Shown here: positions 1-64,000 of the stretch, piece by piece | How positions within the stretch are numbered: position 1 is the first letter of the stretch | How the letters are laid out: every line of letters begins with the position of its first letter | Source: Octopus sinensis | Lineage: Eukaryota | Assembly: GCF_006345805.1 (NCBI RefSeq) | Contig: NC_042997.1 | Coordinates: 180,978,001 to 181,042,000, forward strand | DNA length: 64,000 nucleotides | Direction: 5' to 3' | Translations under genes and position numbers: made by a program | Notes under the pieces: generated by a model | Seen by the model: only the letters and a program-made list of their open reading frames with translations | What the model was told of the DNA's origin: nothing | The model's database searches: none

Positions 1-169
1 ATAGGCCTCCCCTTTGAGAAACACTGATTTAACTTAAATTTGAGACACCAGCAAAAGAAGAAATAAAGATAGACTTTTTTTTCTATTCCACGATTTTATT
101 CACACAAATATGCAACCGAAGAGGTTAAAGTACCAGTAATGATAAGGCTGTTGACTGGGAGAACACAAA

Positions 170-392
170 CATGGTTTAAATAGTAAGCTTGGCAGGAAAG
201 AAACGTGCACTTTCCCACGGCTTTATCGATCGCATTCTCACCTGGAATCGATTTTTGTAATTTTTTCAAGATTTATACACGCCCTGATATCGTCGGTATC
301 TACATATCAAATTTGAGCGCAATCGGATGGAGGATGCCCGAGATCCCAGAAGACACACACACACAGACGGACAGAACGGATTTTATATAGTG
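170..392 (+). mobile_element. Helentron-associated (HINE/DINE-1-like) non-autonomous element, 3' part
   Basis: 'caaatttgagcgcaatcggatg...', then (CA)n/(GACA)n and a 'ttttatatag' end, the usual HINE-like 3' layout. Confidence 0.4.
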
Positions 393-1625
393 GATTACTT
401 CAGCGTCCTCGCAAGAACGAAATATAAAGCCTCCGTAGAATTATAACCCTCTGGAATGCTTCCCTCCCGTCCCTCCCGGGGACTGATCCATTTAAATTCT
501 CATAAAACACCAAATTTGTCTATATCAGCAGTGTGGAATGATATCAGACAACCTCAAACTACCGCTTACTTTTCTTGGCATCTTATTTAAAATATATCAA
601 AACTCTTATTTGTCGGAATAATTGAAGACTTTTGTAAGTGGATACATGCATTTTATCAGAAATCATAAAAGCGATTATTTATTTGTGTTATCATAGTTCT
701 TCTCTATTCAGGCCATTTGACATACAACTACTAGTGAGATATGGTAAGATAGTTTATACTGATTATGAACAACTATATCGCGTAAACTTGAAATCATTTT
801 TTAAAGACGAAAACTATTTCAGCTGTGATCAGCTGTTGATACTCTAAAAAGAATTATGTAAAACTCATACCGGAATACTGCTTACATCTACGAGACGGTC
901 TTAATGTATTCGACCACCCATCATTTGTAGATTAAGTTTATTTAAGCTGTGTATCGTGAAACAAGAAAAGAAAGGGAAATTTTGCTATCTAGATAGGCAT
1001 AAACGAAAACATTCAGACATTGACTAATAGATATTCTCATATTTTCTTCAGATATTGTTTTTATTTTTGTCACTCATAAGATAAGGAGAATGTCGCGGAA
1101 ATGGTAACGATGATAAGGGTAGGAGGAACACAAGCAGAAGTGCAGGAGGACGACAACGTTGACAAAAAGGTCCATCAGCGCTGTCATGCGACGATGGCGG
1201 CTACGATGTTGTTGCTCAACCTGATGACTATAGATGACGGCAAGGATGATGATTTTAATGATAATAACGATGATGTTGGTGGGCGGTTATCAATTTTTCA
1301 CAAATGTATTTACGTTTTTCCATGCAATAAGTATACGTGTTTTTGCTAGATATGATAAGACGATAGGGCTTTCAGATACAACATTAAAACAACAAGCTGC
1401 CATTTTATAGCTAGGTTAAACAAATATTGATGCGGTCGTTCCCTACGAAATACACTGGATAGTGTTTCCTTTCAAGTGCTGCATATTCAAACGTAACACC
1501 ATATCTGATCTCTTTCTGAACCATTGAAATTAGTTTGCTTCTATTCCATTTACCTTTCTCGTCTTTCGTTCTTTCTTTTTAACAAATCTATATAATGCAT
1601 GCAGCATGCACTTACTCTCTTTTTC

Positions 1626-1631
1626 TCTTTC

Positions 1632-1668
<37 letters not shown>

Positions 1669-1746
1669 AACACAAGCTGTCTCTTTTCCTTTCGTTATGA
1701 ATATGTGTATGTATGTATGTATATGTGTGTGTATTGTATATATATA

Positions 1747-1808
<62 letters not shown>

Positions 1809-2172
1809 TTATATATATATTTATATAGATCAATAAATGGTGGGGTTGTATTGACCGCACGTGGAGAAATGATAAGTAACGAAAAATTATGATAAGTAAC
1901 GAAAAGCATTCTGCTTTTTTAAAAAAATTTTTCGTTACTTATATTTATATATATATATATATGTGTGTATGTATGTATGTATGTATGTATGTATGTATAA
2001 ATATGTGTGCATATGTACATACACACGCACACATATGTATACGTATGTGTGTGCATGAGCATGACGATACATTTATATATATATATATAGTGAAGTATAT
2101 TTGCCTCGCTCAGAGATTTATTATTGCTTATATATATACATACATTTATATATGTATGATATGTATGTGTGT

Positions 2173-2229
<57 letters not shown>

Positions 2230-2320
2230 CGAAGGATATAGACATACACCTGCACACACACACACTCACATACACGCACATGCGAACACACACGCACACG
2301 CGAACACACACACACACAAC
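1626..2320. repeat. compound microsatellite cluster (CT)n,(TA)n,(TATG)n,(GA)n,(CA)n
   Basis: directly visible. Confidence 0.95.
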
Positions 2321-2825
2321 ATGAATTGACATATAATAATTGCAGATATAAAATATGCTTATTCTGCTACGATCCAACCAGACCAGACCAGCTATCTGCG
2401 TATTTTGTCCATCAATCTTTTCAGCAGTGTGTGCCTGCCTGTCTGTCTGTTGTATATCCATTTCGTTATTACTCTACCATATCTATTTATCTTCACGTTT
2501 GTTTGGGTTTTTTTCTTTTTTTTTTCATTTAGCCAACTAACCAGTTCTCTTCCTTCGTTTCCCATGATATCGATACTATGTCAACAGTTCGAATGTGTCG
2601 CGATAACAGTTTATATAGCTATTCTATTTATTGAAAGAGAAAACAAAGCCATCAAAAGCATCAGATTGCAGTAGGAATGTTTACGCTTTGATTTATTTCG
2701 CGTTTCTCTTCTCGTTAAACATTGGAATCGCGCTAATATATTATCGTTTTAGGCAATAGTCATTTATAAGCTAAGCATTTGGGCTATGGATAAACATTTA
2801 AAAGGGTCAACATCAACAAGAGAAT

Positions 2826-2873
<48 letters not shown>

Positions 2874-3019
2874 GAAAGTGAAAGAGAAAGCGGGAAAGAG
2901 GGAGAGAGGGAGAGAGAGAGAACTATATACACGTGTGTGTTGCTTGGCATGCAATTAAGGTCTTATAGAATAGTGTAACCGTTTGTTAGTGCTTAAATTA
3001 TTTAGGACATTTTAAGCGA

Positions 3020-3245
3020 CGAACCGGTACAACTGTTAGTACGCCGGACAAAATGTTTGGTTACATTCCGTTTGTCTTTATGTTCTGAGCTGAAGTTCCA
3101 CCGAGGTCAATTTTGCCTTTCGTCCTTTCGGGGTCGATATGACACGATATGACAAGTAACAGTTGGGCACTGGTGTTGATATAATCGATTTACCTACCTC
3201 TCCCCTAAAAAAAAAATATGCTGGCCTTGTACCAACATTTGAAAT
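3020..3245 (+). mobile_element. degenerate tRNA-derived SINE with Meta-like core
   Basis: 'gaggtcaattttgcctttcgtcctttcggggtcgat' matches the core of the copy at 11161-11391. Confidence 0.75.
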
Positions 3246-4949
3246 TCTTATTAAGAATATGTCGACAATGGTAATATGTCGCACTCAAAGACCATACGTC
3301 TATGCACTAACCCCAATGAAATTCCATAATACTACATACCAGTAATTACTTAACAGTACTTAAATCATCTATATCCTCTTCACCAGATAATTCATATACG
3401 TGGCAATTAAATATCTTATGTACATATATGCAATTTTTTTTTGTTATAGGATAGAAGTAATCTCTTGGAGTTACCTGAGTAGGATTTTCCCGTTGGAAAT
3501 CAATTCTCCTCATGTTTACAACTAACATACATGTATCAATATTAGTCTATATGCAGTACGAGATTTAGACTTAGATATGTTATAATCTATATATCGTTAC
3601 TGAAATAAAGGCAAATCCTTAATCAAACCATGTACAATACAGGGAATGATAGTTAAAACGTTCTGAGTCAAACACATGCAGTTTTGACAACAAGAGAAAT
3701 TGAACTTGGCAGGTAAGCTAAGGAGTCACTTGTAAAACCAACAATGTATCGGTGCTTAAATGTTTACGAATTCAATTCCTTTACTTTACTGGATCAGCGA
3801 GAGGCCTGGAGGCTAATCAGCAATAAAAACATTCATTGTTTCAAATTCCTACACGTATTGATTTATTTTTCTAGGTCCGAGGTCCGAAGTGGTCTTTCTC
3901 AATGTAGGAACGAGTATGTATAATTGAATTGACCTAATTATATAACTGTCATTTATGATATCGATCAATGAAAATACATAAAGTGCACTCGCTTGCTTGA
4001 CATAGTTCCTATAAATAATGCTTGTTGATTGTTGATGTTGTTTTTGTTGCTGTGTATTTAGAGTACCTCAAATGAATGATGGCAATGGGATATTGTAATG
4101 ATAATTATTTTCCCAATAGCATTAGTATTGCAAATGAAGTGAAATGTTTCGTCTCGCGAATTCCGTTAGTAAAGAGCTTACCACTTGTTCTACGGCGCTT
4201 GCCACACATCTGCTCTAAATAATGAGCTTAAAAGTATATCGAACTATTTCTCATTCCAGCAGAAAAGCGGCTGTCAAACACAGTAATGCCTGAGACGTTA
4301 TAAATATGTTTGATTCGAAAATTCGTTCGGATTGAGTCAATATGTAAGAGATTTCACAGAGTACATTTGCACTTTAAAATACATCATTATTATATGGTTT
4401 AAGAAATACAATGATGGTGATTTTTCTTTTTGTCCTTTTCTTTTTTCTTTTTATTTTTTTTACACTTGGCATCTTGACAACATTGTTTGAAATTATACAG
4501 TAAATGGATCTGTTCTTAAAAATCCAGTATTAGCGCAAACACATACACATGTACGTATCCATCTGTGTGTCTGTATGAGTTTGCTGTAATGAATGCAAAA
4601 GTGTGTTCATACTGGTTTACTTTCGTGTAAAATACCAATGTGTTCCATATGCGCTCGCAAATATTTTCATAGAGCTAAAGTCTATGGTCATCTTATGCAC
4701 ATGCAACGTACGTTCAGAAAACATGTAGAAACAAAGCTTTCGTTACACATATGCAAAGTTCTTCTCGGATCATTGGGTCGATAGTTTCGTTTAGAATTGT
4801 GTAGGTGTATGTCTGAGCGGAGTTAAAGATCTTAATGTTTTCAGTTTTAAAGATATAATTCGCCGAATCACTCTAGCATCCGATTGGATTCCACCTGCGT
4901 AGTGAAGGAATGTGAACGATAAACTTGAAATAGCACTCACTTTTCTATA

Positions 4950-5068
4950 TTTAAGAGATGAGGAATTATGTACATTATTTACTTTATTTACATTATTTAC
5001 ATACGACAGATATTGTCCTCATCTTGTTTGTTGTTAACACAACGTTTCGGCTGATATACCCTCCAGCC
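4950..5068 (-). repeat. inverted copy of the 3' (hammerhead/PLE-type) end of the composite SINE
   Basis: reverse complement (ggctggagggtatatcagccgaaacgttgtgttaacaacaaacaagatgaggac...aatgtaaat) aligns to ~8407-8492. Confidence 0.8.
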
Positions 5069-5070
5069 AC

Positions 5071-5143
5071 GGGCATATGGCATAGTGGTTAAGAGCGCGG
5101 GCTACTAATCCCAAGATTCCGAGTTCGATTACAAGCAGTGACC
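5071..5143 (+). mobile_element. tRNA-derived SINE head (Pol III A and B boxes)
   Basis: A box TGGCATAGTGG at 5078, B-box-like GAGTTCGATT at 5121, tRNA-like spacing, imperfect stems, followed by (AAT)n. Confidence 0.75.
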
Positions 5144-5158
5144 TGAACAATAATAATG

Positions 5159-5214
<56 letters not shown>

Positions 5215-5215
<1 letters not shown>

Positions 5216-8200
5216 GGAACTAATAGCCACTGAAACAAAAAGCGATATCACTGAGCTAAATGACTTAGTATACGCAGCAGCCACTGCAGCCACAAAAGAA
5301 GCTGGATACTCATTCAAACCCATCCAAACAGGAGTACCACCACCCAAACAAACCCCGTGGATAAATAACATCCAAAACAAAATACAAAAAATGGGAATAG
5401 ATCTGTCGGTTCTTAAAGAAATCAGTAGACAATCAACGCTACTGAGCAACAAAAAGAGAACAAAAATACTCCGCAAATACAACACCACAGAAAAAGATTT
5501 ACCTGAGATAAATGAAAAGCTAAAGCAAGATATCCTTGCCAAAACACAAAGGATCCGCCGGTACGAGAAACGCCAACGTTTCTTTGAACAGAACAAAAAG
5601 TTCAACTCCAACCCCAAAAAGTTCTACCAGGAACTTGGCAAAAATAAAATAGAAATCACTGCAGCACCAACGGCAGAAGAAGTGGAAGAATTCTGGAGAG
5701 AAATATGGTCGGCGAACGAACAACCAAAAAAAGAAGTATTAAAACAACAAACTCAGCATCTGAGCAACTTTGGACCCTCATAACAACTGAAGAGGTCACC
5801 CAGGCACTGCAAAGACTAAGCAACTGGAAGGCACCTGGGCATGACAAGATCCCCAACTTCTGGTTGAAATATCTAACAGGAATGCACAAAAAGCTGGCTG
5901 AAAATTTTAACAACATACTGGCATAGCCAGAGACAATGCCTGAATGGCTCACGAAGGAGAAAACCATCTTAATTCCCAAATCCAATGAGACAGCAAAACC
6001 AGAAAACTACAGACCTATAACCTGTCTCCCTACAATGTACAAAGCATTTACTGCAGTAATATCGCAAAGAATGAACAAGCATCTGGACGAAAACAACCTG
6101 TTTCCAGAAGAGCAGAAAGGATGCCGCAAAGGATCATATGGCTGTGAAGATCAACTAAGGATCAATAAAGCCATGACTGAAGACAGCCACAGAAAGAAGA
6201 AAGGCCTCAGTATGGCCTGGTTCGACAACAAAAAGGCGTTTGATAGCATCCCCCACACATGGATTCTTGAAACACTAGCCATGAACAAAGTTGCACCAAC
6301 AATTATAAAGTACATAGGACATTCTATGAATAAATGGCAAACAGTGCTACAGCTCCAAACAAAAGAGGGACTTGTGAAAACCAAAGCCATCACCATTAGA
6401 AGAGGAATATTCTAGGGAGATACGCTCTCTCCACTCCTTTTCTGCTTGGCACTGTCACCTCTATTGGATATGCTAAACAGAACTGGATGCGGATATAAAT
6501 GTTACGGCAAAACGATCAGCCACCTTTTATATATGGATGACCTAAAACTATACGCTACAAATGACAAACAGCTGGAAACGCTACTAAAGACAGTTCATGG
6601 ATTTACGAAAGAAATAGATATGAAATTTGGATTAGAGAAAAACGCCAAAGTAACCCTGAAAAGAGGAAAACTAATTAAGAGTATCAACATCACACTAGAT
6701 AAAAGCAATGAAATAAAAGAATTAGACCAAAGCCAAACTTACAAATACTTAGGAATCCATGAACTAGATAAGACACAACACACACAAATGAAAGAGAAAA
6801 TAAAAAAAGAATATTATAGACGAGTTAGATCAATACTCAAAACAGAGCTCAATGCTAAAAACAAGATAATAGGTATCAACACGTTAGCCGTCCCAGCTAT
6901 AAGTTACAGCTACAATATCCTTAACTGGACACGAAATGAACTGACCAAAATAGATAGGAAAACAAAAAAAATAATGACAGGATCTAGGATGCATCACCCA
7001 AAATCTGACATAGAAAGGCTATATATACAACGTATAGAAGGTGGTAGAGGCTTTATACAGCTGGAAAACTACTATAAAATAACCACCATAGGACTTCAAA
7101 AATATCTACTTCAGAAGAATGGAAAACTGATACAAATAGCGGCAAAACACGAGCAAAACAAAACTGTTCTCAGTATTTAAGGAAGCTGACAAATACAAAC
7201 AAGAAATCATACCACCTAACAAATATGAAGAAGAAGAAGAAGAAGAAGAAGAAGAAGAAGAAGAAGAAGAAGAAGAAGAAGAAGAAAAGAAGAAGAAGAA
7301 GAAGAAGAAGAAGAAGAAGAAGAAGAAGAAGAAGAAGAAGAAGAAGAAGAAGAAGAAACAAAAGCTATAAAATAAATGAAATCCAAACTAAAAATAGAAC
7401 AGCAACGAACCATGATAAAACGATGGCAAGAAAAGCCACTTCATGCAAATACTGGACTAAACTAAATGCAAAAGAAATAGACAAAGAAAAATCCCAAAAA
7501 TGGTTGAGAAGCTCAGGGCTCAAAGCAGAGACAGAAGGATTTTTAATTGCAGCACAAGACCAAAGCCTCCCCACCAGAAATTACCAAAAACATGTAATGA
7601 AAAGAAATATAACAAGTAACTGCTGAATATGTGGAGATGGACAAGAAACAATAAATCATATTATCTCTAGCTGCCCAGTCCTGGCTAAGAAGGAATATAT
7701 TCACAGACACGACAGAGTTGGGACCTACATACACTGGAAACTATGCCAACATTATGGAATATCAACAGAAAAAAGATGGTATAGGCACACACCAGAAAAG
7801 GTCACAGAAAACGAGAAAGCAACCATACTCTGGGATATGCCAATACACACAGATAGAGAAATTAAGGCCAACAGACCAGATATAGTTGTCAGAGATCATG
7901 AAGAAGAAATAAAGTTTTCTAATTGATGTATCAATACCAGCGGATGACAACGTGTCTCTAAAAGAAATGGAGAAACTTTCAAAATACAAAGACCTGGATA
8001 TAGAGGTAACCAGAATGTGGAATCTAAAAACAGAAACAATTCCTATCATAATAGGTGCATTAGACATGATAAAAAAATATTCAGACAAATACATAACAAA
8101 AACACCAGGACTTACAAACACATATAACATACAGAAAATTGCACTACTAGGCACTGCACACATCCTACGCTGAACACTTTCCATACAATAACCATCAGAG

Positions 8201-8290
8201 CATCACAACAAGTCACAGCACATACCCAAGGCACACAGAGCTGCGCTCGGTAGTGAAGTGAAGGCACGATATAAAAATATACTACTGAAT
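5215..8290 (+). mobile_element. 5'-truncated R4/Dong-clade non-LTR retrotransposon (RT, CCHC, restriction-like endonuclease), with stops and frameshifts
   Basis: WKAPGHDKIPNFW, YRPITCL, EEQKGC, KKAFDSIPH, RRGIF*GDTLSP, HLLYMDDLKLY, C..C..ETINHIISSC, RHDRV, RPDIVV, EKLSKY; flanked on both sides by (AAT)n, the known Dong target. Confidence 0.92.
7227..7357 (+). repeat. (GAA)n expansion inside the LINE ORF
   Basis: about 43 GAA units with one register shift, between the RT and the zinc knuckle. Confidence 0.95.
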
Positions 8291-8360
<70 letters not shown>

Positions 8361-8363
<3 letters not shown>

Positions 8364-8492
8364 TCGAAAAATACCTTAGGAATGAAAGCCCAGAACAACT
8401 GAAGAAGTCTGGAGGTTAAATCAGCCGAAACAACAAAGAAGATGAAGATAAATATCCGTCGAATGTAAACAATGTAAATAATGTAAATAATG
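8361..8492 (+). mobile_element. 3' body of the composite SINE with degenerate hammerhead and (AATGTAAAT)n end
   Basis: CTGAAGA(8399)-agtctgg..cagcc-GAAAC(8427); mirrors 4950-5068. Confidence 0.65.
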
Positions 8493-9010
8493 AGCACTGA
8501 CTCTATTCTGTATAAGAGAACGATAACTTTACCCAAGAAATATACAATTATGTAGGAGAGCGATTCAGAGACTAAGGTAATTTTTATTTGCCTTACTTTT
8601 TAACATACTCTCATGTATATGTGTGTAAGTTTGTGTGTGTGTGTGTGTATGCGGATGGGGGTACTGCAATGGGAAATCAAAGAGATTTTGGCAACAGATT
8701 ACTATTGAAACGTGTGTAGTGATATCTTCAGCTACCCCTTTTTTTACTATGCATGTATGGTGTTTGCTTTATGTATGTATGTATGTATGTATGTATGTAT
8801 GTATGTATGTATTAGTGAATAGGGTTTTGCAAAATCCAGGTGAATATTTAGTCATAAGTCCATAAATGTCATGGTTAACAAGTAAGTTTGACAAAATCCA
8901 TATAATATTTCAGACTGTAAATCTAGGGATATGTACAGCTTTTGAAGTTGGTGCATTCATCGCAGAGAATAAACGTAAGCAGATTTAATATCCGTAATAG
9001 CATGAGTAAA

Positions 9011-9320
9011 TGTTGGGATTCTTATGAATGCCTTTCTCCTTAAGACTAAAAGTAAAACACTTAGCAGTTTTTCTAGGTAAAATTATTTGAGACCGTGAAC
9101 CTCAAATCAAGGAAATACGTTATTATCAATAATTCATACTGTGCTTCCGAACAAAGTGGGGCAACTGTTGGGATCCTTATGAATGCCTTTCTCCTTAAGA
9201 ATAACAGTAAAGCACTTAGCAGTTTTTCTAGGTAAAATTATTTGAGACCGTGAATCTCAAATCAAGGAAATACGTTATTGTTATCAATAATTCATACTGT
9301 GCTTCCGTACAAAGTTGGGC
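9011..9320. repeat. ~155-bp tandem duplication
   Basis: 9011-9162 and 9166-9320 nearly identical (tgttgggat..cttatgaatgcc...caaagt.gggc). Confidence 0.9.
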
Positions 9321-10063
9321 GTGGTTAGTTACAAACAATGTTCTATGGAGGTACGAGAGATGCTTAAATGAAGGATTAGTGAACCGCTATTGCGAGGACT
9401 ACAATAAAATATTCCTAAAAAAGTCTGTTTAACAAAGTTAATTGAGTCAAATAATGCTATAGATTGTATTCTTAATCTCAGCTTTAATGCGAACTTTATC
9501 ACTGATGAATCTATATAATGATCTCCATATGTTCAAATTTTCATACGGGACTAATCCATCTATATAGTTGCTTTGGAACTGATCACATTCTCTCTAATCA
9601 AACCCACTGATATTCTTATCTTCACTCTTTCACTTTCACTTTTATCGTGGTTTTCTCTTTATACATTTTATCATCCTATTAGTAGCACTATTCTACCAAT
9701 ATACAGTGGCGCACTGCTGTCTCTTTGAACAATTTCGTTTCTATTCCAAACTCATTATCTCTCCAACTTTAGCATAAATATATATACAACAAAATCGACA
9801 ATTCCTGGCATGTTATCATTTATGATCATAGTTTTCACAAATGTTTGAAAGTTGGGAAATTATAAGGTATTCTGTCTCCATAGTCCCCCTACTTAAGTGA
9901 ATTGTTGCTAGAAAAAGAACACTGTTTTTAATGAATTATTTTGTGTTGTCTCTACCCGCTCCTTTTTATCATATTTAACAGAATAAACTTTTTTCTATGA
10001 AAACCATTATCACTTTCACTATAACCAATGTCAATTGGTATGAGAAAATAACAAGTAGAACTT

Positions 10064-10497
10064 TACTCTCCTCACTCTTTTACTAGTTTCAGTCATTTGA
10101 CTGCTGCCATGCTGGAGCACCGCCTTTAGTCGAGCAAATCGACCCCAGGACTTATTCTTTGTAAACCTAGTACTTATTATATCGGGCTCTTTTGCCGATC
10201 CACTAAGTTACGGGGACATAAACACACCAGCATCGGTTTTCAAGTGACGTTGGGGGGACAAACACAGACACACAAACATATACACACACACATACATATA
10301 TATAATATACATATATATATATATATACACGACGGGCTTCTTCCAGTTTCCGTCTACCAAATCCACACACAAGGTTTTGGCCGGCCCGAGGCTATAGTAG
10401 AAGACATTTGCCCAAGGTGCCACGCAGTGGGACTGGACCCAGAACCATGTGCGGTTGGTAAGCAAGCTACTTACCACACAAGCCACTTCTGCGCCTA
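10064..10497 (-). mobile_element. tRNA-derived SINE with internal microsatellite
   Basis: minus-strand head aggcgcagaagtggcttgtgtggtaag...ccttgggcaaat and tail ggtgctccagcatggc..gtcaaatgactgaaac; same family at 54226-55265. Confidence 0.8.
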
Positions 10498-10554
10498 TAT
10501 CTGTATTCTTTAACTCAAGTAGGAGGTTTCGATCTATATTAGCTTAATCTCACT

Positions 10555-10919
10555 AAATGGAGTATCAACGGTGATTAGGCTGAATTTAAATAGAAATATT
10601 TCAATATATTTTAGAATTCAATACTTTGAAATTGTCTCTTATTTGTTACTTAGTTAACTTATAGTCAAACGTTACCAGATGACTAGCATAACGCTATTGA
10701 TCCGTCACCAACCTCAGTACCGTATTCTGCTAACCATTGCAATATTTAAACTTTGAACTGACTTCTTATCTCGACACAATATCAGAAAGTTTGTGAAATA
10801 AAAAATAAAAAAAACATGTAAATGATTCAATGAGAACTGAAACTACATCGTAGCTTTAGCTCATCTGTGCTCTACATAGTACACAATACATAGCCTTAAA
10901 CATAAATTAAATGTTGCTA
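10555..10919. repeat. inverted duplicate of 13103-13423 plus 13753-13796
   Basis: near-identical reverse complement, read directly. Confidence 0.9.
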
Positions 10920-11160
10920 AGGATTCTTACAATATCTTGGTCCACCATAGCTCCCTCCTGCGTGGAGAGGTTGTAGGCCAAAATTTACAAGGATACTGGA
11001 TGTGCAAGTGGTATTTCTTGGAGAAAGATTTCCAGGTGCCATTCAAATTTTATGAGATGTATTTATTCTTTTCTTGAAAACAATATTAAATAATGCTGAA
11101 CTATTTAAGGTGAAAAATACTGTTTCCCAAAGGTTGTTATATGATACAATATACAATAGA

Positions 11161-11391
11161 AGGCGGTGAGCTGGCAGAAACATTAGCACGCCGGGCGAAA
11201 TACGTAGCCGTATTTCGTCTGCCGTTACGTTCTGAGTTCAAATTCCGCCGAGGTCGACTTTGCCTTTCATCCTTTCGGGGTAGATAAATAAAGTACCAGT
11301 TACGCACTGGGGTCGATGTAATCGACTTAATCCCTTTGTCTGTCCTTGTTCGTCCCCTCTATGTTTAGCCCCTTGTGGGCAGTAAAGAAAT
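11161..11391 (+). mobile_element. full-length tRNA-derived SINE with Meta-like core
   Basis: head aggcggtgagctggcag..., B box gagttcaaattcc, core gactttgcctttcatcctttcgggg..gataaataaagtaccag, tail ..gtaaagaaata. Confidence 0.85.
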
Positions 11392-11789
11392 ATATATGAT
11401 ACAAATTTGATTTCTGTGTGGGAGAAATACGGCCCGAGGGTCAAGCGCTAGGTGTTTTTCCGTCTTGATTCCTACTTTATATAGTGGAAATTGTCCATGG
11501 AATATTGTCTACGCTGTACAATATTCAGCGGAGTTCGACAGAATTGAGCTTGGGTCTATTGAGGTAACCACAGTGATCAAAGCTTGTCATGCCATTTTTT
11601 TAAATTTTAATGTTTTTTATTTTTATCTATGTATTTATGTATTTTGTAATTCACTTCAAGTATACCTCAATTCTCATATTAGTGTGTGTGGAAACGGAAA
11701 GAAGACAAAGATGATATTATCAGGATCTTTAAAACGGGATGTCTGAAGCATTTAAGAGCATCTTTTGTAGATCATAGTGACTTTATTTT

Positions 11790-12760
11790 ATGCACTTTAC
11801 ATTAGATTCATGTCGAAAGTTACATCTAAGTATCTGATACTATTACTTACGAAGCGTTCCCACTGAAGGTAAATATGACTGCTTATAGGCATCCTGTTTT
11901 CCAAAACGAATAAGCAAACATATGTTTTTGTGTCTGACTTCTTCATAAATATGTTTTGATCTTTTGGGTGCGGGTGAGCTGCCTATTAAATCCTTGTAAA
12001 AGAGCAACAGAAAGCAATCCTTCTTTATGTCTTTGATTCAAAGTGAACTCAGGTTTCACAATTGCCAGTGAAGATGTTGCATCTTGGAAAATAGTTAACG
12101 TCAAAATGTTACAGACTATTTTGAGCAAACTTTAACAAACTACAGAAACAAGCGTTATATTTCTGAATTATTTAGAAATATGCTGCATACTTCTTAATGG
12201 TATTAAGTGGGACTTAATTGATGCTACAGTATGTTTGAAACTTTTAATGTTTTGAGACAATGAGTACGCATATGAATTCTCTTCTGAAAACGTTGAATCT
12301 TACCGCATTCAGGAATTATGAAACAGCTCTTTGGTTTCCATTTTCTATAGTATCAAAAAAATTCAACACAAATTTTTCAGATGAATGAACATCTATATAT
12401 AACAGTGAAACTTTCCAGCTGATCCATTGCATCTTTTTCGCTTCATAGTGTAAGATATGCACACCAATCCGTCCAATCCAGCGAATCAAGGAAACATCCA
12501 CAGAGATTATGAACTCACGAACATTGACTTAGTCCAATACATTTTCCACTCGTCAATTACACTTGGGTAAAAATTCTATACTTCTAAATATATTTTCCCC
12601 AGTAATTATGATGGCTTTTAAATTTAATAGGATGTCCTCTTTCTCGAATTTACAGTCTCGCTGTAAAAAAGAAGACATTTTTGATTTTTTAATTTTCGTT
12701 CTAAATTTATTCTTGCTAGAAAATTTCCATATTACCTTGTTGATTTTAAAATCCAACAAT
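11790..12760 (-). mobile_element. possible ancient LINE reverse-transcriptase remnant
   Basis: weak motifs LNFFDTIENGNQRAV and SIRYLDVTFDMNL resemble LINE RT subdomains; heavily decayed. Confidence 0.25.
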
Positions 12761-14123
12761 TGTTTTATTTTGTTTTTTGTTGTTTGTGCTTTTTCTTTTC
12801 CTTATTTAAATTTTATTTTGGTGTTTTAATGTTTTCCTACAGTAAGCGTGCTTTTACAGAACTCATTTTCATTATAAATCGTTTTATGAACAATTTCTTC
12901 TTTGCTGCATTTTTTTCTACCTTATAACAACATTCGTCTTACTCATCAAATTATTGATATATTTCTATTAACTATTCATTGTTTACGTTGTTACATTATC
13001 TTGTTCATATGAATTCACAGGCTTTACATTATAATGTAATTGAATTCATTAATGGCTTGTCAAAACTGCGACAATACCAATTTTGAAAAAGTTGTCTAAC
13101 ACTAGCAACATTTAATTTATGTTTAAGGCTATGTATTGTGTAATATGTAGAGCACAGATGAGCTAAAGCTACGATGTAGTTTCAGTTCTCATTGAATCAT
13201 TTACATGTTTTTTTATTTTTTATTTCACAAACTTTCTGATCTTGTGTCGAGATAAGAAGTCAGTTCAAAGTTTAAATATTGCAATGGTTAGCAGAATACG
13301 GTACTGAGGTTGGTGACGGATCAATAGCGTTATGCTAGTCATCTGGTAACGTTTGACTATAAGTTAACTAAGTAACAAATAAGAGACAATTTCAAAGTAT
13401 TGAATTCTAAAATATATTGAAATTTACGATACACTTTCGGGCTTAATCCTGACGAGAAATAAAATGGTTTACATATTTTCTTACAAAGCCACAAATTCCA
13501 TGTCTGTAAAAGAAGTAAACTCGCAGTAGTTACAGACGACGACAAAACACCATCACATGGAAGAATAATACCATAATTTGACAGGTTAATTGCTAAATTT
13601 ATTCATTGAGCTTTCTGGAAACAAATTTTCAGGCTGCTTTCAACATTTTGGGGACCCGAGGAAGTTATTCATACACCCTATGAATAATCGTATAATGACC
13701 GAATCATTGGAAACGATAAAATTATGGATATTAAATTATTTTGCTTAAATACTATTTCTATTTAAATTCAGCCTAATCACCGTTGATACTGCATTTCATT
13801 CTTCAGAGTCGCAAATACACCGACTAATTATATCGCTGATGATACAATTAATGCAATTAATTTGACGCCTTTCCACCAAAAATTCTTCACTAAATCATAA
13901 ATGTCAAAATATGTATTCTGAAATTTCTCATTTTGCAACTCTAAAACTTTGTCAGAAAAATATCCGTTTGATACACAGTAAGCGTCAAATACCAAAGAAA
14001 AAGCCCCTGCATCCATGTATTTAAATCTATCACTTCACTGATGTTTATGAAACATCTGTGAAGTGATAGAGTTAAAATTATAATGAAGTAGAAGTTACAT
14101 TCTAAGATAGAAGCATTAAATTA

Positions 14124-15368
14124 TTAGGTTGTTCTGAAAATAATAGCCGCTCTAAGTGTTATTCTTGAAACGCAATTTTATCATAGTATTTTAATTATAT
14201 TTTAGGTGAATTTCGACATACTTAATAATTGATGTATGCTCTTTAATAATTTTCTACTTATTTCAGCCAGAAAACATTCTGGAAGCATAGGCGCCCTTAA
14301 TTATGAACATGACAGAAAAGAAAATTCACTTACTTTATTTGCATGAGTTCAAACGTGGGCACGACGCCTCCCAAACTGCTGCCAATATCAACAGAGCATG
14401 GGGAGAAGTGTCCACAAGTTGTCACACAGTACGAATGTGGTTTCAGAAATTCCGTAGTGGTGATGAGAGCCTTGAAGATGAAGAATGTAGAGGATGGCCA
14501 TGAGTCTTGACAATGAACTATCGAAAGCAATTGTTGAACAAACCCACACCAAAGTGTTAGAGAAATGTCTTAGGCACTGGGGTTTGTTATTGCAACGGTC
14601 TCACATAATCTGCAGAGGATTAGTAAAATGAAAATGCTCGATAAATGGAGACCGCATGTGTTCAATGAAAATGAAAAAAAGTTCGGCGTTTTAAAGTGTG
14701 TTCTATGCTCTTTCTGCGAAACACCAATGATCCTTTTGACGGAAAGTGGATCATTTGTGATAACGGTAAACGATCAGATCAATGGCTTGATCGTGATGAG
14801 TCCTTCAAACATTCCCCAAAGGCAAAGTTGCATCAGTAAAAGATTATGGTGATTGTCTGGTGGTTTGCAATTTGTGTTGTCCATTACAGCTTTCTGGAAG
14901 CCAACCAGAGCATTACAACAGAGGTTTACTGCAATCAACTCGCTGAAACGTATGCTAACTTGCAAGAAGTGAGACCTGCATTGGTGAATCCGCGTGTCCC
15001 AATTCTGCTTCACGGTAATGCAAAGTCACATGTTGCAAGAATGACGCTGCAGAAACTCACAGACTTGGAGTACATGATTTTACCACATCTTCCATATTCT
15101 CCTTATCTTTCACCCACTGACTACGATTTTTTAAAGCATTTAAACATGTTTTTAAGTGATAAAACCTTCAGGTCCAAACAAGAGATGGAATCAGCTTTCA
15201 AAGCCAATAAATGTTTATTAACGAGGCATAAAGAATCTCGTTGATCGAAGGCAGAAATGCAGAGATGTTCACAGCTCATACTTTGACTAATCAAAACATT
15301 TCTATTGTTAATTTTTGCAGAATAAAATTATGTTTCTGAAATCGGCCATTATTTTTGGAACAACTTAA
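14124..15368 (+). mobile_element. mariner (DD34D) DNA transposon, defective
   Basis: TIRs ttaggttgttctgaaaataatagccg / cggccattatttttggaacaacttaa with flanking TA; HTH WFQKFRSGDESLED; LLHGNAKSH, HLPYSPYLSPTDY. Confidence 0.92.
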
Positions 15369-16312
15369 TAGTTATTGGATTATAATACAAACGGTTTTGT
15401 GTGGAATAAGTAAGACTGAAGTTCATCCATAGACTTTAATTATCAAATTTAGAAGCAACAGAGTTAGCGTTTTACACGGTATGTTAATTTATTGGTATTG
15501 CACTGGTTTTCATGATGTTAATAAACGGAATTCCTAACCGTCAGTCGTAAATAATCCACAATAAATAAATTGACAATGTAGTTTTTTTTCAAAAGTACTC
15601 CATGTCTGTTCTATTTTTTATATGTAGAATACTTACCTGTCATTTCTGTGATATGTGTGAAATAAATGTATGATTCAAATGCGATGTGACTGTTACATAG
15701 TACAAACAAATCCACATGTGAGTGCCTATTTCCTATAAAGTATGTGCAACTCTCTCCTGAAAGACCATGTGAATAAAAATTAATCTGTATCTCATAGAGG
15801 GAACCTCTATGTGATCGATCCATGTGCCAGATATAGCTGCCAGACCTCCTTCAAATAGAGCATGCCTTATGAGCTGAAAGACGCATTGAATAATGTATTC
15901 GTAACAAGATAGGTCGGAAAAGATTGGTTATATTTGGGATTAAGGAATCACAACATCATTTCAATGGATCCCATACTATTTCGCCTACGCTGCTATAAAT
16001 AACTGCCAGATATCTGTAAATCACACATCTTCTGCATATAATATTACGTTGGAGGAAACCTAGAAAAGCTGCGAATTAAAAAATTCATACAAATTAGATG
16101 ACATTTTGAAGAAGCGGACGGATCTTCACAGAATATGTTGAACGTAGCAGAAATGGAGAATACTGAATATGCTCATGGAAACTGTTTGAAAGATACCTTC
16201 CAGATAGTTATTAGCTGCTCATGCTGCCTGCTGAAAATATGCATTATATATTGAGGGAGGCGGAGAAAGAGGAGGCAGGGGGCAGGGGAGAGGGAGGGAG
16301 AGACAGCCAGAC

Positions 16313-16352
<40 letters not shown>

Positions 16353-16713
16353 ATGGCTATGTGTATATGTGGATATATATATAAGGATCTCACAAGCGGG
16401 TAACCTTTGACATTTTCAGTCGAAGTGGGGTTTAACCCAATATCTACACGCTATTATTTATAGCTTCTCTGCTTTGGGTTTCACCGTTCCAAATAAGAAT
16501 ATAAAAATATTAGGAGAGGGAGAGAGGCTTAGAGAAAGTCGGAGTGATAATTCTGTAGCAAAATATATAGATATATATATACATATAAGCACGAACACAC
16601 GCACATAGACACAAAAACACTGACACATACACAGACACACACATACACACTCACACGCACACATGCATAGATATATATGTATATATATATATATATTATA
16701 TATATATATATAT

Positions 16714-16756
<43 letters not shown>

Positions 16757-16772
16757 ATATTGATAATATATG

Positions 16773-16800
<28 letters not shown>

Positions 16801-16803
<3 letters not shown>

Positions 16804-18278
16804 AGAAAATAGTAAAGTGTGAAAAAACGACAGAAGGCTTAAATGTTAAAAAATATATATATTTGTGTCAAAATGTCTGGAGAATATTGGAAAAATTTTT
16901 TTCCTTTCCTTAAATGACATAATTTAAAAATTTTTAAAGAAATTACCGGTTTCGCGTGTAGCTTTTCAAATTTCTTGTGACGTTATGTTTATATTGTATG
17001 GAATTATCGTTGTTTTTTATTTCAGGAGATTTCTAAATAAGGGGAGGTAGTGAGTGATTTTTTCCGGTGTAGGGGAGATAATCGCTTAAAAAATTTTTTT
17101 TCCCATTTCCTTGTTAATATCTCTGTGTCAGTATGTTCGGATGGTTGAGTCTGGGTTTGTACTTTTCAATGAAGAATGTTTCCTTGTTCAGTCTCATTTG
17201 TGTTGATGATCCGAAAGCACATTGGTAAAATGGGAAGATTAAAAATTGTGGCAGTAGTTGCTTTGCGCATTTCTCGATGTGCTCACTAAAAGGTATCATT
17301 CTATATTCTGGGAATGCAATCTGTTGTCGATGCAGTGTGCATCTGCGCCTGAGTGATAGTCCCGTGGAACCCACGTAGTCTTGGTGGCAGCCCGAGCATT
17401 TAATAACATAAATTATGTTTTCAGAGGCACAAGTAAAGTTAGATTTGATCTTAAATTTCTGTCCCTCTTTAAAGAAGAATTCTGATCTTCCAATAGGTTA
17501 GGACATGTTGCACAGTTCGATCTACACATTTTTTAACTTTTGCATCCGTAATTTTAGAAGAACAATTTTGCCTTTGTGAGAATCTTTTTAAGTGATTTAG
17601 GCTGTTTGTAGCTTTTAATGATTTGGTGTATGTTTAGAATTTCCTTTAATTTTGGGTTTTTATGAAGTATTGGTAAATTCTGGGTGATGATGGTGAAGGC
17701 TTCTTTGTTTCTGGGGTTGTATGTAGATATGTAAGGTAGTATTTTCGGGGAAGGTGTGTTGTTGTGTTGAACTTTTCTTAAAGTTTCTATGTTGATTTCT
17801 GTTGCACGTCTGATCCCATCCTCTATGAGTTGAGCTGGGTAATGTCTGTCAATTAGGGTGTTTTTGAGTTCTTGCAGTCTAAAGTTCCTGGTATTTGTTC
17901 TGACACTATTGTGCATATCCTTCTTGCAAGGTTGAAGGGGATGTTTGTTTTAGTGTGTCTTGGGTGGCATGAATTAAAAAGAAGGTATTGTTTGGCGTCT
18001 GTGGCTTTGTAAAAAAATGTCTGTTTCTATTTTAAGGTTATTTTTTTAATTAGTATATCCAAGAACGGGAGCTCCTTTTGGTTGTATTCCATTGTGAACT
18101 GTATATTTGGGTTTATGCTGTTCAATAGGTTTTTAAATTTTAGGAGTTTATCTATGTTTTCATTCCAGAGAATGAAACAATCGTCTAGGAATCGTTTCCA
18201 ATTCTCTTTTATGTATTGAGAGAGGGAGTTTCCAAAGATTGATAGAGATTCCTGGTAAATGATTATTTCCATGTATCC
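16801..18278 (-). mobile_element. inverted partial copy of the Penelope-like element (RT C-terminus, GIY-YIG, 3' end)
   Basis: reverse complement of 20142-21611; identical ORF translations in the track. Confidence 0.93.
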
Positions 18279-21200
18279 ACGAGGAGATGCACAATCAAAT
18301 ACTAAAATATACCGAGGGACAACCCCTCGATATACATTGGATCACTGAAGGATTCCTGTGAGAGAGAAGAGAGAAATTCTCCCTACGCTGGGAGAAAAAC
18401 ATGGACTTCTTCCAAAAATATAGTGAAACCTTCAAAAATGAATTGGGTACAAATAATCCCTTCTTAAGAAAATTACAATAAATAAAAAAGAAAAACCTAA
18501 CAACCCACGAACAACCCCCAACTATCCTCCATACACTAAAAACAGAAATCACCCACACCAACCTCTACAAACCACGCTAGACCTAACAGGGAACTAGCTG
18601 AAAGAGGACGCGTCTATGAAAGAAATTACACCAAAAACAGAACAAACCAACAACATCATAATACCAGACCCAACCACCATACAGCACAATACGACACTAG
18701 GATAAGAAATACACCACACACAAATCACTACTACCCCATGAACCAAAACTACTGGTCCCCACTAAACACAAGACAAACGCAAAGAAACACTATGTCAAGC
18801 AACATCCCACATACAAGAAGTTCGAAACAAAAATATTCCCCATACAGAAATTTTACACACACCACAAGCATTAACAACCATAGATTTCACACACACACAA
18901 CGATCGGAGGCAACAATACCACCACTCCCCCGACCAAATACCACACAACCTCACAGACAACTCATACAAACAAAATTACACCAACATTTTTTAGCCAGGG
19001 ACCAGAGACACCAGGACACAGGCTGGAACCTAGTAATAAGGAAAAACCGAAGATAATCAATCTTCAACCAAACCTCTTCTAACATAAAAATTGACATCCT
19101 CGCAAAAGGGCTCAAATTTACACCAACTCCACGCAGAGCAAACCTAAATGAACTCAAGGATAATATAACAGAATTTTGCAGAAAATTAAGACTAGCAGAA
19201 GCATCAAACAGTTTCAATACTGAAGATGAATCACTTGTCAAGAACAAAAGTGAACACATCCCACACAGAGGAAGAAATAAAGATCTTGACGAATTCTGTA
19301 ACCACATTGAGAACTTCCCCTACCATACTATACATAACAGAAAGCTAACCAAATTTTAACAATACACAATGAAAGAATGATAGAACTCCAAAATGATGAA
19401 GATATAACCATTAAGGAAGCGGACAAGGAAATGCAGTTGTAATAATGGATACATCATACTACAGAAATCTTGTAATTTCCTTGCTTGATGAAGACCTACA
19501 TTATGAAAAAATTACCAACTACACCCCACAAAAAATAATGAAAACTCTATCTTCACTAATTAAAACCCATGAAAAGGAACTGACAACCAAAGAGATTGAT
19601 TTCCTAACAAACTTTAAATGCAAACCTAGCCTTTTCTATGGTCTGCCAAAAATCATAAAAGTCAAATTATAAATGAAACCATTAAAAAATCACCAAAGAC
19701 ATACATACACACACCTAATCCGGGGGACCTAAAACTACGACCCATTGTAGCTGGCCCAACCGTGAAACACACAGACTAAGTCTACTTATGGACATCCTCT
19801 TGAAACCCTTCCTTAAACATATCGATAGCCATATCAGAGATGACTTAGATATGTTAAACCACCTTCCAAAAAAAACCAAGGAAGAAACAATCCTGGTTTC
19901 ATTTGATGTAGTCAACTTGTATACCAGTATACCTCATAATTATGGACTGGAGGCAATACAATTCTGGTTAGACCAATTTCCGGAAGAAATACCAAAAAGG
20001 ATCAGTAAGGAATTCATTACTAAGTCAATTGAATTCATCCTACACAATAACCACTTCATGTTTGACAATACATTTTACCGTCAAAAATCCGGAATTGCTA
20101 TGGGTACAAGGGCAGCACCAGTCATTGCGAACTTAACAATGGGATACATGGAAATAATCATTTACCAGGAATCTCTATCAATCTTTGGAAACTCCCTCTC
20201 TCAATACATAAAAGAGAATTGGAAACGATTCCTAGACGATTGTTTCATTCTCTGGAATGAAAACATAGATAAACTCCTAAAATTTAAAAACCTATTGAAC
20301 AGCATAAACCCAAATATACAGTTCACAATGGAATACAACCAAAAGGAGCTCCCGTTCTTGGATATACTAATTAAAAAAATTAACCTTAAAATAGAAACAG
20401 ACATTTTTTACAAAGCCACAGACGCCAAACAATACCTCTTTTTAATTCATGCCACCCAAGACACACTAAAACAAACATCCCCTTCAACCTTGCAAGAAGG
20501 ATATGCACAATAGTGTCAGAACAAAATACCAGGAACTTTAGACTGCAAGAACTCAAAAACACCCTAATTGACAGACATTACCCAGCTCAACTCATAGAGG
20601 ATGGGATCAGACGTGCAACAGAAATCAACATAGAAACTTTAAGAAAAGTTCAACACAACAACACACCTTCCCCGAAAATACTACCTTACATATCTACATA
20701 CAACCCCAGAAACAAAGAAGCCTTCACCATCATCACCCAGAATTTACCAATACTTCATAAAAACCCAAAATAAAGGAAATTCTAAACATACACCAAATCA
20801 TTAAAAGCTACAAACAGCCTAAATCACTTAAAAAGATTCTCACAAGGCAAAATTGTCTTCTAAAATTACGGATGCAAAAGTTAAAAAATGTGGTAGATCG
20901 AACTGTGCAACATGTCCTAACCTATTGGAAGGATCAGAATTCTTCTTTAAAGAGGGACAGAAATTTAAGATCAAATCTAACTTTACTTGTGCCTCTGAAA
21001 ACATAATTTAAATGCTCGGGCTGCCACCAAGACTACGTGGGTTCCACGGGACTATCACTCAGGCGCAGATGCACACTGCATCGACAACAGATTGCATTCC
21101 CAGAATATAGAATGATACCTTTTAGTGAGCACATCGAGAAATGCGCAAAGCAACTACTGCCACAATTTTTAATCTTCCCATTTTACCAATGTGCTTTCGG

Positions 21201-21649
21201 ATCATCAACACAAATGAGACTGAACAAGGAAACATTCTTCATTGAAAAGTACAAACCCAGACTCAACCATCCGAACATACTGACACAGAGATATTAACAA
21301 GGAAATGGGAAAAAAAAATTTTTTAAGCGATTATCTCCCCTACACCGGAAAAAATCACTCACTACCTCCCCTTATTTAGAAATCTCCTGGAAATAAAAAC
21401 AACGATAATTCCATACAATATAAACATAACGTCACAAGAAATTTGAAAAGCTACACGCGAAACCGGTAATTTCTTTAAAAATTTTAAAATTATGTCATTT
21501 TAAGGAAAGGAAAAAAATTTTTCCAATATTCTCCAGACATTTTGACACAAATATATATATTTTTTAACATTTAAGCCTTCTGTCGTTTTTTCACACTTTA
21601 CTATTTTCTTATATATTCACCACGTGCTTACCAAACAAACTTTCTTATC

Positions 21650-21650
<1 letters not shown>
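18279..21650 (+). mobile_element. Penelope-like retroelement: RT plus GIY-YIG endonuclease, frameshifted
   Basis: LAKGLKFTPTP, KEADK, FYGLPK, SFDVVNLYTSIP, GIAMGT, RFLDDCF, LPFLDILI, C-terminal FTCASENII..CSGC..YVGSTG..RRRCTLH; inserted in (TA)n. Confidence 0.93.
21436..21475 (+). ncRNA. minimal type I hammerhead ribozyme variant in the PLE 3' end (mirror copy 16937-16976 minus)
   Basis: stem I aagaaat/atttctt, core TTGAAAA, stem II gc-tacac-gc, GAAAC-CG-GTA with palindrome ACCGGT. Confidence 0.6.
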
Positions 21651-21721
<71 letters not shown>

Positions 21722-22856
21722 ATATTCATACATGTCTTCCCTTGCAGCGTCCTTTTATGTATAGCGCTTCCCGAATCAGGTTCTTTATTTGTGCATGCAT
21801 GTGATAACTGAATGTCTGTTTACGTGCCTCCATCTACAATTAGCGTACAAAAATATATTTTATATGAAAACGCACTAGAATATTTGTTTCTCTTCTTTCT
21901 TCTCATTTCTTTCTCTATCTCACCCTGCGTTTTTCTCTTTTTGTTGTCGTGTTTAAAATTCCTAAAAGGGTTATTGACGCTTCATTAGGAAGCAGTTGCA
22001 AAGAGTGCACAATGGATGTTAAATAATAGCAAACTTCTTCGAATAATATCTCCACAACTTTTCTGTCAATACCGGTTACCAAACTGAAGAGATTCACTAC
22101 ATACAGCTGGCATTTTTCTCTTTTCAGTAAAATACAAAAGTTTTCTGCATACATCTAGCACAAGCATAATTTAATTACATAACTCGTTTCAATTAAATTA
22201 GAATACTCTATTTAGACAATTATTGTAGAAAATATTTTCTATAAAACTCAGATATGTCTCATACAATAATTTTCTTTTTACTCATATCTTTTCAAGCAGC
22301 ATTATTTACAAATGGTTATGTTATTTATTAATTGCTCTATTTTAACACATCTCTGTTCATATATAACTGTTGGGGGTTGAGTGTTCTAACACATTTTATG
22401 ATTAAATTGTTCTAGCATGTGTTTAAACTAGAGCTTCTATTCTTTTATTTTCTCCTTTAAATGAATACCACATACAATTTCAAAATTATCTTTCGTGGTC
22501 TTTCACAACTCCTTGTCAAATTCATTACGTATCCAAGGATTTTATACATCATCCCTTGAAAAATCTGAAAAATTGAAGTACACCTATATACCGTATATGT
22601 TTAGAGAAATTACATTTCAACAATGAATTTCATGAACTTCATCTCTTCTTTAGTAATTGAAACTTTATCAGCCTATTTTATATGATTGCTATTATTTGAA
22701 GGTTTTTGTACACTCTGTGACACAGTATGCAAATGAATTATCATTTAAATGGAGAAGTAATATATAATTCACTTGCAATTCTAGTGCAGGCATGAATGTG
22801 AGATCAAATAATTCATTTTCCAGCATATGTTTAGAGTGTTATCGCACTGTGCATAT

Positions 22857-23152
22857 GGAGGTGCAATGGCCCAGTGGTTAGGGCAGTGGGCTCGCGGTCG
22901 GAGGATCGCGGTTTCGATTCCCAGACATGGCGTTGTGTGTGTTTATTGAGCGAAAACACCAGGAGGATCCGGCAGAGTGTGGTGGCGATCCCTGTTGTAC
23001 TCTTTCGCCACAACTTCTTTCTCTTCCTATTTCTTGAGTAACGCTGCGATGGATTGGCGTCCCGTCCAGCTGGGGGGAACACATACTCCACAGAAACCGG
23101 GAAACCGGGCCCATGAGCCTGGCTAGGCTTGAAAAGGGCGACGTTTATCGTT
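22857..23152 (+). mobile_element. tRNA-derived SINE
   Basis: A box tggcccagtgg, B box ggtttcgattcc; head and body shared with 44562-44941. Confidence 0.85.
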
Positions 23153-24340
23153 TTTTTTATCGTTATCGCACTGTGCAGCAATCTGGACAAGGGACTTTTG
23201 CATAAACTTAAGCAGAACAATAACTTGTGACTATACTTTTTGAGAGAGAGAATGTATGCCAGTAACGCTTATCTTTTAGCAATGCATATCAATTAAATAT
23301 GTAAACAACGAGAAAACTGAACAATTCCCAAGGTATATTTTTCTACATCGAGTTAAATGTACTAAAAATATTCGTCTGTCTTTCGCCAGGATATTAATGT
23401 ATATATGAGTGTATATTTACGTGAACTTTTGTGCGTATATATACATATATGTACGTGAGTGTGTGTGAAAGAGGGTGAGAGAAAAACAGACGTGTTTGTA
23501 TGTTTGTGCATGTTTGTGTATTAGCATAATGGCGTGTGTGTCTTTAAGCTATGATCACTACTTTTCTTCGGAATAATCATGGATTTCAGTTGACAGATCA
23601 AATTCCACAACAATATTGTTGACGGCTATCTTTACTCCAATCAATATATGATAATTGTAGAAGTGTGTATCCGATACTTTAACGAATCTTATATGAGCAT
23701 TCTAGTGACACGTGCAGAATTTCCTTTTGAAGTATTTGATGCTTGTGTCGGAAGATTGGTGCCATTTCTTATTCTCATTGGCATAAATATGTAGCTTTTC
23801 TGAATATTGCATTCGTATTGGGTACATTATTTGAAAGGAAAACATGATTTAGCTATTCTCAATTGAATATATATTAAGTTTACCTCCTTATACAGCTCTT
23901 ATTTTATTCTATCTTCCTTGTAATCATATTTTTATTGAAAGCGTTTTCACTTTCCACAATATGTATATGAGAATATAGAGACTGCGTTTTCTCGTTTCTT
24001 AATAACTAAACCTATTTTAGCGTGATATAAATTTCGAATTTTCATGCATCTGATAGAAACTGAGCTCTCAAGTGGTTTGATTGAATTTTTCCTAACTGAA
24101 CTAAAATGTCATATTCGTTCCGAATGAGCCTTTCATTTTCTATATCATAGGGATAGTTATCACACAAGCTTACTAATTTTCTATTCGGAGGAGTAAAAAC
24201 TCTAGCAGCTGTATTTTACCTGAATTTTATAAATATCAAAGAGAGAAGCGAACTGATTGATATTTTGGGATTTAGTTTGGCATATAAGCCCAAAAAGATT
24301 ACCATAAGTACATGATTTCATTCGTGATATAAGTGTATAC

Positions 24341-24375
<35 letters not shown>

Positions 24376-24406
24376 CAGAGAGACAGAGACAGACAGACAG
24401 ACAGAC

Positions 24407-24434
<28 letters not shown>

Positions 24435-24437
<3 letters not shown>

Positions 24438-25612
24438 GTTACCCAAAATGTCCGTTCGTATCTTTTAAGCAAAAATAAAGACAAATTTTAAATACAAGAC
24501 GATTTATTATCTCAATGATATAATTATAATTCCGTTACTCTAACTACTACGATCTTCTGAACAGAATTCTTATTGCTTACTCAAAGAATGTTTTGCCTTC
24601 ATTAACGAAAAAAATCTTCTAGATGAATTTTTACATCATTAATTAATTTTTAAGAGACCGAACCTGGGAATATAGAGGAGGCTGTAAAACATCTCTGTCA
24701 GACTCCAGTAAGTTCTTTCGCATCTGGAAAGCGTGCGGTCTGGCACTCTCATGCTGAAAGGCCATACCTTTACGATAAGCAATTATTGGACGCTTCTGGA
24801 GGATCACGGCATTTAATATGTCCATTTCGTAACAGTACGCATCCAAGCCTGTAAAAAACGATACCCGTCCAATCCCACCAAATTGAAAGCATAACATTCT
24901 CAAAGTTCTGTTTAGGGCGTTTTTTTGTGGTGTTTTGGGATACTTCACCACCCGTGATTCCTTGCATTTCAAATTGATATAGCCGATCCATGTTTCTTCC
25001 CCTGTCAGCATTCTCTTCAAAAAACGGTCTTTTTCTTCACGTTTCTGCAACGAATCGTAGATGAACAACCACTGGGAGAGGTTAGATTTTTACAATTTAT
25101 ATGGCACCCAAACACTGAATCTGTTGATCTAAGTTGATGCAAATGATTTTTGAGCTCTTGATTTAGACATATGGAAAATCTCTGCAATTATCATAGTCGT
25201 ACAATGAGGTTTTGTGTTGACATTCATTTTATCGCTGTTAATCTCAGTTGACCGACCGGAGCACGGTGCATCTTGAACCGAAAATGTCCCGATCGAAATC
25301 TTGAAATGCACTTCTGGCAAACACGTTCCGCATCAGAATCCTCTCCGTGCATATCTTCCTAAAGGTTTACACCGCTTTCTTGCTTTTCAAGATAAAAATA
25401 ATCACAGGGTATCCATAATGAACATTTCGGTGGTCCATTTTCAAGGTTATCACAAGCTCACAATATACAACCTATCGCGAAGCGTGTTGCGTCGAACTAT
25501 GTTGAAGTGTTGTGTATCTAATGAGCGCACATGTACAAGAGACTGGCTGAACTTAACTAGTGATTAGCCTGAAATTTAATACTGACAAAAACTGGACTTT
25601 TGGCCAACACGA
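24435..25612 (-). mobile_element. mariner DNA transposon, decayed
   Basis: RFLKRMLTGEETWI, FQHESARPH, QPPLYS, SVQDAPCSGR; degenerate TIRs gagttacccaaaatgtccg / ctggacttttggccaacacga. Confidence 0.85.
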
Positions 25613-25669
25613 TAGTGTATGTGTGCTTATATTAAAACAAACCCGATGTTATCCGAAGAAAAGAGACTC

Positions 25670-27220
25670 AACGTTTCAAGCTGACGTGATGGAAAAATCA
25701 CAGAGGGGTCTCCATAAGAAAATAAATAACCGACGGAAGTACATGTTTATAATATTAGTTTTACACTGCAATAAAGGAAAAGAAAATGTAGATGATTCTA
25801 AGTTTCAGACAGGTTCTCTTCTTCAAGGATAAAAAGAAAGGGTAGGAAATGGTAGAGAACAGAAGAAAGGGAAAGAAAATTGCTCTGATGAATGGAATGC
25901 ACGCTTAGTTCGTTGAGTGACAGGTTGCAGAGTAGAAGAGTGAGATGTAGGGAGTGAAATGAGAATTAAAAGTCATAAGAGTGATGTAAAGTTAGATAAT
26001 GAGTGAACGAACAGACAGTGCATATGCAATACTGTGTAAGTACATGTTATGATGTTATGTGTGTATATATGTGTGTGATTGTGTATGTGAGTATGAGGTG
26101 TGCGTATGTGCGTGTGTGAGCCTGTGTGTGCACTTGCTTTGTCCGAGTTCATGTATGTTTCTATGTGTATAAAGGTGTGTGTTCTGTGTGAGTGTCTGAT
26201 TATGATTGCGAGACAATGCGCATGTATGATAGGTGTGTGAAACAGCGTTTTGTAGTAAAATGTTTGTGTTGTATAAAAATTTACAGGTGTTACCTACATA
26301 TGTGTTATAACTGAAGTAACGTAAATTGTGTCACATATAACTGAGAAAGGTTACTTGCTTATTCAACCCATAGTCTTCAAGAGTTCTTGTTGAAAAATGA
26401 AATTAATGTTCGGATTGGAAACCGAAGCATAGTATTATAGGATGATAACAGAAAAATGCCTGCTTTTGTTTAGATAAGTGGGTATTTTATACGTTTGGGG
26501 AGTTAGTATAAATAACACTTCATCGCCCGTTACCCACCACTTTCAATCACTATTATTGCTCTACAGTGGGTTATTCCAATATGTTTGTTCCAAAATGAGA
26601 AACAAATCATTTTCTCCTTTAAACACTCAAACCGAAGAGTTTAATAACCGGCGATCGTACGTGAAGAATACATGTCCAAACAAACGCATAAATGGACAGG
26701 CGTGCACACACCCACGCACTCTAACATACACATTATGTTATTAATCATATAACAGCTGTATCCACACACACACACAGCATCACAGTATTTCACTGTACGA
26801 TCCACTCTAGAAACGACATTGTAATGCATGTGGTGCACATATAGCACCTGTACAAAACGTTTCCTACAAATACACACGAATCCAAATAGTATAATGTTAC
26901 TTATATATAAACAGCAACAAGGACACACAAAATTATAAATCTATAAATACAACAAGCACATTTACATACTATCGCATTTATATGCAGACAAATCACAAGC
27001 TTATTACCCCTCTTACTATAGCTCACATGTCTAAAAACACTTTTACCTCTATTTATCAATTCTGACTGCCATTCTTTCACAGAATGCCACGGAACTAAAT
27101 AGCTGCGGATTCGTTCTCTAAAACGATTTTTGTCCTCTTGCTTCTCTTTTGTTCATTCTATCTCCTTTTTTTTGTTTTACGTGAAGAGAGAACATATGCC
27201 AAAGCAAAGAACACTTTCAG
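25670..27220. mobile_element. possible old Penelope-like remnant pair, head-to-head
   Basis: decayed GIY-YIG C-terminal-like peptides on both strands near 26370-26650, GT-rich versus CA-rich mirror flanks, eroded TTGAAGA..GAAAC at ~25800-25828 minus. Confidence 0.3.
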
Positions 27221-27230
27221 CTTTTATTTA

Positions 27231-27528
27231 TACTAGGAGAAAGACCGCCCTCTGGCCGGTTTTCTGCTAACCACTTGATAATATTTTCACATTTGATTCC
27301 CAATTCTCATAATTTTATGATATTTTAAGTCAAATTATTTCTTTGTATAATAGTGCTCACTTGCTTAGGAAATATTGCTTTCATTATTTTATCGCAGTCA
27401 TAATCTCTCTTTTTCAAACAAATATCAAGGTAGGCCAACAACAGAGGGAGAAGCAGTTTGTCAAGTTTTACCTTCCCCTCAAAGCAAAATTAAGATTTCA
27501 ATTCAACAGCCCATCTGTAAGCTTTGCA

Positions 27529-27561
<33 letters not shown>

Positions 27562-27960
27562 GTGAGGGAGACAGAACATTGTAAACAATAAAGGAAATAA
27601 ACATGAACTGAAAAAATCGTATGAATAAAAGGGCATAACTACAAACGTATATGCTCCTGAATTTGTTGCAGCATAACATCCAGAAAAATGAATACTTTTT
27701 AACGAAATTTTCTACAAATACCGCTTAGATGTGGTGACTTCAGATTATATAGGGTTTTATGGGAAATAATTTTTCCGAGGAAGTGGAAAGAGGAGTTTCT
27801 GAAAAATTCACACGATCCGAATTTTTCCCTCGTTACTTTCATGAAAATAGGTATCTTTTAATGAAAGTTTGCACAAATAACTTTCAAATTGCACAGAATA
27901 CGATTATAAAGAAATTTATGGCGAAAGTTTGGCCTCAGACTTCGGAGCAATAAACATGCC
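27231..27960 (+). mobile_element. non-autonomous Helentron/MITE-like element
   Basis: 5' hairpin ctaggagaaagaccgccc..ggccggttttctgcta; related starts at ~32449 (plus) and ~30107 (minus). Confidence 0.35.
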
Positions 27961-29498
27961 TCATGCTTCATCGAATTCTAACCCTCATACATAGCTCAGA
28001 TGAAATTGTCAAGAGAATGATGTCTCCATATTTCAGACCGCTCTGCTACTACATAAACATACTTTGTAGTCAACATCTGTTTGGCATGAAGTCACAAACA
28101 CCAATCACCAACCTGAGCCCAAAGAAAGCCTTCTAATATCACTGAGCTATTGGTATGGCTGCTAAAGTTGGTATGGCCTTTAAAGTTGACCCTGCAATTC
28201 AGCAGTTATTGATCTTGTTCCTCCTTTACTCATACACTCCAGACTCTCCAATATTTTGCCCGCTTTTCTCACTTCCACGTTCAAACTGTGCACCAACCAT
28301 TACTTTTAGTCCTTCCCTGAACATCAATCCACTCGAGATAGTGCATTGCACATTTTGTTTTCTGTTGATTTCGACGAGCAGACTTTTGAGAAGAATGTTA
28401 TAGAAATAATTTCACTTTTGAAAGCCATTGTCACGAACACTTTCTCCGGAACAAAACAAATTAGAGATTATACTAGCCTTATATTGACACAATTTAATTT
28501 TTTATTAAATTAAGCTCTCGTGATCATGCTTCAGGACACGTTGCAATAAATAATCTTCAGAGTTAAAAGCTTTTTTATGAGTTTTGGATTCTTCTACTTA
28601 TGACTGCCAACTAAACTTACCATCTTCATAAATATTAAGCACGAATGCGCTATTAGCTGAAAAGAGAGTAAAACATTTCCTTGCCTTTAATTAAAAATTC
28701 TACCTTGAGTAAAAGTTCGTACATGGATAAATTACTTTCCATAAGCCTAATATTAAACATTCAGCAGTTTAAAATATCAGTGATTGCGCTACATTTAATA
28801 GAAAATTTGAAATCTTTTCAAACGATCTTATATCTCACGAACGTCTATCATTTACTTCTTAAAGTAAATACCTTCATCTGTCGTGACTAACAAAACCTAC
28901 AAAATATAAACTACTGTATATAATACAAATAATAACGTCTTAATTGTCGAATAATATATCCTTTTATAAAATGCAAGTCCTATGATATTAATAATTTCAT
29001 TATTTCATTGCACAAAATACATTATAGGCAGTGTATATAAATACAAGCTATAGTGAAGTAATAATTATTTCATAATTAGTTTATCATTGCATAGCATGCA
29101 AGCCATGTAGTACATACAGTTATCTGATAATAGTTCTTTTTTTTAATTTTTAGTTATTAGCAATGTAAATCTTTTTAATTTTTGTTAGTATACCCCATAA
29201 AATACTAACTTAGAATGTGATAGTGACCATAACATTGAACAGGCATAGAGGATAAGTGTTATCCGTTTTATTTTGTTCTGCATGATCTATAACAACTGCC
29301 TGCGCCACTAGCATACCTCTTTAAATTTCGTTACATATCTGAGTAATATAAATCTTCATACGACACTAGTCAAGTTTATATATAATTTAATCCATGATAT
29401 CACGGAAATAATGAATATATATAAATGTTGTTTATATATAACTATCTGTGTTTTAGCGCAGGTGCATATTAATATATATCTACCTATTTAACAATGTC

Positions 29499-29501
<3 letters not shown>

Positions 29502-29535
<34 letters not shown>

Positions 29536-29584
29536 GTGTGTGTGTATACACACATACATACATACGCACACGCATGCAAGCATA

Positions 29585-29627
<43 letters not shown>

Positions 29628-29676
29628 GTGTGTGTGTATACACACATACATACATACGCACACGCATGCAAGCATA

Positions 29677-29712
<36 letters not shown>
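29502..29712. repeat. duplicated compound microsatellite unit
   Basis: (TA)n-cgtgtgtgtgtatacacacatacatacatacgcacacgcatgcaagcatactta occurs twice. Confidence 0.9.
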
Positions 29713-29716
<4 letters not shown>

Positions 29717-30105
29717 TATGATATAAATTCCGTTCTGTCTCCGTGTATGTGTGTGTATACAAGATTATAATGGCCTTATTTTTCAACTGATTTTCTCAAA
29801 ACTGGGAACATACATTACTCAAGTTCCAGGGATGGTTATAGACTCTTAAAAGTTTTCACATGAAGAGTAACGGGCTCCCTGGTGCAGAAAGCACCCGTGT
29901 ATTTACTTTACATACGTATATTAGTTGGAAACTTTCTTTTAACATTTCACTTAACCTCTATGTTCCATGCTGTTATGGGTTGGAGAGTTATTAATGTAGA
30001 AAGTTGTTATCTCAGCTACTACCAGTCGAGACCTACGTAATTTAGACGGCGTTTTTAAATTTTCTTATTCTCTTTAAACCGGGCAACGCCGGGTATTTCT
30101 GCTAG

Positions 30106-30150
<45 letters not shown>

Positions 30151-32520
30151 AATCAACTCTCCAATAATTCATTATATTTACTTCTGTTTAGAAACCGGTA
30201 GGCTTAAAATGAATGCCAGTGCAATTAGTTGACGAAACTCTGGACAGCCTCCAAAAGTTAAAATGATATGTAAAATTAGATACGGAAAAAAATAATGGTA
30301 TCAAAATTTCATTACATAACCATTCACAATATATAAAAAATCGATAACATAAAAAAATGAGCAGATGTTTATTTTTGCACAATTTCAGTTCGGCAACAAC
30401 TTATAGTATATTATTATTGTTGTTGTTGTTGTTGCTAAGCTGATATTCCAATTTTTGTTGGTGTTGTTATTGTTATCATCATCATCATCACCACCACCAC
30501 TATCATTATCATCATCATCAACAACGTCATTATTTATATTTTTTTTAATTTTACGATTGCATTTAAGTGCAAAATATTCAGTACACTGGATCTGGTACAG
30601 CTGACTTACATTCATTGTCACGGTGACATAGAGTGTTGAACATTAGTTATATTCAGAGGAGAAATGCTAATCATTAAAATACTGAGTTACTACTATATTA
30701 TGCACTGCTATTATATATAATAATAGTGTTTCAGTAATAACATTTCTTTAAAGTGAGATAGAGTGCGAGAAAGGAAAAAGAACAGAAAGAGCGAGAGAGT
30801 GGAAAAGTGCGTTTGAAAGAAGGAAGGAAGAAATATTGATACTAAATATTGATGTCTTATCGTCTAATGAATAAAGCTGCAAGGTTGTGGGTAGATCATA
30901 TATTTCAAACGCTACAGAATTTTGAGCTCTACTGAAACAATATTGCATGATGTATTCATTAATTTCATGTTCTTGTTGCGCTACATCAACTGGAGGGGAA
31001 AGGACATTGTCAAAAATATTACTTTAATACTGTTGTAGAATTTACTAGCATCAAATTCAAAATTTTATTGATCTCTGTATTTTTTAATGGTCGATTTTCG
31101 AACAATATTTTTTGAAGTTTTCATCTGTACACCTATAATTCAAATTTTTGTGGCCCTTAACATTATTTTAGGTGTTTGTGTTTATTGTCCTATTTGTTTT
31201 GTTGTGTTGAAAATTGTTATTTTCAATGCTGTTTCTGTTTGGGCTGATTATATTAGTAGCATATTATATTTTATTTGATTCTTTATTCTTTCTTTCTAAA
31301 TTTCTCATGTTGGGTAATAATTTATGAATTGATTTATCTGCTGCATTAAATAAAAAAAGTATGTTTCTCTGAAAACAAAGTAGACTTAAAGCATATAAAA
31401 AAGTTTATGTTTTGAAACAGTACCTAAATCTTAGCAATTTATTGACTACTTTAATTTGTTTTGACATTAGTTATTAATATTTGATGTAGCATTTTATCTT
31501 TTGCATATATGGCAGTCAGTATTTGCAGATACTAGATAACTAAAATATAGACAAAATACTCTCTCCCTCTCTTAAACGGTTTATTCGACTTTAAATAACA
31601 CTCAGCCTCGGCAACCTTTCAACATTGTAGTAATAAGTCATTCTTCAAAAGCTTCCGTATAAATTTATTTGTTTCTTTTTCTAAATCGGTAATTCAAAGG
31701 CAAACAGTGTAGCGGTATTGTGGATCGATATCATACGAAATTCTCTAGAAATAAAGAATTATTAGACGCATGTTAAGTCACAGCATTCAACATCTTACTT
31801 TGATTCTTTATGATTATCGGTTGCAGTTAATAAATGTGATATTGTTGTAAAATAAACCTTAAGGAGAAATAATACCGCATCAGTAAACAATTAACTGTGC
31901 ATCAAATTGTAAGTGTGTAGATCATTCAGTTATTTACTGCCTCAAAGTTTGCATGCTTGATTTCCGAGGTGAACGACTTCATCTTATCTTGTATTAAATT
32001 ATGTAAGTTGACTCCATATATTATCAGTACGGGAGGTTAAAAATAGTACTAGTTCTGGCTATAGCTTGCAACTGTTATTTCATATCGCGTCATTATTAAA
32101 TGCAACATTCCCGACGCCATCTCTTTTATTCTATTTATTCATTTTCTTTTTGTTTTTAAAACCTGTGAAAAATAGTGAAATACTGCAGTCGGTTGAGTCA
32201 ACCGCCATGTTAGCTCAAAATAAAACTCTATGGTTATATATAAGGAACATTGTCCGGATAAAACAGTCACCGACTGATTATGAAGTTGCCCAAATTATTT
32301 ATGGATGTTTTATATCGCAAACGTTATTTAAATAAATCCAAATTCGAGTGTAACAGTCAATAATCTCAAAATTAACGAGTCTTCACTGGCCCTCAGATTT
32401 TTACAATAATTGAATCTTATTCTTTCTTGTATATATTTAGTGTTTACAACTAGCAGAGAGACTACCATCCAGGCAGTTTTCTGCTAATCGCTAAATAATG
32501 TTAATGCAAGGAAATAATAC

Positions 32521-33094
32521 TTATCGCCACTTCAACATGGACCTTCCGAAGTAACCGACATTATTAGCATTTTAACCCCAGGGGAACCCGCCCCAAGCTG
32601 GTTATTCAGTGCAATATGCACCCGGTATATATTGCAAACAGGGAAGTGAACCCCTACCATCTTCCAGTGATGGGACCATCAAACCGTACGGTTTCGAGCT
32701 ATTTGTACTCAGCCTTAATCTTGGATACTCGTCCGCTAGCAATAATTCGGTTCAGCTCGTAATATATAGAAAACAAGTAGCAACCAGTCACTGATCTTGC
32801 AACAAACTAAATTAGTAAGAAAATTACTATAAGAGACGAAAGCAGTAACTATACTTAGAAGTAATGTTTATCGCCAGCAAAATCCTGTTTTATCTAGCGG
32901 ACCAGTATCCACCACTGAGAATGAGCAAAAATTGTCTGATGGTCCCGTCGCAGGTATGGTGGGTTAGCTCCCCTGCTTGCAATATATGTCTGGTGCAGAT
33001 TGCAACGAATAATCAACTGGAGGAGGTTTCCTCCTGGGGCTAAAATGGTTGTAACATCGGCTCCTAGAGAACAGCTATGTTGAAGTGGCGATAA
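32521..33094. mobile_element. MITE/foldback element with ~160-bp imperfect terminal inverted repeats
   Basis: ttatcgccacttcaacat...gatgggaccatca versus tgatggtccc...atgttgaagtggcgataa. Confidence 0.8.
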
Positions 33095-34359
33095 ACGTTT
33101 CTTCTCTTGTAGAAATTTTCTAAATGTTAATTCATTCGATTCTCATTTTGTGTAATTTTTCTAATATGTTATGTCTAATTTTTCTTTGAATAATTTATTT
33201 GTCTCTTATATGTATTCTCTCTGCAAAGGAATTCAGAATAATGCCAAGCACTCAAGGACAACGTTAGAATTTATGAAGAAATTGGGTTATTTTGTTGTAC
33301 ACAATAATCAAATACTTTACTTGAAAGCAAATGTATATTTGATACAAATGACCTGAGTAAATTAAATATACTTTTGTCGTTTAGTATTGTATTTCTTCAG
33401 CGACATCCAAGAAATATGAAAGGATAGTGAAATTACACACTTTGGTTGACGGTGGATTAAACTTGTTATGAAGAGAAGTGTTTTTACCGATACGTCAGTA
33501 AAACATAGTGTTTATATTTCCAGAATTATATGGTGAAACGTTAAAAAAACCCATCACATTGAGTAAGATGACTATGTCGCAGTGAATAAAGCTTATATTC
33601 CTGATTGAATCATATAGTGGAAATCTTTGATTATAAAAGATTTTTGTAAACGTTTCCTTTTGCTAAAAATATGCGAAAGGTGGATTTTATAAGTATTTTC
33701 TGGACGATGTAGACTTTAATAATTGGTTTTTCTTTAGTAAAAGCTACTCGCTTCAAAATTAATTAATAAGCAGCGTTCTTTATTATCAGATAACTTGAGA
33801 TTCATTAATCGTCAAACTAAAATATGGATATTTCATGCACAGTCCTACTATGGTGTTCTTATTAATGAAAGATAGAGTTATAAATGTGAGCAAGAAAATT
33901 TGTTCATTATTGCAATTCGAAATGTAATGTGTTTGGAAACACTTTACCCGAGAATAACACTACTAAATTTATACTAAAATGGATTTCATACTTTCACTAT
34001 CAATTCTACTTTCATGGCAAGAAATAATATTTAGTAAGTTTATCAAGAAGGATAATCACAATCAAGAGTTTTCCCAGATAGTCAGACTGTTCATTGGCCC
34101 GTCAATGTCTAGAGAAAACACAAGGGTGATGACGAGCAGGCAGTTTGATCTTATTCCTTGAAACATAATATACTCCACTAATGATATTACTGAAACTTAA
34201 TGACAGTGCGAAACATAACACCATTTTAAACCTACTAACAGAATACACACGTAAACAGCATTATACGGAGCAGCGTCATACTGACGTAATAACCCACTGA
34301 AACAATCCCTTTTATTTTTTCACTTACACACTGTGTGAATTTTACATCTGCTATATCAT

Positions 34360-34808
34360 TACCCTTTGAACGGCAGACCGAGAAATTATTTTTTCTAACA
34401 ATACACTTTCAAAATTCGGACACTGCTAGAATGTGTCCTATAAAACATATTTTACTCTTAGTGTTGTTGAGAACAGTTTGTTATAACCCTAAAGCGCTAA
34501 AGCTAAAACCAGTACAAACGCACGAACGATGTCATAAATAATAGTGACAAACAAAATATACACTGCCGATAGTTGTTGACAAACAACAGCAGTAATTTTA
34601 TTCAGCTGAATACACATCATTGATTGGTTGAAATTACCGAAATGCAACAACTTTAACACGAAATAACTTTGAGAGACAAACTTTTCTCAACAACACAAAG
34701 AGTAAAAGATCTTTTATATGACACATTCTACCAGTGTCCGAGGTTTGAAAGTGTTTAGTTACAAAAAATTAATTTCTCGATCTGCCGTTCAAATGGAAAA
34801 GATCCCAA
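34360..34808. mobile_element. MITE-like element
   Basis: inverted motifs ccctttgaacggcag (~34362) / ctgccgttcaaatgg (~34782). Confidence 0.45.
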
Positions 34809-35069
34809 TAATGTTCTATAGAATGATCATAAAAGTACAATTTAAGTTACCATCTTCGAAGAAAACTTTGAAGAAATCCATATAAGAAATCAATAATACC
34901 CAGGAAAAAAGATTTTGTGAGAAATTGATATTCTAAGCTATGAATAATACAAGTATATGTTAAATGTGAACTAAAAGATCTGACTTATAGCCTTTGTTTA
35001 TAAATGAACATACTCAAAAGATTGGGAATTATAAAAAATGTAATATAGGTACATATAAATAAATGAATA

Positions 35070-35494
35070 CACATACATGCATGCATACATACATACATAC
35101 ATACATACATACATACATACTTGCATACATACATACATACATACATACTACATACATACATACATACATACATACATACATACATACATACATACATACA
35201 TACATACATACATACATACATGCTTGCATACGGGCATTCATGAATGCACACAGATACAATCACGAACAAGAAAATGCGTGTGTGTGTGTGTATGTCTGTG
35301 TCTGTGTGTCTGTGCGTATGTGCATGTCTATGTATAATATACGTGCATACAAACATACCCATTTCATATGTACATACATATAAAAGTATACGATAAGCGA
35401 TGCTCTTGAAATCTTGACGCATTTCAGTTAGTATAGGTACGAGGAAAGTTAGTAAGATAGCTATTATTATTATCATTATTATTATTATTATTAC

Positions 35495-35575
<81 letters not shown>

Positions 35576-35585
35576 TATCATCATC

Positions 35586-35616
<31 letters not shown>

Positions 35617-35617
35617 C

Positions 35618-35655
<38 letters not shown>

Positions 35656-35682
35656 TATTATTATTATTATTGTTATTATTAT
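35070..35682. repeat. (CATA)n, (ATT)n, (ATC)n microsatellites
   Basis: directly visible. Confidence 0.95.
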
Positions 35683-36519
35683 TCTCTTCATATATTGCTA
35701 TTCATGGAATATCAATTTCTCGAGTATATTTTCTGAAAACGTCGTAGGATTGGAGAAGTTGGAAAGTTTCTGTTTTTCAGAATATTAGTCAAGAGGCATA
35801 TTTTTCACGAGTGTGCATCTGAGATAATCAGGACTGTTGCAAACGTGATTGATCGAAGTCTCAAACCGTTGTCAATGTAAAATTCCTTTGTTCATGACTG
35901 GAGAAAGAATATTGAAGATAACATCATTGTGGATCAGGGAAACGGCCTGTCAATACCGACAGTGATGAATTTGTCAGTGAGAAAATTTCACATCCTGGTA
36001 CGAAATCAGCTTTGCTTGCTATAACACTGTTACGTCAATCAAACGACAGAATACTTTTGTCCTGCAGAGTCTATGTTTGAAAATATCAGAATTGGAGAAC
36101 ATTAGATTAATGTATATAACGACTTCTAAGAACGGTATATAGATTCCCTATGGATTTCGCCGGCGTTTTTCTATTTAATGTAAATGTAAGACAGGATAAG
36201 TATACAAAACAAACCTAGAGTTGGTTTCATAGTGCATCAAATGTTTTTATTTAATTTTCTCCCATTCTTTTATAGAAACAGCGAATATCTTTATCATAAA
36301 CAAAGTTAGTTTTCAGTGACACTAATGGTAACCACCTGTTTTACGCTAAAATTGCTCTAAGATTGACCTTTAAACAACGGAAATGGGGTAAGAGATGTTC
36401 GAGTGAATTCTTCTGGTGGTGTATAAGTATTAATATAAACATAAATGCAAACATAGCGTATCTTTATATATATATATATATGTTTCTTTATACACATATC
36501 TATCTACGCATACACACAC

Positions 36520-36562
<43 letters not shown>

Positions 36563-36564
36563 TA

Positions 36565-36960
36565 AAATACAAAATGAGACAAGAACGCAAAACATCCGGA
36601 CAGCTAGATGATACAAAAAGGGACAACAAAACATCCAGAAAAACGATACAAAGAAAACAAGGATGGGTCATTCGAAGTTTTCTTTCCTCGGTCAAGCACC
36701 AGATTATCCTCGCAATTTCGGCTGATTCTTCTTGAGATTGCACCAATCTGGCCAGCCCCAAGGAAAAACTAAGCTGAGAGCATTAGATTCCTTGGAAGAA
36801 AGCATCGAATGTATACAGAAACAAGAACGGAAAAACGGACAAATTACACAAATATAAATACAATAATAAATACAATAAAAATAATAACAGGACATAACAA
36901 TAGGTGTCTTTCGACTAAGGACGAATTGAATTAAGCTGGCGCGTGTGAAACTGAAGCCTT
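36565..36960 (-). mobile_element. non-coding PLE-type terminal repeat ending in (TA)n, carrying a rearranged hammerhead
   Basis: T-rich tracts on minus, abuts (TA)n, contains the structured motif at 36674-36795; PLE assignment inferred. Confidence 0.5.
36674..36795 (-). ncRNA. non-circularly permuted hammerhead-like ribozyme
   Basis: ccaaggaa/ttccttgg; ggctg/cagcc-GAAA; ccagatt/aatctgg; GAAATTGC/GCAAT-C; tcaag/cttga-CCGAGGA. Confidence 0.6.
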
Positions 36961-38010
36961 ACGACAGAGATAATGTATGTATGTATGTTCGGTTATTCGA
37001 CATAACAGCGTATTGCATAAGAACAGCCTTATCGCTCTACATGCATCTCGAGCTGTCTCTCCTTCTGTAGTGAAGCGAATCTTCTTCAGTATTCGACAGC
37101 GTATTTCTGAAAGTATCCACGCATGCCTGGTCGCAGTGTCCTTCCCACCCGACCATGTCATTCATCTTCGTTGAAACCAAATAGTTATTGTGTGGATGTA
37201 ACTGTTCCTACCCACTCACGTGTTCTCTATATGTCGGTGAAGCTGAACTTGAACCGATTGCATTTCTTATCAGGTCAAAGATGGTTAGCTTCAAACGACA
37301 TTTTAGATTGTAGCCTCCTACTTTTGTCTGCTTTTAACCTAGGACTCCAATTTCATCAAAATACTAATTCACTTCACTGTCCACGTATTACAGGAGGTGG
37401 GATACTCTCAGCAGGTGTCTGTGATTTGGCAACTATAGCATGCTCGAACGCCTTGAGCATGAGCCCTGGCAAAAGACAAACAAAAGTTGACCGGAGGTTT
37501 TAGTTCCTTCCACTGGAAACAGAAATGTCATGATCTGAGGAAGCTACAGCAAGCAAACAGAAATATCATGATCTGAGGAATCTACAGTAAGCAAACAGAA
37601 ACATCATGATCTGAGGAATCTACAGTAAGCAAACAGAAAGCATGACGGATGCGATGTAGGCATTCACCATTTCAGCTCGAGTTACCAGGGATAGTTTCTT
37701 CTGAGCTCATTTCTAAGTGACACCATCCAAGCTGCTCATAATTCGTCCCAGTTCCTGATGACTTCGAGGTTCAGATCGAACAGCACAATGTAGAGTTTAA
37801 CTAGCTCCACTATCCAGTTCCCACGACACTGTCCAACATCATATACTTGTCCTTTCAAATACGTAACTATTCTTCCGGATTTATATTCGTTCCTACCATC
37901 GATTCCTATTTCGTTTAAATGGTTTAGACCACTGAAGTATCCTGAGCTTTCAGCAGCTGATTTTCATTAAAGAAGATCCATTCCAATGTATTTCATGGAC
38001 ATTGTCCTGA
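36960..38010 (-). mobile_element. decayed Tx1/L1-clade LINE ORF2 C-terminal remnant
   Basis: minus-strand peptides KLYIVLFDLNLEVIRNWDE, KKLSLVTRAEMVNAYIASV, HRHLLRVSHLL, typical of the Tx1 post-RT region. Confidence 0.55.
37517..37645. repeat. ~38-bp minisatellite, 3+ copies
   Basis: aaacagaaa..tcatgatctgaggaa.ctacag.aagc repeated. Confidence 0.9.
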
Positions 38011-40857
38011 AATTTCGATTCCCTAAAACACATTGGTCTTTTTAATTTAAGTCTGAACCAAGGGGATTTGGTGTTTACTAAATATTTAGCTCATCTCATC
38101 TCGATAGCATATCGTGCAATTCATTACACTGCGTGTGCAATTACGTTACTTAGCCCGCCCGTTACGCTTTCACGGCATTAGAGAAAAAAAGGGAGAAAGA
38201 AAAGAGGGATAGAGAAAAAGAGGATAAGGCGAATAATGAGGCAGAAAGAGAGAAAGAAAAGGGAGAGAGAAAAGACGGACGGAGAAGAGTCCATAACATG
38301 TGGTAGGGAGAACGTAACATTTATTACGCTGTTAAAAAATTAGTTGGGGGTAGTTATATTGAGGAGAGTTAGTGATATAATTTTAGTAGAGGTGTGATTT
38401 CTGATGGTGAGATTAAAGAAAAGCACAGAGAGAGAGAGAGAGAGAGAATGATGATGGTAGTGGTGATGGTGGTGGAGGTGGCGTTGGTGAGTGCTTAGTG
38501 AAAAGTAACTTATTTTTAAGTGAACTGTTTATATTCCAACGATGGTATTTTGCATCTTTGTTAAAAATTAGACCCATACTTATGTATAGAATTATAGATA
38601 CCAAAGGAAATATGCTTGCATACACGCATACATACGTCCATTCATATATACTTTCATATATGTGCGAATATGTGTCTGCGTGTTTCTATATGAATATACG
38701 TAAGCATATGTATATGCGTATCGAATTATTTGGATTTTCAAACGAGAGATACGTATTCAATGTCACCAGTAGTATATTCCTTTATTCACTTATTCGAAGT
38801 TAAGCTTTCAGCCCATTATTATATATTTTGCATATTTATATGTACAACCTAACGTCTGTGGGTAATTATGTATACAAAACTACACGCACTTATGAATGTG
38901 TACATATAGAAACACGCACAATGTTGCATGCAAACTTACAAGCTTTCATGTATACATACAAATACGTAAAATGTGTACATATGTGTGTGTTTGTATTTGT
39001 GTATATATATATATATGTATACAAACGTAGTGAGCATTAGTGCTTTTGTGTGTATTGGCGTAGCGATATATAAATTTATTCATGTGTGTACCATTTGAAA
39101 GACATAAAAAATTACTGGTGATCCACACAACCTGCGGCTAATCCTTATAAATATGGGAGGAAAACATGCAAATGATCTCGAATATTTACGCTTCATCACA
39201 CACATTCTCACATTCATCGTCAATATCCCTTTCAAATATTTTCATGTCAGAAGCAAGTGTAGAGTCAGTTCTTATCTCTGCTTTATGTATAGTTGAGTGA
39301 ATAAGAGATAATTCTGTCATGAATATGACACTAATACGTCGCCGATAGATTTCCATGCGTAAATAATTAGGATCTACATTGAAACCAAAAATAATACTCA
39401 TCAGTTTGTAAGTCCTAGCACAGATAAGAACTCCGTATTTTACCATATACAACATATAATTAAACGGAAATAAACCTGGACAATGGTACTCTTCTATACA
39501 CACACGCTCGTGCACACGCACACACACATACACAGACACACACGCACACGCACAAATGTAACGCAAACATACATACATACATGTACATACGTACAGATAC
39601 GCACACACGTACACACAGGGGACCAGCAGAGCGTCACCCAAATAGCCTCCCATCATTTCGTCCGGCTCATTACGTGGTGAGTTACTCACGCTGAGGTCAT
39701 TTTGTCTTTCACCACTCCGGGGCCGATAAAAAAGTATCAGTCAGGTGCTGCTATCAATGGTATTGGCTGTCACTCCCCTCAATAATCCTGGCCTTATTTC
39801 CGTCTTATATTAATTTTCATAGGCGTATGTTCCTGCCTACAAGTTGTCTCTGGCTTCAGTGCCATGTCCAACTATTTTCCATAGTGTTGCGATTTTTTTC
39901 TTATAAATTTGTAGCTGTTGCAAACTATCTTCATTTACTCACTCGATCGGTCTGTGAGAAAGAGCTTGCAACATCGGCATTTTCAGAGCCCCGAAAACGA
40001 CGAAAATCGGAGACCTGAATAGGATATACAATAACAGAGGACAGATATCACTGCAAAGAAAATATATGGGCTGGGCTTTGAGAGGAAAAGTAAACGACCT
40101 AATAAGAAGAGACAAGTAAATTCGGTACACTTTCGTTGAAGTAGAATGAACACCTCTAAATCCACTGAGCAGATATACGTTGTATTGTAGTTCCGGTAGA
40201 AATTCTTGGTAAGACGAAAACGCAGTGTATATTGCCGGGGTTGGTTTGTATTTATGAGCAATTCCGTGCCAAATCAATCGAGTGGCCTTTGTTTGCATGC
40301 CAGTCTAAGGTGCTTAGATGCGATATAGCATCACTGCCACAGAGGTGTGTAGAGAAATTTACTTGTCAGGCTCATTTCATTTGTATAAAAGACTACGAAG
40401 TATAAGAGGGGAAATAATTTTTACCACTGAAGATGAAGTCCAGTATTTTATTATGCAGTCGTAGCCATGATGTTTGTTTCTGCTTTTTATCCACGCATTC
40501 TGAATATCTTTATTTTCAGTTCTTTATATTACAAGATTCTCTTTTTCATTTCCGATAGATATATATTTTTGTCATTCAATTTGATGCATCGATTAGACGT
40601 TTATTTCCTGATTGTATTTCACAATAGTGTTCTGGAACTTTTCCTAATCTCCCTGACTACGTAAAGCAGCATATTCCAGCGTATTGCTCCTTTTACATTC
40701 TTTGAAACATTTTGTGCTGTAGGTATCATGCCAGTTATGTATATGTATGTGTGTTTTTGTGTCTGTGTATGTGTGAGAGAGAGAGAGAGAGAGAGTATGT
40801 TTGTTTGTATATGTATATATACTGTATATATATATATATATATATATATAATAAATA

Positions 40858-43253
40858 TTAGGGAATATATCCAAATTACAGGGATAAAAAAAATCAGATT
40901 AGGATCTTTAAATCCAATTTTATAGTAAAATATTATAAATATATTTGAGACAAAACCACTATTTTGCAAAACAAACAAGGAAAGACTTAATCAATACATA
41001 AATTTAATAAATAGTCAAAAAAACCGCCACTACAATCGTTTCTTGTCTTGATCGACAATCTTCGGTGGACTTCCAATCAAAAATCAAAATTTAAAATATA
41101 AAAATAATACTTTTAATAATTAAAGTATAAATGAAAAAATATAAGTATATAATCCATATATAACCTATATAAATCCATATCGAAAATATAGACTAATTAC
41201 CACGAATTCCCTAAAAAAACCATGATAAAAACAAAACTCTTAAAAACATATAACGATAAAATCTCCCTTTGCTAAACTCTATAACAAACCTATAAAGTAA
41301 ACCCCTAACCTAAACATTCACACACAAATACACACACGTAAACCACAGACTCACGACTTAACACATACCTATACTAACTTATAAACCTCAATACACCAAA
41401 ACCCACTCCCTCCCACACAGACAAATTAACACATACATCCCAAAACCTAAATAACAAACCCATATACACATTCACACACAAAACACACACTCACACGCAA
41501 AACACTCACACACAAAAGATACATATACTCCCTCACATATACGCCTATACATACTCACTAAACTCGACATATAAACAATACTTACACACCCACAAAAAAC
41601 ATTATATACATTTATGAGCTTTTTAGGTTCCATTTATTATATTATCTCATTACTATGAATGACTTAATTTCTATGGCGCGTATTCGTTATGGCGCATAGT
41701 ATTCTTTTTTGTTACATTAGTTATTTCCATGGTAACGTAATTTTGTTTGGTTTTTAACGGCTAAAATCTAATTTCACTTCATAATTTGTAACTGAATTGT
41801 AAGTATGTATTTGATTTATCCTTATGTCATAATGTTATTTTTGATATTCTGGTTAATTACGATGTATTTATTGTTGTTTTCATAAGAGTGTTTATGTATA
41901 TGAGATTGGTTGTGAGTTTTTAATTGTATAATTAATTTATTTATCTGTATGAGTGTGGGTGTAAATATTGTTGTATATATCGAGTTTTAGTGAGTATGTA
42001 TATGCGTATATGTGAGGGAGCCTATGTATCTGTTGTGTATGTGTGTTTTGTGTGTGTGTGTGTTTTGTGTGTGAATGTGATTTGGGTTTGTTATTTAGGA
42101 TTTGGGATGTATGTGTTAATTTGTCTGTGTGGGGAGGGAGGGGTTTTTGGTGTATATTGAGGTTTATAAGTTAGTATAGGTTTGTGTATAAGTCTTGGGT
42201 CTGTGGGTTACGTGTGGGTTTTTTGTGTGAATGTTTAGGTTAGGGGGATTGCTATATAAGTTGTTATAGGGTTTAGCAAAGGGAGATTTATCGTATATGC
42301 TTTTATGAGTTTTGGTTTATCATGGTTTTTTTAGGTAATTTGTGGTATTTTGTCTATTTTAGGTGTTGGTTATTTTTTTTACAGTTTCATTCATAATTTT
42401 GAGTGGTGTTCGTTTTGCCACGTGAATAACCGGGTGGTGGACTAGCGTTGCTTGGAATGTGAATGGAATAGGGTAGTAGTGAGGTAGGCATAGAGAATGG
42501 GATTGGGTTACTGCAAGTTGTTTGTTAGAGATGCTAAGGTGAGTTAAGCTCATAAATGTATATAATGTTTTTTTGTGGGTGTGTAAGTATGTTGTATATG
42601 TCGAGTTTAGTGAGTATGTATAGGCGTATATGTGAGGGAGTATATGTATCTTTTGTGTGTGAGTGTTTTGCGCGTGTGAGTGTGTGTTTGTTTTGGGTGT
42701 GAATGTGTATATGGGTTTGTTATTAGGTTTTGGGATGTATATGTGTTAATTGTCTGTGTGGGGAGGGAGTGGGTTTTGGTGTATATTGAGGTTTATAGTT
42801 AGTATAGGTATGTGTATAAGTCGTGAGTCTGTGTGTTTAGTGTGTGGTATTGTGTGTGAATGTTTAGGTTAGGGGGTTTACTTTATAGGTTGTTATAGAG
42901 TTTAGCAAAGGGAGATTTTAATCGTTATATGGTTTTAAGAGTTTTGTTTTATCATGGTTTTTTTAGGGAATTCGTGGGTAATTAGTCTATATTTTCGATA
43001 TGGATTATATATAGGTTATATATGGATTATATACTTATATTTTTTCATTTATACTTTAATTATTTAAAAAAGTATTATTTTTATATTTTAAAATTTTGAT
43101 TTTTTAGATTGGAAGTCCACCTGAAGATTGTCGATCAAGACAAGAAACGATGTAGTGGCGGTTTTTTTTTTGACTATTTATTAAATTTTATGTATTGATT
43201 AAGTCTTTCCTTGTTGTTTTGCAAAATAGTGGTTTTGTCTCAAATAATATTTA
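40858..43253. mobile_element. non-coding Penelope-type element with ~690-bp inverted arms and an internal extra copy
   Basis: 40935-41622 is the reverse complement of 42546-43253; divergent direct copy ~41955-42357; hammerhead in each arm; inserted in (TA)n. Confidence 0.8.
43117..43158 (+). ncRNA. minimal type I hammerhead ribozyme (mirror copy 41027-41068 minus, missing one core base)
   Basis: ccac-CTGAAGA-ttgtc(gatcaa)gacaa-GAAAC-gat-GTA-gtgg. Confidence 0.8.
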
Positions 43254-43343
43254 TATATATATATATATATATATAATTATATATGTATATATGAATATAC
43301 ATATATGTATCTCTGTCTGTCTGTCTCTCTCTCTTCTCTCTCG

Positions 43344-43401
<58 letters not shown>

Positions 43402-44561
43402 TATGTATATACATACATATATAAATGCAAATATATACACATGTGTATGTTTGTATGCATGCCACAATGATGGCATTGTTTCCAACTTAAGCTCAAATTC
43501 GGTCATGTCTGTATACAAACTTATTTTAGGTTGAAATCAAGCAACCGGAAATATAATTATTGGTTGCTTCACAATTTCTATCTTCTACTGTTACTTTTTC
43601 CATTTACCTTCCTAAAATGCTATTTTGTGAGCGGAAAACTGGAGTATTCTGGCTTCAGATTCTACTTCTATGCTTTTCAGAACTTTAGCGGCCCACATTG
43701 TGGCTATTTGCTTTTAATACCCATTTTAGTTCAACAAGTGATGGTCGGATTCATTTAGTTTTAGTTGGACCGTCGACCCCTTTTATCGTGATGGACTAGC
43801 CTAGTGTCTGTTCATCAGCTATAAAATGGGAAGTTTTGGCATGCTAAATTCCTAGGGAGGGGAGTTTTGCTACGTGCGACCTGGGACCTTGATGTGACAA
43901 CAGTTTTGATTTCACTTAGCAGTTTTCAGCTTGAACTGAATTCAAATCAGAATCCTTAACGTTATGCTTCGTGTCTTACCAACATTTGAACAGAATTATC
44001 AGAATTTTTGTGATACTGCACTTCAGATTTTTCTATTTTATCTTAATTTTTATGAGTATTTGACACTATACAATGTATTGACAATTATTAACGTCCTACC
44101 AGTTTGCTGTATCAAATTTTAGCATTAGTAATAAATATTTACGTGCGGTCAGTTGCAACTTGTCATCGAATTTGTTATTTATTATCTATTCTGACGTCTT
44201 TTAACAGAGGCCATAATATATCAGACTTTACGCCGCAATTCATACAACCACAGTCATACTTATTGCTAAAGACTTATTGCGAATTGGTCATGATTGGTCG
44301 TTTTTTAATCCACTTCATACATGGCTTTTGTAAATTAGTCTAGTTTTTTTTAGTTTCTGTTCTTTCTGTATCCGTTTCAGTGTTGTATGTTATTTCATGT
44401 TATATGATTTATATTTGTTGACCTTAATAAGAAAATAGTTTTTCTCTGTTTCTTTGTCTTTCTTATGTTATTGCAATTTTGTTGCTTAATTGGACACTCA
44501 TTAAGAGAATCTATGATCATAGGCATAGCATCTTTTGATCATAGATTGAGTATAGTCATCT

Positions 44562-44941
44562 GTGGAAGCACTCCGTCGGTTACGACGACGAGGGTTCCGG
44601 TTGATCCGATCAACGGAACAGCCTGCTCGTGAAATTAACGTGTAAGTGGCTGAGCACTCCACAGACACGTGTACCCTTAACGTAGTTCTCGGGGATATTC
44701 AGCGTGACACAGAAAGTGACAAGGCCGGCCCTTTGAAATACAGGTACAACAGAAACAGGAAGTAAGAGTGAGAGAAAGTTGTGGTGAAAGAGTACAGCAG
44801 GGATCACCATCATCCCTGCCGGAGCCTCGTGGAGCTTTAGGTGTTTTTCGCTCAATAAACACTCACAACGCCCGGTCTGGGAATCGAAACAGTGGAGGCG
44901 CAATGGCCCAGTGCTTAGGGCAGCGGACTCGCGGTCGTAGG
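44562..44941 (-). mobile_element. tRNA-derived SINE with inverted 5' head and 10-bp target-site duplication
   Basis: body on minus 44562-44890, head on plus ~44892-44941, atagtcatct at 44552 and 44942. Confidence 0.85.
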
Positions 44942-45254
44942 ATAGTCATCTAGGACTACATTAACCAGTATGTTCTTCCGAGTTTAAGACGAATTCCCCG
45001 TTGTTATTTCTAGCAACTCGATCAAAACCAGAGAAGCTCTGATTGAATCATTTTCTCATAGTATACAGATACAGATGCCAGGCTCTTATTTTTGACTATT
45101 CTTGAACGTAGACCTCAGTTTCGTCAAAATGATTAGCTGTGAAAATACAGAAAGAGATGACAATCCCTTCCCGCCCAGGAATGTCCACAATTACCGTAGC
45201 CTTTTCAAAGAGCGATGGAAAAAGTTGAACTTTCTGAGCTGAGTCTCAATTGCC

Positions 45255-45455
45255 AGCTGACCATATCATTAGCACACCGGACGAAATGCTTACCGACATT
45301 TCATGTCTTTTCGCTTTGAGTTCAAATTCCGCCGAGGTCAACTTTGCCTCTCTTCCTTTCACGGAAGATAAAATATTCATCAACTGAAGACTGGCGTCTA
45401 TGTAATCGATTTTCCATCTCTCCAAAAGTTCTAGCTTTTGGACCTATAATAGAAA
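45255..45455 (+). mobile_element. degenerate Meta-core SINE
   Basis: gagttcaaattccgccgaggtcaactttgcc. Confidence 0.75.
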
Positions 45456-45461
45456 TGATTA

Positions 45462-46350
45462 TTATTACCTCAAGGCGGAGAAATGTTTTCAGCCGTGTTT
45501 GTTTGTCTGTAAACAAGATATCTCAAGAACCCCTGGATAGATTCTGATGAAACTATCAAGGATATCTGGCCTCGTGACTGGTACGAACTAGTTAGATTTT
45601 AGGATCAATCCGGTGCCGGACAAGGATTCTGGATTATTTGTTATATTTACTTTACATGATTACGCTCATTCGTTGACTTCAGGTCTTTCTCAGTTATCTC
45701 CCTTTAGGCTGTTTTCAAAGTTTTTTTTTCGTCTCTTTATTATTAATTTTACTATCTTAGTAGAAACTGATGGGTAAAGAAATCAAACTACATAAACAAA
45801 CGACAGCAAAACCGTTCAGAAATTAAATAACACTAACATATATTTATAATATATATAATATATATTATACATACATATTAACACTTTACAGTATACTTAC
45901 ATACATCTATATATATACATACATGTATACAACTGGAATGCTAAAGGAAGGCCAGAATTTAAGAGAAGAGAAAATCAAAAGGCCTCATGCTATTCATTTA
46001 AAAATTCATGAGTAGAACTTATTTCCTCCGTCTTTGAAACTATTTTGAATAGTGAATTTGTTAACTTTGGCTTGTATTAGAGAAGGATAAAATTATTATT
46101 AGTGTTACTAAATTTTCTACAGCCTCCTTCATATTCCATGACTACCATTGGGATCGATTAGGACCGGACAAGGATTCTGGGTTATTTTCCGTTTTTTTTT
46201 TTTCACTTAATTTTTGAGAGCGGTCGGGTTCAGTTTTTAGTATTCTCGTTTATTTCAAATGTTCTCATTTTAAAAACCATATCCTGCTAATCGTTGAGAG
46301 GGCATTTGTGCTGCCTTGGCGGTTTCTTGTGCTCTCTGAGTACTCTTGTT
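45462..46350 (+). mobile_element. Helentron-associated (HINE-like) element, interrupted
   Basis: 5' ttattacctc..aaggcggag..(gttt)n, duplicated ccggacaaggattctgg, 3' ccttggcgg..gctctctgagt. Confidence 0.5.
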
Positions 46351-46369
46351 GTTATTATTATTATATCAA

Positions 46370-46830
46370 AATCTAAGAAAAGTGTGACATCTGCCATATC
46401 AAAAGCGTGCTGTTGATATGTTGGTGCAGATAGGCAGGACATGTTGTTCGATTGCATAATGATCACATACTGAAATTTCTTTTTTGAATAGCCAACAGTT
46501 AGAAGGATTCCGAGTTAAAGGAAGATCCCTGTCAAGTTATAAGAAGAGGCTGAAAGAAAAACGTTAAAATCACTATCGCTTAATTTAACACCTTGACAAA
46601 GTTATTATCTAGACTGATGTGAGTGGCGTAAAATGTGTCATAAAGCATCTAAATTTGAGTTGAAGAAACAGAACAATAAAATAATTATATCCTGCAATCA
46701 AGCAATCAACAGACACATTTGTATAATCCCAAGCAAACTCAAAAATTATCATTGTCCCCATTGTAACTTCATACCAAAATGTTTAAATGGACTCAAATTA
46801 CATTCACAGATCCATCGCGAACAAATACAT
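46370..46830 (+). mobile_element. RTE-clade LINE 3' remnant with terminal C2H2-like finger
   Basis: AGHVVRLHNDHILK, KGRSLSSYKKRLKE, WRKMCH, CPHCNFIPKCLNGLKLHSQIH. Confidence 0.65.
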
Positions 46831-46928
46831 CTCTTTTTTTTAGTCCTTTCTTTTTCTTATCTTTTTCTAAAACTCATACATGAAATCAATGGGAGTGTGT
46901 ATCATCATCAATACTATATTATTGTTAA

Positions 46929-46968
<40 letters not shown>

Positions 46969-47466
46969 GAGTGAGAGAGCAGTTCATGCCATGAAAGTGA
47001 CACTGGGGTAAAATATACGAAGCCCAATATACCCATCATGACTACCCGTCTGATAAGGGTACACCAGGCACATGCATCACAACCATATGTGCGCGACATG
47101 GTGATCTCATATCAAGATAAACAGCACATGACCTTGCAGGTGGGGCCCAGTTAGAATTTTCTTCAGGTTGAGTAGCCCATCCCGCTCAAAAGGTCCCTGA
47201 ATAAGGGTTGTCTAAGGATATTGAAAGAACCACCCATGTTTCCAGAGGTGAATTATTCAAACCCCAAAGAATCCCTCTCAACACATGGCTATGATGCTCC
47301 CCCACTACTTCTGCTCGTGATCAGATATGCACATGTCGTCAGCCACTAAGGGACATGCTCAACTGGTTAAGGTCAAACAACTGACAAGCAAATCTGTGGT
47401 ATTGAGCAGAATATTTGCTGTAGCCCATCTTTTTATACCAAGACAAAACAATGTACATGATAACAC
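46969..47466. mobile_element. interspersed repeat inserted in (ATT)n, family unclear
   Basis: GC-richer ~500-bp block bounded by (ATT)n on both sides, no ORF. Confidence 0.5.
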
Positions 47467-47529
<63 letters not shown>

Positions 47530-47539
47530 TTTATAGTTT

Positions 47540-47805
47540 CTTTTAATTATAACTTTACTTCAGCTGCCTTATTACCGGGCATCTTCAGGAAGCCAAGAGT
47601 AACAAAGACATTTTTGTTTTGCTATGGATGCAAAAATTAAATCCACATTTATTCCATTTTCGATGGAGAGAGCTTTCCATAGTATGTGGCCTTGCCCATC
47701 AAGGTTATCTTTTGTACTTCACGGAGATTGGAGTTACCAGGAATTTGCTTAATATACTTCTCAGCCCCATTATTTTTATCATTCCCAATGCACCAATTAT
47801 ACTTC
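47540..47805 (-). mobile_element. R4/Dong LINE extreme 3' fragment
   Basis: GAEKYIKQIPGNSNLREVQKITLMG parallels the end of the 5215-8290 ORF. Confidence 0.65.
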
Positions 47806-47988
47806 TGGGCGAGATGCTTAGTGGTATTTCGCCCGTTGGTACGTTCTGAGTTCAAATCCCACTGAGGTCAACTTTACCCATCGTTCTTTCGGGGTAGATA
47901 AAATAAATACCAGTTAAAAACTGGTGTTGATGTAATCGACTTCTCCCCTTCCTTGAAATTGCTGTCCCTGTGGTAAAATTTGAAACCA
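47800..47988 (+). mobile_element. Meta-core SINE
   Basis: gttctgagttcaaatcccactgaggtcaacttt...ggggtagataaaataaataccag. Confidence 0.75.
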
Positions 47989-48004
47989 TTTTCATTAATA
48001 TTGT

Positions 48005-49365
48005 CATTGCTTTTAAACAGCTTCTAACGCTGGAGATGTACTTCAGTGTCAGCTGTTCACTACCAGTGAACTAAGGTAACACCTCCTCTTTTTCAAGCAC
48101 CTTTTGGAGTATTCGAACGGTTCCAAGCAGTGCTGTTTTCTACAAGTGCTACACCCTTCATTATTGCAGCCCCTATTTGTTCCACGTATTTCTCGAGATT
48201 TTTTCTCACTGCACCCAGGGCTCGAGAATTATTGGTACTACTGCTACCTTTTTCATCGACCATAACTGCTTAACTTCCCAAGCTAACCTGTCATATCTCT
48301 CGAATTTTCTTTCTTCCTTATCGCATACCATGTCAGTTGGGCATGCTATATCTATGATCCAGCGTAGTTTGTTTTCTTTCTCAATTAAGACTATGCCCGG
48401 CTTCCTATTCTCTATCTCATGGTCGCACTGAATCATAAAATCCCACAGGATATTTGCATTTCTATATTCGACGATGCCGTCAGGTTTGTGGTCGTACCAA
48501 TTTTTTGCTCTCTCAAGGACATAATTGTTGAAAAGTATCCAATGGACAAGCCAGACTATATTGTCGTGGCGTCTCTTATATTCCTTCTGGGCAAGTGGCA
48601 TACATTGGCTGGCAATATGCCATGCGGTTTCACCGTTTTGTCCACAGATTCTGCACTTATCACTTTCTGCTATGTTGTCTATTCTGTATTTTATGTAGTT
48701 TGTTCTTAGCGCTTGCTCTTGGACAGCACAGAATAGAGTCTCAGTTTCCGGTTTTAAATCACTTTTAGTCATCCACAGTCATCTTTTTTCTCTCTCTGTG
48801 TTATCTTCAACATCCCTTTGAAATTGTCCATGCATTCTTTTCTTTACCCACCTATTTTCAGTTTCATTCGTTTTCAATTTCTTGTATAATGCTTTATCTT
48901 TGCAATCTTTCATACTACACAAGCCTGACCTTCCTACTTCTAATAGTAGCGCTTCTGTGGAATTTTTTACATACCATGTTGTTTTCTTCTGCTCTCATGC
49001 TGTGTTCGCATCCAATAAGTCCTCTTCCCCCTCTTTTTCTTGGTACATACAGTCTGTCTGTGCCACTTTTTAGGTGGAGTGATCCATATCTAGTTAGCAA
49101 ATTACTTGTCATTTTTTCTAAGCTGTTTAGTTCGTCTACTGTTCATGGATAACCCCTGCTCCATATCTAAGGAGTGAAACCGCCCAGGTGTTGATAGCTT
49201 CGATCTTATTCCGTCCGTTTAATTTCGACTTAAGGACCAGTCTCAGTCTGCGCAAGTACTTAACTTTTTCTGTCATTTCTTTCTACATCCATTTATCCAA
49301 TTCCAAAAGCCCCAACTACTTATAGCCCGGCTCTTCTATCTGCTTCATTACCTCCCCCGACGCTA
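48005..49365 (-). mobile_element. 5'-truncated R4/Dong-clade LINE, second family
   Basis: RLYVPRKRGGRGL, LKPETE..EQALRTN, CRICGQNGETAWHIASQC, RRHDN, ILWDF, RKPGIV, IIDIACP. Confidence 0.9.
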
Positions 49366-49734
49366 TAAATCTCTTTATTAATGCTTGCAGACAGTTTTTC
49401 GAAATCAGTGACGGAAGTTACTAGAAAAACACTTAAGTATTTGCATACAGGCTTTCCCTTTCATCGTAAACCGGTGATTACCGCCCGTTGACAAGCGGCA
49501 ACAACCTCGAAACTGCGGTCCGTGCGTATCACTTAGGCTTACGAGAAAGGGATGGCCTCCCTTTGCATATACCATAAGGGCACAGATAGTGTGTCTAAAG
49601 CCAGCTGGAGACGATGATCTCCCGGGGCTAAAAGCTACAGTAACACCCACCCTTTGTGGTTAGCCATATTGAGATGGCTATTATACTTTACATTGTCGAG
49701 CGGTTACTGTTTATATCTCGTTCAGATATTTATT

Positions 49735-49735
49735 A

Positions 49736-49803
<68 letters not shown>

Positions 49804-49839
49804 CATTATTATTATCATCATCATCATCATCATCATCAA

Positions 49840-49872
<33 letters not shown>

Positions 49873-49886
49873 TATTATTATTATTA

Positions 49887-49933
<47 letters not shown>
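49735..49933. repeat. (ATT)n(ATC)n(ATT)n microsatellite
   Basis: directly visible. Confidence 0.95.
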
Positions 49934-49939
49934 GCGAGC

Positions 49940-50145
49940 ACTGCGAGGTGGCAGAATAATTAGCACGCCTCACAAAATAATTAATGGAAATTTATCCTTC
50001 TTAAGGTGTTGAGTTCAAATTCCGCTAAGGTCGACTTTGTGTTTTATCTCTTTGAGATCGATAAATAAGTAATAGTCAAGTACTGTGATCGATGTTGTCA
50101 GCTATTCCCCAATCCAAAATTTCAGACCTTGTGTCAATATTAGAA
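49940..50145 (+). mobile_element. degenerate Meta-core SINE
   Basis: gagttcaaattccgctaaggtcgactttg. Confidence 0.7.
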
Positions 50146-51494
50146 AGGATTATTATTTTATTGCCATCATTTTCATCGACGTCGTCGTCGTCGTCGTCAT
50201 CATCATCATCACCGTCTTCATCGTCGTCCTGATCATCAGTAATACCATAATTTATAATTGTTCTCGCAAGAGATTCAATATATTCATTTGATCTGCACAT
50301 GTTTTTAATAATACCAAAAACAAAATTGTGTAAAAATTACATGCTGCAAGTATTTAGAGATTGAATAACATGCATTTTGCATTCGCCAGAAAGGTCGGCT
50401 TTGATGAGTCTTTTCCTTTTAATATTCTTCTCTCTATGTAAAGAGAAAAATGATAGCTTCTCGTTAATTTAGTAGAAAGCCTACTCGTAATTGTGTCTTG
50501 TTGCAGTGAAAATAGACGAACAACGTAGAACTGTTGCATTACATGAACAAGAGTAATGCTCACAATATTATCTGCAATTGTAGTAGAAATCGCTGTTGCA
50601 ATTGCAAGAATGTTATTTCCGTTGATGTATAATCAACGGATGTAGTAAAAAAAAATAGAAAACGTTGATGAATAATAACATCGATGTAGCAGCGTTATGT
50701 AAACGAAGTAAAACTATCTCTATTAAAGATACCAGAAGCAATAAATACGTTACATGTGTTTTTCAGAAGAAATACGTTAGTAATATAAGCTCTGAAACTT
50801 CTGGGTTCTATTGAGTAGATTTATCAACTAGAGTGTGCTGAGAGGTAAATACTTCCTCAGCTCATTCGGTGAGAGAATATACTAAAAGTTCATTGAAATA
50901 TGTTGATGACATCAACACCTTTACCGAAACTCTGAGTGACGCTATTAAAAGTTGTTAGTTTTTTCATCATTTTTAGGCTAATTCAAGATTGAGGGAAGAA
51001 CATATTTCTATGGTTTGAAGCAACAGAATTATCTTCTTCAATGATTATACTCTGTATCAATAATTTCCCGTTATTTACCGATACAGAAAGCATCCATTGT
51101 TCACAGTACTCATAGTACCTACTTCCTCCTTTGATCCCTAAGCTAGGTAATCGTAAAATTTCATAACTCATTTGAATTTATGTAGCTCTGACGAATTATA
51201 CCCAAACCCAGTTCACATGCAGCCCCCAGACATTAGCTTGATTATTTTCCCCATTCCTGAAGTTTAAATAAATTAAATTTGCTCACGTTTTTCTTGTTTT
51301 AGTATAGGTTGACCATACCTACACTATGTTTCATTAAATCTTTGAATCATTACTTAATGCTGGAATATGCAGTGTGATTTTTAGCTGGTTTGACACACAA
51401 TATGAAAGAAAAATATATCGCTTATTTGACTCTCCACTTATATGCTTGACCACTTGTGGGGTCTGAGCTAGCGCAGGATTAAACAGCAATATCT

Positions 51495-51680
51495 TTTCCT
51501 TTGCTACCCACAAGGGGCTAAACACAGACGGGACAAACAAGGACAGACAAACGGATTAAGTCGATTATATCGACCTCAGTGCATAACTGGTACTTATTTA
51601 ATCGGCCCCGAAAAGATGAAAGGCAAAGTTGACCTCGGCGGAATTTGAACTCAGAACGTAGCGGCAGACGAAATACCGCA
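51495..51680 (-). mobile_element. Meta-core SINE, head truncated
   Basis: reverse complement of ~11205-11391. Confidence 0.85.
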
Positions 51681-52046
51681 AGATTAAGCAGCAATATCAT
51701 ACACGGTTAGATTAAGCATTTTTGTAGTTAAATCAATGGTTTAAGAAATTGATAAATCTTTACAATTTTAATTAAATATGGTTGCAAAATGCGATGATTT
51801 ATATGGGGCAGATTAAAAAAAAACTAATATTCTGATCTAGGTTTACTAACCATTCTGCTATGTACATTTGTTCAAGTGATTACAAGTGGTTATGCCGAAA
51901 TCGAAGTGGAATAGCTACAAACGTAAGTAAGACTATAGTCGTAAACTCCGCTCACTATGAATACATCATATGCGGTAATTGTATTAAATGATGAAGAGTG
52001 AAAGAAATAGAGAACTCAGAAGAATGAAGCAGTACTATCTTCTAAT

Positions 52047-54100
52047 ATAGATTTTTGAGGACATTTTTTTCCGTACGTTTGTCATTCAATTTGATGAAAA
52101 AATTAGCGCCATAAAGTTAGTAGTTCAAATTCGTTTTTCGATCATTCAATTTCACACTTCGGCTAAAGAATTTAGCGTTTATATCATTCAAATTAAAATG
52201 CCCGTCGAGGGCATTCAAATTAGTCGGAATACGATGAAGCGTCTTTTCCAGCATTCAAATTTGTTTCGAGGCAAACTGTTTAATACTTCGAGTAATCAAG
52301 TTAGCACGATAGCTGTTTTGGTTTTATCTCATGAATATTGTTTCCATAATCATGTGTTTTCAACCATTATTTATGTTTTAAGCACTCTATCCTGCCCATG
52401 TCTTTTCTATATATTCTTTTATGTTTGCATAGGCAGATGTATTTATTTTTAAAGAGTTCATGAAATTGCGTTCCAGCCTTTTCAATCTTTTTTAAGAAAC
52501 TCACTATTACAACAAATGCTCATTTTCTTTGATTTTGAATACATATGATGCGTGTTCTTCCCTGCATAATATGTCTTGTTGAGAAGAGTAGATATTTCTT
52601 TGATTTTATAATTTTCTTTCAAGGTAAGCTTCTTTGTACACTAAGATAATTATTGATTTACAGTCTTGATAAGGAGAATTCGTTTGAAAGGATTTAGCCG
52701 TCTATTTCCTGGTGGTCGAGGCATCTCGGGAAGTAGGTCTGGTTGTCAATACCAACGAACACGCCTCGTGACCTGTTGTATGACATGTGCTGGCCAATCC
52801 TCCATTGTCGTGCTGGCTTCTTCTGCAGCTGACCGATCGACAACTCAGCTCGAGCGAGGTCCAGCTTGACAGCCGTCTTAAAGGTACAATGCGCCATTTC
52901 CGTACAATTAAGAAACGACGACTAAGGAGGTAGGAATTTCAGACTGATCCGTGGGTCGGCGTCAGCTAGGAGCTCGGCACGAACGTGTGGGCTTTCGCTG
53001 TCGTAGATCAAGTCGACGGATTCATCCGCTGGGAACATGTTGGCACATACTCGAAATATTCCCGCCAAGAACTCTTCGAAAGAGTTTCGCCTAACGGTAT
53101 CGTTCACAATGGAGTGGTGAACCAGGCCGAATTCTCACAACTCCGCGAAAGTGACGTTGCAGTTTTCCCCACGCTGACAGTTGACAACTCGGTGAACAGG
53201 AAGGCCTCTAGGGGCTCGTCTAAAAGACCACCTGGTCCAAATGAAGTACCCACATTCATCACTAAATACGCAGTGGTCGACGACTCCCTCTTTCATGAAG
53301 CAATTTGCGTACCTATAACGCTTTTCCAGAGTTCTTGGGGCATTTCTTCCAACTGGGAGTCTTCGGTCAGCTTTATAGTTATCAACATTCCAATGCTGCA
53401 TCTGTTGAAAGGTTGCGAATGGGTTGGCATCAGTAATCACCTGAAACCTGGCTCGCATTTCCTCATCACCCTTAACGTGGTGAGCAGCTCTTCTGGGCAA
53501 CTTGTGGTGCCTCCCAGACCGTAGGTAGGTCGCTACTATGGACCGGGCAGTATTCCTTTTAATGCCAAGTATGTCTGCCAGTTACAGGTAATCGGTCTGA
53601 TGCCACTCGAAGCATCAACCAGCCTTGCCCTATCTTAGTCCGATAAACGCTTGTAACTTACGCTTGGCTCTATGATTGTAAGAGACGGGTATATAAAATA
53701 CAACTGCTATTGATCGGTTACGAATGTAGCAATGAAAAAGAATTTGCATGACATAACATGTCATTTAAATTTCTCATTTTTAACATTCGCTTCCTAGAAT
53801 GTGAGTCAAAACGCATATATAAAATTGGTGCGAAATTCCGAATTCGAATGCTCACATGAGAATTTGAATGCTCGAAAAGACGCTTCCTCGCATTCCGAAT
53901 AATTTGAATGCTCTCGACTGGCTTTTTAATTTGAATGATATAAGTGCTAAATTCTTTGATCGACGTGCAAAACTGAATGATCGAGGAACGAATTTGATTG
54001 ATTAATGTCGTTAATTTTTTTTTGTTTTTTTTCTGTCTTTGAATGACCCGATTATCAAATTGAATGATAAACCTACGAAAACAACTGCAAAAACCTCTAT
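52047..54100 (-). mobile_element. IS630/Tc1-like DNA transposon with ~215-240-bp TIRs, defective transposase at ~52690-53670
   Basis: TIRs ~52047-52262 and ~53861-54100 with repeated cattcaaatt; VFSDECGYFIWTR, QRGENCNV, LIYDSESPH, LKFLPP*SSFLNCTE. Confidence 0.85.
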
Positions 54101-54225
54101 TTAAGTAATATTATCGTTTTTTCATATAGTTCTCCGGTACATCTCACGCGTCACCCCTCTTGGAAACATAAAATAAATCCGCAAAGTATGTTAATGATAA
54201 AAAATCCCTTTCCCTACTGCTATAA

Positions 54226-55265
54226 ATGCGCTGTGTGGTAAGAAGTTTGCTTTTAAGTCACATAGTTCCGTGTTCTGTTCCACTGCGTGGCACCTTGGGC
54301 AAATGTCTTCTCCTATAGCCTCGGGGCAACCAAAGCCTGCCCTGTGTGTGTGTATGTATGTATCTATGTATGTATATATATGTATATTTTTATTTTTTGT
54401 ATTTTTATTTCGTATTTTATTTTGTAATTTTATTTGTATCGTTTTTTTGTCACTTGTTTAACCTTCCTTGTTTTTACCCCTCTGCGAAGTAATTTTATTT
54501 AATTCCTTCGCAGGAAGGACTAGTTCCACGAGTCGTGTTCTGTCCAACCTTCGAAACACGCTGGAGTTGAACTAGGGACAGCTGATGAAGGGGATTTTTC
54601 CTTGTGTAGTTTGTCTTGTACTCTTTGTTTTCGTTTAGGTCCGTTTCCACGTTTGTTTTTACGTTTTCGTTTCTCGTTGAGTTCTACGTCTATTTGTGGT
54701 GTCCTGTACTCACGTATATATATTTATATATGCATGTATATATACATGTAGATGTAGGTGCGTACATATATGTATGTATGTATGCATATATTTTATTTAT
54801 TACACTATATATATATATATATATATTATGTGTATGATTGATTGATTGATTGATTCTAGTTTCAGCTTATGCTGGGGCACCGCCATTGATTTGTGTATGT
54901 GTTCGGCAAAAGAGACCGATAGAATAAGTACTGGGCTTACAAAGAATAAGTCCCGGGGTCGATTTGCTCGACTAAAAGGCGGTGCTCCAGCATGGCCGCA
55001 GTCAAATGACTGAAACAAGTAAAAGAGTAAAAAAAGAGTAAAAGAGTATGTGTCTGGATCTGTGGTTGCCCCCACCACTATCACTTGACAACCAATGCTA
55101 GTGAGCTTATGTCCTCGAGACCAAGCGGCTCAGCAAAAGAGAACGATTGAATAAGTACTAGGCTTACAAAGAATAAGTCCTGGGGTCGATTTGTTTGACT
55201 AAAACCCTTCAAGGTGGTGCCTCAGCATGGCCGCAGTCAAATAAATGGCTGAAACAAGTAAAAGA
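54226..55265 (+). mobile_element. tRNA-derived SINE (family of 10064-10497) with duplicated tail, interrupted in its microsatellite
   Basis: head gctgtgtggtaagaag..ccttgggcaaat; tails at ~54900-55045 and ~55070-55265. Confidence 0.75.
54482..54604 (+). ncRNA. non-circularly permuted hammerhead-like ribozyme in a PLE-type terminal repeat (~54385-54715)
   Basis: ctgcgaag/cttcgcag; gaagg/ccttc-GAAA; ctagttc/gaactag; GAAACACG/CGTGT-T; ctgtcc/ggacag-CTGATGA. Confidence 0.7.
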
Positions 55266-55284
55266 ATATAATATTTTCTTCTCT

Positions 55285-55450
55285 AGGTACAAGGCCCGAA
55301 ATTTTAGGGGATTTAGATTCATCCCCAGTACGCAACTGGTATTTAGTGTTTCGACCCCGAAAGGCAAAGTCGACCTCGGCATAATTTGAACTAAGAACGT
55401 AACGGCGTTTCGCCCGACGAGCTAACGTCTATGTCAGCTCGCCGCCTTAA
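55285..55450 (-). mobile_element. Meta-core SINE
   Basis: aaaggcaaagtcgacctcggc..tttgaact..cagctcgccgcctt. Confidence 0.75.
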
Positions 55451-55989
55451 ACGGCACTTAGTATTACATATATGTACCTACACAACCTGTTACCTATTTT
55501 GTCACCTGTTTCTCCTACTTTCTTTCTATCACCTATTTCTCTTGCTCTCTTCTTAACTCCCTCTTTCTCTCCAGTTTTATTTACTTCATAAAATGTCCGC
55601 ATGACACAGTGTTTCATGAATTTTTCAAAACTTTGCTTCCGAAATGTCTATTTATCGGCCTTCTTTTTTTTTGTTTTAGTAATTCTGTTTTTTCTTCCTA
55701 TTCTCTTTCCCTCTCCCTTTCTCTCCTTCTCTATCTTTCGCTCTCTCTTTCTTTTTCTAATTCCATTTCTCATTTTCTCTTCTCATTCTTTTACACAAAA
55801 TGTTGTCCTGCAGTAATTTCTTACTTTTTTCTTCTGCATATATATTGTAGTTTTATTTTTCTTTCCTACTTTCTTTGTGCACCTTGCTTCTTCTTTTTTT
55901 TGTTCTTGTTGTTCCTTTTTTGCTCTTTCTTTGTCGCAACATTTAACGTTTCTTCCCTCTCTATTTTTCTGTCATTTTCTTCTCTCCTC

Positions 55990-56402
55990 TGAGCTCTTCT
56001 ACTTATTCCGCACCACTTCTATCTCTATCTCTCTTCTTCTCTCTCTCTCTCTCTCTCTCTCTTCTTCCTCTCTCTCTTTTTGTCTTTGTCTCACTCTCTC
56101 TCTCTGTTTCTCTCTTTCTCTCTCCTTCTTTCTCTCTCTCTCCTTCTTTCTCTCTCTCTCCTTCTTTCTCTCTCTCCTTCCTTCTCTCTCTCTCCTTCTT
56201 TCTCTCTCTCCTTCCTTCTCTCTCTCTCCTTCTTTCTCTCTCTCTCTCTCTCCATCTCTCTCTCTCTCTTTCTCTCTTTCTGTCTCTCACTATCTATCTA
56301 TGCATCAGCCTACCTTTCCATTTCTCTTCTTCTCACACTTCCAATGTTTTCATTATGTTATCCCATTAATTCTCTAGCTATTTTTGCATCCACCTACATT
56401 CC

Positions 56403-56440
<38 letters not shown>
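55990..56440. repeat. polypyrimidine (CT-rich) tract
   Basis: directly visible. Confidence 0.9.
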
Positions 56441-57789
56441 TCTTCTACTACTCTCTTTTTCCTTACATTCCCCCTCATACACTCACGTAATCCCTTTATC
56501 CCCGCTCCACTCCGTCTCTTCTCAGCCCACTCTTAACCCACATACATCACCCTCTCCTGCGGCAGTAAATCACCCATGCGTGAAGAAAGCATAGATTTAC
56601 CGACCACTGGTCCTTGAAGTAGATCAATTAAAAATCCTCTCTTCCTTTTACCGTTTTGGCTAAAACGTTGAAATTGCTTCTCGCGTTAAACAAATTAATG
56701 TTTTCTATAAGTGTGTGTAAGTGTGCAGATGAATATATAAGAGTATGTTCATTATTTGTATAGCCTTTAGTATGTATGGATGTATCGATATATGAGTGTA
56801 TCCATTTACAAGTGCGTATGCATACATTTGCATATGTTTTATAAGTTTACTACGTATGTTTGTTTTTAGGTATGAATGTTAATGCAAATATTCGTTCGTA
56901 AGTATGGACGTGTATAAGTATGAAAAGATGTTGTATGTCGATAGATAAGTATGTATGTATATGTGTATGTAAGCATGTATATACGTAGGTAATCATGTGT
57001 ATATGTAAGTGTTTATGTAAGTGTATCTGAGTATGTTCCAGTTTTAAAATCTAGTTAGAAAAGAGAAAGAGAGCACATTCTTATTTTAATTATACTAATA
57101 TGTTACTCTAGGAAACCGATAGCAAAGATTAGGCTTCTAAATCTGAAATATATCTTGGTACACCTTCATTTAACATACAGTTTGAAGGCGGTTTTGGAAG
57201 TGTGTAGAACAGATGTTCGTTTCCCAGTAAAAAATGTCCAAGATTTGTTTCTCTGCACGCCACTTTTGTCAAATCTATTTTGTTGTAGCTTCAGGTCAAT
57301 TTAAGATTCATCATTGAAAGTAAATAGATAGAAACTGTGCAGAAGCCTAAAAAACGGACTGCTCCTCCTTGTGAGCGATAGATATGATCGGTCACTTGAT
57401 TTAACACCATAACTTTGTTTTTGGTTGCAAGAATTGACATCGGATCTCCTCTGTATACTTAACTTGATATTTTATTGTGGTTCTTTCTGTATCAGCCCAG
57501 AAGCACGATGTTTCATCTTTTCCATCCAACAGATTTGGACATCCAGCAAAAGAATCACGAACTATTGAGCTTTCAGTAAACCATATAAAAAATGAAACAG
57601 ACACCACCAGGAAAAGAAAACAGGTTTTATAAAACAAGTGTTCGAGCAGAGCCCTACCTGTGTGTTCTTCCAGGAGTTCTTTTTTTTTTTTTGTTCAAGT
57701 CATAATAATATGTAATATCAGAAAAGAGGTTTTGACTTTGGAGAAAGTGATATTTGGAAACAGAAAATTATTTGGACCAAAATAATATC

Positions 57790-57992
57790 CTTTCTATTAT
57801 TGGCATAAGACTGAAATGTTTCGGAAGGTGGATAGTCAATTAATTCGACACCAGTATGTAACAGGTACGTATTTCATCGACTCTGAAAGGATGGCAGTCA
57901 AAGTCGGCCACGCCTAAATTTGAACTCAGAACATTAAAACAGACGAAATATGGCTAATCGTTTTGTCCGATTCTGCCAGTTCGCCGCGTTAA
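57790..57992 (-). mobile_element. degenerate Meta-core SINE
   Basis: tttgaactcagaac...ttctgccagttcgccg. Confidence 0.65.
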
Positions 57993-58764
57993 GGAAAATA
58001 AAGCTTAATACCAAAAAACTGAATCTCGAACGTGTTTTTGGAAAATTTTCGGAATGTAATCATCACTATTTTATGGGTTTCAATAAAAATAAATTACATT
58101 TTTACGGAAATTAAAATAATCGTCTAATTAATATTTATTGCGAGATTTTTCGTAATGACTCTTAAAATACTTTCTTGGTAATTAAAACTTGTCTATTGAG
58201 CAATCTGAAATTCATTAGACACAAACGAAATCTATAATTTTTTCAGATAGAATATTTTTGCAGCAAACACTGAAATTACGAAACATATACTTCAAAATTT
58301 ACTTGGACTGTTAGCATCAAGACATCAACTGTAAAATATTTATAATGCACTAGTATACTGTTGATTCTCAATTACTTTATTTGGACAATTTTATTTCTTA
58401 TGAAATTACTGTATGACACATTCACAATGATCAAGTAAATATTGATTATACCTCAAGGAATTTGTTCTGTTCAGCATGAGTAGTTACTATCATATATTTT
58501 ACAAGTTTACTCTTAATGCATAGTATATGGCTTGGAAAATTGTCAGATCTAAATTTTTAGCAAGAAAATATTTTTAATTCTTTGAAAAAATGTTCACTTC
58601 TTTCAAGAACTGTATAAAATTATCTAGTAAACTGGAAACATTCTAAATCTTAGCATATTCTTTGTTAATATTTACTTTATCAAGTAAACCCTGTACCAGT
58701 TCCAAAAATCGATATTGACTTCCAGGGATAGAAGATGGTAAAACCAATACAGGATCGACAAAAC

Positions 58765-58829
<65 letters not shown>

Positions 58830-58839
58830 TTGATTGATT

Positions 58840-58907
<68 letters not shown>

Positions 58908-59032
58908 TGTTTCTTTATTAGCCACACAGGGCTGCACACAGATAGAACAAATTACAAGGTAGAGCTTTTCTTTTGAAGGTTTAAAAAAAAAAAAAAAAGG
59001 AAGGGGAGTTTCGATCAAAAGGGATCGTAAAA

Positions 59033-59071
<39 letters not shown>

Positions 59072-59077
59072 TTGATT

Positions 59078-59159
<82 letters not shown>

Positions 59160-59186
59160 TTGATTGATAGATAGATAGATAGATAT

Positions 59187-59272
<86 letters not shown>
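58765..59272. repeat. (GATA)n/(GACA)n/(GATT)n arrays split by a ~125-bp retroelement-like 3' end (58908-59032, minus)
   Basis: the insert ends on minus in aataaagaaaca followed by (TATC)n. Confidence 0.75.
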
Positions 59273-59273
<1 letters not shown>

Positions 59274-60036
59274 TGAGAATAGTTATATATCATATAAGCG
59301 AATATGTATATATATTAAAATGACCGTATATTTATATATTATGTATGCTTGTATGCATGGATATAATTATATGTGAACTTATAGTTGTGTATTATAGTAA
59401 TGAAAGTATGATCTTTCAGTTCGTATCATTTAAAACAGCTACGCAGATACAAGAAGGCTTCGCTGTTGAATGGCGAATGACATGTAATTAAGAAACTTTA
59501 TTCCCTTTTCATACTGTGACTAAGTGTAGAAATCGACACAATTATACGCTGAAGATTGTGTTCTTTTTGATATCAAGCAGAGGAAATCACAAACTCTTTA
59601 CTCTTTCATATTAATGAATTTTGTCTCCAAGACAACCAAATTATATTTTCACAAAAGTTACGCATCCAGTGAGGAATGTAGGTTACACACATATTGTGGC
59701 TGCTACAGTATTGAACGACTTCATGTCAATAACCTGCTGTGCATCAGATAATAAGCATAGACTGGAACTTTTCGTAAGGTTCCAAGATACAGTTTATATT
59801 TGTAGAAGTGAGTCTATGCATGTGTGAATATCTTTGACTATGTTTCAGTGTGCACATGTCTAATGTTCTTGTTAAACCTCGTATACGGTCTTATTGAAGA
59901 AAATGTTTGATGGAAGGTTTTCTATCAATGGCTGTCGTCACCTTCTCTTCAAACGAGGTGATATTTGGATCCCATGTTTGAATATGCACTTCTGTTCGAA
60001 GATGGTAGTTTGAGATTTGGGGGAAATTTTATTTCT

Positions 60037-60128
60037 ATTTCTAGCAAGTAAAATGGTCACATAGAGATTTCTAGCAAGTAAAATGGTCACATAGAGATTT
60101 CTAGCAAGTAAAATGGGCACATAGAGAT
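60037..60128. repeat. 30-bp minisatellite, 3 copies
   Basis: atttctagcaagtaaaatggtcacatagag x3. Confidence 0.9.
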
Positions 60129-60765
60129 GGTTATGATACATGAGTTTCAAACCTATGTATCATACTCATATATGGGTCAGTGATGACGTGAGTATGTGAG
60201 TAATTTCAACATTTGGTGTCCCCAATCGAGACAATTTTCAAAACTGTTTTCCAGCTGTTGCTTGGAGCTCATGATGCTGACTAACCATAGTAAGAACGTA
60301 CATATTATATCCTTAATCTCTAATAATGACATTAAGTTAGAAAGCTTCAGAGTATACCTCAAGCTGGACAAAATCGCTGAATGATAAATGATGTTAATTC
60401 AACGTTTACTCATGAAACATAAAATAATGCTACACAGTGTTGTGTGGCTACTGCCCTCGGGCAACTTAGGGGCAGCAACTGTCATTAAATTTTCCGGCTG
60501 GATTCCCAAGTCTATTCAACTCAGACGATTGACATTACCGTCTCGTTTTTGGTCTACGTCTTGGTTAAGAATCCATCGAGTGAGTCTTTCCTGCGACGTT
60601 CTCATCACATGTATGTAACACTGAAACGGATAATTTACCATAGTTAATGATACTAGAAAATACACATGACGTACATATTCCGAAATCACTTGACATACTG
60701 TATATTGTTTTCCAAATTTCCTTCAGAACCCAATATTTGGTCTCAAATAAGGATACTTTGGGCAA

Positions 60766-60807
60766 TATAGATAGATAGATAGATACATACATACATACAT
60801 ACATACA

Positions 60808-60841
<34 letters not shown>

Positions 60842-60980
60842 CATACATACATACATACATACATACATACATACATACATACATGCATGCATGCATGCAT
60901 ACATACATACATACATACATACATAATACATACATACATACATACATACATACATAGTCAAACAGACAGACAGATAGATA
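60766..60980. repeat. (GATA)n(CATA)n microsatellite
   Basis: directly visible. Confidence 0.95.
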
Positions 60981-61234
60981 AGTAAAAAGTAGATATACAT
61001 AAATGCATATATAAATATATATATATGCACACATAGACACACAAAGTATAAATCTGTATATACATATATAATTTCTGCATATTTTTTAGTAGAAAATATC
61101 CATCGACTTATGCCGATGTATAATTGTAAAATATAATCAGCATTAATACCCCGCCCCAAAAGTTTGTTCAAACTCTCGCTAGTTCCTTGTACATATCACG
61201 CAACAGATGATCACGTAAAGAACAGAATACACCA

Positions 61235-61266
<32 letters not shown>

Positions 61267-64000
61267 TATATATATCCGCTGGTGTATATATTTATTAGCA
61301 TATATGGATACGACTTGGTTGATGCTTCTGCTACACACAATACAACTGACAAATGAGATATTCGGTTGACTGGTAAATACTTACTCACCGACACTTTTCA
61401 ATCACTTTTCCATCGAATCCCCGGTAGTCTTTTTCTAACTACTTATTCTGTTGATACTAAAATGATCTGAGCATTATTGATCCACGTACCTCGCTTCCTC
61501 TCGCCATTCCTGTTCTGGCTCACCCGCCTACCAAAGCTTACATTAAATACTTTAACTCTTCCTACACTGAAACCGTTTCCAAACATCCCCTCAATATTTT
61601 TCTCACGGGTACTGAGTTTAAACTACTAGCTCAAACTAAACACTGTGTTCTAATTCTCCAGAATGAGCGGACCCAGAAACATGTAGTTGGGAAGCAGTCT
61701 TCTTTATTTCCTTTAAATTGCCATGAGGCATAACATAGAGGGGGACAATACAACACATGTGGGGACATATAATAATTAAAATAGAAAATATGATGCTATG
61801 AATGACATGAAAATGAACATAAAAAATATCAAAATCAAAATATTAAAATAATGATACATGAATGATAACTAAGAAATGAGAATATGAAAAGTGTGTTACT
61901 CACCCCACACTGAGTAACACCACTCGCCACCTATGAGTCCTGAGTCCTCTTTAGTCTCTGATCTAGTCTTTTGTTTACCGTTTTCCCCATCGCTGAGTGA
62001 CAACACTATCTCCTCCATGTACATGTAACCTTTGTCACCGAGGGAGGAGGCCTTGTAAATTTTGTGGTGTCTGTTCTTTCTTCTTTATTTCTCATGTTGG
62101 GAGAGGAGGTGGGTGGGTAGGTGGGTTTGGTGTTTGTATGGGGGGGTGCGTCTGAGTGATCTTGGGTGGGATGGAGATGGTCTGGGGCCCCACATCACAC
62201 TGACTGTTCTTCTTTCTCTTTTTCCTTTTATTCTCTGTCACTGTCCATTCATCCTCCTTGTTCCTACCAACTATCTCCACCACCGCTTCTTCTGTCGTCG
62301 AAAGAAAAACACATTACTTATGGAATGACCTAATAAATTATTATTGTTTCTCCCTTCCACTAATTTATATTACAAATAGGTTTAAATTCTCTTTAAATTT
62401 TGCTTTTATGCAGATGCAGAGATTTTGAAGTATCTTACATTTTTAAATTTCAGTAACGTATCGAATTTCTAGTTAGTTAAATAATCAACCAACACTGCTA
62501 GGACACCTAAAATCTGACGAGAACTTATAACCTAACATCTCCCTGAGTAGAACCACAAATACCAAATCAGAATGTTTGAATTCAGCAAAAGCAAATTAGC
62601 TATAGCAAGATGATCTTTTCCCATTCACTTCTCCAGGAATTTTTACACCACTAACATTTTTGATATTCTCTTTCTTTTCGCGTTTGTCCAAGAAAACGAT
62701 ACCTAATCCGTGTGAATGTATTAATATTACTTTGGCTGACCGGGCAGGAGATATACTCCAACCCAATCCACAGTAACTTAAGTGTGATTTATATGTATAA
62801 GTGGATGCAAGTCTAAGAATACTACTTCAACAGGTTTTTATATCCTTTACACTTATCAACTTTGGGGCATATTTCCACTGCACTATCTGTTCATAAAGAT
62901 AATTTCAAATTTAGATAATCTTTAGTATTCCCTATTACCGCGCAGATTTAGAGATTACGTCATTATTTCTTATATAACTATGGTATTTTAAAACTATTTC
63001 ATAATATTTTAAAACTATTTCATAATGCACTCTTCATTTTCTAACTTAGCAGAGTTTATAATGTTTGCAATATTAATTATTCACATGCTAGCATTCTGTT
63101 ATATTACTTATAAGATTATCATTTCTCATACACTCTATTATACAGTAAATCCCAAGAGATTTTAATGTCCTCACATTTTACTATACTTGGAAGCTAGTCT
63201 TTTTTTTTCTTACCGCATTAATTTATACTGTTTCCATATAAATCCCAATGGGTTGTAAATGCCTGGTTATCAAAATTTATCTTATATTCATCATTTTTGC
63301 GCTCATATATTCCATTCACTTAACAAATGTGTTAAAACATAGCTGTGTGCCACACATCATGTATACTGGAGTTTTGGTGTTTGTCTACCAGGAATTTATT
63401 TATCTTGGTAATGTATTCCTGAGATCTGTTGCTCTATTGCAAAAGTCAATGTTTTAATCTATAAAATTAGGTTTGCTTTTCTTATCAGTCACTATCACCA
63501 TTAATATTTACTCATTCATCTAATACACCTTTTCTAAAGTCTAAAATAACGCAATTGTTATTCATTTATCCTGGTTTTTATAAACTCTTTCAACAGCTTG
63601 AATGGTATTGCTTTCTTATTATAATACATTATTTCTCTTCCTTCCTAGCTAATCAATCTTACTCCATATTTACAAACATCATTCACAGAGCATGCACTGT
63701 TCAGAGTACGATTATTAATTTCTTTTCGTTTTCTTATCTAACAGATGATACTTTCTGTCTGAGGTCTCGAGCTATTCATTATGAACAAACACTACTTGGC
63801 TTGCATGACTGATCTTGCTGCTGATGTTATGTTATTTCTGATATAGATGATTACCTTTCTTGCGAAGTACTATGATCATCGACTAAGCACAGTATGTAAG
63901 CCATTTACCAGTCTGCTAGATTTTATTTCAAATAGACTTTAGGATATTTGTCGTAGCCTCTCCTTAGTGCTTCAATATTTCAGCATCATTTCCGTCACCT

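What the first reader, a model, noticed from the sequence alone, without database searches (positions are those of the whole stretch)
36674..36795. Second, sequence-unrelated copy of the same scrambled hammerhead fold (near-complete covariation)
Seen on minus: hairpin ccaaggaa/ttccttgg - GGCTG - g - CCAGATT - ggt - GCAA-U-C - TCAAG - aagaat - CAGCC-GAAA-TTGC - gaggat - AATCTGG - tg - CTTGA-CCGAGGA - small hairpin. Every helix of the 54482 motif is present in the same order, with the same 1-nt spacer and the same G10.1-C11.1 pair, yet helix sequences differ almost entirely. Two different repeat families sharing five paired regions plus the core is strong evidence of a conserved structured RNA class. 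This copy has U4C (CCGAGGA), probably post-insertion decay. Predicted cut between 36736 and 36735. Both copies sit in T-rich non-coding repeats next to (TA)n.
Basis: partly seen in the sequence, partly recalled or inferred. Interest (0 to 1): 0.88.

Follow-up and report, generated by a model that had tools for sequence, protein, structure and literature searches.

The report
Hammerhead ribozyme opened inside its core
Thousands of jumping-gene copies in this animal genome carry the catalytic letters of the hammerhead self-cutting RNA in a scrambled layout that is split inside the core and predicted to be held together by two extra helices; the same layout can be read at the tails of Naiad retrotransposons from five animal phyla, so it is likely the "missing" ribozyme of those elements, though cutting is untested.

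Summary
Observation confirmed. The fold lies on the minus strand at 36685-36757; a descriptor finds only this and the 54514 copy in the window and nothing in 3,248 shuffles. U4C is copy-level decay (6,491 genome matches with U4, 39 with C4). The block order is that of the non-circular SGC/CSG hammerheads of Eckert 2023, but the chain is opened between A9 and G10.1, which that paper assumed cannot happen. The copy is the truncated 3' part of an ~800-bp non-coding, tandem, (TA)n-associated Penelope-type unit (retrozyme-like). Five families in this genome keep the fold with compensatory changes; one is the 3' end of Naiad elements. By eye, 10 of 53 published Naiad consensus ends (five phyla) show it, and 6 nematode ends show intact type CSG, explaining the unexplained 'HHR_half_core' notes of Craig 2021. 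5' ends of copies are enriched just 3' of the predicted cut (suggestive only). Cleavage is untested. This scan earlier noted a core-opened hammerhead in phages and twisters in Naiads on other DNA; I did not find this fold in print.

The parts
36564..36972 (-). 5'-truncated copy (last ~410 bp) of an ~800-bp non-coding Penelope-type repeat unit (family A); 17 differences from the column-commonest letter in 410 nt
36806..36811 (-). P0 outer helix, 5' strand (pairs with 36669-36674)
36796..36803 (-). P0 inner helix, 5' strand (pairs with 36677-36684; one A-C mismatch in most copies, C-G in 11 of 62)
36758..36795 (-). P5 hairpin (8-bp stem 36795-36788/36765-36758), directly abutting G10.1
36753..36757 (-). 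Stem II 5' arm, starting with G10.1; detached from the CUGANGA block
36745..36751 (-). P4 5' arm (equivalent of the stem I-stem II linking helix of type SGC/CSG ribozymes)
36731..36741 (-). Block S: stem III 3' arm, U16.1-C17, predicted cut between 36736 and 36735, stem I 5' arm
36712..36724 (-). Block G: stem II 3' arm, GAAA, stem III 5' arm
36699..36705 (-). P4 3' arm
36685..36696 (-). Stem I 3' arm and catalytic block CCGAGGA; C at 36690 is a copy-level U4C change
36669..36684 (-). P0 3' strands (inner 36684-36677, outer 36674-36669), starting directly after A9
36465..36564 (.). (TA)n microsatellite at the 3' end of the element
54385..54710 (+). Family-B copy with the same fold (P0 5 bp, P5 8 bp, G10.1 at 54514, intact core ending 54588, predicted cut 54539/54540); unit not alignable to family A

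Best explanation
This stretch holds all hammerhead core nucleotides (one mutated in this copy) and five matching pairs of helix arms in the scrambled SGC/CSG order, with the CUGANGA block separated from the stem II arm that normally follows it, and it is predicted to fold into a self-cleaving hammerhead because two extra helices (P0 and P5) would bring A9 back next to G10.1. It sits near the 3' end of an ~800-bp non-coding repeat unit that shows Penelope-type insertion marks. Inferred mechanism: in transcripts of tandem units the ribozyme can fold only after its last strand is made, cuts after U16.1-H17 as a monomer, and leaves both new ends held by stems II, III, P4 and P0; two cuts would release a unit-length RNA poised for circularisation, which the RT/GIY-YIG protein of an autonomous Penelope-like element would copy into (TA)n. 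The same ribozyme would serve a subset of Naiad elements, which were reported to lack hammerheads. The window copy is likely impaired by U4C.
For: Shown: motif and chance controls. Five families in this genome (A, B, C, D, F) keep block order and an intact core with different helix sequences. In 13 aligned A/D/F copies 93.5% of cells pair and 10 of 43 pairs change on both sides, in P0, P5, P4, III and I; slid registers give 0-3. P0 plus P5 is present in 11 of 21 A, 17 of 19 B, 23 of 24 D and 22 of 23 F copies against about 1% of flank shuffles. In A, D and F no stem II partner follows the core (0-1 bp). The youngest families (D: 19 of 40 scored copies identical over 201 bp; F: tandem near-identical copies) carry the intact fold. 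Family C (307 exact pattern matches, control 0) lies downstream of Naiad-type RT remnants. Read by eye in Craig 2021 File S5: the fold in 10 of 53 Naiad 3' ends from ctenophore, cnidarians, acanthocephalan, crustacean and octopus, and intact type CSG in 6 nematode ends. 5' ends: 25 of 96 unselected copies end at +1..+12 of the cut against 6 of 71 at -12..-1 (Fisher p = 0.004) and 0-4 per 12 nt further upstream. [quoted passage not shown]
Against: No cleavage data. Within family A the core is no better conserved than the flanks (0.044 against 0.048-0.050 changes per site) and only 33 of 62 copies have a whole core, as expected for dead copies, so selection is seen only between families. The 5'-end excess is not significant in the narrow window (7 at +1..+5 against 4 at -5..-1, p = 0.54); 11 of the 25 fall on an A/T-rich linker that offers microhomology with (TA)n; and among neighbouring copies not selected by a query only about 4 of 30 at risk start within 5 nt of the cut. 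Family C has a weak P0 (3 bp) and 0 of 3 copies pass the P0+P5 test. In B and one C copy a 4-bp intact-core register with two G-U pairs exists. Some abundant subfamily copies carry an A-C mismatch in P4. Stem II is invariant among A/D/F; its covariation comes only from B, C and the published Naiads. No autonomous partner of A/B/D/F was found; the Naiads scored here are decayed. In the one Penelope element tested in vitro, hammerhead cleavage was not needed for insertion (PMC11167929).
Confidence: 0.8

Rival explanations
1. Conserved hammerhead-derived fold that no longer cuts, or cuts only with protein help; it is kept as a binding or RT-positioning signal for the Penelope protein.
For: No cleavage shown; energy models give low probability to stems I and II because they are pseudoknots; the anole Penelope hammerhead cleaved only with protein and was not needed for insertion in vitro; 8 of 9 Xenopus retrozymes tested did not cleave.
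Against: All catalytic nucleotides, U16.1-H17 (H = A, C or U, never G) and G10.1-C11.1 are kept while helix letters turn over across five families and five phyla; 5' ends of copies are enriched just 3' of the predicted cut.
Confidence: 0.13
2. An ordinary type-SGC hammerhead: the true stem II partner is the sequence just after CUGANGA (with a 1-nt insertion), and the upstream arm is a decoy or switch.
For: Family B and one family C copy allow a 4-bp register after a 1-nt insertion; such an insertion is usual in Penelope hammerheads.
Against: Families A, D and F allow only 0-1 bp in any of four registers; the upstream arm is fully complementary in every family; the downstream strand covaries with the P0 partner instead.
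Confidence: 0.05
3. Chance arrangement in a repeat, multiplied by transposition.
For: Copies within a family are not independent; plain folding energy of this copy is unremarkable.
Against: 0 hits in 3,248 shuffled windows; found independently in unalignable families A, B and C and in published Naiad consensus sequences of other phyla.
Confidence: 0.02

Closest known systems
Non-circularly permuted hammerhead ribozymes, types SGC / CSG / GCS (Eckert, Friedrich, Weinberg, Weinberg 2023, PMC10085705; read parts 1-6 of 8, i.e. the main text; supplements not seen)
   Same: Same cyclic order of blocks, same short linker from stem I to stem II, same extra helix joining the other arms of stems I and II (P4 here), two core pseudoknots.
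   Different: Those keep CUGANGA joined to the stem II arm (the paper states no known alignment has more than 1-2 nt inserted there and assumes the block cannot be interrupted) and were found in metatranscriptomes, metagenomes and one bacterium. Here the chain opens between A9 and G10.1, two further helices (P0, P5) enter the core, and the RNA is in animal retroelements at thousands of copies.
Minimal type I hammerheads of Penelope-like elements (Cervera and de la Pena 2014, PMC4209133; passages seen)
   Same: Same place in the terminal repeat of Penelope-type elements; G10.1-C11.1 pair; tolerance of extra sequence between positions 9 and 10.1. The active Neptune-type element of this genome carries such a motif.
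   Different: Those are circular-order type I motifs with a weak stem III that need dimers; this has a full stem III, non-circular order and a predicted five-way core junction.
Non-LTR retrozymes of animals (Li, Clavereau, Pollet, bioRxiv 10.64898/2026.07.22.740005, parts 1-3 of 5 read; Cervera and de la Pena 2020, search listing only)
   Same: Non-coding tandem units of 51-972 bp with one ribozyme per unit, derived from Penelope-like elements.
   Different: Defined there by a type I hammerhead; their descriptors would miss this fold; cephalopods were not sampled in the parts read.
Naiad clade of Penelope-like elements (Craig, Yushenova, Rodriguez, Arkhipova 2021, PMC8557442; passages, section 6, supplement parts 1 and 24 and passages seen)
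   Same: (TA)n targets, 5' truncation, partial tandems, inversions, tails; family C here matches the octopus Naiad 3' end, which the authors flagged 'HHR_half_core'.
   Different: The paper reports no canonical hammerhead in Naiads and gives no structure for the core fragments. Families A, B, D and F have no coding sequence and no alignable similarity to the Naiad unit apart from the fold.

Membership tests
Hammerhead ribozyme | Core CUGANGA, GAAA and U-H | tested here: met
   Family level; the window copy itself has U4C
Hammerhead ribozyme | Stems I, II and III flanking the core, G10.1-C11.1 and A15.1-U16.1 pairs | tested here: met
Hammerhead ribozyme | Self-cleavage after H17 | not testable with these tools
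   Only contigs were available; 5'-end enrichment is suggestive
Hammerhead types I-III (Rfam) | Circular block order C-G-S, three-way junction | tested here: not met
   Order is S-G-C; no Rfam hammerhead match up to E=5
Type SGC/CSG/GCS hammerhead | Non-circular block order with helix linking stems I and II | tested here: met
Type SGC/CSG/GCS hammerhead | Block C uninterrupted (CUGANGA directly followed by the stem II arm, at most 1-2 nt inserted) | tested here: not met
   0-1 bp in A, D, F; a 4-bp rival register only in B and one C copy
Non-LTR retrozyme | Non-coding unit in head-to-tail tandems, one ribozyme per unit | tested here: met
   Units of about 700-850 bp in tandem; longest ATG-started ORFs 56-81 aa
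Non-LTR retrozyme | Type I hammerhead | tested here: not met
Non-LTR retrozyme | Transcribed, cleaved and circularised RNA | not testable with these tools
Penelope-like element insertion signature | Fixed 3' end in microsatellite, variable 5' truncation, inverted and partial tandem copies, tail | tested here: met
Naiad element (family A itself) | N-terminal GIY-YIG plus RT ORF upstream | tested here: not met
   No shared ORF upstream in 30 loci chosen by the unit's 5' part or in 20 further loci read 4.3 kb upstream
Naiad element (family C) | RT with DKA motif upstream of the 3' UTR; N-terminal endonuclease | tested here: inconclusive
   RT remnants and DKA seen; the endonuclease was not reached in the truncated copies fetched; the published consensus with this 3' end has it

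The most novel reading that the evidence does not exclude
A seventh natural wiring of the hammerhead ribozyme: non-circularly permuted and opened inside the catalytic block, with a five-way core junction. It is active, is the previously unrecognised ribozyme of a wide branch of Naiad retrotransposons (with type CSG in nematode Naiads as its closed-core sister form), and drives abundant, still-mobile retrozyme families in this genome; its cut is recorded in the 5' ends of genomic copies.
Probability: 0.68. Interest if true: 0.92.

Novelty: new variant of a known kind. Interest (0 to 1): 0.85.

Why it matters
The six-permutation scheme for hammerheads rests on the three core blocks being unbreakable; this fold breaks one of them and recurs with covariation across phyla. 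It turns an open point in the Penelope field (Naiads thrive without a recognisable hammerhead; unexplained 'half cores') into a simple bench test, puts non-circular hammerheads into animal genomes at thousands of copies, and shows that descriptor-based ribozyme and retrozyme censuses miss a class. A core with two extra helices at the A9/G10.1 joint would also be a natural site for attaching aptamers in ribozyme engineering.

Tried and rejected
Rfam scan of the window: 104 matches up to E=5, all microsatellite-driven miRNA/snoRNA noise, no hammerhead. Energy folding alone is uninformative for a doubly pseudoknotted fold. Search for an autonomous parent: none upstream of A, D or B; the active Neptune-type family (30 loci) has no split, SGC or CSG hit and shows a minimal canonical motif instead; a second RT-endonuclease family (5 loci) has no hit either; Naiad RT matches are all broken or short (150 scored of 1,018 candidates). 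Sequencing runs: no RNA holder listed, only contigs; laying 4 of 24 runs gave no information on ends or joints. Within-family conservation of the core is neutral. Literature searches that found no description of this fold: 'non-circular permutation'+'hammerhead', 'Penelope-like'+'hammerhead'+'octopus' (20), 'Naiad'+'hammerhead'+'ribozyme'+'Penelope' (32), 'hammerhead'+'type-SGC' (46), a five-term insertion search (47), a five-term permutation search from 2019 (72), 'A9 and G10.1' (83, no hits), 'Naiad'+'ribozyme'+'self-cleav' from 2022 (97). The library lacks most subscription papers, and the supplements of PMC10085705 and of the 2026 preprint were not seen. PMC10162972, PMC7936874 and PMC13725137 (passages) describe other variants only. 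The published Naiad sequences were parsed by eye and not run through my descriptor; Darwinula, spider, crab and Pristionchus ends were ambiguous or negative and were not counted.

Full report
Observation. On the minus strand the sequence reads, 5' to 3': hairpin (36795-36758), stem II 5' arm (36757-36753), P4 5' arm (36751-36745), stem III 3' arm, U, C, predicted cut (36736/36735), stem I 5' arm, 6-nt linker, stem II 3' arm, GAAA, stem III 5' arm, P4 3' arm, stem I 3' arm, CCGAGGA (36691-36685). A descriptor for this order with Watson-Crick pairs only finds this copy and the + strand copy at 54514-54588 and no hit in 3,248 block-shuffled windows. A relaxed version gives 3 hits scoring 21.5-22.5 in 464 kb (window plus 40 unselected 10-kb stretches) and 5 hits scoring at most 17.5 in 278 shuffles of the same DNA; it gives no intact SGC or CSG hit there. 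Rfam does not recognise it.

Host element. The genome is 2.72 Gb; its match to the published octopus Naiad 3' end points to a cephalopod. The 36.6-36.9 kb stretch has 4,328 first-look candidates, the 40 scored being 90-100% identical; the 54.4-54.7 kb stretch has 2,445. Family A copies share a fixed 3' end in (TA)n, vary in 5' extent and often have inverted or partial tandem copies. Walking upstream gives a unit of about 800 bp that starts with a short tail and occurs head to tail (L081/L082, period 829 bp); none of 30 loci continues into shared coding sequence. The window copy is its last 410 bp (36972-36564). Family B is a separate unit of similar size, not alignable to A. These are the insertion marks described for Penelope-like elements (PMC8557442 section 6) and the organisation of non-LTR retrozymes (preprint 2026.07.22.740005).

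U4C. Of 62 distinct family-A copies 58 have U, 3 C and 1 a gap at position 4; 33 of 62 have a whole core. Genome-wide, an exact pattern shared by A and its relatives matches 6,491 times with U4 and 39 times with C4, reversed controls 0. So the change is copy-level decay. A natural U4C variant lowers activity considerably in vitro but sufficed for a viroid in vivo (PMC3088659 passage), so this copy is likely impaired. In family B 27 of 30 copies pass a core test. Inside family A the core decays at the flank rate (0.044 against 0.048-0.050), as expected after insertion.

Further families and covariation. The unbiased scan found family D (L129; 1,496 candidates, 19 of 40 scored copies identical over 201 bp, tandem arrays of about 700 bp), and a neighbour of one D copy led to family F (1,733 candidates, tandem period about 850 bp). 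A, D and F units are 61-71% alike. On an alignment of 13 chosen A/D/F copies, 93.5% of cells pair, and 10 of 43 pairs change on both sides (3 in P0, 1 in P5, 2 in P4, 1 in III, 3 in I, 0 in II); 1 of 500 shuffles reaches that count, slid registers give 0-3. The rows are related and hand-picked, so these are not probabilities. Some copies of an abundant intermediate subfamily have one A-C mismatch in P4.

In every family the 5' hairpin (P5) ends directly at G10.1, and the strand after A9 pairs with the sequence just 5' of P5 (P0), with 0-2 nt between A9 and P0. P0 plus P5 passes a fixed test in 11 of 21 A, 17 of 19 B, 23 of 24 D, 22 of 23 F and 0 of 3 C copies, against 12-21 of 2,000 (14 of 1,200 for C) flank shuffles. 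Variants after A9 in family A are mostly A-to-G changes that keep P0 through G-U pairs. The predicted core is thus a five-way junction (I, P0, P5, II, III) with the chain ends outside P0. The rival intact-core register gives 0-1 bp in A, D and F, and 4 bp with two G-U pairs in B and in one C copy.

Relation to known hammerheads. Eckert et al. 2023 (PMC10085705) divide the hammerhead into blocks C, G and S, assume the blocks cannot be interrupted, and validate types SGC and CSG, both with a helix linking stems I and II. The present fold has the same cyclic order and that helix (P4) and is a circular permutation of SGC/CSG opened between A9 and G10.1. Penelope minimal hammerheads usually carry one extra nucleotide at this joint (PMC4209133), so the backbone there tolerates additions; that two helices fit there is my inference.

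Link to Naiad elements. Craig et al. 2021 report no canonical hammerhead in Naiads but flag 'HHR_core' and eight 'HHR_half_core' cases, one in octopus. I read by eye the last 330-600 nt of 53 of the 54 Naiad consensus sequences in their File S5. The split-core fold with P0 and P5 is there in 10: Bfor (stem I only 2 bp), 3_Chem, 2_Movir, Amil, Anas, Aacu (one stem II mismatch; the three Acropora entries are near-identical), Plae, EuTe, Obim and Ovul (P0 about 3 bp); Esco fits partly. Six of these ten were not flagged by the authors. Six nematode ends (Nbra 1-3, Hcon, Hpol, Asuum) show intact type CSG. The remaining 36 showed neither in the part seen. These readings were not computed. In this genome a short pattern from the octopus end matches 307 times, control 0, and such copies lie downstream of Naiad-type RT remnants with the DKA motif. 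All 150 Naiad RT matches scored are broken or short, so the young families D and F probably use another Penelope-like protein; the active Neptune-type family carries a minimal canonical motif instead and I could not identify the partner.

A genomic trace of cleavage? Among the first matches of a pattern for copies that begin in (AT)n, 24 of 28 distinct loci begin at +1..+9 of the predicted cut and 4 upstream (by eye). In 96 distinct copies from the first 100 matches, which were not selected for 5' extent, 25 end at +1..+12, 6 of the remaining 71 at -12..-1 (p = 0.004) and 0-4 per 12 nt beyond. This is what reverse transcription running off a cleaved 5' end would leave. Against it: the narrow comparison is not significant (7 against 4, p = 0.54; by eye 9 against 1), 11 ends fall on an A/T-rich linker with microhomology to the target, the sample cannot show the rate 3' of +12, and neighbouring partial copies show only a weak excess (about 4 of 30 within 5 nt). 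I count it as suggestive. Public runs gave only contigs.

Mechanism. Shown: sequence, order, covariation, element structure. Inferred: folding, monomeric cleavage, retention of both ends by four helices, circularisation and copying by a Penelope-like RT/endonuclease. The role of hammerheads in Penelope elements is itself unsettled (PMC11167929).

Novelty. Eight literature searches found no description of a hammerhead opened at A9/G10.1 or of a structure for the Naiad core fragments; the library is incomplete. Earlier unchecked notes of this scan describe a core-opened, circular-order hammerhead in phages (e1-5861567), a type CSG copy (e1-7368731), a permuted hammerhead in a Penelope-like element (e1-7354453) and twisters in Naiads (e1-6818684); none matched this sequence, and I reached my reading before seeing them. 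Verdict: a real, conserved, most likely active new topology of a known ribozyme class that makes an open question about Naiad elements testable; new variant of a known kind, interest 0.85.

Noticed in passing
PMC8557442 File S5, Naiad-1/2/3_Nbra, Naiad_Hcon, Naiad_Hpol, Naiad_Asuum: Nematode Naiad 3' ends carry complete type-CSG hammerheads with an intact core block, a type published from only two metagenome sequences; read by eye.
   Followed up: partly
PMC8557442 File S5, bivalve, hemichordate, Clytia 1/2 and Morbakka 1 Naiad ends: These share another conserved 3' UTR motif that is not a hammerhead and looks twister-like by recalled consensus; earlier scan notes report twisters in clam Naiads.
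   Followed up: no
L129:5300-6000 and L164-L183; L215-L233: Families D and F are very young (identical copies, tandem arrays of up to six units), so an active helper element should exist in this genome; it was not identified.
   Followed up: partly
L184-L213: Abundant Neptune-type Penelope element (15,869 candidates, open frames up to about 1,000 aa) with a C-terminal GIY-YIG domain, ending in (TA)n and carrying a minimal canonical hammerhead-like motif.
   Followed up: partly
L234-L238: A second RT plus C-terminal endonuclease Penelope-like family ending in (TA)n, with no hammerhead hit in its 3' region by my patterns.
   Followed up: partly
window 37517-37639: A 38-bp tandem repeat (3.2 copies) whose unit holds the words GAAA and CTGAGGA, about 550 bp from the element; no convincing stem II by eye.
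   Followed up: no
window 54850-55260: Two pieces of a common dispersed SINE-like repeat, also seen in many fetched loci, lie next to the family-B copy.
   Followed up: no
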